The notes below the pieces were generated by a model. The model was not told the DNA's origin. It did no database searches and was given only the letters and a program-made list of their open reading frames with translations. 64,000 nucleotides of DNA from Anthoceros angustus. Its lineage: Eukaryota; Plantae; Anthocerotophyta. Numbering within the stretch: the first letter of the stretch is position 1; every line of letters starts with the position of its first letter. This document shows, piece after piece, positions 1 through 64,000 of this stretch. Both the position numbers and the translations under genes were made by a program. The stretch covers positions 252,247-316,246 of the forward strand of contig MU008187.1 in the NCBI GenBank assembly GCA_010909165.1, written 5' to 3'.

Positions 1-439
1 GCCACTGCGGGTGAAGAGTGTACATATCTGACTGCCCTCTTCTGTGTAGATTTCAGCGAACAAACTCTCCTGTAAAAGCGAGTCTGTCGTTTTGCACTGT
101 TCCCAGTTTCACCCCAAGACATCACAACTGCTCCCATGAATAATACCTTTCATAGCTGGCCCCCGGGATGACATCACAACCTTCCACCGCAGAGTACTCC
201 ACACAGAATCCGATCCCCCGTCGCTTAAACCTCATCAGAAAATTAAAGCGCCTGCTCACCGTAACGCGCGTGTGGTTGCAAACCCCGAGGCGCCATGCGG
301 CCGGCAGGCCGCTCTCCTTTCCCGGCGACCAACTCGCCGGCAGCTGGTTCAACTTACCTTTCATAGTTCTCAATGGTAATGTCCTGCTCAACGGCTACGG
401 GTTGGGGGTCTAGGGTTTTCGCTCCGTCGACTTATCAAT

Positions 440-590
440 ACGCACGCAAGGGGTGTATGAGGGAAAGCACATAAGGGAAAGCACACAAGGGAAAGCACAT
501 AAGGGAAAGCGCATATAATACAACAAGGGAAAGTGCACATAATACAGCAAAGGGAAGCGCACACGATACGCATAGAAGGGAAAAGCACAC
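440..590. repeat. Degenerate short tandem repeat, unit approx. agggaaagcacata
   Basis: Repeated agggaaagcaca(t/c)a variants read directly. Confidence 0.8.
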
Positions 591-992
591 ACTCCCTCGT
601 CCGGGCACACTAAGGGAAACCGTTGGAAACAAAACCCAGCACTTGGGTAAGGCATTCGATTAAGCAGCAATCTTCAAACCTCTTAGGTCTACACCAAACA
701 TTGTTAGCATCTCTCAAGCATGTGGGCTCTCACCTTGTCGTGTTTCCATTTTCCTTCAGGCTCCCAAAAAGTTCGATTTGCTTACTTGACTTATCTCCCA
801 TAAAGTTCATTTTTGCTTAGTAGAGTTATCTCCTACAACCTCGTTCATCGAAAGTGGGTTCTAACCAAGCCTTTTCTAGAGCTTCCATCCCATCCAATCT
901 TAAAAGAACACCGTCTGCAAGACCTTGTGTATGCGAGAGAAGCCATGGAACCCTCTGTCCCCAGTAGGGATTGAACATTTCCATGCTACGAG

Positions 993-1184
993 TGAACAGA
1001 GTCACATCTCGTTCACCAAACTCATGTCCTCAGCAGCCAATTTAATAACACCACTCTGAACAGAGTCACATCTCGTTCACCAAACTCATGTCCTCAGCAG
1101 CCAATTTAATAACACCACTCTGAACAGAGTCACATCTCGTTCACCAAACTCATGTCCTCAGCAGCCAATTTAATAACACCACTC
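993..1184. repeat. Perfect 64-bp tandem triplication
   Basis: The unit tgaacagagtcacatctcgttcaccaaactcatgtcctcagcagccaatttaataacaccactc starts at 993, 1057 and 1121 with no spacers. Confidence 0.95.
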
Positions 1185-1289
1185 TTGTTCATGATTGTCG
1201 TGACCAGCCAAATTGTGGCATCCCACTTGTTGCAGAACTTGACGTGTTCCTTTGTTTTGTGATGGCTCATAAGACTTACTATGCCTCAT

Positions 1290-2082
1290 GACAAGCTTGT
1301 AAAGTGACATGAGCACCTTCACTTTGGTGCTTGCATGTATGCCCTTGGGTTGCTCAAGAGCATGTACAAGATGCCCAGCTGCCGTCGATATTAGAAACAG
1401 CATAAACGCATCTTTGATTATTCTTGCCTGCAAGAACATAAGCATTTTTATGTGTTGCAGTTAGGAGAGCCAAAGACATGTCTGGGATTCTTCGTAGCCT
1501 TGGCCACCGCATGCTCCACCATGCGTTCATGTTTGTTGTTCCAAACCAAGCCATGTTCCTTAGTACACTGCTGTTGATACCAAAAGTGGACATATGTGAT
1601 GTCCACTTTTGGTATCAACCACACCCAAAACTATTTTGTGAACGAAGCTCGATTATGAGATGAAGGTGGTAGGCTTCAATAGAGCTGTTGCAGTCTTGGC
1701 TTGCATGAGGCACTGTGCACATGGTTTTGAGCCGCGTATGGATGATGTGTCTCCACTGCTGTTTAAAGTACCTGATGAAAGTGAGAAAGATAGGCGTATG
1801 TTGGGCATTCAAAGCTTTAAATTTGATCCATGTCGCTTCCTCTTGAAAATATGTGATGACTCTCTTATAGGACATGATGTTACCAAGGTTTTGCATGAGG
1901 TCAGCTCTTGCATGTCCATTCTTGACTTTTTGCAGCAAGTTCCGTAACCAGGCATACCTTACATGCCATAAACATAAGCCCAACTTATTCTCACCAAATA
2001 CTAACACATTCACCATCATTACCATGGAGTTGATACGTACCACATAAACATGAGCCTCTATCTCCCACCAAAAAATACACAA
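1290..2082 (-). pseudogene. Degenerate MULE transposase with SWIM zinc finger
   Basis: LCLWHVRYAWLRNL and HASQDCNSSIEAYH match MULE transposase-domain motifs of plant SWIM-finger proteins. CTCS*ATQGHTCKH (~1310-1360) is a SWIM CxC...CxH with an internal stop. Frames are broken. Confidence 0.75.
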
Positions 2083-5000
2083 GCCTCCATATTATGTATA
2101 TCCTTCGGTGGGGAATATATAGCTCTACATCCTAACATCTTTGGGAAAAGGAAATTGGAGGATCGATTATGGCCATCAAGCCTACGTGATGTGCATATCG
2201 GAGCCAATTAAGGCCTTTCTTAATACAATGGGCAATGAAAAGAGAGCTCTATGGTATAATTATCCCAAAATAAAATCACATAAGGTGTGATTGTATGGAG
2301 TTCTTGAGTTGACAACTTCTTAGTTAGAAGAATCCTCAGAACTATATGGTAAAGCTAGGTCTCAAATATTTTGAAAAATTGCCAAGATTCATTAAGAAAA
2401 GCTAGAGTGTGACCTTAGCTCTATTTAAAGTCTCAAGCCGTTGTGGTTAAAAGTATGTGGATAGCTACACAGATCTGCCTTATTATTGTAGGCGTCGAAG
2501 AGAAGTAGAGAGCAACACTTTTTGGAGATTATTGGTGAGAGGGGCCAAATGTTGTGTTGTGAGTGTAGTGAGTTCTATGTGATTGCAGAGGTACTTGAAT
2601 TTTAATGGTGAAACTTGTGAGATTTTGGACCAATTGCTCTAGCACGCGTCACATGTCATGGGACATGTCGTAGTGGGTTTACTTGAAGACTCGGTTTTTG
2701 GATATTTGATATCAAGTATCTCAAGTAGATAAGCAAGTGAAGTAAAAATCGTTGAAGTAGAATAAACAACACCAAGCACAAACATAAATTTGAACCTAGA
2801 ATGTCAGGGACTTTGGAACTGTTGTTAACACCTAGTGTATGGCGAAACGAGAGAGGAGATAATTGGATTAAGTATGATGAAGCAACTGCCGCTTCCATTT
2901 TACGTACAGTGAAAGAATTGGAGACATGCACCAAAGTTTCATCTTAAATTGGATTGAAACGAAAGGGTGACATGCTGACTTGTAAGGTATTAAGTTCAAG
3001 CGATTTTGCCGTAAATCTTCGACCCATAGAGGAAATACACATGGACATACAAACACGAAGAAAAATTAAGATAGTTGAGTGTATTTGACTCCACTTTTTG
3101 CATAGTCACTTTTTTTATGGCTTTCGTTTGCTCTTTATTATTATATTTTTGCGTTATCGCCTGCTTTGTATTTGCATAGGTCCTAGGTCCTCGAGAGCAA
3201 CATTTTAAAGGAGAACATCAACACTTTACGTGAACCTGAGCAAGAGGAAAATATTCCAACTCTCCTTATTAAAGAACCCAACGGTGAGATGGTAGAACAT
3301 GACAAAGAAGCTGTTTGTGCCTTTTTCAAATTAGTGAATGACGCTTGCAGAGGGAGAGGGAGAGGGAAAGAGCAAGAGAAAGGAAACATGAAAGAACGAG
3401 AAATGCAGAGGGATTGTCGGCTCATAAGAAATTGAGCGTGGGTGCAGCACTACTATACGACATCATCATGGAGTAAAACTTTCTCACATATTTTTTAACA
3501 ATAAGTCTTATTAATAAAACACTAGATTAATATATCAACATGGTATTATCTTAGTAAAAATCAGATACTCTTTTTATGATATGAGCCTTGACAAATGTCC
3601 CGTGTCTTTTATTTTTTATGATGATAGGCTTGTGGCGACTCCATTTACAATTTTTTTGTTAAAAAAACTCAGGTTATATTTAAAAAAATAAGATAATAAG
3701 TTTTTAGGTTAGTGCAGCCCTAACAGATTGTAGTTACATCTTTTAGGGTTGCATAAGTGGCACTGATTTAAGATCATCTTCCAAAAACAAATCATTCCTA
3801 ACAAACCTATAACTTGCATTCTTCCCTCATTTTTTCATGCACTTCGTCCTATTCCTAGTGATCAAGTGATAGAGATTGTTTAGGCACTTGACACAAAAGC
3901 TTGTGCTGCACCCACCTTTCTCTTTTCTTATATCAGAGCTGCAACCTGGTATGCAAATGTGACTGGAGGACCAGGCATGAGTCTTCCGTAATAGAATTCA
4001 CCAAGTGACATAATAGGAAAAGTGAAGTAACCGTGTCACAACAAACTTCAAAGACAATCGCGTTTGTAGAAAGATGGCCGCGTTTTCCACTTAGACTCGG
4101 TCGTCTACCATCGGGTCCTACTTAGGTCTCATAATGTTTGGAGTGGTGAAAGAAGCTGCCATTAGAAGAGGCCCGTGCTCATAATGGTAGACTGTGTGTG
4201 TCGAGACTCGGAAGATGAGCACGGTGGACGGACAGTAAACTTGAGCTGGTTGCAGCGAACCGGAGAGTTGGTGGCCGGGAAAGGAGAGCGGCCTGCCGGC
4301 TGCACGGCGCCTCCGGGTTTGCAGCCACACGCGCGGTACGGGGGGCAGGCGCTCTAATTTCCTGATGGAGGTTTAGGCGCGGGATCCGGTCCGATGCAAG
4401 TCAGATGCCATGCTTCAAGGCTCTCGAAGTCTTCCAAGAGAGAATGTACATATTGTATGTAGTATATTTGATGTGCAAGGTGGGGCCGATTGCCGACTTG
4501 AAAAGCCTTTCAGACTCCTGTGATTAAAGATGTCTGCACAAGTACGCCATGACAACTGCCAACACGCCAAGAGGCCAAGAGCTGCAGGCCTGCCCACCTA
4601 CACACAGGACCAGGTGGAGGACATCAAAAGTTAGCAGGCATGTCGAGAAATGCATGCCAGGGCCAGGCCAAATCATACCACAAAGGGTGGTAAGCCAGGC
4701 CTGAAGAAGGGGCAGGCAGGATTTTAGAGGTGCAGGACACGCAGGGCATGGAAAATTGAAATTCGGTCCGTATGTAGCGAGATCTCTCCCACGGGCAGGT
4801 ACCATACTTGTGAGGCCCCCATGACAGAGGCATGTGCGCCTCTTAGCTTCTCCAATCGCGAGTCCCGAAAGCGCCATGTACGGGAGATGCTCAGCTGCAA
4901 AAAAGCAAGCGAGGTATCTTCTCGTTTTTGTCCGCCATTCTCTCTCTGGATAAGCGCTTGCCCCCACTCCTAAAAACGCTCGCTGCAATTCGCTAACGAG

Positions 5001-5083
5001 GAAACGATCGCTGCAAATGCGTGGTCCTGCCCCTTCCCGCTTATCCACTCGCTCCGTCTCTAACTCACACGCGCAGCCCGGGC

Positions 5084-5090
5084 TATAAAA
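5084..5090 (+). promoter_or_regulatory. Candidate TATA box (TATAAAA) upstream of the hairpin transcript
   Basis: ggcTATAAAAgcg in GC-rich context, ~190 bp upstream of the hairpin, with no + strand protein gene following. Confidence 0.5.
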
Positions 5091-5274
5091 GCGCTAGCTT
5101 ACTTGGTCGATTTTCGGGCAAGTAAGGAGTGCAGCCTTCTCGAGACGTGCGTTGCGTGCCCTCCTTGCGTCGCCTGGCGTCGCGTTCCGTTGCGTTGCGT
5201 CCCGTGCATTGTGCTGCGTTGCGTTGCGAGCTTGCGGTGCGTCGCGTCGCGTCGTGTCGATTGGGAGATTTCTT

Positions 5275-5397
5275 GCTGAGGGAGGAGAGCAGCCTTCTAT
5301 CTCTGAAATCCTCTGGAAGTTGCGGAGTCGAGTTTCCTTCTCCCTCTCCCACTGCCTGAAGATTTCAGAGAAAGAAGGCTACCTTCCTCCGCTTGGC
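5275..5397 (+). ncRNA. Candidate pre-miRNA hairpin
   Basis: 5281-5320 pairs with 5351-5390 without bulges, with only symmetric mismatches and one G-U. Core: agccttctatctctgaaatcctc versus gaagatttcagagaaagaaggct. Loop region ~30 nt. Not matched to a miRNA family I recognise. Confidence 0.6.
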
Positions 5398-5822
5398 CCG
5401 CGGAGATGGCGACGTCGCTCTCTTGTGCTGTACACAACCTCCGTTTGTTTCTTGGAATACGCGCAGTACGTATGCTCGCCTGAGGTTGCCCGCCTTCGTT
5501 TGCCTGTACACGTCGTTTTTGGCGCAAGATTTCACGACCTAGTGCTCGTTGATTTGCCGCTGTGTTTCATAGATCTGTTCGCTGTCCTGTCTCGCATGAT
5601 GCATCTGCAGCTCGAGCAAGTCCCTTTGTTGCGTTGTGTGTTCATCACCGCTTTTTTCCTGCTCGGGCTCTCTTGTTCGTGTGTTCGTGTTAGCCGCAGG
5701 TAGTAGCGTGAAGCGTTTTCGTTTTTCTCCAAACTTGCATCTTAGCTAAGAATCTTGTTGGAAGAGAATCCTACCTGAACTGAATCAGAACAGCAGGTAT
5801 CTGCGTTTTGTTCTATTGATTT

Positions 5823-6946
5823 CTACACACGCTTGAATTCGTGCCATAGTTCGTAGTGGTTGAAGAGTAGGCTGTCGTGAGTCTGCATACCAACGTACGT
5901 GAGTCCAACTTGAGCCAGTCTAGGTTCGCATCCGGAGTCCCGGAGCCTTGTGCAAAACTTGATGTTGTGCGACACGAAGAGACGGCCATGGCCGGGGGCC
6001 AGGTTAGGTCCCAGGCGTTCTAGTCCCTTCCACACGAGTTTGTCAGGCATGTGCAGGAACGCTGCGCTGGCGTAGATGAGGTCGAAAGGAAGAAGCGATC
6101 CATCCTTGCCGCCGAGAACTCCGATGTCCAGATCCTCGCTGCGGACAATGACGGGCCGCTTGTGAAGGAGCCCCTGCGCCGGCAGCTCGTACAAGAGCGA
6201 CGCCAAGAGCGACGGGGGATCACGCTCTAAGCAATGGTAGCGGCGCGGAAGCAGATGGCGGATGAAGTGAAGCCCCGCTCTCAGAGTGCCGCATCCCACC
6301 TCTAGCACCCGGTACTGCGGCTTCAACCTGGAAGCGTTAGCAAGAAACTCGAAGACGTCCCGGCCCCCTGCCCACGGCTCTCCGTAATAGCTGTGATGTT
6401 CCTCTACTAGCAGCTCGCTAGGGCATATCAAGGCTGTTCTGTTCTCACCACCTTCCAGGTGAGAGATGCCTTTATACCTGCTGGGCGGAGTGGAGATTAA
6501 AACGTGAAAGACGCAGCTAGCAAACAGTGCATTGGCTAAGAATAAGGATTATATGTCGCTACTTGCCAAGTTTTTTAATGCTGAGGGTGTCACCTTTGCA
6601 AATCTGCCATCTGCTGCAGCCGGGTGCGGGGGTTGATCCCCTTCCGAAGCTGGTGCCACGCATCTGCTGTTGTCGGTGTTTCCCCCAAGTCCAGCCGTCT
6701 AAGCTGCCTCTTTACCCATCGCAAATCGCCCTCTGTTGCACCAACTGGCTCCTCTTGTGCAGCTACTGAGCTCTCTTGCTGAGGCGGATTGATTTCTTTC
6801 GCGGCACCTTGACAGTTGCACAGCGGAGCAGGCGAGGGTTGTCTGCTGCGCATCGAAGGAACTGCAATGAGTAACAACACTGGCAACAAGCAGGCAAGTG
6901 CTAGTAGCAGAACCGCCAGCGGGCGTGTTCCAATTGCTGGCTGCAT
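5823..6946 (-). CDS. SAM-dependent methyltransferase with N-terminal membrane anchor (2 exons: 6946-6594, 6477-5823)
   Basis: Motif I VLEVGCGTLRAG and the plant-conserved LLVEEHHSYYGEPWAGGRDVFEFLA. The GT-AG intron joins the exons in frame. Hydrophobic N-terminus. Confidence 0.9.
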
Positions 6947-7240
6947 CTCTCAAGCCTGCCCTCTCAGCTAGTGACCTGCGCGGCCTACCATTTCCTTCCC
7001 CGCCGCTGTGCAGCTTCTACCTAGGCAGCCCAGACCCAAGCTTTGCTCATACCCTGAACATTCGGCTCACAGGCATGACACCAGGGAAAGGCACAAGGAA
7101 GGAACGGCAGATGCGAGGGTGCGAGAGCTGGACAAGGTGGCCTCCAAGGGTTTAAGTCATCCATACCATTGCTAGGGTTTTTGTCCGGTCCTTGCTACTG
7201 TCCTGACGAGCATCGCTGGTGGGCAGACTCATCTCCAGGC

Positions 7241-10200
7241 ATGAGTTTCGGCTGCGTGGCCTCGTCTAGGCAGCATTTGAGCTTGCAGACCTCGTTTTTT
7301 GGCTTGTCTCCGTGTGTTGGTGGGTCACATGGCTCGCCGGATCTTAGCACCGTAACCCTGTGCCGCACGGTTAGGAGTACAGTGAAGTGTGAGAGCACTT
7401 CTGTGGACAAGGCCCGGGAAGCGGCGGACTCTGGAGGAGCCAAAAGGATTCGGAAGAGTACCGAGACATCTAGGAATAGAATTGACAAATGGGGGACAGT
7501 GGGTCCGTCTGACCAACTCGAGGCATCAGGATCGGCTGCATCTGGTGGTGGTGTCGCCGAGGGAGCAGACAGAAGTACCAGAAGCAGTAGCGAGGGAGCA
7601 GCAGGCATAAATACCAGATTTTATGCAGACAGGGCACCACAGCCCTGGACGAGGGACTCTGCTGGGAAGGGCAGGGTGGATGACCTGAAGAGAGATGATG
7701 ATAAGTTGGAAGAGAAATTGGATGGAGATTCCTTGTCGAAACCCAGCAGGGGTGAAGTCTTCCTCAGAAATGCTATGGAGAGGCAAAGGTTACAGGCGCA
7801 GCGAAGCACAACACCGGCGTTTCCTTACGTACAGGGGCCCAAGCAGGATAGCAGGAAAAGGGACAAAACGAAAATTTTGAAGGCTTCAGAGGCGTCTTGC
7901 TATGGGTGTGGAGCAGGTCTTCAATGTTTAGATCCTGAGACCCCGGGATATGTAGCCCCTGAAGTCTTCGAAGTGGTAAGCTCTGTGGAAATAGCCCTGC
8001 ATGTCCTCATCATGATGCTGATGAAGTGCACTTTCCGGGGATTTTCGGGTTTAACAGTATGTCTGCTTTTGTCTGCAGAAGCAGAGGCACCATCAGCTGA
8101 AGGATGTCCTCTGTGGCAGGTGCCGTTTGTTGTCGCAGGGGCAGATGATACCTGCAGTCGGAGGGCATGGTGGCTATGGAAAGGGTAAAGGATTCGTCTC
8201 TGCAGAAGAACTTCGATCACAGTTGACCCATCTTCGGAACAGCAAAGCTCTCATAGTGAAGCTGGTAGAGATCTTTCCACTTCTGCGAGGTTTGTGTTGC
8301 TGTGCACATGCTGCCGATGGTTGATTCTTACTGAATGGGAGCGTGTTGCAGGTAGACATCGTCGACTTTAATGGGAGCCTGCTAACTCGAGTTCGTGATC
8401 TTGTAGGGGCTAATCCAATCATTCTGGTTGCCACAAAGGTAATCGGTCGTGTTTTTCATGATCTCCTGAGGGTTGGGTACTTTTTCTGAACAGATAGAGC
8501 AGAGTCCTCTTACGATGCCCTGAATTTGCGTCATCAGGTCGATCTCCTTCCAAAAGGCACAGACCTGGGCGTTGTTGGGGACTGGATAGTGGAGTCGGTT
8601 CTTCGGAAGAAACTTAAGTAAGGGACATGTCAAGTTGCTTCCTCTCTTGGTTTGGCTATAAGCACACCGAGGAACATTTAGTCGTCCTTGACCTTGCTGT
8701 TGTTACATTGATTCCAGCGTTGTAAGTGTTCACTTGACAAGTTCCAAGTCTTCCACTGGCATATCTGGAGTTGCAGCTAACATCCAACGGCAAAGGCAGG
8801 TTGAGAAAACTGATCGCACTGTGTTTTGAAGTTGACTTGTGGTATTCATGAGGTTTCCTGCTTCTGGGTGTTGGGTAAATTGTACATTACATTTGAGCAG
8901 TTTTTTTCGTGTTGATGTGCACAGGGACGTGATGTGTATGTTCTGGTAAAGGATCATTCCTACTCTTGACACTCTTCTCAGGCTTGCAGCAGCTAACTGC
9001 AAACATTTGGTGCCTTTTGAGGGGCTTCTAATTGGTTCCCAACAACGGCGTTTTCTATCTTAGGGTTCAGCAAATGTTGGAAAGTCAGCTTTCATCAGTG
9101 CTCTACTTAGTAAGCCCACAATCCAGGTCCTCCTTCAAGATGGTTGTGTTAAGTTGCTTATCCGTTAGATTTTCCAGCTTACTGATGATAATGATGAGGC
9201 AATCGCCATCTGTACGGCAGAGGAAATGGGCTCACGAGATCCAGCAGCTTTAGCAGCAATGCGGAGGAAGCCAATCCAATCTGCCATGCCTGGCACCACT
9301 CTTGGTCCAATTGAAATCAAGGCTTTCTCTGGTGGAGGGGTAAATTTCCCTGTGACTTTTCCAAGTTCTCACCCCCAGAGTGATATGCATCTGTTGCATG
9401 TCAGCTGTTTGAGCTGATCTGGGAGGATCTTGTTTCTGCAGAGCTTGCATGACACTCCTGGAGTACATCTGCATCATCGTATGACAGTTGCAGTTCATCC
9501 AGATGATCTTCCTCACATTGCTCCTCGCCGCCGGCTGCGGGGGAGTGCTGTCCTTGCTCCATCCCTCGCGCCGAGGGAAAAATCTGCTGACTCCGACCAA
9601 GAGACAGAAGCTGACAGTTCAGATGCTGACACTCAGTTCCAGAAACAAGAGGTGCAGTTTGATGGTGCAGGAACCTTAACAGGAACAACCCTTTTCTGGG
9701 GAGGTCTTGCGAGGATAGATGTGCTGCAGGTCAGTCTTGACTCCGCATTACTTCCTGCTTCTCGATACTTGTCGTTGCATGTAGCTCTCGCAGCAAACTG
9801 ACAAACGGTATGGAGGATAACAGGCGCCTGCAGGAGCAAGGTTGCGATTCTATGGACCGACAGGCCTTCGGGTCATTATGGTCCCCACTGCAGAAGCGGA
9901 CGACTTCTATGACGTGAGTTCCTCCTGGCCTCTAGGTGTGCACTGACCAGGCAGGCTCTAAGTGGCAAGTAATCCTTTTCTAACGGGTCAAGACTTATGT
10001 GCAGGAAGAAGTTGGCAAGATCTTGTGCCCTCCAACTGGGGAAGACAAATTATCTTCATGGGCAGGACTGCAGAACCAACACAGTGTTTCGTTAACACTT
10101 GAGAGCGGCTTGAGGTCAGTGGCTCATAACTCTAGTCACACATCACATTGTGTGCAAGAACTGAAATCCTAACTCCCACTCTCACTCCCTTGATTGGCTA

Positions 10201-10459
10201 CAGGCCTGCAGGAGACGTGGCCATATCCGGGCTGGGATGGATCACGGTGGAGTATCCAAACACCGAGGCCTTCACAGCCGTGACTCAGGAGGACAGGCTT
10301 CGGCTGCAAGGGACCGTAGACATGGTGGTTCATGTTCCCAAAGCAGTGGAGATCTACTCCAGACCACCCATGCCTGTAGGTGTCCACGGCCCCCTGTGGT
10401 ACAAGTACGCGGATGTCTCAGACGACGAGCTAGAGTCCAGACCCAGATTCTTCTACTGA
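7241..10459 (+). CDS. NOA1: NOA1/RIF1 (YqeH-type circularly permuted GTPase), ~12 exons, probable organellar transit peptide
   Basis: Zn-finger CYGCG...LCGRC, VDIVDFNGS, ATKVDLLPK (G4), GSANVGKS (G1), AMPGTTLG (G2) and HDTPGVH (G3), joined across GT-AG introns (e.g. exon 1 ends 7975, exon 2 8079-8264, exon 3 8352-8438). Confidence 0.95.
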
Positions 10460-10496
10460 CAAGGGGCACAGACAGCCCCATAAGAACTTCCCTGTC

Positions 10497-11036
10497 TCAC
10501 TTTGCTAAATTCTGCTTCCGTTCGAATTGACGTCGCAGCTGCAATGCTCTTTCATACAGTTGCAGATCCAAACCGTCCACGTTTCGTGCCACCCTGGCCT
10601 GCAACACCATCTGCGGAAGCGAGCCTGAGTAACGGCCTGTGCAGGGTACGATGCAAGCCATCGGAGAGGGGAGGAGGGAGGCCAGAAGTACCACGGGATT
10701 GGGGGAACCCGGCCGAAACTGTAGCTCTCCGATGAACTGAAACAGAGAGTTGATCCGCAGAGGAATGTCGCGGAGATGTTGGGTGTCCACCCGCAAGGAA
10801 GACTCGCCCTCGGTTATCACGACCAGCCCGGTCACGGCATCATAGCTTTGCAACCTGGCATGCAGGAAAAATGTGCTAAACGATTGCATCCGGCAGAAGG
10901 AGATTTCATTCAGTGGGCTTTACCTGCCAGTCACCCGCAGAGAAGCGTCCGGTGTACAGTAGCGGGAGGAAGGATGGAGCTCCCGGAGCAGGACCAGCGT
11001 GCCGGGCTTTAGCGACGAGGAGGCTGCCGCCGCCAT
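10497..11036 (-). CDS. TEN1: CST complex subunit TEN1 (exons 11036-10924, 10854-10692, 10610-10497)
   Basis: LRELHPSSRY...SLRVTGRLQSY...SLRVDTQHLRD...SLFQFIGEL...LQARVARNVDGLDLQLY matches plant TEN1 as recalled. Canonical splice sites. Confidence 0.9.
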
Positions 11037-11133
11037 AACTGGAGGAGTTGGAGCTTTTCTGTTTTCTGCCCTTAGCGTCTGTAATTAGGGCGTGGTTTAT
11101 CACGAGGCTGGGGCGTGTTGGTGAGAAGTGAGG

Positions 11134-12944
11134 ATGGGGGGATCCTTGTGGCCGAGCTTGGTGCCTGCTCACGGTGCCAGGTTACGTCCCTGCCTGGGCT
11201 GGAGGGGCTGTTGCGCTGTGCCGGTGTGTCATGCCGGTGTGGGAGAAGAGTGTAAGGATGTGTTTCAACGTCACCCGTTTGTGCGTCTGGTGGAGCTTCC
11301 GACGCCCACTTCCTTGAAATCCATATCCGCCTTTGAGGTTCTGTTCTCACCACTTGCTTGTGCTGTTTATGACTGTTGACATGAGTGGATCTTGGGGAAG
11401 GATGTGCTCATGGTTGCTGTTTGTGACGGATTTTGCTAGCTAGCAGGACGAACCATCTTCCAAGATGGGTTCGTACACGGGGTGGTACGGCCAGATCTGC
11501 CACTCAAGCCTTCTTGGAGCCAGTTTCTGCGGGTATTGGGTTTCAGGGGAAAGTTTGGAGAGCTTACCCGCACTGAAATGGAAAGCACGTTAGCCTCAGC
11601 CACGGATACGAGCTTTGGTCAGAGTCAGTGGCAAGTTAGGACAGTGGCAGCCCATACTGCATCTATGCCAGAGTTGTGCAATCGGATGGTGGAAGTTGCC
11701 GGAGCAATTGAGGAGGAGGGTGGAGGAGGCTCTCTGCTGCTGCTGACTGGCGGTATGTTTCTAGCATGTAGCAACCATAATCCATGCTTCACAAAGTGCA
11801 AGGTTTGCAGGCCCTGACCGTGTGCTGGGTGCTGCAGAACATTCTTTTAGGAGATGGCCTGGTGTCAACAAGTTGCTGCCTGGGAATGCCTTCGCTCTTC
11901 TGAAGGCGGCCAGAGATCTTCGGCGGGCCGGTCACCTGGCACCAGGTATTCGGCTACACCATGATGAATGGTTTTGTTTTGTTCTTCATGTATTTTTCTC
12001 GCTTGGCCTCCATTCTCAGCTGACATGCTCTTCAGCTCAACCTGGAAGGCGTTCAGCTGTGGGCTGTGGAAAATCCTCTCACCAATCCAGTGGGTCGCAT
12101 GGAACAGAAGGTATTGCAAATGGTTGTCGCATTGCTCCCTCACCAGACATTGTCACGGTTGTCCGTTTCGTCCATGCAATGAAAAGGCTTGGTTGGCTAT
12201 CTGATGCTTCCACGCTTCCTGAGCATCTCGGTCTCAACAAGGTTCCAATTTCATGTATAAACAGATTGCAGCAGGAGCAGAGGCAATCATTCTACAACCG
12301 CCCCTGCTTCCCGATCGGTTCCAGGACTGGTGGGCTGCAGCTGATGCGAAGGGGTAACCATTCCTTATCTCGAGCTATTTATCCAGTATCCTGAGCCACT
12401 TGATGCGCATATGCATGCCAAAGAAACGCTATCGTACCAATTGTGAACATCCTTTGTTGCCAGGCTGCTGAAAAGCGCTCATGTCATTGTTGGGCTGCCT
12501 GTGATATCTTCAGCCAAGAATCTTGCCTTCTGGCTTCAGCTTACTCGAGCGGCAGGTCACATCTCTTTCAGGCAGTTTCTTGCTAGTTTGACGTCTTCCC
12601 AGTCCGTTCACTGAAGCGGGACATGCTCGTGCTTCCACACCACAGGTAAAGAGGCCGAGAGTGTGATAGCTAACTTTCTAGAAGCCGAAAGGACCCTGGA
12701 TAGAGCACAGTTGGACCTGTTTTACGAGAGCTGGAACTGCAAGCTGATCCAACTGATCAAGAGTCTGCCTGGTAAAAAGTGCATGCCTGCAACCCAACTT
12801 CGATTCTGTCCACTCATTCTGTACCCTCACTCCGCGCGTTCCCCATGTTGACACTATGCAGATGTAGCAGGGATGCACGTAATGCCCGTCACCCCGCGTG
12901 GTTGGAGGCAGTTTGCTGCACTGATCTCATCCGGAAAGATCTGA
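11134..12944 (+). CDS. MetF/MTHFR-like FAD-linked oxidoreductase (single catalytic TIM-barrel, multi-exon)
   Basis: Spliced reading gives LVELPTP, LLLLTGG, QLWAVENPL...RMEQKIAAGAEAIILQPPL, VIVGLPVI and VAGMHVMPV. These parallel MetF motifs (EFFPP, LALRGD, KIDAGADFIITQ, IIPGIMPI, GLHFYTLN). One internal splice junction is uncertain. Confidence 0.7.
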
Positions 12945-14616
12945 AGGAAGCAAGCAACGTGAGTCCCCTCAAGTCAAAAGCAGAGATGCAGTAGAAGACT
13001 TGGCTTGCGGATTAGTTACCCTGGCCCTGGATTGCAGGCATGATCGCAAGCGGGGTGGTGCAAGGTGCAAGGTGCAAGTACCTACATGCACTGGTCGTGA
13101 TCCTGCACTTTTGGGAGGACCCGAGTGGGTTTTGTAGTATTCCGCGCATGCGGCCCATGGGGTGCCTGCTTGATACCGGCATCACCTGCATTGCTTGCCG
13201 TAGCCTGTACTTGCAAGGGTTTCTGTGGCCTTGCCACCCTTGTCGGGCTCGGAAGGATGTGCACATGGACAGGGGAGAGTGTGTGGCAGCCTGCAGGGCA
13301 TGCCTGTAAGCATGCCCTGTAATTTCCGTGAAGGACATCTCGGGGCCTGGATCCCTTTACAGAACGCCACAGCTGGGTCTCCCGGGCATGTACAGAATTG
13401 CATTGACTTGAGAGGAGGGGGTGTGGCTGGATTGTTGTTTGCTGCTCACTCAGATGCAAGAGCGTGTCCGCAGCACAAGCCGCGGTGGATGAATGATGGA
13501 TCCGGCTTGATGACCACCGTGCCTCGCCCTAACCGTGGGCCACGTGCGGATGCTATGCGTCGCATCGAGCAGCAAAGCGCTGGTTAAAGCAAACCAGCAA
13601 GCTGCCGATTTGATTACTGGGCTAATCGGCTCCGCCAGCTTTTGGGCGACAGGGTGATGGGAATCATGTGCTCTGGCCCGGCCTTTCCCCATCACCAAAG
13701 GCAGTGAAGCTTCTCCATTCCTTCCCCCATTTACTCCCCCCTGCAACTCTGCACCTCCTTCCCTTGGCATCTCTTTACACCGCAACGATGAGAGCATACG
13801 AGACGCCTCCCGGTTCAGCCATTTCACGTATTTCTCGACGCCTGTGTGCTCGAGGCATGCGTACTGCGCCCCAGGCCATTAATTCCCCGAGCATGGCAGC
13901 CCGCTGGTGTACATACATACGCGCAAAGACGCGATGTGAGCTGGAGAGTCGACCGACAGAATGATGGCCTCCCAGCATTCAACATACCCACCCATCACAT
14001 TACATGCGTATGCATGCGCGCTCCTGCAGCTCCTCCACTCCCCACGCCTGGTTGACCTCACCCCTTCCGCTCTTCCCCTCTCCCGCCTCTCTCCTTCCTG
14101 CTCTTCCTCTCTTCCCGCGCGTCATTTGTCATTTTAGGGTTTCGTCCGGTAAAACGGTGGTCGAACGCCGGTCGCCCCGGTCACCGCGATTGCCGTTGGG
14201 ATGCCTCCTGTTTATTCCCAGATCCCGATGATTCGTTTGAGACGTGAAGCGACAGGAGGGCCGGAGGGCCGGAGGGCCGAGGGCCGAGAGGGCCGAGGGC
14301 GATCCCGCCATTCGCGTAACTGTGTAAACTTGTTATTTGACATTGCGCGGGATTCCAGGCCTTTAGCGCCGATATCAAATCTCTCGGGATGCGTGCCCAG
14401 GCTTCCCAGCGTCTCATTAGGTTGTTAGGTTCACCCATCTTGTCCGCCGATTTATGGCTTCGATACGGTTCTCTCTGCTGGATACAATTCGTCGCGCTAT
14501 CAGCATGTGCTACATGATTTACACGACAGGATTGAATGGCACCGGTTTAGCTCTCCATTGCAATCCTATGATATGTAAATGGGTTTTTCACATCCCTATG
14601 TGACTGACTGTGAAGT

Positions 14617-14880
14617 AGGGCTCCATGTTGAGGACAAGATTCGTGAGTTTGTCAACATTTCTTACATGTTGGGAAGAAGAATTCTACTGTACATTGAGGT
14701 ATTGAATGGTATGGATTGTGGAGTAGAGCGGCATCTGGAGGACGAGATTCATCAAGCTTATCAGCATCTCTTCCATGTTGAGAAGAAGAATTGTATTGCA
14801 TGTTAAGGGATTGAATGGTATGATATGGAGAGAAGAGGAACACAATGGGCTCCGTGTTGAGGACGAGAGTTGATGGGAGT
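14617..14880. repeat. Degenerate ~115-bp tandem repeat, probably TE-derived
   Basis: Recurrent blocks gggctcc(a/g)tgttgaggac(a/g)aga, catgttg(g/a)gaagaagaatt and attgaatggtatg. Confidence 0.6.
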
Positions 14881-16292
14881 CTGATAGAGTAACAACGTTG
14901 CGACGCGGTATGGCCTTCCGAAAAGATGGGGACAGCGGGGTCATGCATAAGGTTCCTGTACAGGAAGACGGCGTCCGCCACCGGCGGTCCGCCATGTCGA
15001 CCGCGCGGGGTCGCGTGGGTCGCCGGTGTCGGCTCGAACACAGCGACTGCTTGACCGCACCGGTAGTCGGCGCCTAATAAAAAGAGCTTTCTTGTCTCAA
15101 GTAGCGTCCGGATCAAACCGGGTTCCGACACCTGAGCGCCGACCAACGGTCGCAACGACACGGCACCGGCGTCCGGGGGCGCGTGGCGGTCACTGCAACG
15201 GAGACGGTGGGCATGACAACGGTGACGGTGTCGCTGTCTTCCCGTTCGCCAAAAAGCGCGAAAATGTGATGGCGGTGTGATCAGAGCCGTGGTTGATGTG
15301 GACCGGGTAAAGTGGCCATGTGCCCCAGATCCCCAGCTTTGCACATGGGAGCGGACGCGTCCCTCGAGCAGCTTCTCGGCCCCGCGGTGGCGTGCTGGGC
15401 TGGGCTACCCAGTACCTCCTGTCCCGGTCACCCCGCGCGTGAGTTTAAACCGGCTCGTGAGTTTACCCGGGCTCCCCATCCTAGAGAGAGAAGGCCGCGT
15501 TAATGGCGCAGTAAAAGCGCGGTCCCCTCGCTGCCGTGCAGGCAGGCGTGCAACCGTGCGGCCAACCGCACAGTGGGGAGGTGAGGTCAGCGGTTCGAGT
15601 TCACCGGAACTGCCCGCCGCCGACTTTCCTCCTCCTCATGTTTCATGTACCCAAACGCTAACTCTGGCCTCATCAAATTCGACATCCATTTTTGTGCTTC
15701 TCATCATCTCCTTGTGCACCCGAACTCGCAGCTCCTTCAACCACTGCTTTCAGCCAAGCCGGTGAACGTGCCGGCAACGCTGTTGCATGTTATTGGTAGC
15801 TTCGATCACTCGAGTTGTATCAATCCATTGTTTTGCAGGTGGGTGGCCTGGCCTGCCCTTCTCCAAGAGGCCTTAGCTTCATTTCATTTCACTTCGATTC
15901 AATTGATGTACATACTTCAGAACATGGTGTTAGCGATGATCCAAAGAGCAACTTACTTTCACATAGGGCCAGAGCTTCAAGTCCCACGGCCCGATCCAAC
16001 AAAAGGAGACATATTGATTAAGTGCCCAGATCGACCGCATTGTCTTGTAGCCAGGCCATGGTCGAGTTAATGCCGCCCAAATGCGCATGATGAGGCCCAT
16101 TTATGCCCTGCAACTGATTCCGGCTGAGCTGGCGCAAAGCCGTTGTGCCTCTCGTGACCGGTATGGCCGGTATCTCGGTTACAGGGAACCAGGGTCAGGG
16201 GCTTGGACACTTTTCAAGAGAAAAGCAGCACATGAAGGCGTTCACGAGGGAGAGGGGTACTGTTGACTTGCGACGTCAGCACGTCACCTTTT

Positions 16293-16575
16293 GAGACTGG
16301 ACGGGACGGGACGGGAAGGGAAGGGAAGGGAGGGAAGGGAAGGGAAGAGGCGGAACGGGACGGGACGGGACGGGACGAGGTGGGTCCGTGACCGTATCAT
16401 ACACGTTTGGCCTCGCGAAGTCGCCCGGGGACGCGGTCCCGTTCCGTTCATCGCTTTCGCATTTATTCCCATTCCCTTCCCATGGACGCATCGTCTGCGT
16501 TGTAGAGCCCGGCACGTCATCGGCCCATCCGGCACATGCCACATGCCACATGCCACATGCCACATGCCACATGCA
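16293..16575. repeat. Microsatellites (gacgg)n/(gaagg)n and (atgccac)n
   Basis: Read directly at 16293-16380 and ~16537-16575. Confidence 0.85.
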
Positions 16576-17055
16576 TGCCGGCCGCGGTTCGAACCCCAGG
16601 AGCGGGTTATGTGTAACCACTGGGCGGAATGAAGGTGGCGTGTGCCATGTCAACGGGATACGGCGCTCCCGTGAGGCATCATAACGGAGCCTGTCCCGCA
16701 TGGAAGGATGGAATCATGGAATGGATGGCCATCCAGGTCCCATCTGCCCATCCCCATCCCATGCCATGTCATCCCGTGCCATGCCACCGCATCATGCATG
16801 TCCATGCAGGACGTGATACGGCCGCTCCCTTCCACTTACCGCCACCCAAATGCCCCGCCATGCCGGCTTACCCAGATGGTGACGGGTTTAATAAACCCCG
16901 TGTGGGCGTGTGGGCTCCTTTCAGGCTTTCAGTGCGTGGCCCCACTTTAGACTTTGGGACGACTTATGCCAAGGTAGCTCGGTCCACTTTCCTTCAAGTA
17001 CTGGACTTACTGATAAATTATTAAATAAATAATTACACATTTTATTAAATAAATA

Positions 17056-17370
17056 GAGACGGGATGAACCCATCTACCATAAAACAAGTTGAGAATCCCT
17101 TGAGTCACAAAGAAACAGTACCTAGGCTCCATACATGAAAGAAGAGTAGCTATATTTCATACCCAAGCTATATGTCGCTATACATGTTTGGACCTAGTTT
17201 GTGTGGTGCATACCTAGAGTCATCTATGGCACTGATTTAATTATTCATGAATCCTTACACTTAGGATGATGTTCATGTATCAAGTTTTGTAGATATCTAT
17301 GTATAAGAAAACTACGTCTAATGTTGTGAGATGAGGAATCTTATGATGGTAAAAGGGTTCATCCTATTTC
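17056..17370. mobile_element. MITE-like element with ~20-bp imperfect TIRs
   Basis: Left ggatgaacccatctaccat versus right atggtaaaagggttcatcc, with an AT-rich non-coding interior. Confidence 0.55.
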
Positions 17371-17521
17371 CATAGTAAATGAGTATATCCTATTGCTTTG
17401 TTTTACATTCTCGGTAAGATGAGGGAATCCGAGAGTCCTTCGTTCGTGGCGGAGAATGTGCTCTCTGACATGGAATAGTTTAAGGCAAGAATCAAACATT
17501 CATTGTCGGCAGTTAGTATAG

Positions 17522-17935
17522 CATGTGCTCAGGAGAGTGGAGAAAGTAGATGAGATCCCTCTTGCAGTCCGGCCTTCTTCCGAGCGGCCCGGACTCCTTC
17601 TTACGAGGAGTCCGGCCTTCTTACCAGCAATGGTGTACGTGTGTACATGCCTGTGCCCGAGTTGTGGTCCTTTATTCCGGACTAGTCTTTGCAGCTAGTA
17701 GGTTTAGTAGTGACTAGTGGGTGCGCCATGTGCTCGAGAGTGGAGAAAGTAGATGAGATCCCTCTTGCAGTCCGGCCTTCTTCGGCGGCCCGGACTCCTT
17801 CTTCACGAGGAGTCCGGCCTTCTTACCGACAATGGTGTGTGTGTACATGCTGCGAGTTGTGGTCCTTTATTCCGGACTAGTCTTTGCAGCTAGTAGGTTT
17901 AGTAGTGACTAGTGGGTGCTGCCATGTGCTCCGAT
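17522..17935. repeat. Two-copy ~200-bp tandem duplication
   Basis: catgtgctc..gagagtggagaaagtagatgagatccctcttgcagtccggcc...gactagtggg occurs twice. The copies differ mostly by small indels, and catgtgctc marks the junctions. Confidence 0.9.
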
Positions 17936-18340
17936 AAATGAGATCCTTGTTGGGGTCCTTCCTCCGCTCCTTCCTTCCCCGCCAGGACTCTCTGTTACGC
18001 GAAGGTATGTTTGTCAATGTACAGGATGTACACGCATGCATTACTAGTGCGTGAAACGTCACACGAAAGGACTCCATCAAGCAGCCTAAACCTAGTACAG
18101 GTACGAAGAGGCCCACCAGCGATTGAGTGAAGTGGTCAGATCTTTTAGGTGTGATGTGCAGAAGTCCTGACAAGTGTCATAATAGTCTCGACACAAAGCG
18201 GAGTCACCAAGAATACGCGTCACTTCACTACAACTGGCACAGGCATAGATGCACAGATACAGAAGTGTAGATGCGATGCGATGGGATCCTCTCCGTATGC
18301 TTACACAGGAAAACTTGAAAAAATTGGCTTCGTACTCCTT

Positions 18341-18570
18341 TGCTCTGACGAGATGTAAGTTTGCTATGCTCTCTTCTGCTCTCCTCTGCTCTGACTAGAC
18401 GTAGGCTCGCTATGCTCTCTTCTGCTCCTTTGCTCTGACGAGATGTAAGCTTGCTATGCTCTCTTCTGCTCTCCTCTGCTCTGACTAGACGTAGGCTCGC
18501 TATGCTCTCTTCTGCTCTCCTCTGCTCTGACTAGACGTAGGCTTGCTATGCTCTCTTCTGCTCTGATTAA
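18341..18570. repeat. Minisatellite built on gctatgctctcttctgctc...gctctgac (~40-48 bp units)
   Basis: About six units read directly. Confidence 0.85.
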
Positions 18571-20633
18571 ATGTAAGCTTACTTTGCTCTCTTGTGCTCG
18601 ACGAAAGGTCATATTGACAAAGCAACTATGACTCATACTAAAGGAAGGTAACATTGACAAAGCTCTTGTTCCGTAATACGAAACGGAGTCGGAGATTAGA
18701 TATATGGGTAAGCATTGGCAGAGGGGGGGGATTGTGGGTTGTGGGTTGTGGAGGGGAGGCTTACATGTGTAGTTATGTGGATGTTACGGTGTTACGGTGT
18801 TACGGAGGACCATGATTTGTTTCCCAACAGAAGAGTCCAGCCGGCCGTGATGTGGTGCTAATCCAAAGTCAAATTGTGGTTACACCGGTGCTCGGAATTA
18901 AAGTCGGCCGTGCGGCGTTTCAATCCGAAGTTGGTCACACGATTTTCCCTCAGATCGTGAATGAGGTGAAGGCAGGCTTGCAGAGGCCTGCCCGTCCCTG
19001 CCTCTGGGCGCCGGCTGGCTGTGCGCCTCCTCTGCCATGTCCCAGCGCCTTCACGCTCCAATTACACCTCGGGACAGCTTGCAAGCACTGCCTCCCCCGT
19101 CGCTCTTGGATTGTGTTAAGGTCAATCCAGCTTGATTGACCTGAGCGACCTGAGCCCGCTCAGTCGGTGCGCACTGCACACTGCACACTGCACACTGCCC
19201 AGCTTTCCGCTGTCCTTTTCCCGGATGCATAAGCCTCAAGAGCTCCCCCTCAATGCCCAATGCCTTTATCAGCCCTCCTCCCCGGGCCTCATGAATCGCC
19301 CGCCTCGCTGCGCTTCTTCTATCCTATTCTGCCCTTCTCTCTATCTCTGTGCTGTGCGGTGCTGTGCTGTTCTCTTCTGTGCTGCTAGTGGTGGTGCCCG
19401 CGCACACGCACTTGTTGCAAACAAACCCAATTCCATCCCTCTCTCTATCCATCACCATCACCATCGGTAGGATCGGCTGATCATCCTCGACGGGGCCACC
19501 AGAGATTTGCACTCGGGTCCCAACCCAACCCAACCCAGCCCACCCAATACAACACAACCCAAGCCTTAGCCGAGACCAGAGCTTTCCTCACATCCGCTGT
19601 TACAGTAGCTACTTACACCTGTGGGTTGTGGGTTGATTGAAATCAGCCAGCAAAATGCAAGGCAGCTGCGAGCAGCGAGCTCGCATGCGCATAGATTGAC
19701 TTCCTTCACCCACAGTGTTAGCAAGGCTAAGCCCGGGCAGGGAGGGAGGAGTGCTGTACAGCCAGGTCTTTCTTACCTGTCTTGTCTGAAATTACCTCTG
19801 TACCACACACTCCGAGCCCAGGGCCAAGCCCGGGCCGGGCCGGGCCGGGGGCTGGCTGGGCTGGGCTGAGGGCTTTCCTTCTCTCTCCCTCCCCGCGCCT
19901 TTCCTTCTTCTTCCCCTCCTTCTTCCGCTGCCACTTCTTCTGCCTCTGCCGCCTTCTGCTCTCTCTGCTGTGCTGGGCTGTGCTCTGCTGTCGAAAACTT
20001 GTGCACCGCACAGGGCCCTGCATTCCTGCTTCCTGCCTACCTCCATCTGTCCACTCCTCAGAGTCCGTCCATCCTGGGGATCCCAGTTTTTCTTCTTCCT
20101 CTCCTGCATCCACCGAGCTCGGTTTTTACTCTCGCCTCTCTCACCCCGAGCCCCGGGAGCGGAGCTTTCCTCGAGCCTCAGGTCAACCCTTGCAAGCGAG
20201 TGCTACAAGGAGAGCCTTTATGAGCTCCGCTGGAAAGGAGAGAGGCGCATGGAGTATAAGAAGGCTCTAGGATCTCACCTTCCTCACCACAACAACCATT
20301 CCACAGCAGCAGTCAAACACTTGCAATTGCAAATGCAATCGCAATTTCTTGCCTGCTAGCCTTCCCTGCGCATGCGCAGGCCTCCCTCGCTCCCCCCCTC
20401 CATGACACACTTCACGCTCCTCCTCATTTCAATTGCGCATTGCCTTGCTCGGGCCCTGCAATCCGCACCTCCAGCTTCCCTTGTAGTGCGGTAGGAAACT
20501 CTCAGAGAGCGCCTCCGGGAACTCCATAGCTGTAGAGCGCCAGCTCGCTCTGCTGCTGTGCTGGTGTAGCCTGCTTGCAAAGCAAGCCCTCCAACTGGTT
20601 CGGAACAGCTCACAGCTGATTCGGAGGCTGAAG

Positions 20634-23421
20634 ATGGGGAGGACGCCCTGTTGCGATAAGGATCTGGGCCTTAAGAAGGGGCCATGGACCCCGGACGAGG
20701 ACCAGATTTTGGTCGACTACATCCGCCGGCATGGAACTCACGGCAGCTGGAGAGCGCTGCCCAAAAACGCTGGTAATTTCATCACCCTCCTCCTTGAATT
20801 CCTCACTGCCCACAAAACGCGCCTCCCCGGAGAGGCCTTCACTAGTGGTCGTCGTCGTCGTCGTCTGTGTCATTTTCCTCTCCAAGAGGAGGGCAGCTAG
20901 GCCAGCACTGTTTGTGGAGTTTCCGTATGAATTGTTATGATCTGCGTCCGCTGTGAGAGGGAAGAGCTGCCTCTGCCTTGAGCATTCTGTTTTGAATGGT
21001 GAGCAAATGTTGCTTGCAAGGAGTCCCTAGAGTTGCCCTCTTGCTTGGTCGATTGAGGCTTGCGCAACGATTTCTGCTGCATGGAGAACGGTTATGGTCG
21101 CCAGCCAATGGGGAAACTGCAGTCACTTGACAGTTGTTTATGCATAAATGTGAGCCAGGCTTGTTGAGATGCGGGAAGAGTTGCCGCCTGAGATGGACCA
21201 ATTACCTGCGGCCTGACATCAAGCGGGGGAACTTCTCGCTGGAGGAAGAGCAGCTCATCATCAGCCTGCACGCAGTGCTTGGCAACAGGTACTTCCAGAC
21301 TCCAGAAACTGTGAACACGGACTTTTCAGAGTGTGAGCCTCCAGGATCGTCTTCCTGAAGCAACACCGCTTGTGGGTCTCAAGAAGACGATCCCGGAGCG
21401 ACAGTTTGGAGGGATGTTGATGATCTTCTGAAGCTAACCTGGAGACGTTGATGTGGTTGATGTGTAGATGGTCTGCTATCGCTGCGCATTTGCCTGGACG
21501 CACAGACAACGAGATCAAGAATTTCTGGAACACCCACCTGAAGAAGCGCTTCAGCGGAGTGCCGTTCCACATCAGGAAGCCGACCTTCAGCGATCTGCTC
21601 AACGGGCCCAATCCGGTCGCAGCGTACCTCACCAGCAGCTACAACAACTGCCTGTCTCAGATGATTGCCAATGGCAGCATGTCGCAGCACTGGGATGAGG
21701 CCGCCCGGCTCTCTGGCCAGCTCCAGACACTTGCTTCCACTTCCTCCTTCAACGCGTTGCAGCACCAGGCCGTAGCGCATCCAGCTGCTGCTTCGAGCTC
21801 CTCCTCTGCTGTTTGCTTCAATCAGCCGTCTACGTTTGGTGCAGCTGTGAACAAGGCTTCTGGAGGGGGTGCGGATGCGGAGGGAGCCAGACAGAGAGCT
21901 TCCACTGCTTCCAGAGCCATTCTCAGGGCCCTGAAGAGCTGCGGGGACCACACCCCACATCAGCATGGCTTCCAGGCTCCGAGCTACTCAGACGGTTTGG
22001 GTGGTACAATTCCTGCAGTGGGCTCTCTTCTCGTGCCAGATCACGGCCATGGCCAGCAGGACAGTTTCCTTGGAAGACTGCACAACCTGGATGCTTCTGC
22101 TTCGCAGCAAGCTGCAGACGGCAGCATGTTCCACCACATGCAGGGAGGGAACCCAGGCTGGTTCAACTCCTCGGCTGGAGCGAACACAGCTTTCCTCAGA
22201 GCAATCAGATCACAGCAGATGAGCCAGATGAACCAGATGAACTGCACTGGCAGCGCAGGCATGGCAGCTTCCAGGGCGGATTATGGTAATAACTGTGGCA
22301 ACTTCCTGAGCGCCGGCTTCAAAGATCTGGATGACAACTGCAGCGCCGTGCTGTCGAGGAGCACCTTCGAAGTTCCGCAAGTTCCCAATCAGATGATAGG
22401 GCCTGTGGAAGGATATTTTGGATCAAACAGGCAGGCGGGCGGTACGAACTTCGGTGCCGAGGGACTCCAGAGTGAAGGGTCCGACGCTGATCGAGCCTTT
22501 CATCTTCAGAATCTACAGCAGAACAGCGGCGACGTCTTGCACATGGCACAGAACATGCATACCAGTGGAAGCTTGGACTTGTCCAAGCTGTGGCAGGAGT
22601 GGGATCAGTCATCGATGGGGGCCACTCCGATGGCTGTGAAGCGAGGGCAGGACCAGCCCATCTTTGTGTCAGGGCAGATGGTTCACAGCTCCTCTCCGGA
22701 CATGGCAGGAGCTGCCTCGGACTCCATGATATCTAACGGGAGCAGCAGCGCCACTTTCATGCACCAACAGGCAACGGATTTGATGTCAGGGCCTGTGAAG
22801 GTAGAGCAGGTGGACGGATCTTCCATCCGCTCCAGCCCAGCAAGCTCCTCCCTCAACTCCTCTCTCGGGTACAGTCCTTGCAGTTCTGGCGCTGTGGATT
22901 TTTTACCTCCACCGTCCACCATGGAATGTTTAACCACATCCGGGATGAGCTCTCTCTGCGCTCCATCGTCTATGGAGCACATGACTATGAAGAGCTCCGA
23001 GATGGAGGATGCGTTCAGGAGCACGTTTCTCGCAGCCCAGCAGACAACGTCCATCTCGGACATAATTGATGGCGGCTCCTGCGACGGCAACCTTATGGTG
23101 CAGCAATTTTCAGGCCTAGCCAGCCCTTCATGTGACCAGCTCTTCGGCTATTCTGGGCGGATGTCTGGCATCCCTGCCCCCGATGTGATGACCATGCAGA
23201 GCACCGGGGGTTCCACCATAAACGGCACCATCTCTAGCAGCTTGTCTACATATGACAGCCCCGGCAACGACGTCACATGGACAGGCAACGACATTCAGCT
23301 TGGTGGGGATCCTAGTGGCATGAGCTCTAGTTCTGGCATGACCTGCGCCAGCAGACAGACTTACTGGAGCGACATGCTCAATATCGTTGGGATGCCTTCT
23401 TCCTCCGCAGCTCAAAGCTGA
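20634..23421 (+). CDS. R2R3-MYB transcription factor with long low-complexity C-terminus (exons 20634-20772, 21159-21288, 21468-23421)
   Basis: [43 protein letters not shown] and [27 protein letters not shown], with the canonical 130-bp second exon. Confidence 0.95.
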
Positions 23422-24760
23422 CAGATTTCGTGAACACAGATGATCAGCTGTGGCTTTATTTATTCTTCTTCCACGAAGCATGCAATTGCGACTTCAGGAA
23501 TCTCGAGTTTCTCTCAGAGTTCCTAGCGCTGGTAACACTTTGCTGAGTTGTTTGCGTCTAGGAAGGGTGTCGAATGCTGGACTTAGCCAGGTGATAGCGT
23601 TGTGTCTCCGGATTCTGGATTGAGTCCATACACGCTAGCTAGACTGCTCCGGATGGTTTGATAAACTATTTGATCTATGTTGTACAGCATATAATCATCG
23701 ATTTTTTTTGTATAAAGAAACATTCGCTGTCTTGCTCAGGACTAGCTTACCACGTACTGCGACAGTGCAAGGTAAGGTTGTGTGCACGAGCTCTTTGTTG
23801 CTTGTATGTATGTGGGTATCCAAGGTAGGAGAGACGAGGTCAGCTGTGCAACGACACAAACAAAGTCCTGGCTTCACGTCCTTACGAGGAACATCGCCTA
23901 CAGACCTAACAGGAGACCGGATCGCAAGGAGCATGTGCAGCTCTCTGCTAGATCTCTGCAGCACTCAAGTGTGTAGTAGACATGGACTAGTACTGATAGT
24001 GCGTTTGGACAAGTTCCCGAGGTTATGCAGGAGCCAGCTAAGAGCTTCTGCAATTTCCGGAACAATGGCATCAACACTCAACTTGTTTTCCGTAACCTGC
24101 TCAGTGTAAGGCTTGATCCTGGAGGTGGTGGCAGACAATATGAGCAGGGCCGACAAAGGGAATTGGATGTGGCTCACGCTCAACCTCAACTTCAACTTCA
24201 ACCTACAACTCCAGCACACAGCGTCCTCTCAAGATTCCTACTGGATGTCCCACCAACAATGACCTCTGTCACCTTACACCCTTCTTCACGTGAGACCCTC
24301 TGACACTGCAGACTAGGTCTTGGACCGAAGGGATGCTCGGGGATGCTCGAAAGCCTTTGGACCCACCTGCCAAAATTTACTGAAGGCGAGTTTGACAAGT
24401 CAAATGCCAAAGCTATAAGGGCTTCATGAAGCATTGGCACCCCTACTGGCGGCAATGGTCGTTCCACGTTTGAACTGCCATGGTGCAGAAATCATGTGAA
24501 CAAGATGGCGAAGCATGAAGGCAAGGCCACTCTCCTGGAAATTTCTAGCCAAAAAGAAGGACAACGTCAGCAGGATTGGCAGACGCTTGTAGAAGACAGT
24601 CGCAGCAGCGAACTAAAACCTTCGATGCTCTACCTACCTTGTAACAGCCTCGAGGTTTACACAGTCGTAGGCTGTTATGATGTGAAGTTTACAGTGTCAC
24701 TGTAATCGTAAGTGTCAAAGCGTAGAGTTTCATGACACTCGATGGCACTCATTTTAGGTA

Positions 24761-24906
24761 CATGGTTACAACTTAATTACACCTGTCATAGATTATTAAG
24801 GGCTTGATTGGTGCATAAATTAATATTTGTCTAATTGATTATCGATAATTAGATATTAAGGGAGTGTAATTAAACGTGTGTGATATATATTTAAGTGTAA
24901 ACCGTG
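24761..24906. mobile_element. Short MITE-like fold-back element
   Basis: catggttacaacttaa versus ttaagtgtaaaccgtg are imperfect inverted termini, with an inner ttaattacac/gtgtaattaa pair. Confidence 0.35.
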
Positions 24907-25661
24907 GCAGCCCGGTGGAATCGGGTCGTATGATAGCTCCAACCGTATAGAAAATAGACGCGGTGGGCAGCAAATAAAACTTTTTGAATTCTACAAGAAA
25001 CGTGGGTCTGTGATGCCAGACGCAAATGGGAACAATAGGAACATTTAGAAAACAAGGCTCACATCATCGCAAGTCAATTCCAAATTCGCCACTTGGAGGG
25101 ATCCATGAAGCATCGTCATTTAGGCCACCCTGGGCATCAATTATAGGTGGCAACAGTGTTTAGCTTCAGGACAACACGACTCTGCACATCTATCAAGCTC
25201 TGATAATCAAAAGGAGCTCCGAAACAGTGAGCAGGTCTTTACACTAACCGAAAGCTCTTGCAATCTAAGCACCAGAAGCCAGTGAGGAGAAGCCAGTAAG
25301 AAGCCAGTCAGTCTGGCAATAGCTCCCCCGAGCAGGACACACGAGCACAAGAATGGAATAGCAGACGCCCGAATATTTAATCAGAAAATTTCTGTGCTGC
25401 TGCTATTTCCAGTCCCACGACAAGCTTACTCAGTTGTCCAGTTCACCCTTCCAAAAGTCAGACAACCTCCCAAACATGGCTCCACTATGACTTTGCTCCG
25501 CTGTTATCTTCCCCCGCATCCAATCAATTGTCCCTTACGGCATCCATCTGGAACTACCAGGCTCCAGACCAACAGCGACATCAAACAGGAGGCAGCAATG
25601 ATCACAGAACAGAACTTCCTGTGCTTGGAACATATGCTACTTGGGTAAACAGAATTGTCAG

Positions 25662-28442
25662 CTAAGCAAGATAACGATAAAGCTTTCTGTCTGTCCTGTC
25701 TCTTTCCAAGAACTCCCGCTCAATGAGCGATTCAATTCTCTTCTTGATGACAGCTGGATTTGGAAGAAATCTGGCCTGCAGCTGCTTTGTAACTTCGCTG
25801 ATGATGTTGTTGTGATCCAGGACACGCCTGGATTTCATAATTCTTACAATGGCTGCCTCAATCTGGGGCTTCCTGTCCTCTTCCACTTTCTGGCGTGTCT
25901 CCTGCTTCTCAGGTTCACTTTCTTTCTGAGCCACAACAGTGCTGATTTTCACTTTGTAAAACTTGCTGGAGTACCTCTCATTGAACAAGAAGACATCATC
26001 CTCACTGATGTCCTTGCTCATTGGCTCCTTCTTCAGAACATTTTTACCTTTCACACATGCCAGAGACTGCAAGTTTCTCTTCAAATCCTGTGAAGGAATG
26101 TCAGTTGTTTGCTCTATTTCCCTGTACGTTAGCCTCTCATTAGTGTTGAACAGGAGGAGAATGCACATCTGGTAGGTGGAGACATTGAGCTCATGTTTTG
26201 CCCCGTTCCCAAATGTAGCCTTGAGATCTGCGGTCCCCATATTGGTCTGCCAGGTTAGACGCCTCCCTGTGTGCGTTGAGAGGTAATATGTCTTGAACTT
26301 CTCACACAAGTTCACCACTTCCGTAGGCAGATTACACCTTGCACCAGACTGGGTGGGCCATGATCCTGTGGTAAGGACCTGCACTGATAAAGTTGGACCA
26401 TCAACTCCCTCTCCATTCCACCCTGACGCATGGAACCCCTGCATCGTATCCCTCGATGTTTTCATGTCAAGAAACATGCCTTCCAACTTTGAGGTAAACT
26501 GATAACCACACTCTGTCTTCAGCTTAACAATGAGACTTCTCTCTGCATCATCAGATACTGTTCTGCCAGATAGTAGCCGCTTTGCCAGGTGCTGTTTATA
26601 GTATTTCTCAAAAACATCCTTCTCTTGCAAATACCTGAACAACATCATTACCTTATCCAACACAGTCTCAACGTCTTCTTCACTCATCCCTTTAAGCCCT
26701 TTCCTCAGCTTGTCATCTACAAATAATGAAATGAATTCAGGCGACCTCACATTGAGGTTGATGAAAAACTCAAAAGATGAGTTCAAGGCATTCTGGAATG
26801 TCTTGTCATTATTGAAGGATGACAAGATGATCTTATCATACTTGTCCTTCTCGTCCAGCAAGCTCTTCACAAATTCTACAGGATCTTTGAGCTTCTCAGG
26901 GTCCAATACTAATTGCCTGCCTGTGTCACGCAAGTGTGCAACCATGACATCACGGATTGTCTGTAGTCCAGTGGGGACCCGGCGAAACAGGTTGTACATG
27001 CGCAGAAGATCCTCATACTTGTCATCAATCAACATAGAAACCAGCCCTGAATTTTCCATCTCCACCAGTAGCTTCATATGGTTCCCGATCATTTCCCGCT
27101 CCACAACAGCCGTTATCTTTGCCTCACTTCTCGGATCCAGATACTGGGTGACCCTCTCTATCTCCTCAATGAGCCTCCTTTCTGCCTTCTTCAAATAGTC
27201 TGCACAATCACTAGTTTGGATAAACTGCTGTGCCTCTGATCTGTAGAACAACGAAGAGGCCTCCAGAAATGGTTTCTCAAAGTCCTCCTGATACACACTT
27301 GCTCCCAAGTCCATCAACATCTTGGTGATATTCCGCATCAATCCTCTGTTGATGATCTCCCCTGTACGTTCCCTCTGCACCAGGTCTAGAAGGGTATCCA
27401 GTAAACGATCCCTAATCTTCGGGAACCTTACAATGTTATCCCGCCACAGATTTAAGCCGAGCTCATGCACAGGAGTCTTGCTGTTGTTGGTGACATACGT
27501 CCTGTCCATGTACATCAAAATATCTCGGATCATCTGCAGGGACTTGTTATGCTCTAACCACTTGCTGTTCAACTCCTCGAGATACAAACCCCCTTGAGCA
27601 GCCTCAATGGACTTGGAGATCTCCCGCAGGTGCTCTGTCATGGTATTCACGAGCTCGTTGTAGAGCTTCTCACCGCACTTGTGGAGAACCATGTAGTACG
27701 CATTCCTGTACAAACCCCAAAAATTAATTCCTGTGCGGCAAGGTAGCCATCTGCAGGGACTTGTTATGCTCTAACCACTTGCTGTTCAACTCCTCGAGAT
27801 ACAAACCCCTTGAGCAGCCTCAATGGACTTGGAGATCTCTGCAGGTGCTCTGTCATGGTATTCACGAGCTCGTTGTAGAGCTTCTCACCGCACTTGTGGA
27901 GAACCATGTAGTACGCATTCCTGTACAAACCCCAAAAATTAATTCCTGTGCGGCAAGGTAGCCATCTGCAGGGAAACCACTCAGACATAATCGTCCATGC
28001 TCTATTCCGTGCTACAAACGCTACAACATGATGGAAGATTATCGGGTAAATTCACGCTCTGCCAACATAATCTTCACCCATACTTGCCGAGTCATTGCAC
28101 GAAACTGACAACTCGTGCGCACCATGTGCAAACCTCAGTTATCGGCTTGAATTAGCACTGTAGTCAGAGAACGCATGACAACAAGCATCCCACCCAGGCA
28201 AGGCCACATCCACCACAGAAGAACAGCCAACAGGGTATGGCCGAAAAAAACATCTCAAAACAGGGAACGCACCTATAAAGCTCCTCAAAGCTAAGCCCAC
28301 TGGCGTTATGGTTGTAGATTTCGTGAATTGCGTCCTCCAGAATCTTCCACGTCTTCTCGGCATACTTGGGATCCATCTCCACCTTGTGCTTGAATGGCTC
28401 GATCTTGAAATTTTTCTTGGTCTTGAGCTGATGATTACTCAT
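25662..28442 (-). CDS. CUL3: Cullin-3 (exons 28442-28273 and 27705-25662)
   Basis: FKIEPFKHKVEMDPKYAEKTW...SGLSFEELYR|NAYYMVLHK, the cullin homology domain YYKQHLAKRLL and the neddylation region EAAIVRIMKSRR. GT-AG junction in frame. Confidence 0.97.
27531..27974. repeat. 217-bp tandem duplication spanning the CUL3 intron/exon-2 boundary
   Basis: Copies start at 27531 and 27748. The 12-bp catctgcaggga occurs at 27531, 27748 and 27963. The second copy has two 1-bp deletions. Confidence 0.95.
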
Positions 28443-29231
28443 GTTGAGCGAACGTCCCCGGCGAACCGGCCCCCTCCCGCAACACCGGATTGAATCTCAC
28501 CGCCCGGCAGCAACACCAGCAGCAGCAGCAGCAAGCGCAAGAGCAGCAGAAGAAGGGGTGGCCACCCTGCCGTCACCCTACGCCGCACCGCCGAATCAGT
28601 GGCAGCTCGTCACCATGACACACCCGCCATGCCAGACACGGAATGAAGCGGGTCACCAAAACCTACGTCCGCGGCCGCATCTCCAGGGACGAGGCGCCTG
28701 CAGAAGCAACCGCTGCGGCAACGATGCGGCCGTCACGCTCCCGATGTGTGCCTGCAAGGCGACAATCCAGGAAATGGGCTGTCGGGCCGACCAAGCTTGG
28801 CGGCTGTTGCTGGCCCGGAGTCCCTTGTGCTGCCACCCAGACCTCCTTCCTTCCGCCTCCCCTAGCCTGGTGCTGCCTCTCCCTCTCGGGCTCCAGGGAC
28901 CGAGCTCTTTGCTTCCGCACCGAGGCCACTCCAACGAGTCCCAAATGCTTTTCTCCTTTCCTCTTTGGGATATCTAACAGATGTTTTCAACACACTCTCC
29001 AGGCCTTATCGCAAACCTACTTTCAGCATATACGGCATGCCTTATACCTTTCGCCGCTCAGCTCAATCCTCTTTCATTGAATAATTAGCTCGATTTTAGG
29101 ACTTGGTGATCCACAACGGCAGGCAGCTTTCCTCCTTCTTTCTTCCTTCTTCCGCACCACGCCGCTCGAGAAGTCCGCGATGCTCTGTCTCCCCCTTGAA
29201 CGACGTTGTCCGAGCCTCTTATCCCTGAGCA

Positions 29232-29237
29232 CATACA

Positions 29238-29271
<34 letters not shown>

Positions 29272-29290
29272 AATATATATATACATATAA
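29232..29290. repeat. (CATA)n/(TA)n microsatellite upstream of CUL3
   Basis: Read directly. Confidence 0.9.
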
Positions 29291-31684
29291 TGAGATAAAA
29301 GCCCGAGAAAGACAGACCAATTGTAAGTTGGAAGGAGAGTAGATGGAGCTTCAATCTTTATCCCTCTTCCAAAGCTAGCTCACATTCCATAGCACCTTGC
29401 AGAATTAAAATCTAAGGGAAAAGATGAGCAACTCATAAATCAAAATTCTCCACATAATGTACATCATGTGGTTCTCTTTTGCCTACAAGTCCTCAACATT
29501 GCGCAGAATTACAAAAAATCTTGATGGAAAGATGTACGGCTCAGAAAGTTGAAACTCTCCTCGTAATGTGATATTCTTTTGTACACGAGTCTTTAACATG
29601 GCAGCTAGGACTTTTGTATGGAATGTCTCAAAGGCTAACTAGAAGCAATAGATATACTTGGTGTGCCTCCAAGAATCAATAAAAATACTTGGTGCACCTT
29701 TGCGCGGAAGTCTTTCCACAAAGCTATGACCTTTCCAAAAACTATGACCCTATCCTCAATGCCTCATATATTATTTGAAACCAACTCGTCCTTATGATTC
29801 TCGTATGAGAGGACTGAAGCGCATGCAAGATAGTACTAGAGGACTGAAGGGCAAGTGCAAGATAGTAGGGGAAGACTAGAGCGCAAATGAGGAAGACTGG
29901 AGCGCAGGAGCAGATGGGAAGGACTGGAGGGCAAATGCAAGATTAAGCAATCATTTTTAGTCTATCTGCAACACCAGACACTCCTCAAATTCAGCATTTC
30001 ATACCATTATAACCATTATAAGCTAGAATTCAATTCACATCCCGATCAAGAGGGCATTCAATTGGCTCTGTCACGTAGCAATAGGTGTGAGACTCTCCTC
30101 AACACTAGGCACTCCTCAGCACTAGGCACTCCTCAGCACTAGGCACTCCTCAAACTCAACACTCCAAACCATTATAAGCTAGGACAAACTCACAACCTGG
30201 TCAGAACGGCATTCAATTGGCCTTATCGCACCGCGCAGGGCCCCATAGTTACTCGGACTCTTGCACCTAGTTTGAAGGCATCAAAATGAAGTTGTGATCA
30301 GCTTCGCTTCCAAGCTAATTCCAGTACTCCCATCAGTAAATATGACCAACATTTCAATATCTATGATTTCAACAGCCTTTGCTTCATTCACTTAGACTTT
30401 CAGAAAACCATTAGTTGTTCTTTTCAAACTTTTTGAGGTACACTTTTCTCCGCACGATGCCCATCTGAGAGATGTTTCCCTTTTTCTCGAGGTGGATAAG
30501 ATTTCTCATCTCCTTTTTTTTTACATAAAGTCTCCATGTCTCCTTTTATTTGAGACCTCATACCCATATTGCTTCATGCATGACACAAATAAGAGTCCAA
30601 ATTACAATTAACCTTTGATTATGTGTTGAGATGTGGTCCATACCACTCTTCTTAATTGCAACTCGCCAAGAATACGACAAGGAGATGAGAGCAATATTAT
30701 AGGGACCGTTTGTCAAATAAATTATTATTATTATTATTACTATATCGGATTAAGAAAAAGAACTCTTCATATTTTCAGTAAACATGTATTTCATCTATAG
30801 CAAGACTATCAACTGACCATTACATATGCAAGATTATCAACTCAATATTGAGAGCAAGTATGAGACTTAAGGTCTTGCATATGGAAATCAACGTGCTCTT
30901 GCTATCACATGCGAACCAACATACCCCTAGATAGTAGGGATTGACCCTATCCAAGGCTTTTTCTTTTGTATAGAGCGAGCAGCATTATCACCCAAAATCC
31001 TTACATCTCTAGAACCATAGGAAGCAAAAATTCACCATCCTATTCACAAGGTACTACCTAGTGGTGCCAACACCCTAGGGGTGCTAAAAAAATCGACTAG
31101 TTGACGACTGGAAACTGAAGAATGACTCTTAAAGTTTTCATCCATGACAATATGATATTGTTTTGGTCAATCTTAAAATTACACTAAAAAATTGAAGGTA
31201 GTATTATAATGTTCATAAAAAGCTGCATTATTTTTATACCTATTGTTTTAAATAGTTTTAGCTTAAGTTTTGACATTGTTTTGCTCCCCCATATGTAATA
31301 TTCCATTTCAATCCCATGACGGTCATCCGTCTTAAGTACATATACTATAAACATTTTCTCTTCTTCTTCTAACCCTATCTTTACTATTTTATTGCATAAT
31401 ATTATTCCTCTTAGTGTATTTTGAAGAACAAGGCCTTTTTTTTATTGTTAAGTCTGTGTGTGGTTGTCTCTAGAGTCATTTTAGTGGGATCTGTGACTCA
31501 GCCTAGCATAGAGGAATTCTATGATATTACAAGCACAATGGTGGCAAGGCCTTCAAACTCTTATACTTGTTAGTGAAGTGTTACTTCTTGTTGAGATTCT
31601 TCCGAATATTGCTCCACCAAAGGGTTCTGGGCTTGAAAGTTGTCAATTGTGATCACAAATTTGTAAAGAGAAATAGATATCCAA

Positions 31685-32027
31685 TACCGTAGCTCGAGGA
31701 GTGGTAATGCCAATAGGATAATGCCAAAATAATATTTTTTGAAAAAATAAGGTTCAACATAAATATTTATATTTTCAAATTTTCAATATTTATGAAAAAT
31801 AATTTTATCAAAATTCAAAATTTATTAAAATACATAGGTATCTATATAGAACTAATGGTTGTGTATAGAACTCCCCTAAACAGGCCCTAATTTTGCACAC
31901 AAATCCTAGTTTCCTTGTTTTCGGCATCTTAAACTCATATTCAGCATTTTAAGTATAATAATTTCTGGGTTTTAAAAGTTTATTAATTTTAATTAATTAA
32001 CGGAAAATCATCCCTTGGAGTATGGTA
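31685..32027. mobile_element. TA-flanked MITE (Tc1/mariner-like), copy 1
   Basis: Termini taccgtagctcgagg...ccttggagtatggta, and the whole length is similar to 57170-57521. Confidence 0.75.
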
Positions 32028-32459
32028 GTACCTTTATTATATTATATTATATTATAATAATATCCAATGCACAATACTAACAAAAGGTAAGTACTCAAAA
32101 AAAATTGCTAGAAAATTAAATCGACAAAAATCTCATTTGAACCGCTTAATCATTCTTTTTTGAGAAGAATGGCTCATAGAAAGAGGGTTATTTTGGTTTG
32201 GTTTTTTTTAAGAGGGTAAATCTTAGAGTTTTTCGTCTAGGCAACTATGTACCTGGAAAGATTTCCTGCCTCAGTAAATTGTAGATTCACTTCGGAATGA
32301 AAACTTGGTATTATGAGTACGAACCATGAAAACTTGTGAATAAGGTTATCAAAGGATACATACATATGAAGCTATAATGCATGTAATATGAAGCCACAAG
32401 ATGGGCTTATCTTTGTAAGATATTGATCTCATCTTGAGAAATTTGAACATACAATGTTT

Positions 32460-33572
32460 CTATATGACGCCTACACGATCAACTTTAAATTGTTTGACTT
32501 CGCTTTTCGGTGGGTCAAACTGAAAGCTTCCATCCCATGCTAACACCTCAGAAAACTCCTCAATGTAAATCTTTCCAGTGTCTTTATCTTTGGCAGCCCA
32601 AATCATCTTATTGGCTTCTGGTTCCGTGAATGAGTGCCCTTTTTCCATCATGAATTTCTGATTTGATACTCAATAGATTATGATATTCTTAATAGTAAAT
32701 AGGCTGTTTGAAATGAGATGCGTGCTCTTATGTTTAGTTATGCGAGTACCTTAAGTTGTGCAGGCTCTAAATAATCTTTACCATCTGTGGTAATTCTCTA
32801 CAGCGAAACCATATTGAAAAAATTATTATTCATAGTTCATAGTTTACACAGTCCATTGCGCATTAAAACTTTTCTAATAAATAATTAGTTTTTCTAGCTT
32901 TGTGTCATTGCTCATTACAACCTTAAATGCTTGATGGATATGCTCTTTAGAGTGACGGACGAAATCATCTGGATACCTCCTTAGGGCTTCCCCTATCCTT
33001 TGCTCAAAGTTTTCATAAGTCACATGACCCTTTGTTGTCCCAGAAATTTCATTCTCCTTTGCCTGAAATCAAACTTTTTGCTGAGGAAGAGATGATTGAG
33101 TCTCTTTAATAGTTATGTACTACATAGCTCACTTTAGGTGAGATCTAACCGCTTCAATTAGACGTTGTATAGTCTCTTCTGATGGATTCATTCCTGTTGC
33201 TCTCAAAAGAATTGGTAAATCCCTGTAACTCGAAATGGCAATGTTGCTCAGTATGATTGAAATGCTTGTAAGAATTCATAACATCTATAAATTTGCCTCG
33301 ATCTACCGTTCATCCAATTCTCCAGCCTTCTTTTTGGTGCCCTTCCGTTGGAATAACGGGAAATGTCCATAAAGACATTCATGCAACTTGGGATCCAAAG
33401 TGTATATCGTTTTTTCAATAAATTCATCTTCAGCTTCTCCAGGAAGTGCCAATTCTCCATCCTCACCTTCCACTGGAGACCCTTCAGCTAGTTGTTTTGT
33501 TTCTTTAGGTGGAGCTTTTGAAGCTTCTTCTGCCGTGGGCGTAGTAGTAGGAGGTGAAGTGGTACTGGACAT
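32460..33572 (-). CDS. EFCAB2: EF-hand protein, EFCAB2/DRC8-like dynein regulatory complex subunit (exons 33572-33307, 33222-33150, 33062-32922, 32797-32750, 32657-32460; 241 aa)
   Basis: Five GT-AG exons join in frame. RDLPILLRATGMNPSEETIQRLI, GHVTYENFEQRI, HIHQAFK and KFMMEKGHSFTEPEANKMIWAAKDKDTGKIYIEEF parallel EFCAB2 (REIGTIIRSLGCCPTEGEL...MTEEGEPFSQEEMEEMLSAA). Confidence 0.75.
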
Positions 33573-34194
33573 GATGATTAGAATATGGGGTGTTACCAAT
33601 TTGTATTACACCACAACAGTATACCACTTAAGTCCCCACTTTGCGGTAGCTTCCACACATTCTTTAGTGGTAAATAGAAGTTAATAGTTGATATACACTT
33701 AGATATTTATTCTATTTTATTAAAATAAACTGAAATTAAAGCAATCATTGTTTGATGTCATCTTAACTGCAAGATGAGATAACATCTTAACTACAAGATT
33801 AAGATATTTCAAAAAAAAATATTATGTATGTATAGAGAGAGAATTAAAAATATGCTTATATGCTAATGAAAAATGCCGGTCCATTATGCTTTATACGTCA
33901 CATTTCTATTTGATTTTTCCCATATGAAGACTTATTAAAAGAATGTTTATCATATATATTATGATATCATGATATTTTTTATTCTACATTTATAAAGATT
34001 TGGCATTCAATTGTAAAGACCTACTAATGTTTCCATACCATATATAAAATCATATTTTAATAAATTTTTTGATAAATCTCAATCTATTTACCAACAGGCT
34101 TAGATATAGATGTTTAATTTGCAATCACTAGCACATTTCATTAATCACTTGTTTGGCTATTTATCAATTTGTGATTTTGTTGTGATATTTTAGT

Positions 34195-34946
34195 GTTCAA
34201 ATGATATGGAAGATACTAATTATCTCATAGAAACTCTCAAACAAAAAACTGAGTCCATACTGAGAAGGATCAGGACATACAATGTTCCCTCCTCTGAAAA
34301 GCCTAGACGATGTTTGAAAGATATTCATCTAAATTCTAATCTTATAAGGTCTTTCTCTCAAGAACTCACCAACTTAGAAAGTATGAAAGCAGCTATTGTC
34401 CTTCATGCATTCTACCCAAGATTATTGGCAAATTATATCGAATGTCATATGGTATAGCTCACAAATTCTTCCACTAGGTCATTGTTGGAATTATTTATTC
34501 TGAAAAAACTAAAAACCTAAATAAATTCTATTGCCCAAGGAACGAGCTAAACCAGAATTGGTTACCAAGCTCGAACAATTAACCAAACAATTCCAAGTTG
34601 GATTCCAAAACCGCAACGGTTATATTAGAATATCACAACATAGTGATAATGCAGTGGTATAAGCCACACTTTATCCTTCATGTATGACTTTTCTAAAATA
34701 TTCTTCTATCATATACAATTCTAATGCCTTGCATGTTGTGTTCTTGTGCAAAAGTTTACATACTTTAACATGTTAATAACATATGAAAAAGAATTGGAGA
34801 AACCCTTCCAAAGTGCAATGGAATTCTGCAAAGCGCTTGAAGAATATCTAGATAAAGCTAGCAACATCTTTTCAATGCAAGAACAATATGCAACAAGCAT
34901 CATGTGGAATGGTATGAGTAGCACTCTCCATCCGATTTTAAGCTGA
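34195..34946 (+). CDS. Candidate unannotated multi-exon helical protein (exon fragments)
   Basis: Open, helix-like frames at 34206-34457 and 34746-34946 in AT-rich DNA, with a plausible acceptor (ttttag ~34193) and donor (CHM|gtatag ~34451). No homology recognised. Confidence 0.35.
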
Positions 34947-35280
34947 AATATAAGAAAACAGAATATATATACCATTGCTCAAATTTCAAATATATTAGAA
35001 ATATAAAATAAATTAATATAAATTTTATAATAATAATATTTCATGTTGAAAATAATTTAATCAAAATATAAAATAAGACTTCCATAACATAAGACCGTCT
35101 TTGCCTTTCCGCGCTGCCCTATGTAATAGATGAATTCATGTGAAAAAAAACCTAATTACCCTAATCAATTAACAGTAGGTGTCCAAACTCCTAGGTACAA
35201 GGAGCTTTAGTGAGCCTACCATCCCAAATCATAAGCACACCTACCTACCATGTGTGAAGTGTAGAGGGAACGAAATGCTT

Positions 35281-35991
35281 TCATATAACTGAAAATCCCT
35301 TAGCCACAAGCTCATCAATGTTAGGCTTCCAGTGCTTCAACGCGATGACTGCTTCCAGGTCGAGCTCCTCCCTGATACGGAGCTTAGGAATGGGCTTGGG
35401 AGGCGACTCCGGAGGCTGCCAGGACTTGTAGTTGCTCTCGCCCCGCTTGTGCATCTCGCGGAGAGCCTCGATAGCCTTCCTGTGCTTGCTGTAAAACCAT
35501 TTGGTGTGCTTCCTGTCTCCCGCCTCGACCTCGGCCCGCATCCTCAGGGCCTCCTTGCGCTCGGGCGCCTGCGACCGCGGGTCCCACGCGCCCCACAGAT
35601 CCTCCTTGGCGCAGAACGAGCCCGCGTTCCGCTTCGTCTTCCTGCTGTCGCACATGCGCTTCTTCTCCGGCATCGGGGGCCGGGGGAAGTAGAAGCACTG
35701 CAGGCGGCGGAAATCGGGGAGGAGGAAGAATTCCTGCCTCTCGCAGGTGTTGAGCACCCGGGCGTGCGAGTAGAGCCTGCAGAACTTAGGAGGGGAGGGG
35801 AAGTTGCCCGGGCTCTGCCACTTCCGTTCCGTCCGCAGGCCAGCTGGATCCGGGATGGAGTGCCTCACAATGTAGTCGTGCGCCTCCTTGGCTTCCTTGG
35901 GAGGGCTCGGCATCGTCTGCTCATGGAAGGGGAAGTCGATCTGCCTGGTGCGGATCCGCCCTACCTTGCTGCGCCTGATGGCCGGATGCAT
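35281..35991 (-). CDS. Unknown Lys/Arg/Pro-rich protein (236 aa)
   Basis: Long ATG-initiated ORF with strong G/C third-position bias forming a GC island in AT-rich surroundings. No family recognised. Confidence 0.65.
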   Translation of the reverse strand: MHPAIRRSKVGRIRTRQIDFPFHEQTMPSPPKEAKEAHDYIVRHSIPDPAGLRTERKWQSPGNFPSPPKFCRLYSHARVLNTCERQEFFLLPDFRRLQCFYFPRPPMPEKKRMCDSRKTKRNAGSFCAKEDLWGAWDPRSQAPERKEALRMRAEVEAGDRKHTKWFYSKHRKAIEALREMHKRGESNYKSWQPPESPPKPIPKLRIREELDLEAVIALKHWKPNIDELVAKGFSVI

Positions 35992-37157
35992 CTTAGCTGC
36001 TCCTGAAGCGAGCAGCGAGCCTGCAGCTTTATGCGAGACCTAGAACAACATCTGCTGGCCCTGGAGTGATGCCGGGATGGCGGGATGATAGTGCTGGTGA
36101 AGAGCCGCAAGCAAGGTGATCAGTAGGATGCTGTTCTTGGACATATCTTGCTCTTCCAGTCCCGATTCGCAGCCACGGGCAAGCGGGTCTGTAGGCTGCC
36201 GCTCTTGGACAGGAGGACTTGATTTTGCAGCCTGCATCCACCTCAAGCTGAACGGCATCGGAGACCTGATGAGGCCGGGAAGATTCAGCAGCAGGTTGTG
36301 TGTGATTGCCGACATGACTGGCCGCTTGAGCAGGCACACAAAGCATCGGGCACGCCATGACCATTGCCTAAAAATCTGCTCTCCTTGCCGCTAACTGCAC
36401 GCAACAGCTCCACATTGCTGGTCCGGAACTGCAGCAACTGTAAACCCTTTGCCGGTTTGGCCGAGGGTTCAAACTCTGAAGTTTGCAAATTGCAAACCAG
36501 AAGTTAACTGGCCTCCTCATTTATGGCGGGCCTCGTGGCCTCGTGTGGAGAACGCGATTCGCGAATCGTGAATCGCGGCTTCCTGGACGACTCGAGGCTC
36601 GCTCGTCCCGCCACAGATTGGCGACTGGCCTGGCGGCTTGGAGCGAGCGGGAGCAGCGATGTCTGCCACTGGTTGGCGGCGGCGGGATCCGTCGGTTTGG
36701 CAGCTGCTGGACCGCCGTCAGACCTGAAGAGCTCTTGCTCTGGACTGTACTGGACTGAACTGAACTGTACTGGACAGGAATGGAATGGACACTGTTCAGC
36801 TGCTGTTCAGGAGCAGCCAGCTGCAATGCTGGTCTCCGTGAGCGGCGCGGTTGAGATCCGGTGACGGGGAGCTTGTGCCGTGATTGCTGGTTTGCGTCGT
36901 GAGGTGAGCTCAATTTCTTGCAATTTCTCCTACTCTACGCTTCGCAGGGGGCTGTTTTCAGCTGGTTTCCTGCACGAGAGGAGGTTATCCTGCCCGATCT
37001 CTTTGCGGAGATCAAATCGAGCTCTTGGATGACCTAGCTGAGCTGTTGCAATGGCTGTACCTTACCTTGTACCGCGTTGGTGGGGGTAGGTGCGACATAG
37101 TTGATTTGGAGCTAAATTTGTTTTCCGTGCCCTTGTTTCATAAGGCGAGGGAGCCGT

Positions 37158-38727
37158 ATGGAGTCGAGTAAGGCTCGGCGCAGGATTGTGTGGATATGGT
37201 TCCTTATTGCCATCCTGCCATTTGCTGTGGTGAAGATTTACTACACATATGTAAACCCTTATCTCCTCTACATTGGAGGCCTCGAAGGGAATGATAGACA
37301 TGTGGAGTGGAATCCATCCAACCCGGGCAGGAGCAGGGTAGATCCGGAGCCGACGGATGGGTTTCAGGGCAACGCAGGGAAGCAGCCTGGGGAGGGGAGG
37401 GGAGGTTTCCCGGGACAGACAGGTGACGATGTATTCAAAGGAGATGTAGGGGACACGGGAGAAAGGCTGGGGGGTTCAGAAGATAACATCGAAAGCAGCA
37501 AGCTCAAGTTTGGGAAAGGTTGGGACAGCATTTTTTTTCTCTGCCGAATAATATCTGTTTGAAGAGATGGAAGTCGTCTTATTCGTGCATGCTCTTGCGG
37601 CTGGTGATGATGCAGAACATTGCGATGCCATGCATGACTTCACACAGGGCGAGTGGGTGCCTGAGAGCAACGCCAGGAACCACACCTGCGAGGGTGACCA
37701 CAGCTGCGTTTCGCAGGGGAAGCCGTCCGACTATTTGTACTGGCGATGGCAGCCGGATACCTGCGACCTTCCTTTCTTTGACCCCGCTGCCTTCCTCAAA
37801 ATGATGGAGGGCAAGGTCTTGGCATTTGCTGGAGATTCTATTGCCCGGAACCAAATGGAAGCATTAAATTGCCTGTTGAAGAAGGTGAGCCTCTGGTCTC
37901 CCTCTCCTCTTGTGCCATCCGGAAAGGTATCCCGAGTTTTGCTCACTTGTTGGGCACCTGACATGCAGGTGGATAATCAGGCCCATGCCACACAACATAC
38001 CGAGGGTTGGAAGGAATATCGGATGGTCTTTCCTTCCACTAACTTCACATTGCAAGTTTTGTGGGCACCTTATCTACTCCAGTATGAACAGCCCTCCAAT
38101 GGGCCGTTGGAGGTCCATCTGGACGTGGTGCCAGAGTCCTTGATTTCCGCATTGCCTGAATTCGATGTCGTCATCTTCTCCACAGGGCAATGGTATTACA
38201 AGGATGCGATCTACTATGTTCAGAATAAGATCGTAGGGACCAACAATGGGGGCAGGACGGAGCTTGCCTTCCTCGATTCTCATGATGCTTACAGGTCCGG
38301 GGTGCGCACCTTCTTCACTCAAATCAGTTCTCTGCCCGGGTACCAGGCATTGAGCTTGTGGCGGACGTGGGCCGTGGACCACTTCGAGGGAGGCCAATGG
38401 GCGTCCGGCGGTACATGCCCCAGAACGAAGCCCTACAGGAGGAACAACTCCGGCTTTACTGGAACCAACCACGAAACATTGCTGCACCTTCAGCTGCAAG
38501 AATTCGAGAAGGCAGGACTGCATCTGGCACCGAACTGGGATATCCTCAACGTCACAAGTGTATCGTGGCTGCGCCCTGACGCACATCCTGGCCCTTACAG
38601 ACATCCTTTCGACGCCGTAGTGCGGGATTGCCTACACTGGTGCCTGCCAGGCCCCTTAGACACCTGGAACGACATCCTCGCCCTCAAACTTCAGCATCAC
38701 CTTGGTACCCACCAACATAGGGATTAG
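37158..38727 (+). CDS. Trichome birefringence-like (TBL) polysaccharide O-acetyltransferase (exons 37158-37518, 37616-37884, 37969-38727)
   Basis: N-terminal TM helix, PMR5N C..GEW..C...YLYWRWQP..C, the GDS motif (FAGDSIARNQ) and DCLHWCLPG (DxxH). Confidence 0.95.
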
Positions 38728-39025
38728 CCCACCCTTTCTCACCGAGCAAACCCCAACGCGAGATCACCCACTCTGAATCTGAATACGGCCAGCAAGCATC
38801 CGCTTTGCCTTTGCTCTGCCTCGGCGTCTCAAGTACGCGACGGCCACCAGCCCTTGCAGTGATGGAGAGAGCAAACATACACCTAGTCTAATGCTTCGGA
38901 GTAATCTCACGTAGCAGCATTACAGGCCTATGCTATCACCTACCGGAACATCACATGAGAGACAAACACCACCACATCTACCCAAAAGAAAATTCTCCGA
39001 GACGTGTCTGCAGTCCGATTCGCAG

Positions 39026-40291
39026 CTAAATCCTTTGAATCTTGACAATCTCAGCAGCAGGGAAATCCTGGCGCCTCTTCGGTTCAGCCGGGGGCACAAA
39101 CGGTCGGGGTCGGGTAAAGTCGAACGCCGTGATGGGAGCACCACATTCCGGGTGCTCGATGAGGTACTTGACCACCTCGTTCAAGGAGCGGAGAAGCTTC
39201 TGGTCAGGCGCTCGATAGTAAATATCGGCGAATACGCGTGAGCCTTCCCCGCGGATGACCACTTTCCTCTCCCACCCCGGCGGTGGTCGACTAATATTGG
39301 CCTTGTCCATCGCCCACACAAAGCCCACATCCCCTGCTTCAACTTCCGCCGGCTCCTGACAAGAGCAGCCAGGCGACCAGGCCCGCGCATACTCGCAGCG
39401 GAAAGGCCAATCCAAGTTCATCTCCCTGATGTACTCATACACCCTCCTGTTTGGTACCCATCTCCACTTGTGGCAAGCTACGCATTGCACAGTATAATAT
39501 TGCACTGTCACCGCCGGCCGCCGACAGGCAGGAGGGTTCCACAATGCCCCATGGAGCATCGCCTTTCTGCCATTCCACGTTTCCTCTGGATAATAGAAAT
39601 CACTGGCTTGTGGGTCTACCTCACCCGTTCCCAAACCCTTTGGAAGCTGGAATGCCATTGCTGTCCTGTCTGCCTCACGGTGGAGTTGGGGTTCCACAAC
39701 TTTCACAATCTGAACGTCGTCAGCATCATCGGTTTCCACATTCTGCACGACCCCAGAGTCATCAGCTTCCACAACCTCCACACTCTCATGGTCGTCGGCT
39801 TCATCATCTTCTTCGGCTTCATCATCTTCGTCGGCTTGGTGTGCTCCCCCATAATTGAGGGGGCCAGCATGTACGGGGGCTGATGCAATCACAGTATCCT
39901 GGTCCAGAGGCTCTGTCTTCACCTGCACAAGGGCACCCCCGACGGCAGGGACGTTCAGCACGGCTCCACAGATGGCCCTCCAATATGCAGTGAGCATCAT
40001 ATCCTCAGCAGTGAGTGCAGCTGCGGTGGCACCATGCCTCCCGTCAGGTGGAACGTCCACCGTCACCGCAGCGGATGACCTAGCCAGGTGCACATCTCCG
40101 GGAGCCTGCGCAGGCACTGGTAGAATTTCCTGTGGAATGGCAGAACCAATCTGGGTTTCTTCCTCTGCACCAGAATCACCGTCTTCACCGCCTTCACTGC
40201 CGTCAGACAATCGCTGCAAGCGCGGATACTCGCCGGTAGCGTCACAGTCGGCGGATGAGATCACTCCCTCGACGGTGCTCTCAGAAGCCAT
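39026..40291 (-). CDS. CW-zinc-finger/methyl-CpG-binding domain protein (MBD1/2/4-like), intronless CDS
   Basis: TVQCVACHKWR...PFRCEYARAW...SC..PA (zf-CW) followed by WAMDKANISRPPPGWER..IRGEG..FADIYY.AP..KLLRS..EV.KYL (MBD). Confidence 0.92.
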   Translation of the reverse strand: MASESTVEGVISSADCDATGEYPRLQRLSDGSEGGEDGDSGAEEETQIGSAIPQEILPVPAQAPGDVHLARSSAAVTVDVPPDGRHGATAAALTAEDMMLTAYWRAICGAVLNVPAVGGALVQVKTEPLDQDTVIASAPVHAGPLNYGGAHQADEDDEAEEDDEADDHESVEVVEADDSGVVQNVETDDADDVQIVKVVEPQLHREADRTAMAFQLPKGLGTGEVDPQASDFYYPEETWNGRKAMLHGALWNPPACRRPAVTVQYYTVQCVACHKWRWVPNRRVYEYIREMNLDWPFRCEYARAWSPGCSCQEPAEVEAGDVGFVWAMDKANISRPPPGWERKVVIRGEGSRVFADIYYRAPDQKLLRSLNEVVKYLIEHPECGAPITAFDFTRPRPFVPPAEPKRRQDFPAAEIVKIQRI

Positions 40292-40701
40292 TTCCCCTCT
40301 CAAACACAAACACACGCAAGCTTGATGCGTGCCCGGTAAAACCTGACTGCGAGGACTTCTAAGAGCCTGCAGCACACAAGAGAACCAAACCTAAATCAGC
40401 TTCCAGAGTTGTTAGCAGGGAAACTCGCACAAGCTGCCTCCTCCTTCCGTTGGCTGTGTGTCACACACATCACAGCAAAACAGTACAAAGGCACAACACC
40501 ATGTTCCTGCTTCTTCTCCACTCTCCGTAAACAAGATCACCTTCAACGAGGCTTCCTTAGCATATGTTCACAAACAATCTAACCACAGCAGCAAGTACTT
40601 AGACCCGCACCGCGGGCCATCTCAGGAGTGACGGATGTCACCCGCCATGCATGCAGAGGCTACTACTCACCGCAAACCCTCCACCCAAAACCACCAGCAA
40701 G

Positions 40702-41158
40702 CTACGCCTTCGTAGGGCCGCCCTGCTGCGTCTTCTCTTCACCACGCACTGGCTGCTGGTTGGATGCTTCGAAGCAGGCTCTGAGTGCTTTCACCTCTGC
40801 GGAAAACTGGTGTAAGACAAAGCGGACCCAACAGACAGCATCCGTAACACAGCCTTCCTTGCCAACGATGAGTTCCTAGAACCAACCAGATTGACACTCC
40901 CTCCAATTCCTGTTTGTCTTGAGGAGACAATCCTGCACAGGGAAACGCAGTGAGCAGAGTGCAGAGGAGGCAAGGCAAGGACGCGTCACAGCGGCGAGGC
41001 AAGATGGGCCCCACGACCTGGAGGTCAAGGTAGAGTGGCGCGCAATGGTTTAGCTGCTGCACGTTGGGATCGTCATCGTCGTCGCTGGGGTTCGGAGCGT
41101 GGCGAGAGGCCGGAGAGCAGGAAGCGCAACTGGGGTAACCGGCAGCAGATGACGCCAT
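40702..41158 (-). CDS. Twin-CX9C (CHCH) mitochondrial IMS protein, COA4/Cox19-family-like (exons 41158-41018, 40932-40887, 40796-40702)
   Basis: Spliced product ...DDDDPNVQQLNHCAPLYLDLQDCLLKTNRNWRECQSEVKALRACFEAS... gives exactly CX9C-X10-CX9C. All junctions are GT-AG. Confidence 0.88.
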
Positions 41159-41544
41159 AGCCTCGTACGCTTTGCGTTCAGTTTTCCTCCCTTGCATTGC
41201 AGTTCGGTACAGATGGTATAAAAGGTGGATATGCTCCGAATCTTTTCTTAATCCAAAACAAAGCATGCTCCAAGGACCAGCTGATCATCGTGCCAAGCTA
41301 TTTACTCGGTTCTTAGAGGGAGCTGGTCATCGTGCTAAGCTACGCACTGGGTCTTGGTGAGCTCCTGCCATGCTTTGTCATTAGAGAGTGCCAAAGCATG
41401 GCACGAGCTTACAAGAGACAGAGATAAACCCTAAACATACCAGGATCGTACACGAGGTGATCCTACAAGGTCGGGCTTTGCTTGAGCAGCATGTGTATAT
41501 ACAAGATTGAGCGGCGAGATAGTTGAAACACACCGATGTGCTGG

Positions 41545-43250
41545 GTAGTTCCAGATGTAGCAGCTCGGGGCATAGACATTTTTCTGCTTGACGATGTCGT
41601 CAACTATGATTTTTCACTACAGCCAAGGCTTTTTGTTCAGAGAGTGGGCAGAGCTGCAAGAGCGGGCCGACTTGGGACTGCATATTCCCTTTTCACTGAT
41701 GAGGAGATGCCCTTGGTAGTTGACCTCCACCTTTTCCTGCCAAAGCCTATCTGGCCGGCACCTGCCGAAGAGGAGGGGGCGGTAGATCAAGAGGGGATGT
41801 TGCAAAAAGTGGATCAGGCTGTCCACAAGGGTGAGACAGTCTATGGTAGCTTCCACAGGCTGTGGTAGACCATACTGTACACAGACTCCGGGAGGCTGTG
41901 TCACAGAAGATGGAACTCGGCACTTCGCAAAAATCTAGCGAGAATGCATTCAAGTTGTATTTGAAGACAAGCCCTGTTCCACCTTCCGAGTCAATCAAAC
42001 GAGCAAAAAGCTTGGCAGACGAAGGTATCCATCACGTTTGCAGAGAAGGTTTTCACAAACCAGAAGCTGAGGCATCAGCATTTGCAGAACGTTTGAAGAA
42101 TTTCAGGTGTGTGAGGTGTAGTTTGCCGGTAATTTCTAGTTAGCATGACATGTTGACACCTTTTATTTCTAAATGCCTGTGCCTGAAAACTTCAGTGCCC
42201 ATCTCAAGCATGGGCTTACCTTTTTCAGCTATTATGTGAGACGTGGAGCCCTGAGCAAATAGTCTATGGAAGCAGAAGCAGAAGCTGCAAGAGCAAAGAA
42301 TAGGGAGGTACCAACTTGGAAGGGTTTGCCTATCTTGAAATCTGGTGCCCCCGTTACAGGCGTCACCGATTCCTTGACTTGCGAGGGCAAGCTCCTCAAG
42401 CACAACCAGGACAAGTCTTGAGGTGAAAAGAAGCAGTCCATGAACATTTGATCTCTGTAGTTCGTGAACAGAAGAATGCTGCCAAGGTTCCTGAGAATTC
42501 AACAGTCCGTGTATTCCTCATCGATGGTCTCTTCCTGTTTTTGTGGCTATTACGCTATTCCTCTTATAATGGTGAGTTTGGAATATAGAACCTTGAGATT
42601 GAAGAGCCACTACATGAGGATTCCGGGAATCCAAACGAATGAAAGAAAGTTGATAGGGTTACATTGTCGAAGTAGTTCATCGTGACGCTTTTATCTAGAC
42701 GTCTTTTTGTCTTTTCAAGTGTCCAGTGTCTTAGGAACAATGTTTGCCAGTGAATTATATTGCATCATCTGTGTCTGCAGTTCCCTCCTGGGAACTCCGG
42801 CGGAATGACTGTTGCCTTTACCATCTACGTGGTGTATGTAGCATTGTTGGGTGCAGGCTTATACGCTAATGTTTGGGCTGGCAGAATGGATTTAGAAGTT
42901 TTGAACCTGGTTGTTGATGACCAGCTGGGTGTTCAGAAACAGAGAACCATATATCATCACTGCGATTAGGTTTGCAGCAAACACGTGAACTTCAAGTGCT
43001 TTTGCTACCGAGACATTTTGTTCATGACCTCTGGTTTTTTTGCCTTAGACAGAAAGGCAAGAAATTCATCGAACTCAACCACTGGGGAAAAAATCGGTGC
43101 ACCTGGAAAGGTCTGTTTAGAGCTCTTCCCACCTTGTAGTGGATTTCCAGAGTGCAAGTTCTAAGGCGGCCAGCCGAGGAAGGTGTTGATGCCTTGGAAC
43201 AAACAATGGGGTTGAGTCTCAAACTGGTGTTTTGACGGATCAAGACAGAG
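41545..43250 (+). pseudogene. DDX54: 5'-truncated DEAD-box helicase DDX54/DBP10/RH29 pseudogene
   Basis: DVAARGIDI and [12 protein letters not shown] (motifs Va/VI), then frameshifts and stops. C-terminal remnants VLNLVVDDQLGVQKQRTIYH and KGKKFIELNH resemble the DBP10CT region. Introns appear retained. Confidence 0.8.
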
Positions 43251-43859
43251 AGCGTTGGAACGGTATATACATCATTCTACAATATGCCCATATGCAATAT
43301 GCCCATATGCAACTCTTTTTTTAAGTGAGAATAGAGCGAGATGTATCAGAGAATTCAGAGAGGCTCAGGTAGAGCCTCTGTGATTCAGCAAACGAGCATA
43401 TGCCCTCATGTCTGACCTGTTGATGTGTAGCCCTGGGTCCATCCGCAGCATACCCATGGGTCTGTACCCGTCGTAGCATTTCTGCCAGAACCAGGTAGAG
43501 TCCAGGTAGGTCTGAAACGATAACCATGCCTCACCTTGCCTATTTGTGTGTGCGTAGGTAAGTGTGGGCCCCGTTAAGTCCGAGCAACTTTAACAGTCCC
43601 TCCACTCATGCTTGGGCATAGCCATTGTCCTGGTTTCGAGACCCATCTACGTACCTATTAACCCCTAAACCATACCTATTTTCCATGAAATTTAAGCATT
43701 GTGGTTTCTGATTTTCTGTAGACGCTGCGGTCAGACATTAATTCCGAGAAAATAGGGTAGTGCCAAGCTCTGTGTGGCCTTTCCAACAAGCTTATGGTTG
43801 CCTTCATCGGAATAGAATTGTAGTTTTGAGCGTGAATGGAACCTCTCCAGAGTTTTGAT

Positions 43860-44060
43860 CGGGATGCCCTTCTTTGGGCTCTTTGGAAGTGTTCCAAGCT
43901 TTGGGCTCTTTGGAAGTGTTCCAAGTACGAGCTCAGGTGCAAAATAAAAACTAGAGATGTAGGAGGATCACTCCTAGTCACCACGAGAAATCCAAGGAAA
44001 ATTGACTGACCATTGATCCTCCTAGTCACCACGAGAAATCTAAGGAAAATTGACTGACCG
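43860..44060. repeat. Two short tandem duplications (25 bp x2; ~48 bp x2) within TE-like DNA
   Basis: ttgggctctttggaagtgttccaag x2 and tcctagtcaccacgagaaatc(c/t)aaggaaaattgactgacc x2. Confidence 0.8.
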
Positions 44061-46654
44061 TTCATCACATACACGATGGGGCCTTTCATAAAATGGACCT
44101 GCCATGGTAGCAAGCTTCTATCCACACCTTCCTAGCCAGCTTCATAAAACTCAGCCCCATGTGCAAAGTAACGATCACACAATTCGTGCGAAGCCCCTTC
44201 TCGAGTAGTTGCCACCAGTGGATGCGTGGCAAGAAAGACCCTATCCTTCGGGGCAACTGGAGCACACCCATCCCCGCACACATCGGCCACCGGGCACATC
44301 CCGCATCTCGGTCTTCCCATGGCCGGATTCTCTCTTCTGCCACTCACTATGGATCTCTCGGGCAGTAAAGACCTAGATTTGGCAGGCAAGATATCCACAT
44401 ACCAAGATGAGAGTGTTATCGACGACATGCTCCTCGCCGAGGTGAACTTGTAATTGCGAGACAAGTGGTAGTCTCCCATTGGATCTTACTTTTCATGGAA
44501 ATGTGTGCAAGCAACAGGGATCGATAATCATGGGCAAAAGACAATTCAGTGGTAATGCAATTTCAAAACCGGAATGGCCAATCAAGACCAATGAAGAGAA
44601 AGAGTGGACCACCTGCTGGGCGAGTCCATGGCACCAACTAGGTAGCGGACCACGGCTAGACCATGCCACTCCCCTTGCTCGCTGTAGTTCAGCCCCGCCC
44701 TCCTTTCTTTTCCATCCCGCCATGCTCCTATACTGCCGTTCCAAGGTGATTCAATGGCCTTCAAGGTCGCCAATTTCGGAAACCTGGGCATGTTTAGATG
44801 CGCCTTCCTCGGTGGACCATATCGGGTGATCAATAATAAAATTCTGAATTTTTATTGATTAGTTATGGTAGAAAAAGAAGGTCCAAAGTCTCGATCTCAC
44901 ACCCTTGGAGATTTAGGGGTTACGGGTTTCTCTTTGAAAGTGGTTCGTTCATACTGCCTCACGGTCATCTCCGCATATATGTATGTATTGGGAGTCTTCC
45001 TTCAATAGGAAAAAGGTTGTCAGGGCTTTGTCCTTCATTGGGATAAATAATTGGTCAAAATATGGTGAATTGCTAAAGGTGTAGTCAAAGTTTCAGCAAG
45101 CACTCTAAACGTGAAATGTATTTCCTATTCTATTGCCCCACTTATGCTAACATTTGGGCTTGATACACTCTTCTTTTTTATTCTGTTGGTTTTTCCTTGC
45201 GCAGATTTCTCTCTTTTCATATCCTTAAGTTCTTTGGCCTTTGTCTTTCTGAGTTTCTTGGTCATCGGTAGACCTTGTTGAACTCCTTGTACTTTTTTGC
45301 CTCCTTTTTTTTATCTCTTATAACTTTTGCCTCTTTTTCTCTTGTCTCAAACAATTACTGCCTCTCTACGTCAGACATACATGCCAGTATTTTGCTTTTT
45401 ACCCTTTTTATGCTATTTTATCTATATCTCATGGTGGTTCTTCTATCCTTAGTGGACATAAATAAAGTAGTTGTTCCCTACTAGAAAAGGCAGCCTATGT
45501 TACAGTCGTTGTTGCAATTTTATGTTACACTTCCAAATTGCAACATGCTTTGGAGACTTGGTGTTAAGTTTGTCACTTCTTTCCCCATGTGGTGCCACCA
45601 TCTTAACACGAACCTGGCTCTCTCTTCTACTACCTTACCCTCATAACTACACACCCTCTCTCACAAGCATTGTTTATGATTTCCCACATGCAATTGCAAT
45701 GCAACTGTAAAAAGGAGCCCCCTCTCTCTCCCCTATCATCCTCCCCTCTTTACTATACCCCCTTTGAAGAACTATTTTCTTATGTTTCACCTTGCCCTCT
45801 TCATTGTACCTTCTCTTGACAACTATTTGGCTATGTTACCCGCCTCTTTCTCCCCTATCATCCTCCCCTCTTTACTATACCCTCTTTGGAGGACTATTTG
45901 CTTATGTTGCACCTTGCAATTTTCATTGCACCCTCATTCGACAACTATTTGTTTATGTTGCCCACACCAGAACATCACCACAACATAGACCAACAATTCT
46001 CACCTTCCCCTCCTACTTCATAACTTCAACATTTCTTTATCAATATTTTTGCTTGACCATAGGTGTTCATGGGTTGAAGACTACAGTTTTTGGCCTTATG
46101 CCATACATATATGTAAAAGATAATTACAGGTTATCTATGTAAGTATATGTACATAAATATAGATATATATATTCGTAAATATAGGATGTATAGATACGTA
46201 TGTGTAGATTGCAAACGCTATATTTATTTATTTCCATTCCACATTGACGTATGTACATGGCACATATGGCCGTGTATGCCCACGATTTACAAGGCATGGA
46301 ACACGCATGTTTTTAATGTATATGCACGGCGCATACATGAATACATCCCGTCCTTTTGCCTCACTCATCATGTCCAATTGCAAAATGGTGTACCGACCTG
46401 CGAATTCGAACACGCGACCATCCGCATCCGGTTGTCAACTTTGGCCTCCTCTACAAGACCTACGCACCTTACACGTTATGATTAGATATTCTGGGAAATT
46501 AACACTGTAGAGGGATTGGGCATGACAAGTGTAGCCTTCCATTTCCACTTCTCCTTTAGTCAAGTCGTCATAGCGCTCAGTTTGTCCAACATGCCCCTCG
46601 AGTATGCCCTTCTTGCAAGACTCTCTAAAAAATAATGTCATATTATCATGATCT

Positions 46655-46854
46655 CATTCATCACATTCCTAGGAAGAATGTAAGCTTGTATTGTTGAAGG
46701 TTTGTTGGTACGAGTGTCAGCCAAGGGGAACCAGACCATCATTGCCGAGTCGTACATTCATCACATTCCTAGGAAGAGTGTAAGCTTGTATTGTTGAAGG
46801 TTTGTTGGTACGAGTGTCAGCCAAGGGGAACCAGACCATCATTGCCGAGTCGTA
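46655..46854. repeat. 100-bp near-perfect tandem duplication
   Basis: cattcatcacattcctaggaag...attgccgagtcgta starts at 46655 and 46755. Confidence 0.92.
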
Positions 46855-47522
46855 CGCGGGATTCAAATTTGTCAACATGAAGAGTTTTTGCATTTATAGG
46901 GTGCGCTCCATCGATGGCCCACTTGTGTGGCCATTGTGAGTAACCCAGTGCATGCTGCATCGGAGACGATGGAGGATAACATAGGTTGGATAATTGCCGT
47001 TCCCACACTGGCTCAGGGATGGAGGGAGTAGGAACCCATGGACGATGGCACATAGTTGTGGTCGTAGTTGGGGTAGCAGGAGACCGTAGAATGGTAGGGA
47101 GGATGAGGAGGGTAGCTGATTGGGCTATCCTCCTCATCCTCCCCATCCACCTAGCTTGTGGTCCAGCCTTGAGAAGAGTGCGAAGAGGCTATCGACATGC
47201 TAACAAGGTGGGGCTATCGCATGACAGTCGCAAGATAGGCTGAGGCAATGCGGATGACATCGTGGAGGATAGCGAGGGCGATGATGTAGTTGTCCCAGCA
47301 ACACCAAGAACCAGCATGGTTGGGGCAGGAGTAAGTGGTGGTTATGTTGCTGGAGGGAGGGACATGATGGATGTGTCGAGGGGGGCAAATGGGGAAACTA
47401 AAAACAGCCTGGGGAGTGCGGTGTCACCAACAAGTGATAGGTATGTGTCGTCTCTTGATAGCAGGGGGTCAGGTACACAAGCGGGGAATGGCAGTGTAGG
47501 GAACATCAAGGCAAGATGCATC

Positions 47523-47850
47523 GCAAATGCAGGAAGAGCACCCAAGTGGGGAGCGTGGGGTGAGGACATGTGTGTCAAATGCAGGAAGAGCGCCTGTGGG
47601 AGGAGCATGGGGTGAGAACATGTGTGCCAAATGCACGAAGATCGCCTGGGGGGGAGCGTGGGGTGAGGACATGTGTACAAAATGCAGGAAGAGCGCCTGA
47701 GGGAGGAGCGTGGGGTGAGGAAATGTGTGCCAAATGCAGGAAGAGCGCCTGAGGGGGGAGCGTGGGGCAAGGACATGTGTGCCAAACGCAGGAAGAGCGC
47801 ATGGGAGGGAGCTTGGGGTGAGGACATGTGTGCCAAATGCAGGTGGGAGC
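47523..47850. repeat. ~52-bp G-rich minisatellite (about 6 units), probably retrotransposon-internal
   Basis: caaatgcaggaagagcgcctg(a/t)gggg(a/g)gagcgtggggtgaggacatgtgtgc repeated. Confidence 0.9.
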
Positions 47851-49446
47851 TGGAGGACAAGAAAGCCGACGTACAAAGATGAGGCATCAATAAGCAGGCA
47901 CTTGGTGGGCTGACGGCATCACGACATGGTGATGAGGAGGAGGTGAACAAGGAGGTCGAGGAAGAGGACCCAGAGGAAACCAGCCCATACTGAATTTTGT
48001 CCCGGATACATACATGGCGAAGTTTGAGGCCAAGACCATGGACCTTGGCCCTTGGGCACATGCCATAGATTGTAACATGAGTGTAATAAGGTGGAGGGTT
48101 GGTTTCTAAACCTAACTATAACAAGAGGCCCAAAAAGTGTACCAAGTCCCCAAGATTTCAACATAATTGCAACAAGGGGGTCCAAATCTCAACATAAAGT
48201 GTAACATGGTTGCGCTTTTCTCGTGGGGGTTGTTGTTATCGTTGATGGGGTGGTAAACGATATGACTTAATATCGAGTGGGCTCCTTGCGCGGGTTTGAT
48301 TATTGCTGACTATGTTCAAGGTATATTTCTATTGTCTTTTCCCTGATTAGGGAGGCTTGGGTTGATGATGTTGTCATCCCTAAACTCGAGCACTTGATAG
48401 TTTGGGTACCGAGAAATTCGAATCCCTTTGTGGTCCATTTTGCTTTGCAATTTTCTGGTAGCTTGGATTCGCTTGAGGTCAAGTATGGTTCCACCCAAGT
48501 CCCACATAAGCAATCCAAGGAGCTTCTCCAAATTCTAGCAAGTGGTGTGATCCGTTTTTTGGACATCTAAGTACATAGTTACAAAAACGCCGCGCGTGTG
48601 TGAAGTGCGGGTACCGTGTGGACTGCACGCGTACGATGACTAGAGTCTGCTGGTTCATGGGCTCCTGCCTGTCAAAAACACTAGTGGCAGCCTGTTCCGA
48701 CCTAGTGGAAATGAAAAATGGTTGGATCTGTCTGGATATCCAAAGTGGAAATGAAAAACGGGCAGCAAGAACGACATATCATGGAGGGAGGGAAGGTAGT
48801 GCACACCTCTTCCCCATGCCACATGTCCTCAACCGAGTGTAGACCGGGTTATGAAGCACATTTGAGGCAACTTAGTGAATATGAGGGCTCCATGCAGTTT
48901 GAAGGTGGCTATGGTGGTCGGTTTTGTTTTTGTTTCGGTTTTCAACACAATATTGTGCTTAAAGCCCTCAAGGCGAGCCACGTTCCATCAATTGCCCTAG
49001 CCCAAAACAAATTCATTTAACAAACATTAAGCCGTTCATAGGCGCCAAAGACTCAATTTGAGTTCCATAGTCAACTAGGGGTTATGGAGAATTTAGAGAC
49101 TATCACAAACCCTTACATGCTACCCTCAAGTCACCTTTAACTCGAGGACTTGTAGATGAAGCTGGAGCCTGCCAACCTCCTCCAAAAGCTAGAAACATCC
49201 ACATAGTCTTGTTTGTTAGCCCATGATTGCTCCCAAAATCACAAAACCACACATAGAGGAGCTAGTGCAGTTCAATACTTAGTCTAATTTCAAGTCCCTA
49301 AGATGTTCGATAATTTCCAGATTAGATTGAAACTTAAATTAATAGAGCCCACCAATTGAGAGAGTATGAATTTGAGTATACTCAAATACCTATATCTAGG
49401 TAGATACCTAAATACCTTCTCATTTTCTAAATTAAAGACTTATATA

Positions 49447-50200
49447 CAGTCCACTCCCCTAATTGGACTGGTTCGGAGTGCCTTTAGAGGTCCCATTAAG
49501 GGAGGTGTCCCGATTAGATTTTTTCCAATTCAAAAAATAAGAAAAATATTATAAATTAAAAAAAATCAAAAATACCAAAAATCAAAATTTGATTGATAGG
49601 TTTCACTAAAAATAAATTTTACTACTTCGCTACATAGTTGCTTGAAAGCTAGCACTCTCTCTAAGCATCATCAAAAAACCTTTAACTATCATAAAGGAAA
49701 AAGATTAGCTTAGGAGTCTTCAATCACACCTAAAAGTCTATTGTGCTCTCAAAGTTGACATGCTCTTTAGCAGTCATGGTTGGATATCCAACATCTGTTG
49801 ATGCCATGTCCTCAAAAGTTAATAATGCCAACCTACCCAATGCTTGTTGCATATCAAATATTTGGGTATCCAATGAATCAGTATGAAATGAAGGATCTTG
49901 TTCAGGATCCTCTGGATCATATGTTGGCATTGCATTCAAGTCTAAACCCTCACGCAACTGAGCATCTTCTGCCCGCACTCTTGCATCCAGGGTACTTTTA
50001 ATTTTTTTTAGTAAAAAAATCAAAAATCCCATTTAGGGAGGTGAAACTAACATGAATGTATGTTTCAAAAGGTCCCAATTACCATTTAGGGAAAAGTCCC
50101 ATTTTTTACACTGTAAACTAAAGGGAGTAGGATCGGAGGTCCCATTTAGAGGAATCCCATTTATAGAGTTCCCAATTAGGAAAGGGCGGGGGGGCGACTG
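49447..50200. mobile_element. Degenerate hAT-like non-autonomous element
   Basis: Imperfect termini cagtc...cctaattgg / ccaattagg...gactg, repeated subterminal tcccattta(g/a)gg motifs and an acidic ORF remnant at 49730-50032. No TSD found. Confidence 0.4.
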
Positions 50201-50619
50201 CAGACAACGATTTTGGACCTTCCTCCCTTTGAATATTTTAGGCGTAGCCAATTCAGATTTTGATCAAGATATAACAATGAGTGTTCCGAGGATGTTGGCC
50301 TCTAACATGAATGTAACATAATATGTCCTAAAGTTCTTTATTATTAGGAGCAATTTTGAGTCATTTCCCCATCGAGCTTTACGGGGACATTCGCAACAAC
50401 AATGACTCGCGTCAATGTAGACAAACTACCTGTAGGCAAGCCATATATGTACAATACATATGTATGACCAACCGCAAGAACATGGGTCTACTACACGTAC
50501 GTAGTGACATCAAACCCAGCACAAACATGCGTCTACGCAGACAAACCCGAACGTGTGCATGAATTCAACCATGAGAATGTTTGTGTACAAAAACCCTGAA
50601 GCAATGGATGCTATTATAT

Positions 50620-50738
50620 CGATGTTCAAACCGAAACCCGTGTATGTTTAAACTAAAACCCATGCATGTTCAAACCGAAACCCGTGCATGACCTGGATCT
50701 TATGTTCAAACCGAAACCCGTGCATGACCTGGATCTTA
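50620..50738. repeat. Short tandem repeat atgttcaaaccgaaacccgtgcatgacctggatctt
   Basis: Two full 36-bp copies plus degenerate upstream copies. Confidence 0.8.
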
Positions 50739-52185
50739 TGAGCCTATGTACTGTATATCTAAATAGCCGTGCGAGACTTGACCCTTGAGAGCATGCATCT
50801 AAACCAAAGCTAAGCCGCACGTGTGACCTTAACTTGTGAGGGACGGGAGTACATATATATTCAATACCGTTTCATCATTTATGTACTTTAATAGTACAAG
50901 GTCGGTAATGTAACTTATTATGGTGTACATTGAGTGAATCTTCTCAATGAATATGAAGTACTCTCCGCAGTGTGAAAGTGAAACTGTGACCTTGAGACAT
51001 ATATTTGATGTCCTCCTCGGTGCACATGTGGAGTACTCCTTTGTGAATGTGACTACATGCAGTAATGCACGGTTTATGTCAACTTGTTTGATTGACTTAG
51101 GTGAATTATATCCTTCTCATATCATGGATTGGAGGTCCAACGTTTTTCTTACAAGTTCAGTCTTTGTTCTATATGATTATTTTTATCTTTTAAAAATTTT
51201 AATATACAATATATATTTCTTGTTGGCACTCCATGGCTTGTGTGTGGTTGAAAAGGGTTGATGAAAGTCTGGAGGTCCCAAGTTGGGCCCGAGGAAGGTC
51301 GTTCGCCAGTAGTGGATGCACCGACATGCGTATTGTGGGGCGCCTGAGAATCGCATGGCCCGGGTTGGGGCCAGCGGAGGATCGGAAATGGAATGGAATA
51401 TGGGATGGAAGATTTGAAAACGCATAACGTGTACGCAGGAGTCCAAGCGAGGATTCGCAGGGTGGCGCGCCACAGAGAAACGTTTATATAAAAGAAAAGA
51501 AGGGGGCCGAAAGAGGGCGCCGGACAGGTACCGGGCGTCAGGCGACTTGGCAAGCACTCCCATCCCAGACGTTATTGCGGTCCAAGGCAACGTGCTGGCC
51601 CAGCAAACGGCCATGTGGACCGCCACCCGCGGGGCTTCCAACATTCGAAATCCAGCGGCCAGCCCCGAATGAGTGCTGCCCCTGCTGCTCCTGCTACGCC
51701 ACGGTACGGCCGTCGGGCGCGCGGAAGGCTGGAGCCGCCCATCTCGGGCCGCGCACCCAGTCACCCGGTCACCCCCGTCCCCGTCGGCCTCCCCCGGTAC
51801 CGCCAGAATCTTACCGTTCGCGCCAGGACCCCCGCAAAGCAGCCAGATTCGGGCCCTCCTGTCGGCCCCAGCGTCCGGCCTGTCACGAGAACCGCAGCCT
51901 GCACCCGAAAGACGCCGGAAAGACGTCTTTCCGACGTCCGGCCGGTGACCGGCGCGTGACCGGCCCGTCCGGTTCCGCAGGTTCCCGGTCACCGCCCCCG
52001 CCCGCTCCCCGGGTCTTCCGTCTCCTCCCGAGCCAGTACCGCATTCAATTCGCCCGCAGCTTCCCCAGCGCCTCCAGATTCTGAGCTGCGGCGACAGCGA
52101 CACATGTCGTCCCCTACATTATGACATGAGCGGCCTCGTCTCCAACAGCAACATTCCCGCGTTGCGCTTCCTCCTCGCTCCCGCA

Positions 52186-54115
52186 ATGGCGTCGCCTTCT
52201 TCAGCGACGATGCTCCTGCTGCTACTCCTCCTGGCCGCCTCCGCGGCTCCGCCGTCCGTTTCTGGTGAGGTTCCTGCTGGGTTTTCCGCAATCTGCTGTG
52301 TTCCAGTGCTTGGGCTTTGTGGGCGCCTTTCGGCATGGAACCCACAAAGCGTCCCAGGACGATAGCTGTAGAAATGCTGGCCTTGCTGATGAGGAGAATT
52401 GTGGGTTGTGGGCATGGATGATGAAGGCGCAGGAATCATCGGCGTGAACTGGGGGGAGCTGGGGGACAATCTGCCCCCCCCGGCCCAGGTGGTGCAGCTC
52501 CTGAAGGCGCAGGGGATTGGGCACGTGAAGCTCTTCGGGGCGACGCCGGCGATTCTGCAGGCTCTGGCGGGGAGCGGGATCACGGCTATGGTGGCGGTGG
52601 CGAACGAATTGCTGGAAGGGATAGCAGGCAGCACAGCCGTGGCCTCGGCATGGGTGCAGCAGAACGTGCAGGCCTACCCGGACACGCTCATCACGTACGT
52701 GGCTGTGGGGAACGAGGTGCTGGCGAGCAGGAATATCTACCGGAAGAGTCTCCTCCCAGCGCTGCTCAACATCCACAACGCCCTGGTCTCCGCCGGGCTG
52801 GACTCGCGGGTGAAGGTCTCCTCTCCGATGGCGCTCAACATCCTGACCGTCAGCTACCCGCCTTCCCGGGGAGCCTTCAGCCCCTACTACACCACCTCCG
52901 TCTTCACGCCCCTACTGGATTTCCTGAACCGCACCGGCGCCGCCTTCATCGCCAACGCCTACCCCTACTTCGCCTACATCGCGGACCCGGCCGACATCCC
53001 GCTCTCCTACGCCACGGGCCAGCCCAACCCCGGCGTCATCGACCCCAACTCCGGGCTGCGCTACGACACGCTCCTGGAGGCGCAGTTGGATGCCGTCTTC
53101 TCGGCCATGGCGGCGCTGGGATTCCCCGGGGTGGGCATCCTTGTGGGCGAGACGGGGTGGCCCTCCAAGGGCGACCCGGCGGAGATCGGGGCAGACCTGG
53201 ACTCCGCGGCCAGCTACAACCGCAACCTGGTGCAGTTCGTCCAGTCCGGGAGAGGGACCCCGCTCCACCCTAACGCCTCCCTCGACGCCTTCCTCTTCGC
53301 GCTCTTCAACGAGGACCTCAAGCGGGGGAAGACCAGCGAGCGGAACTACGGGCTCTTCTACCCCGTAAGTCAGACTCCCGTGTATCCCATCGACTTCCAT
53401 TCTCCTGCTCCCACTCCTTCCCCTGCCCCTGGCTCCGTTCCTCCTACTGCTTCGTATCCTCCTCCTGCTGCTTCCGTTCCTCCTCCTGTTGCCATTCCTC
53501 CTCCTCCTGTTGCCATTCCTCCTCCTCCTGCTGCATTTCCTCCTCCTGCTGCTGCTCCGCCTCCTCCTGTGCAGCAGCCGCAACCTCCTCCGGCGGCAGC
53601 TTCCCCGCCGCCTTCGGCTCCCAGGGGGCACCACCCACCAGGGCAGGGGCACCACACTGGGGATTCCTGGTGCATCGCCAGCCCCTCAGCCGACCCCATC
53701 GCGCTGCAGCAGGCGCTGGACTGGGCGTGCGGCCCAGGGGGCGCAAATTGCCAGCCGCTGCAGCCCGGGCAGGACTGTTTCATTCCCAACACCCTCCAAG
53801 CGCACGCCAACTACGCCTTCAACAGCTACTTTCAAATTCAGAACCGCGCCGGAGGGAGCTGCTACTTCGGAGCCACCGCCTACATCACCTCGCAGGATCC
53901 AAGTCAGTGTGCTTTCTCCCGCGCATTCTGCGCGTCTTCTGCGCTTTCCGCATGTTCTGTGCTTTTGGTTGGTCCATGTGATTGGTTGATTTGCGTGATT
54001 GGCTGATTTGTGTGAGTGAAGGGTGGGTTGGTGAAATCTAAGTGTAACTGGAATGGGATGTGGGTGTTGGAATTCTGTAGGTTATACTGGATGCCCCTTT
54101 CCAACTTCGGCTTGA
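52186..54115 (+). CDS. GH17 beta-1,3-glucanase with Pro-rich linker and X8 (CBM43) domain (exons 52186-52264, 52433-53902, 54081-54115)
   Basis: Signal peptide, IGVNWG, catalytic VGNEV and VGETGWPSKG, FALFNED..G..SERNYGLF, and X8 WCIA...LQQALDWACG..ANC...C..P.T...HANYAFNSY. Confidence 0.95.
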
Positions 54116-54852
54116 AGGGAGGAGCAATGGCAAACATGCAGACAGACAGTTCAGAGGAGGAGGAGGGGGCCGGAGGATTACTTCACTCTGTCTTGGTTGG
54201 GCACGCACTCAATAAGAAGAAGCTGGGAGACAGGGCAACCACTATTCTTTCGCTGCACTAGCTGTAGCACAGTAGCAGTAGCAGGGGCCACTCGCACAGC
54301 CTCCTGGACCCAAAGCTAGCTCTCTGCTCACCTGCTGAAAAAAGACTCCAGAGAGTAGAGCCAGTGTGAGTGACGTAGTACACCTCACCAATTTTGTTAC
54401 GTATCCTAGGTACCTTCTGCAATACTCTCACACCCTAGGAAGGCCACTGCTGCTGCTGCTGCCGCCGCCTTTCACGATTTCGTCCAATGCCTGACTGGAG
54501 CAGCAGCAGCTGTTGAGTTGTGAAGAAATGAAACCACGTCAAGAAGGCTGTGGTTGGAATAAGTGCACTTGTTGGTTGGTTGGATTGGCACAAGGAGCAA
54601 GATAACGTAACACCTTCAAACTCTGTTGGATGTGCACGACACCAAGGTGGTGCTTTGAGGGTGCTCAGTAGAAGACAGTGCTCTGAGAAATTCATGGAAG
54701 GCGAAAGACGGCAACGACAAGTGACATGGGCTTCCAGAGATGGACATGATGAACCTACGTATGGACAATGTTGATGTCCTGAAAAGATGTGCCCAGGAGC
54801 AAAGAAGTAACTATGTACACCAAAATCAAATGATGGCCTTCCTCTGCTGCTG

Positions 54853-55449
54853 CTAGTGTTGCTTCTCCTTGAGGGAAGCTTCTAGCCTAGGCACGTCTAC
54901 CAAGTACGCGAACCCGTGTGCCATGTTCTTGAGAGTGGAAAGATGCAGGTCCCGGTCGGAGGTGGCCGTTGCGTCGGTGGAGAAGAAAACGCGGAAGCCC
55001 CTCACGAATGCTTCACGGGCCGTGGTCTCGCAGCACAGGTTAGTCATCACCCCAGTCACGATCACCTCTTCCTTCCCACTCTGCAGCAGATACTCCTCCA
55101 AGTCCGTGCGGTAGAAGGAGCTGTAAGTGGTCTTGGGAACCAGCTTGTCCTCGTCCCGCTTCCTCACCTCGGGCATCAGGGCGGCCTCAGGCGAGTCTGC
55201 CAGGATCAGTTGGCCCCACCACTCCTTCAGCATGCCATGGTCTTGCGGGCTTCTGTGGCTGTGCTGGGTGTATACCACGGGGATTCCTGCGTCCCTGCAC
55301 GTCTGGATGGTCCTCTGGGTGGCGTCAAGGATTGGGCTGGCTGTGCCTCTGAAGTACTCCTGCATGTCTGTCACCAGCAGCACTGCCTGACCGGGGCTCG
55401 GATCCCTCTCTCGGATCACATAGTGGGCGTACTGGGCTTTCTCGTCCAT
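54853..55449 (-). CDS. NIC2: Isochorismatase-family nicotinamidase (NIC2-like), intronless
   Basis: AVLLVTDMQEYF, HGMLKEWW, K..YSSFY.T.L, GVMTNLCCETTAREAFVRGF. Confidence 0.92.
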   Translation of the reverse strand: MDEKAQYAHYVIRERDPSPGQAVLLVTDMQEYFRGTASPILDATQRTIQTCRDAGIPVVYTQHSHRSPQDHGMLKEWWGQLILADSPEAALMPEVRKRDEDKLVPKTTYSSFYRTDLEEYLLQSGKEEVIVTGVMTNLCCETTAREAFVRGFRVFFSTDATATSDRDLHLSTLKNMAHGFAYLVDVPRLEASLKEKQH

Positions 55450-56149
55450 CACGGCACCCCTTCCTTTGCCCTGCCTGCTGCGCACCCTTCACCTTCACAC
55501 CGTGCTGTAGACAAGCGAAAGTCTGGTAGACCTACCCACCACGGTGTGCTCCGAGCTGTCCCTCTGCCAGGGTGCCAAGTCATCCCGTCAGGATCAACGG
55601 CACCCTACTCGCCGTTTCGTCCGTCTTGGACTGCCCTCCGAACTGGCCAACAGGTAACCCAGCAACGACATGGAAGCCTCCTCCTGTCCGTTGGGTCATA
55701 TATGTCGGCCTTGCTGTCTAGTGAGTGTCCTTCGTTTCCTCTGGCACCCAACACATCAAGCCTGGTCAGTCAGGCTCACGCAGATGTAGCCCCAGGAATG
55801 ACTGCCGTGGGACTTCTTAATACCTCAAAAACAAATGATTCCTTGTTTACAATGACCTGAACAAAAGGGAAAACATCCCACTTCGCTCTTCAAGACTGTC
55901 GAGATCTGCAACAATGCTAGGGCTGGAGAGAGGACCCGTCCCCTTTGAGAAGCAAAGCTTTGTGCTCATTCTAAAGGCAGCCTAATGACTGCTGACGGCA
56001 GCATACAAGAGCTCAGCACAGCCTTCTGAGAGTTTGGTAGCAGCGTCAATGGCCAGCACAGATGAAATTTTCTCCCAACCCAGCGGCCGAACACCTTGAA
56101 GCGCCGTGAAGGACATGCACAAAATAATCTGAATGTGAGATGGCTTGCT

Positions 56150-56924
56150 TCAAGGTGCACGGCTTCTTACAGGACCCCATCCCTCTGGGGGCCATATCTG
56201 TGCCACAAGACAACAAGTTGCATCACAAGAAGCTCATGCATGTTGCAACCGTGGGACAGAGGCCTCAGCGGCGAAATAGGGCAAACAGCCTTACCCTGTA
56301 AAAGACCTTGCCGGTGATGAGCGCGTAGGGCACAGGTCCGTAGTCTCTAGAATCCGTGGAATTGTACGCATTGTCACCTTGCAACCACACATGACCCTTT
56401 GGGACCTGGACCAAAACCACAATCACACACTTCAGCTCAAACAAAAATTGAAACACCCAACACACGAAACATCATATCCGCTGGAGGCCAGGTCTAGAGC
56501 ACGCACCACAACATGTTGGATGAGCGCTCTGGCGGAAGTAGGGACCACGGTGACATGATCGCCTTCCAGTCCCAGCACCCGCTTGCAAACCACAACCCTG
56601 GGGTTTGTGGGGGATCGCGCCATCACCACATCGCCAACTTTAATGCGCTCGAACTTGGGCGATAGGTGCTCCAGCAGAAGAATGTCTCCGGCAACATTGA
56701 AGGTCGGCAGCATGCTCGGCCCAAGACACTGGCCACATGAGCTGGTTAGGTCGTGCACGACAAACGTGGTGGTGCTGCAATTCGTCGCGTTCCCAGCGAG
56801 GACATACACCAACCTGATTCACCTCGCAAACATGGTTGGAAAACACATTGAGCGAGCAGATGAACTGGGTGAAGACCACGGCTCGCTCCCAGCCCTCCTT
56901 CACGAGAGAGCGCCATGCTGTCAT
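56150..56924 (-). CDS. IMP1: Mitochondrial inner membrane peptidase subunit 1 (exons 56924-56814, 56728-56507, 56405-56295, 56197-56150)
   Basis: GPSMLPT (catalytic Ser), [10 protein letters not shown] (catalytic Lys), [25 protein letters not shown] and IWPP. All junctions are in frame. Confidence 0.93.
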
Positions 56925-57169
56925 AGCAAAGTGCTCTCGCTCACCACCTTGATCCCGTGCTACATCCGTCTTGCGAGGCAGCACGCCTCCAGCAAAGTGT
57001 AGCACTTCAAACTCCAAACTACCTATAATTTAGGAAATTCTCTCAAGGTTATTTGAAGAGCTGTATTTTGGAACTCGCTGGCTTCACAATATCGACGACG
57101 TTTGTTTTTGTTTTTAGAGAATAATATCGACGACTTGAGCCGAAAGCATGTATGTGCATACCTATCTAG

Positions 57170-57521
57170 TACCGTACCTCGAAGGGTGGTTCAACAGGAT
57201 AATGCCGAAATAATTATTTTTTGAAAAAAACAAGGTTCAACATAAATATTTATATTTTTCAAAATTTCAACATTTACAAAAAATAATTTTATCAAATTTC
57301 AACATTTATTAAAATATATAGATATATATAAAACTAATGGATATGTATAGATCTCCCCTAAATAGGCCCTAATTTTCCACACAAACCCTAGTTTCCTTAT
57401 TTTCGGCATCATAAACTCATAAATTTTTACCTATTCAACATTTTAAGTATAATAATTTCTGGATTTTCAACTTTTACTAATTTTAATTAATTAATGCCGA
57501 ATCACCCCTTGGGGTACGGTA
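57170..57521. mobile_element. TA-flanked MITE (Tc1/mariner-like), copy 2
   Basis: TIRs taccgtacctcgaagggtg / caccccttggggtacggta (16/19 match). Homologous to 31685-32027. Confidence 0.8.
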
Positions 57522-57847
57522 TATACGTAGATATTTTTACAAATATTTTAAATTAAAAAATATCATTGCTACAAAAGATAAACAACTTGGCATCACTTCC
57601 CACTTTTGGAAGTGATATTCAAGATAGTCCGACACTACAGCTTACAAATATCATCTTTTTAAGCGAGAAGGCGAGAACTTTATAGATAAGTCGCTTACAA
57701 ATAGAGGCCTCTTATGAGAACGAAAAAAATAGACTCACACCACGGACCAAGAATACCAACCCGCCAAATCTGATTGTACTAAAGCTACTGACCCGTCAGG
57801 AAAACAAATAATTACACCAGGGCACAGAGCCAAGCGCAATACAAATA

Positions 57848-58234
57848 TCATCTCACAATATCTTTCAATTTTGCTCCGCTCCAATGTAACTTAAACATCT
57901 CTTCTAGATATTTGATGAGGCCATCTTTGGCCTGAATGTAATATTTCTTCAATCTAGGGTTTTTTTTTACTATTCCTATCTTTTCTACCATAAAAGGGGT
58001 TGACAACATCATAACGACCAAACGAAGGTCGGCCGATGGGATGTGTGTCATACGAAAACACTCATCTTCAATCCAACCTGGACTGACACCGATTTGAAGC
58101 TCTCTTGTCTTTCGGCAATACTTCAAATCCCACGTTGTTTTCATTATACGAAGCATGATGTCCTCTTTCAAGTCATATGGAAGTTGTTCAAACAAAGGAA
58201 TGGGAGCGTTTCGTTCTCCATATCTTTTTGACAC
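57848..58234 (-). CDS. Small intronless ORF with F-box-like N-terminal motif
   Basis: ATG-initiated 128-aa ORF in AT-rich DNA. LFEQLPYDLKEDIMLRI resembles the F-box LP.(D/E)...I..R consensus. Confidence 0.4.
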   Translation of the reverse strand: MSKRYGERNAPIPLFEQLPYDLKEDIMLRIMKTTWDLKYCRKTRELQIGVSPGWIEDECFRMTHIPSADLRLVVMMLSTPFMVEKIGIVKKNPRLKKYYIQAKDGLIKYLEEMFKLHWSGAKLKDIVR

Positions 58235-59007
58235 TTGTGCACTAATCGTATTTTTCTCTGCTTGCGTTTAAGATTATTTGGGTATGAATGTAGCTCATGA
58301 ATCCGACATTTACACATATATAGCCTGATATCTAAATTTTATTAGTAAGAAGTTTCGACGTCCAAGGACTATTGAGTTCATAATTAAGGAGTTCCTAAAT
58401 CCAAGGGCTATTAACTAGAGAAACTCCAAAATTCAAGGAGGGTTTACAAAATAATCAATTGTAAATTAAGTTAGTTATATAATAACTAAATCCTAAATCC
58501 TTAACTCTCCTCTCAACTAACTGGAATGCAAATACTCATCTTCTCATTGAAAACTTTGGAAGTGACTAGAACTCTTTGCACGGACAACTTTTAGAAGTGA
58601 TGTTCGAGGTATTCATGCACAAACACAAAAACCTTTTGGACTAAAACTCATGGTACTTATGTCCTACCTAGTTCTAGTGCAAAAGCTTATAATCATACGG
58701 GTTAATGCAAGTATCATCTCATAATGCCATGACCAAGCTCACAATGTCGATTACATTGAGTTTGTCATTCAATAAGCACGCGAGCACCCCAAATGCTCAA
58801 AACCATGCATACCTACTAGGGCTTCTAAGGGTGTGATTTTCAAGAGTAACTCGAACCCACAATCTCAATTTGCATTCACACTTGACCGCAACACATAAAG
58901 GAGCAGCCCATGAGGAGATTGCAATCCTTGCGATGGCATAGGGAGAAAGGCCTTGGATGGGACAGGGGTGGAGCTCGCCGCTTTGATTTGCTAGTGCAAG
59001 AGTTGCT

Positions 59008-60085
59008 TTGCACACCCTTCCAAGGGGTTCTACATGGGTGATGCCTAGTGCTTGCTTGAGGTAGTTCATCCGCTTCTAAGTAGGCAAAGATGAGTGATTA
59101 TACCGTCGCACCCCAATCTATGTCTTTCGTGACGTCGAGCACAACGAGCGGAATGTCACCGGCTGTTGAGCATCTGTAGGCAAATTTATTCAGCGGCTTG
59201 TGGATATGGATTTGATAGATAGTCCTTCAGATGGATGACTTAGAGCTAGATGTAGAAATACGGATCATTAGCCACTACATGCATCGTCCTTACCATATCT
59301 AGCGCCTCCTGCAGTCTGCCTGCGCGACCTAGAAGATCCACCATGCATGTGTAGTGCTCTGCCATGGGAGTGATGCCATCATGTTTGCTCATAACCTCAA
59401 ATGCGTTAAATACCTGCTAGGCATCGGCCATGCTCCCAAAACTTTTCATACAATGTTAAACCAAACTGCTGGCCACAACCACATCATCTCGAAGTCCTTT
59501 TCCCTAAATCATGTAGTTGCCTTCCCACATGCAAGGCTCCCACATTTGCACACCCTTCCAAGGGGTTCTACATGGGTGATGCCTAGTGCTTGCTTGAGGT
59601 AGTTCATCCGGCTTCTAAGTAGGCAAAGATGAGTGATTATACCGTCGCACCCCAATCTATGTCTTTCAGACGCCGAGCACAACGAGCGGAATGTCACCGG
59701 CCTCATACTCGTAGGCAAATTTATTCACTTGTGGATATGGATTTGATAGATAGTCCTTCGGATGGATGACTTAGAGCTAGATGTAGAAATACGGATCATT
59801 AGCCACTACATGCATCGTCCTTACCATATCTAGCGCCTCGCAATGCACTGCTGACCTAGAAGATCCACCATGCATGTGTAGTGCTCTGCCATGGGAGTGA
59901 TGCCATCATGTTTGCTCATAACCTCAAATGCGTTAAATACCTGCTAGGCATCGGCCATGCTCCCAAAACTTTTCATACAATGTTAAACCAAACTGCTGGC
60001 CACAACCACATCATCTCGAAGTCCTTTTCCCTAAATCTGCGCATGTAGTTGCCTTCCCACATGCAAGGCTCCCACATTTGCACAC
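59008..60085 (-). pseudogene. Tandemly duplicated (538-bp unit) PLS-class PPR gene fragment
   Basis: Minus strand [26 protein letters not shown] (59281-59360) and GALHVGRQLH, with stops and frameshifts. Units start at 59008 and 59546, with ttgcacac at the junctions. Confidence 0.8.
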
Positions 60086-60117
60086 GCCTACAACATTGAA
60101 GGTCGGCAGCATGCTCG

Positions 60118-60298
60118 TGTTGGAAGTAAAGCCAACATCTAGTCTAAGTAGTATTAGGATTTGGTCATATGCCCAAATGAAGCGTCATAGGGTTTAGTAT
60201 ATAAGTAAGACACATTAACAATTTTGTACACACAAATCATTTTGTTTTTCTGTATTGCAAAGTTTAGTTGAGCCAAAATTGCTCTCCGCACTTTTACA
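60118..60298 (+). mobile_element. 5' LTR of a Ty1/Copia-type retrotransposon (TGT...ACA, 181 bp)
   Basis: Starts tgttgg, ends tttaca and is immediately followed by the PBS. The partner LTR is not in the window. Confidence 0.8.
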
Positions 60299-60310
60299 TG
60301 GTATCAGAGC
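60299..60310 (+). promoter_or_regulatory. Primer-binding site complementary to tRNA-iMet 3' end
   Basis: tggtatcagagc directly after the LTR CA. Confidence 0.88.
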
Positions 60311-60886
60311 TCCTAATGCTCTCTACCTCTCCTAAGACATAATGCATGGCCGAGGTAGATCTCGTGCATATCAACATCAACAAAGGAGAAGATTTGGTGG
60401 TGGATCACATTGTCCACGACACAGAAACCAAGTCCCAGTTGACACCGTTCTTGACCTGTACGAGACAAACTACCCCGACATACGGCTAAGGCAGTGGGTT
60501 GGGAGGAATTCAGGCACATCAAGTTCTAGGGCGCGTGCCATCAGGCTACAGCAATCAACAGCGTCTCTCAGCATAGGGGTTATTCTCCATTAAAGGGGTT
60601 TGGGTCCCTAAAGACCAAAAATGACCCAGCAGGCCAAAAATGCATCATCTTTAGCAAAACCACTCTTTAGACATGTCTTGAAAGACATTGACCATGTTAT
60701 TTTCTCGTGAATACTTACGCTATGAGGTTGAAGCCGAAGAAGGTTCATGGATTTCACCTTCACAAGGAAGGGATTTCAAGGATTTTTAATAGGTGCTAGG
60801 AATCCTAAACACCTCTTCGCAGCAATAGTACTTCCTAGGTGGTGAATGAGGCAAACCAAACAAAATTAGTCCAAAAGTTAAACTAC

Positions 60887-61247
60887 GGACGTCCGCGCAA
60901 CCAACACGCAAAAGTAGCAAGTCGAAAGAAGCAATCACACGGACGTCCGCGCAATTGTGAGAGAACATTAACCGATAGCTTGATCATGGCCATCTCGAGA
61001 GGACCAAACTACGACTCTAAAAAGTAGCGCTGGACGTCTGGTGCACTTTGAGTACACAACCCCGGGATCTCCATTGTTAGAGTGAAAAACATAGAAGGAA
61101 TTGGAACAATGCGCCGGACGTTCCGCACATTGGCGCGAGTCTGCTAAAGCCTGCGCCGGACGTCCGGCGCATTTTCTGGAGACCCCAATCTTGTGGGCGT
61201 CCAGCAAGATGGAAATGGTGGAGTGGATGCGCCGGACGTCCGGCGCA
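60887..61247. repeat. Cluster of palindromic GGACGTCC-core motifs inside the retroelement
   Basis: Perfect 20-bp palindrome tgcgccggacgtccggcgca at 61152 and 61228, with degenerate copies near 60887, 60941, 61028 and 61109. Confidence 0.85.
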
Positions 61248-61928
61248 CATCTATATTTATTCTTTGTCTTCTCTAGAAATATCCGCTTGGGATAGGTGCA
61301 CATAGACTCAATGGCGTAAGAACTCCAAGGTTAAGCACCCCTTGGTCGGATCAGTACCAGGATGGGGTGCTTGACTTTGGTGCTATGAGAATTTCTCGGT
61401 TATGCACTCTTGGGTCAAATTAGAACTAGGATGGCTTGCTTGTTTTTGGCGCTTTGAAAACTTTGTAACAACTCCACTGTTAAGCAACCTAGAGGCGTAT
61501 CAATACTAGGATGGAGTGTTGATTTTTAGTGGTTTGAAAAATTTGTAAATCATCCCGGTATCTAGGCGTAAAGTCATGAATATTATTTTTGAAAATCATT
61601 TGTTGGTTGATGTTATATTCCCACATTCGCTTTGTATACAACATGTAAAACCTTTTTGGCCTTACTCTATGTGCCCCTTCCGATGACTTGCAGCTGGATC
61701 TCTTTGATTGGTGCGCCAAAATGTCCGCTCATTCGAGTTTGATGCACGATAGATGCATAGGCCTTGGTTTCTAGATGAGCTACATTTTCCAAAATTCGAC
61801 ATGTATGATGGTGGTTTCTAATGGCCAACCTTTTGAAGACATAATGTTTCACAATGTTTTGCAGAGAAGCAAGAAAATAAATAGAATAGATGATTTTTCC
61901 TTGAGTAATGAAAGCCTGTCGGATGCAG

Positions 61929-64000
61929 TCGAACACAAGCATAAGAGAGCATCTGCCTGGCCACTGCGAGCCCTAGTGAGAGCCAGCGAGTATCTGAAGA
62001 AAGAGGGCTGGTCGCCCGAGCTGGGGGTTTTGACCAAATGGCTGAGTATTTCAGTGAGGCTCTGAAGGAGGACCTATCTATACCCACTGTGACGCCCACT
62101 ACAGCTGTGGCGCAGCTAGGTGTTCAGAGACGAACTATAGCCAAGCTTCGCCAGGAGATTTTGAATTTAAGATCTGACTTGCTCCATGTGCCACCCATGG
62201 ATAGATTAAGGTTGAAAGCGGTACGGACTTGACAAGAAGAAATGTAAGCTCTGAAGAGTTTGATCAAGAACGGTTGAGGAGGCCTCACCATCCTTTACCT
62301 TGTCCAATTCTGCTGCGGCCCAATCTGCGGATCTAAGTGCGCTTATCTCCGACACGGAGGGGCCAGTCGATGGTATGCCCGCCCCTGGGATTGCTCAATC
62401 ACGGGTTTGAAAAGAGAATTGATGTGAGTGTTGGTGCGGTGGCAAGTGTGCACAAGCAACTTGAACGAAAGTGCTTGCCTACACAAGTATTGACGCAACC
62501 CTCTCCAAACCCGGTGTATTGCACCTCTTTGGAGTATAAGTGCGCCGGACGCTCGCACTCCATTTTGAGCATAAGTGCCACCATCCGCCACTTGGTACAA
62601 AGGTGTGTCCGCTATTTGTGCGGACGGTGGGCACATTAGGTCTTCCTTGGGCTCGGATGCATGGGTGGGTTCGCAAATCATCGAAAACAAAGTGAAATGA
62701 GACATGTGCATCGGATGCGATCGAACACAAGCATAAGAGAGCATCTGCACTGCGAGCCCTAGTGAGAGCCAGAGTATCTGAAGAAAGAGGGCTGGTCGCC
62801 CGAGTGGGGTTTTGACCAAATGGTGAGTATTTCGGTGAGGCTCGAAGGAGGACCTATCTATACCCACCGTGACGCCCACTACGGTGTGGCAGCCTAGGTG
62901 TTCGAGACGAACTATAGCCAAGCTTCGCGGAGATTTTGAATTTAAGATCGACTTGCTCCATGTGCCACCCATGGATAGATTAAGGTTGAAAGCGATGCGG
63001 ACTTGACAAGAAGAAATGTAAGCTACGAAGAGTTTGATCAAGAGCGGTTGAGGAGGCCTCACCATCCTTTACCTTGTCCAATTCTGCTGCGGCCCAATCT
63101 GCGGATCTAAGTGCGGCTTATCTCCGACACGGAGGGGCGGTCAGGGCGGGTACTGCGTGCAGGATTGCTCGAATCACGGGTTTGAAAAGAGAATTGATGT
63201 GAGTGTTGGTGCGGTGGCAAGTGTGCACAAGCAACTTGAACGAAAGTGCTTGCCTACACAAGTATTGACGCAACCCTCTCCAAACCCGGTGTATTGCACC
63301 TCTTTGGAGTATAAGTCGCGGACGTTGGTGCACTCCACTTTTTGAGCATAAGTGCCACCATCCGCCACTTGGTACAAAGGTGTGTCCGCTATTTGTGCGG
63401 ACGGTGGGCACATTAGGTCTTCCTTGGGCTCGGATGCATGGGTGGGTTCGCAAATCATCGAAAACAAAGTGAAATGAGACATGTGCATCGGATGCGATCG
63501 AACACAAGCATAAGAGAGCATCCGCTGCCACCGCGAGCCCTAGTGAGAGCCAGTGAGTATCTGAAGAAAGAGGGCTGGTCGCCCGAGTGGGGTTTTGACC
63601 AAATGGTGAGTATTTCGGTGAGGCTCGAAGGAGGACCTATCTATACCCACCGTGACGCCCACTACGGTGTGGCAGCCTAGGTGTTCGAGACGAACTATAG
63701 CCAAGCTTCGCGGAGATTTTGAATTTAAGATCGACTTGCTCCATGTGCCACCCATGGATAGATTAAGGTTGAAAGCGATGCGGACTTGACAAGAAGAAAT
63801 GTAAGCTACGAAGAGTTTGATCAAGAGCGGTTGAGGAGGCCTCACCATCCTTTACCTTGTCCAATTCTGCTGCGGCCCAATCTGCGGATCTAAGTGCGGC
63901 TTATCTCCGACACGGAGGGGCGGTCAGGGCGGGTACTGCGTGCAGGATTGCTCGAATCACGGGTTTGAAAAGAGAATTGATGTGAGTGTTGGTGCGGTGG
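61929..64000. repeat. Tandem array of a ~780-790-bp unit (at least 2.6 copies, running off the window end)
   Basis: tcgaacacaagcataagagagcatc starts at 61929, 62721 and 63498. Confidence 0.95.

Follow-up and report, generated by a model that had tools for sequence, protein, structure and literature searches.

A long, strongly folding hairpin beside a convergent methyltransferase gene in the hornwort Anthoceros angustus: a candidate microRNA-like or hairpin-RNA locus

Introduction

Is a long hairpin in hornwort DNA the precursor of a microRNA, or a structure of some other origin? The question is raised by a stretch of 64,000 nucleotides of Anthoceros angustus (assembly GCA_010909165.1, contig MU008187.1, positions 252,247 to 316,246 of the forward strand), which was analysed as a whole, is hereafter called the window, and supplies all coordinates given below. 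An earlier reading, made from the letters of the DNA and called here the sequence-only reading, had proposed a probable novel MIRNA gene at 5084-5820, composed of a TATA box and a bulge-free hairpin and converging on a methyltransferase gene. In the present study, we followed up this proposal through the fold of the hairpin, the strand from which it might be transcribed, its copy number and possible origin, and its relation to known families.

Results

Sequence and fold of the hairpin

A repeat search returned an ungapped inverted repeat with arms of 47 nt, 79% complementary and separated by a spacer of 16 nt, which is the longest local inverted repeat of the 64-kb window (the runner-up has arms of 30 nt). 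The elements of the hairpin are the following.

5281-5327, + strand: 5' arm of the inverted repeat
5344-5390: 3' arm of the inverted repeat
5268-5404: whole fold-back; from the base upward, 6 bp, an internal loop, about 16 nt of lower stem, 21 near-perfect bp, a mismatched upper stem and a loop
5291-5311, + strand: best-paired 21-nt register, pairing with 5362-5382 with one mismatch and starting 16-17 nt above the internal loop at 5274

The pairing that had been claimed between 5281-5320 and 5351-5390 is indeed present, with six single symmetric mismatches, one G-U pair (on the + strand) and no bulge, and the stem, which had been thought to extend to about 5275/5397, goes on in RNAfold to about 5268/5404 by way of one internal loop. 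The RNAfold check that the sequence-only reading had suggested for this region gave a strong stem-loop for the + strand of 5260-5410, at -67.3 kcal/mol (z -4.15), compared with -51.9 +/- 3.7 kcal/mol for 200 dinucleotide shuffles, none of which was as stable. The - strand RNA of the hairpin is slightly more stable than the + strand, at -70.3 kcal/mol and z -5.3. Folding of the whole putative transcript of 721 nt (5110-5830) leaves the stem-loop unchanged. Among the 6388 windows of a sliding 130-nt fold of both strands, the hairpin comes third when ranked by energy and first when ranked by energy per G+C (0.94). These results confirm that the hairpin is real, strong, beyond chance, and shaped like a plant microRNA precursor.

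Comparison with plant MIRNA criteria

The criteria that Axtell and Meyers set out in 2018 reportedly allow at most five mismatched positions in the miRNA/miRNA* duplex, at most three of them in asymmetric bulges, and a fold-back of at most 300 nt whose duplex is interrupted by neither a secondary stem nor a large loop. They are also said to call for small-RNA reads of 20-24 nt from two or more libraries, with at least 75% of the reads placed precisely at the miRNA and miRNA*, and for transcription of the strand that carries the hairpin. Many 21-nt registers of the hairpin, on both strands, have one to three symmetric unpaired positions and no asymmetric one, and the fold-back is a single stem-loop of about 125-137 nt. 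On either strand, the hairpin has the structure that these criteria ask of a plant MIRNA.

The geometry can be followed further on the + strand, where a helix of 6 bp at the base is followed by the internal loop at 5274, then by about 16 nt of lower stem and by the 21-bp segment; above this segment, the upper stem has a mismatch every 2-3 bp and leads to a loop region at about 5321-5350. Base-to-loop processing by DCL1 uses a well-paired 21-mer about 15-17 nt above the basal loop. Under such cutting, the predicted miRNA/miRNA* site would be 5291-5311/5362-5382. As for the two candidate arms that the sequence-only reading had put forward, both do lie inside the stem, but as a pair they are one base off a duplex with 2-nt overhangs, the 2-nt-overhang partner of 5295-5315 being 5358-5378.

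The transcribed strand and the convergent methyltransferase gene

The hairpin folds similarly on both strands and, of the G-U pairs that the five transitions between its arms yield, two belong to the + strand and three to the - strand, so that the structure does not give the transcribed strand. Canonical AAUAAA is absent on both strands, and poly(A) signals are uninformative for either of them. The features around the hairpin are the following.

5083-5091, + strand: TATA box, CTATAAAAG, surrounded by G+C-rich sequence; the base of the hairpin lies 185-190 nt farther downstream
5140-5730, + strand: A-poor, T-rich block (9-19% A, 27-37% T)
5165-5259, + strand: imperfect (TTGCG)n pentamer array, with about 18 copies at period 5 and 66% matches, separating the TATA box from the hairpin
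5406-5483, + strand: ORF of 25 codons, with an ATG in good context 16 nt past the hairpin; probably not a gene
5823-6479, - strand: last exon of the methyltransferase gene, with the stop codon at 5823-5825
6593-6946, - strand: first exon of the methyltransferase gene, with a signal-anchor-like N-terminus

The TATAAAA that had been placed at 5084 is found there, inside the 9-mer CTATAAAAG, which has one copy in the 64-kb window. TATAAAA itself occurs nine times in 128 kb (both strands of the window), which implies that the 300 nt upstream of the hairpin would contain one on a given strand with a chance of about 2%. The A-poor block begins about 50 nt past the TATA box and stops about 90 nt before the methyltransferase stop; the cumulative count of A minus T is flat over 4800-5140, drops by about 120 across the block and is then flat again, and the A-T skew of the block (-0.40) ranks third among the extremes of the window. 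The pentamer array explains part of this A-poverty, but not that of 5400-5700. In the same window, the sense-strand 3' UTRs of the cullin, MBD, Myb and GH17 genes (n=4) have at least as much T as A. Since the block resembles sense non-coding sequence elsewhere in the window, it may be read as a + strand non-coding transcript, and it looks like the footprint of one that would run from just past the TATA box to near the methyltransferase stop; the evidence for this is indirect, and the sample of genes is small. Taken together, the TATA box and the A-poor block favour transcription of the + strand.

No credible protein is encoded on that strand, as the sequence-only reading had maintained. The longest + strand ORF (5152-5703, 183 aa) begins with TTG; it matches no Pfam family, and a search of 5.8 billion clustered proteins found no homologue for it. 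A + strand coding gene starting from the ATG at 5406 was considered and rejected, as the frame stops after 25 codons and the two candidate acceptors checked, at about 5709 and about 5797, do not continue it; inside this short ORF, the motif GTACGT at 5466-5471 might serve as a 5' splice site.

To the right of the hairpin, the - strand carries a gene for a SAM-dependent methyltransferase (Pfam Methyltransf_12, E 3e-7), with exon bounds taken from tblastn with plant homologues. Its stop codon lies where it had been put, at 5823, and in the - strand sense the hairpin begins 433 nt beyond it. In the protein search its best relative, from an unrelated plant, is 72% identical, and a query with the C-terminal 100 aa gave 71% at best. 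An exact look-up of 20 ORFs of the window and the methyltransferase exon in a protein collection retrieved none of them and no transcript contig, a result that says nothing on expression.

This arrangement brings in another explanation, namely that the hairpin belongs to the - strand and is part of the methyltransferase mRNA, in whose long 3' UTR or read-through tail it would be an ordinary UTR structure or a Dicer substrate. The - strand fold, being the more stable of the two (-70.3 kcal/mol, z -5.3), agrees with such a placement, as does the mRNA contig of a homologue from another plant, whose 3' UTR is 454 nt long; that same mRNA, however, contains no inverted repeat of at least 16 nt. Moreover, the 600 nt past the stop, read in the methyltransferase sense, are A-rich and T-poor (A 0.34-0.39 and T 0.15-0.17 over 400 nt past the stop), which is the opposite of the four 3' UTRs of the window, and the searches of the protein collection yielded no transcript connecting the coding sequence with the hairpin. 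We therefore regard a hairpin in the methyltransferase tail as rather improbable.

Copy number, local repeats and divergence of the arms

The 1.4 kb at 4400-5822 show no similarity elsewhere in the window except between the two arms themselves, and a probe made from the arms, allowing up to three mismatches, matched the two arms alone, so that the hairpin is single-copy in the 64 kb. One further repeat is found near its base.

5103-5140, + strand: direct repeat of 5261-5298 (27 of 38 positions identical), which places a copy of the left flank and the 5' arm base directly past the TATA box

This direct repeat suggests a local duplication, of uncertain significance.

The fold-back could also be a MITE, that is, a miniature fold-back transposon, of which the genome would then contain many further copies. 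The unit folds back over its whole length of about 129 bp, GGAGAT stands on both sides of it (5265-5270 and 5400-5405) as a conceivable target-site duplication, and a DNA transposon-like element with terminal inverted repeats of 124 nt lies 700 bp to the left. To our knowledge, a 6-bp target-site duplication matches none of the common MITE superfamilies; beyond being atypical in this respect, the two GGAGAT copies pair within the stem. The G+C content of 55% is not the AT-richness of a MITE, the hairpin shows no similarity to the terminal repeats of the neighbouring transposon-like element, and its single copy in 64 kb speaks against a repeat family. A MITE origin is, in our judgement, very unlikely.

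Far more weight has to be given to a neutral inverted duplication, a scar of DNA repair or replication that is undergoing decay, either in intergenic DNA or in a transcript without function, and yields no functional small RNA. The arms differ at 10 of 47 positions, by five transitions and five transversions, with 3, 1, 0, 3 and 3 differences per ten positions. The probability of a stretch of 20 positions with at most one difference is about 0.06, before correction for the choice of position. The arm differences thus give no sign of selection, and neutral decay would explain their pattern as well as selection would. This fairly even spread, half of it transversions, is what neutral decay would leave; the G-U pairs prefer neither strand, and the direct repeat 5103-5140/5261-5298, together with the pentamer array, points to local rearrangement. 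Weighing on the other side are the 47 nt without an indel, though chance alone would produce this with a probability of about 0.2-0.35, and the position of the best 21 bp, which is canonical relative to the base of the stem. Transcription of the region is suggested, in addition, by the TATA box and the strand-biased block, and plants usually dice transcribed stems of about 50 bp.

The window contains other strong hairpins, some of them perfect, and their presence is likewise consistent with a neutral origin.

41351-41419: hairpin of about 30 bp (-42.8 kcal/mol; z -8.6, the top z among the folds examined), just past the - strand ORF 40739-41266
47097-47143: perfect stem of 21 bp with a loop of 5 nt and one purine-rich arm; 47041-47170 folds with z -5.7, and the - strand ORF 47342-48061 ends about 200 nt away
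61152-61247: two copies of a largely palindromic 23-mer (core GCGCCGGACGTCCGGCGC), pairing perfectly across about 50 nt (z -6.1)

With these three stems of 21-30 bp, stems of at least 21 bp number about four per 64 kb, which is far above any plausible number of MIRNA genes and implies a high base rate of hairpins in this genome. In summary of these points, the earlier term "probable" MIRNA gene is only partly upheld: the precursor structure, the absence of a curated family and the lack of a + strand protein all stand, but, given that the - strand folds equally well or better, that three more strong hairpins occur in 64 kb and that the arm differences look neutral, "probable" is too strong and "possible" would be fair.

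As a separate observation, the CT-rich loop of the hairpin (5333-5355) is complementary at 21 of 23 positions to GA-rich 3347-3369 in the transposon-like element; since both are of low complexity, the complementarity is probably due to chance.

Families, targets and published catalogues

A scan of the whole window against Rfam at the gathering score gave no match, and a permissive scan of 4900-5900 returned generic long-hairpin matches on both strands, far below threshold. The top one, MIR8742 (RF04208), scored 24 bits against a gathering score of 130. The view that the hairpin is not a conserved miRNA family is borne out by this outcome. Target sites for 21-mers derived from the stem, sought within the window at a plant-type mismatch score of up to 4, came down to one borderline match in low-GC DNA, and a search over 64 kb says little. 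A search for the palindromic core in metagenomes gave 17 matches, which share merely 11-14 pattern bases; as they have nothing in common beyond these, we take them to be chance matches.

For A. angustus itself, 30 known and 180 novel mature miRNAs (182 precursors) have been described from one small-RNA library with miREvo, the novel precursors having a mean length of 70 nt and the sequences being deposited on Dryad (PMC7027989). The core of neither arm is present in the supplements of this genome paper, the miRNA sequences being only on Dryad (PMC7027989), nor was the core of either arm found in paper text. The three-genome Anthoceros paper (Anthoceros agrestis/punctatus) contains nothing on small RNAs, and the literature search found no further hornwort miRNA catalogue.

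Discussion

The reading that we prefer, tentatively and without calling it probable, is that of a young MIRNA-like or hairpin-RNA gene on the + strand; a neutral inverted duplication is nearly as likely. That the locus is a miRNA in the strict sense seems to us unlikely, and it stays an ordinary microRNA candidate, such hairpins being fairly common in this genome. From what the sequence shows, namely a hairpin, a TATA box, no coding capacity and a composition biased by strand, we infer transcription and dicing, as well as any guide strand or target, in the following manner. A short, TATA-driven, non-coding Pol II transcript would start near 5115-5125 on the + strand and would extend over about 600-700 nt in the direction of the methyltransferase gene, with whose 3' end it converges, carrying the fold-back 5268-5404. 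By its geometry, the internal loop being followed by about 16 nt of lower stem and then by 21 bp with one mismatch, this fold-back would be a substrate of Dicer-like 1. Provided that this RNA is made, the likeliest sources of small RNAs in it would be 5289-5315 and 5358-5384, and the locus would then be a young lineage-specific MIRNA gene or a short hairpin-RNA (hp-siRNA) gene.

A more elaborate version of the young-gene reading would have a hornwort-specific miRNA gene with a TATA promoter, a donor-like site past the hairpin, and a transcript running into the 3' end of the methyltransferase mRNA. We consider this whole combination to be very unlikely. If it were true, miRNA production would be coupled at one locus with antisense overlap, leading to natural antisense small RNAs or transcriptional interference.

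Known systems offer instructive parallels. Arabidopsis MIR161 and MIR163 are young, lineage-specific MIRNA genes that arose from inverted duplications; their arms match target genes, and precise small RNAs have been documented for them. The locus described here shares with them a TATA-containing Pol II unit (a putative one in our case), the absence of coding capacity and a long stem with symmetric mismatches only. Like them, it has no relatives in conserved families. The Arabidopsis hp-siRNA loci IR71 and IR2039 are, for their part, transcribed inverted repeats that give rise to small RNAs without precise miRNA-type processing. Our locus resembles them in being an inverted repeat, with transcription inferred in this case, and differs from them in the size of its stem, which at about 50 bp falls in the miRNA range, whereas theirs extend over hundreds of bp to kb. 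With Rfam MIR8742 (RF04208), it has in common the generic shape of a long stem; the alignment reflects the stem only, is obtained on either strand, and does not make the hairpin a member of this family. In comparison with the novel miRNAs of A. angustus, it is of the same class, a species-specific hairpin, with a fold-back of about 125 nt as opposed to a mean precursor of 70 nt (PMC7027989). The locus may already be among the 180 novel miRNAs published for this species.

What would be gained, if the gene is real, is one more lineage-specific miRNA or hairpin-RNA gene for a hornwort, a group whose small-RNA repertoire has been described just once, by a permissive pipeline. Well-supported young MIRNA loci of bryophytes help to date how such genes arise. 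No concept would be changed even if the proposal is true, and the chief practical use of the hairpin is as a test locus for stringent re-annotation.

Neighbouring genes and elements

Several observations on the surrounding DNA are recorded here in their own right. To the left of the hairpin, a transposon-like element occupies 217-4383, with terminal inverted repeats of 124 nt (217-340 and 4260-4383, 85%), a low-GC interior and broken ORFs; two of its ORFs have no Pfam match, and the element ends about 700 bp left of the TATA box.

To the right, the methyltransferase gene (- strand, ATG at 6946) and a YqeH/NOA1-like GTPase gene (+ strand, likely ATG at about 7241) are divergent. Given that about 300 bp separate their start codons (6946-7241), they probably share a bidirectional promoter. 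The idea that the methyltransferase gene is nested in an intron of the YqeH/NOA1-like gene was discarded as far-fetched, the latter having its own ATG and a transit-peptide-like start at about 7241. This GTPase gene has only a weak match to YqeH-like_C, at 10148-10459, and its end is convergent with a gene for TEN1, a component of the CST telomere-capping complex, at 10497-10889 on the - strand (Pfam Ten1_2, E 4e-23). Farther along the window, at 25662-27713 on the - strand, a cullin is encoded nearly entirely in one exon of 683 codons, with the Pfam Cullin domain (E 2e-213) and a neddylation domain.
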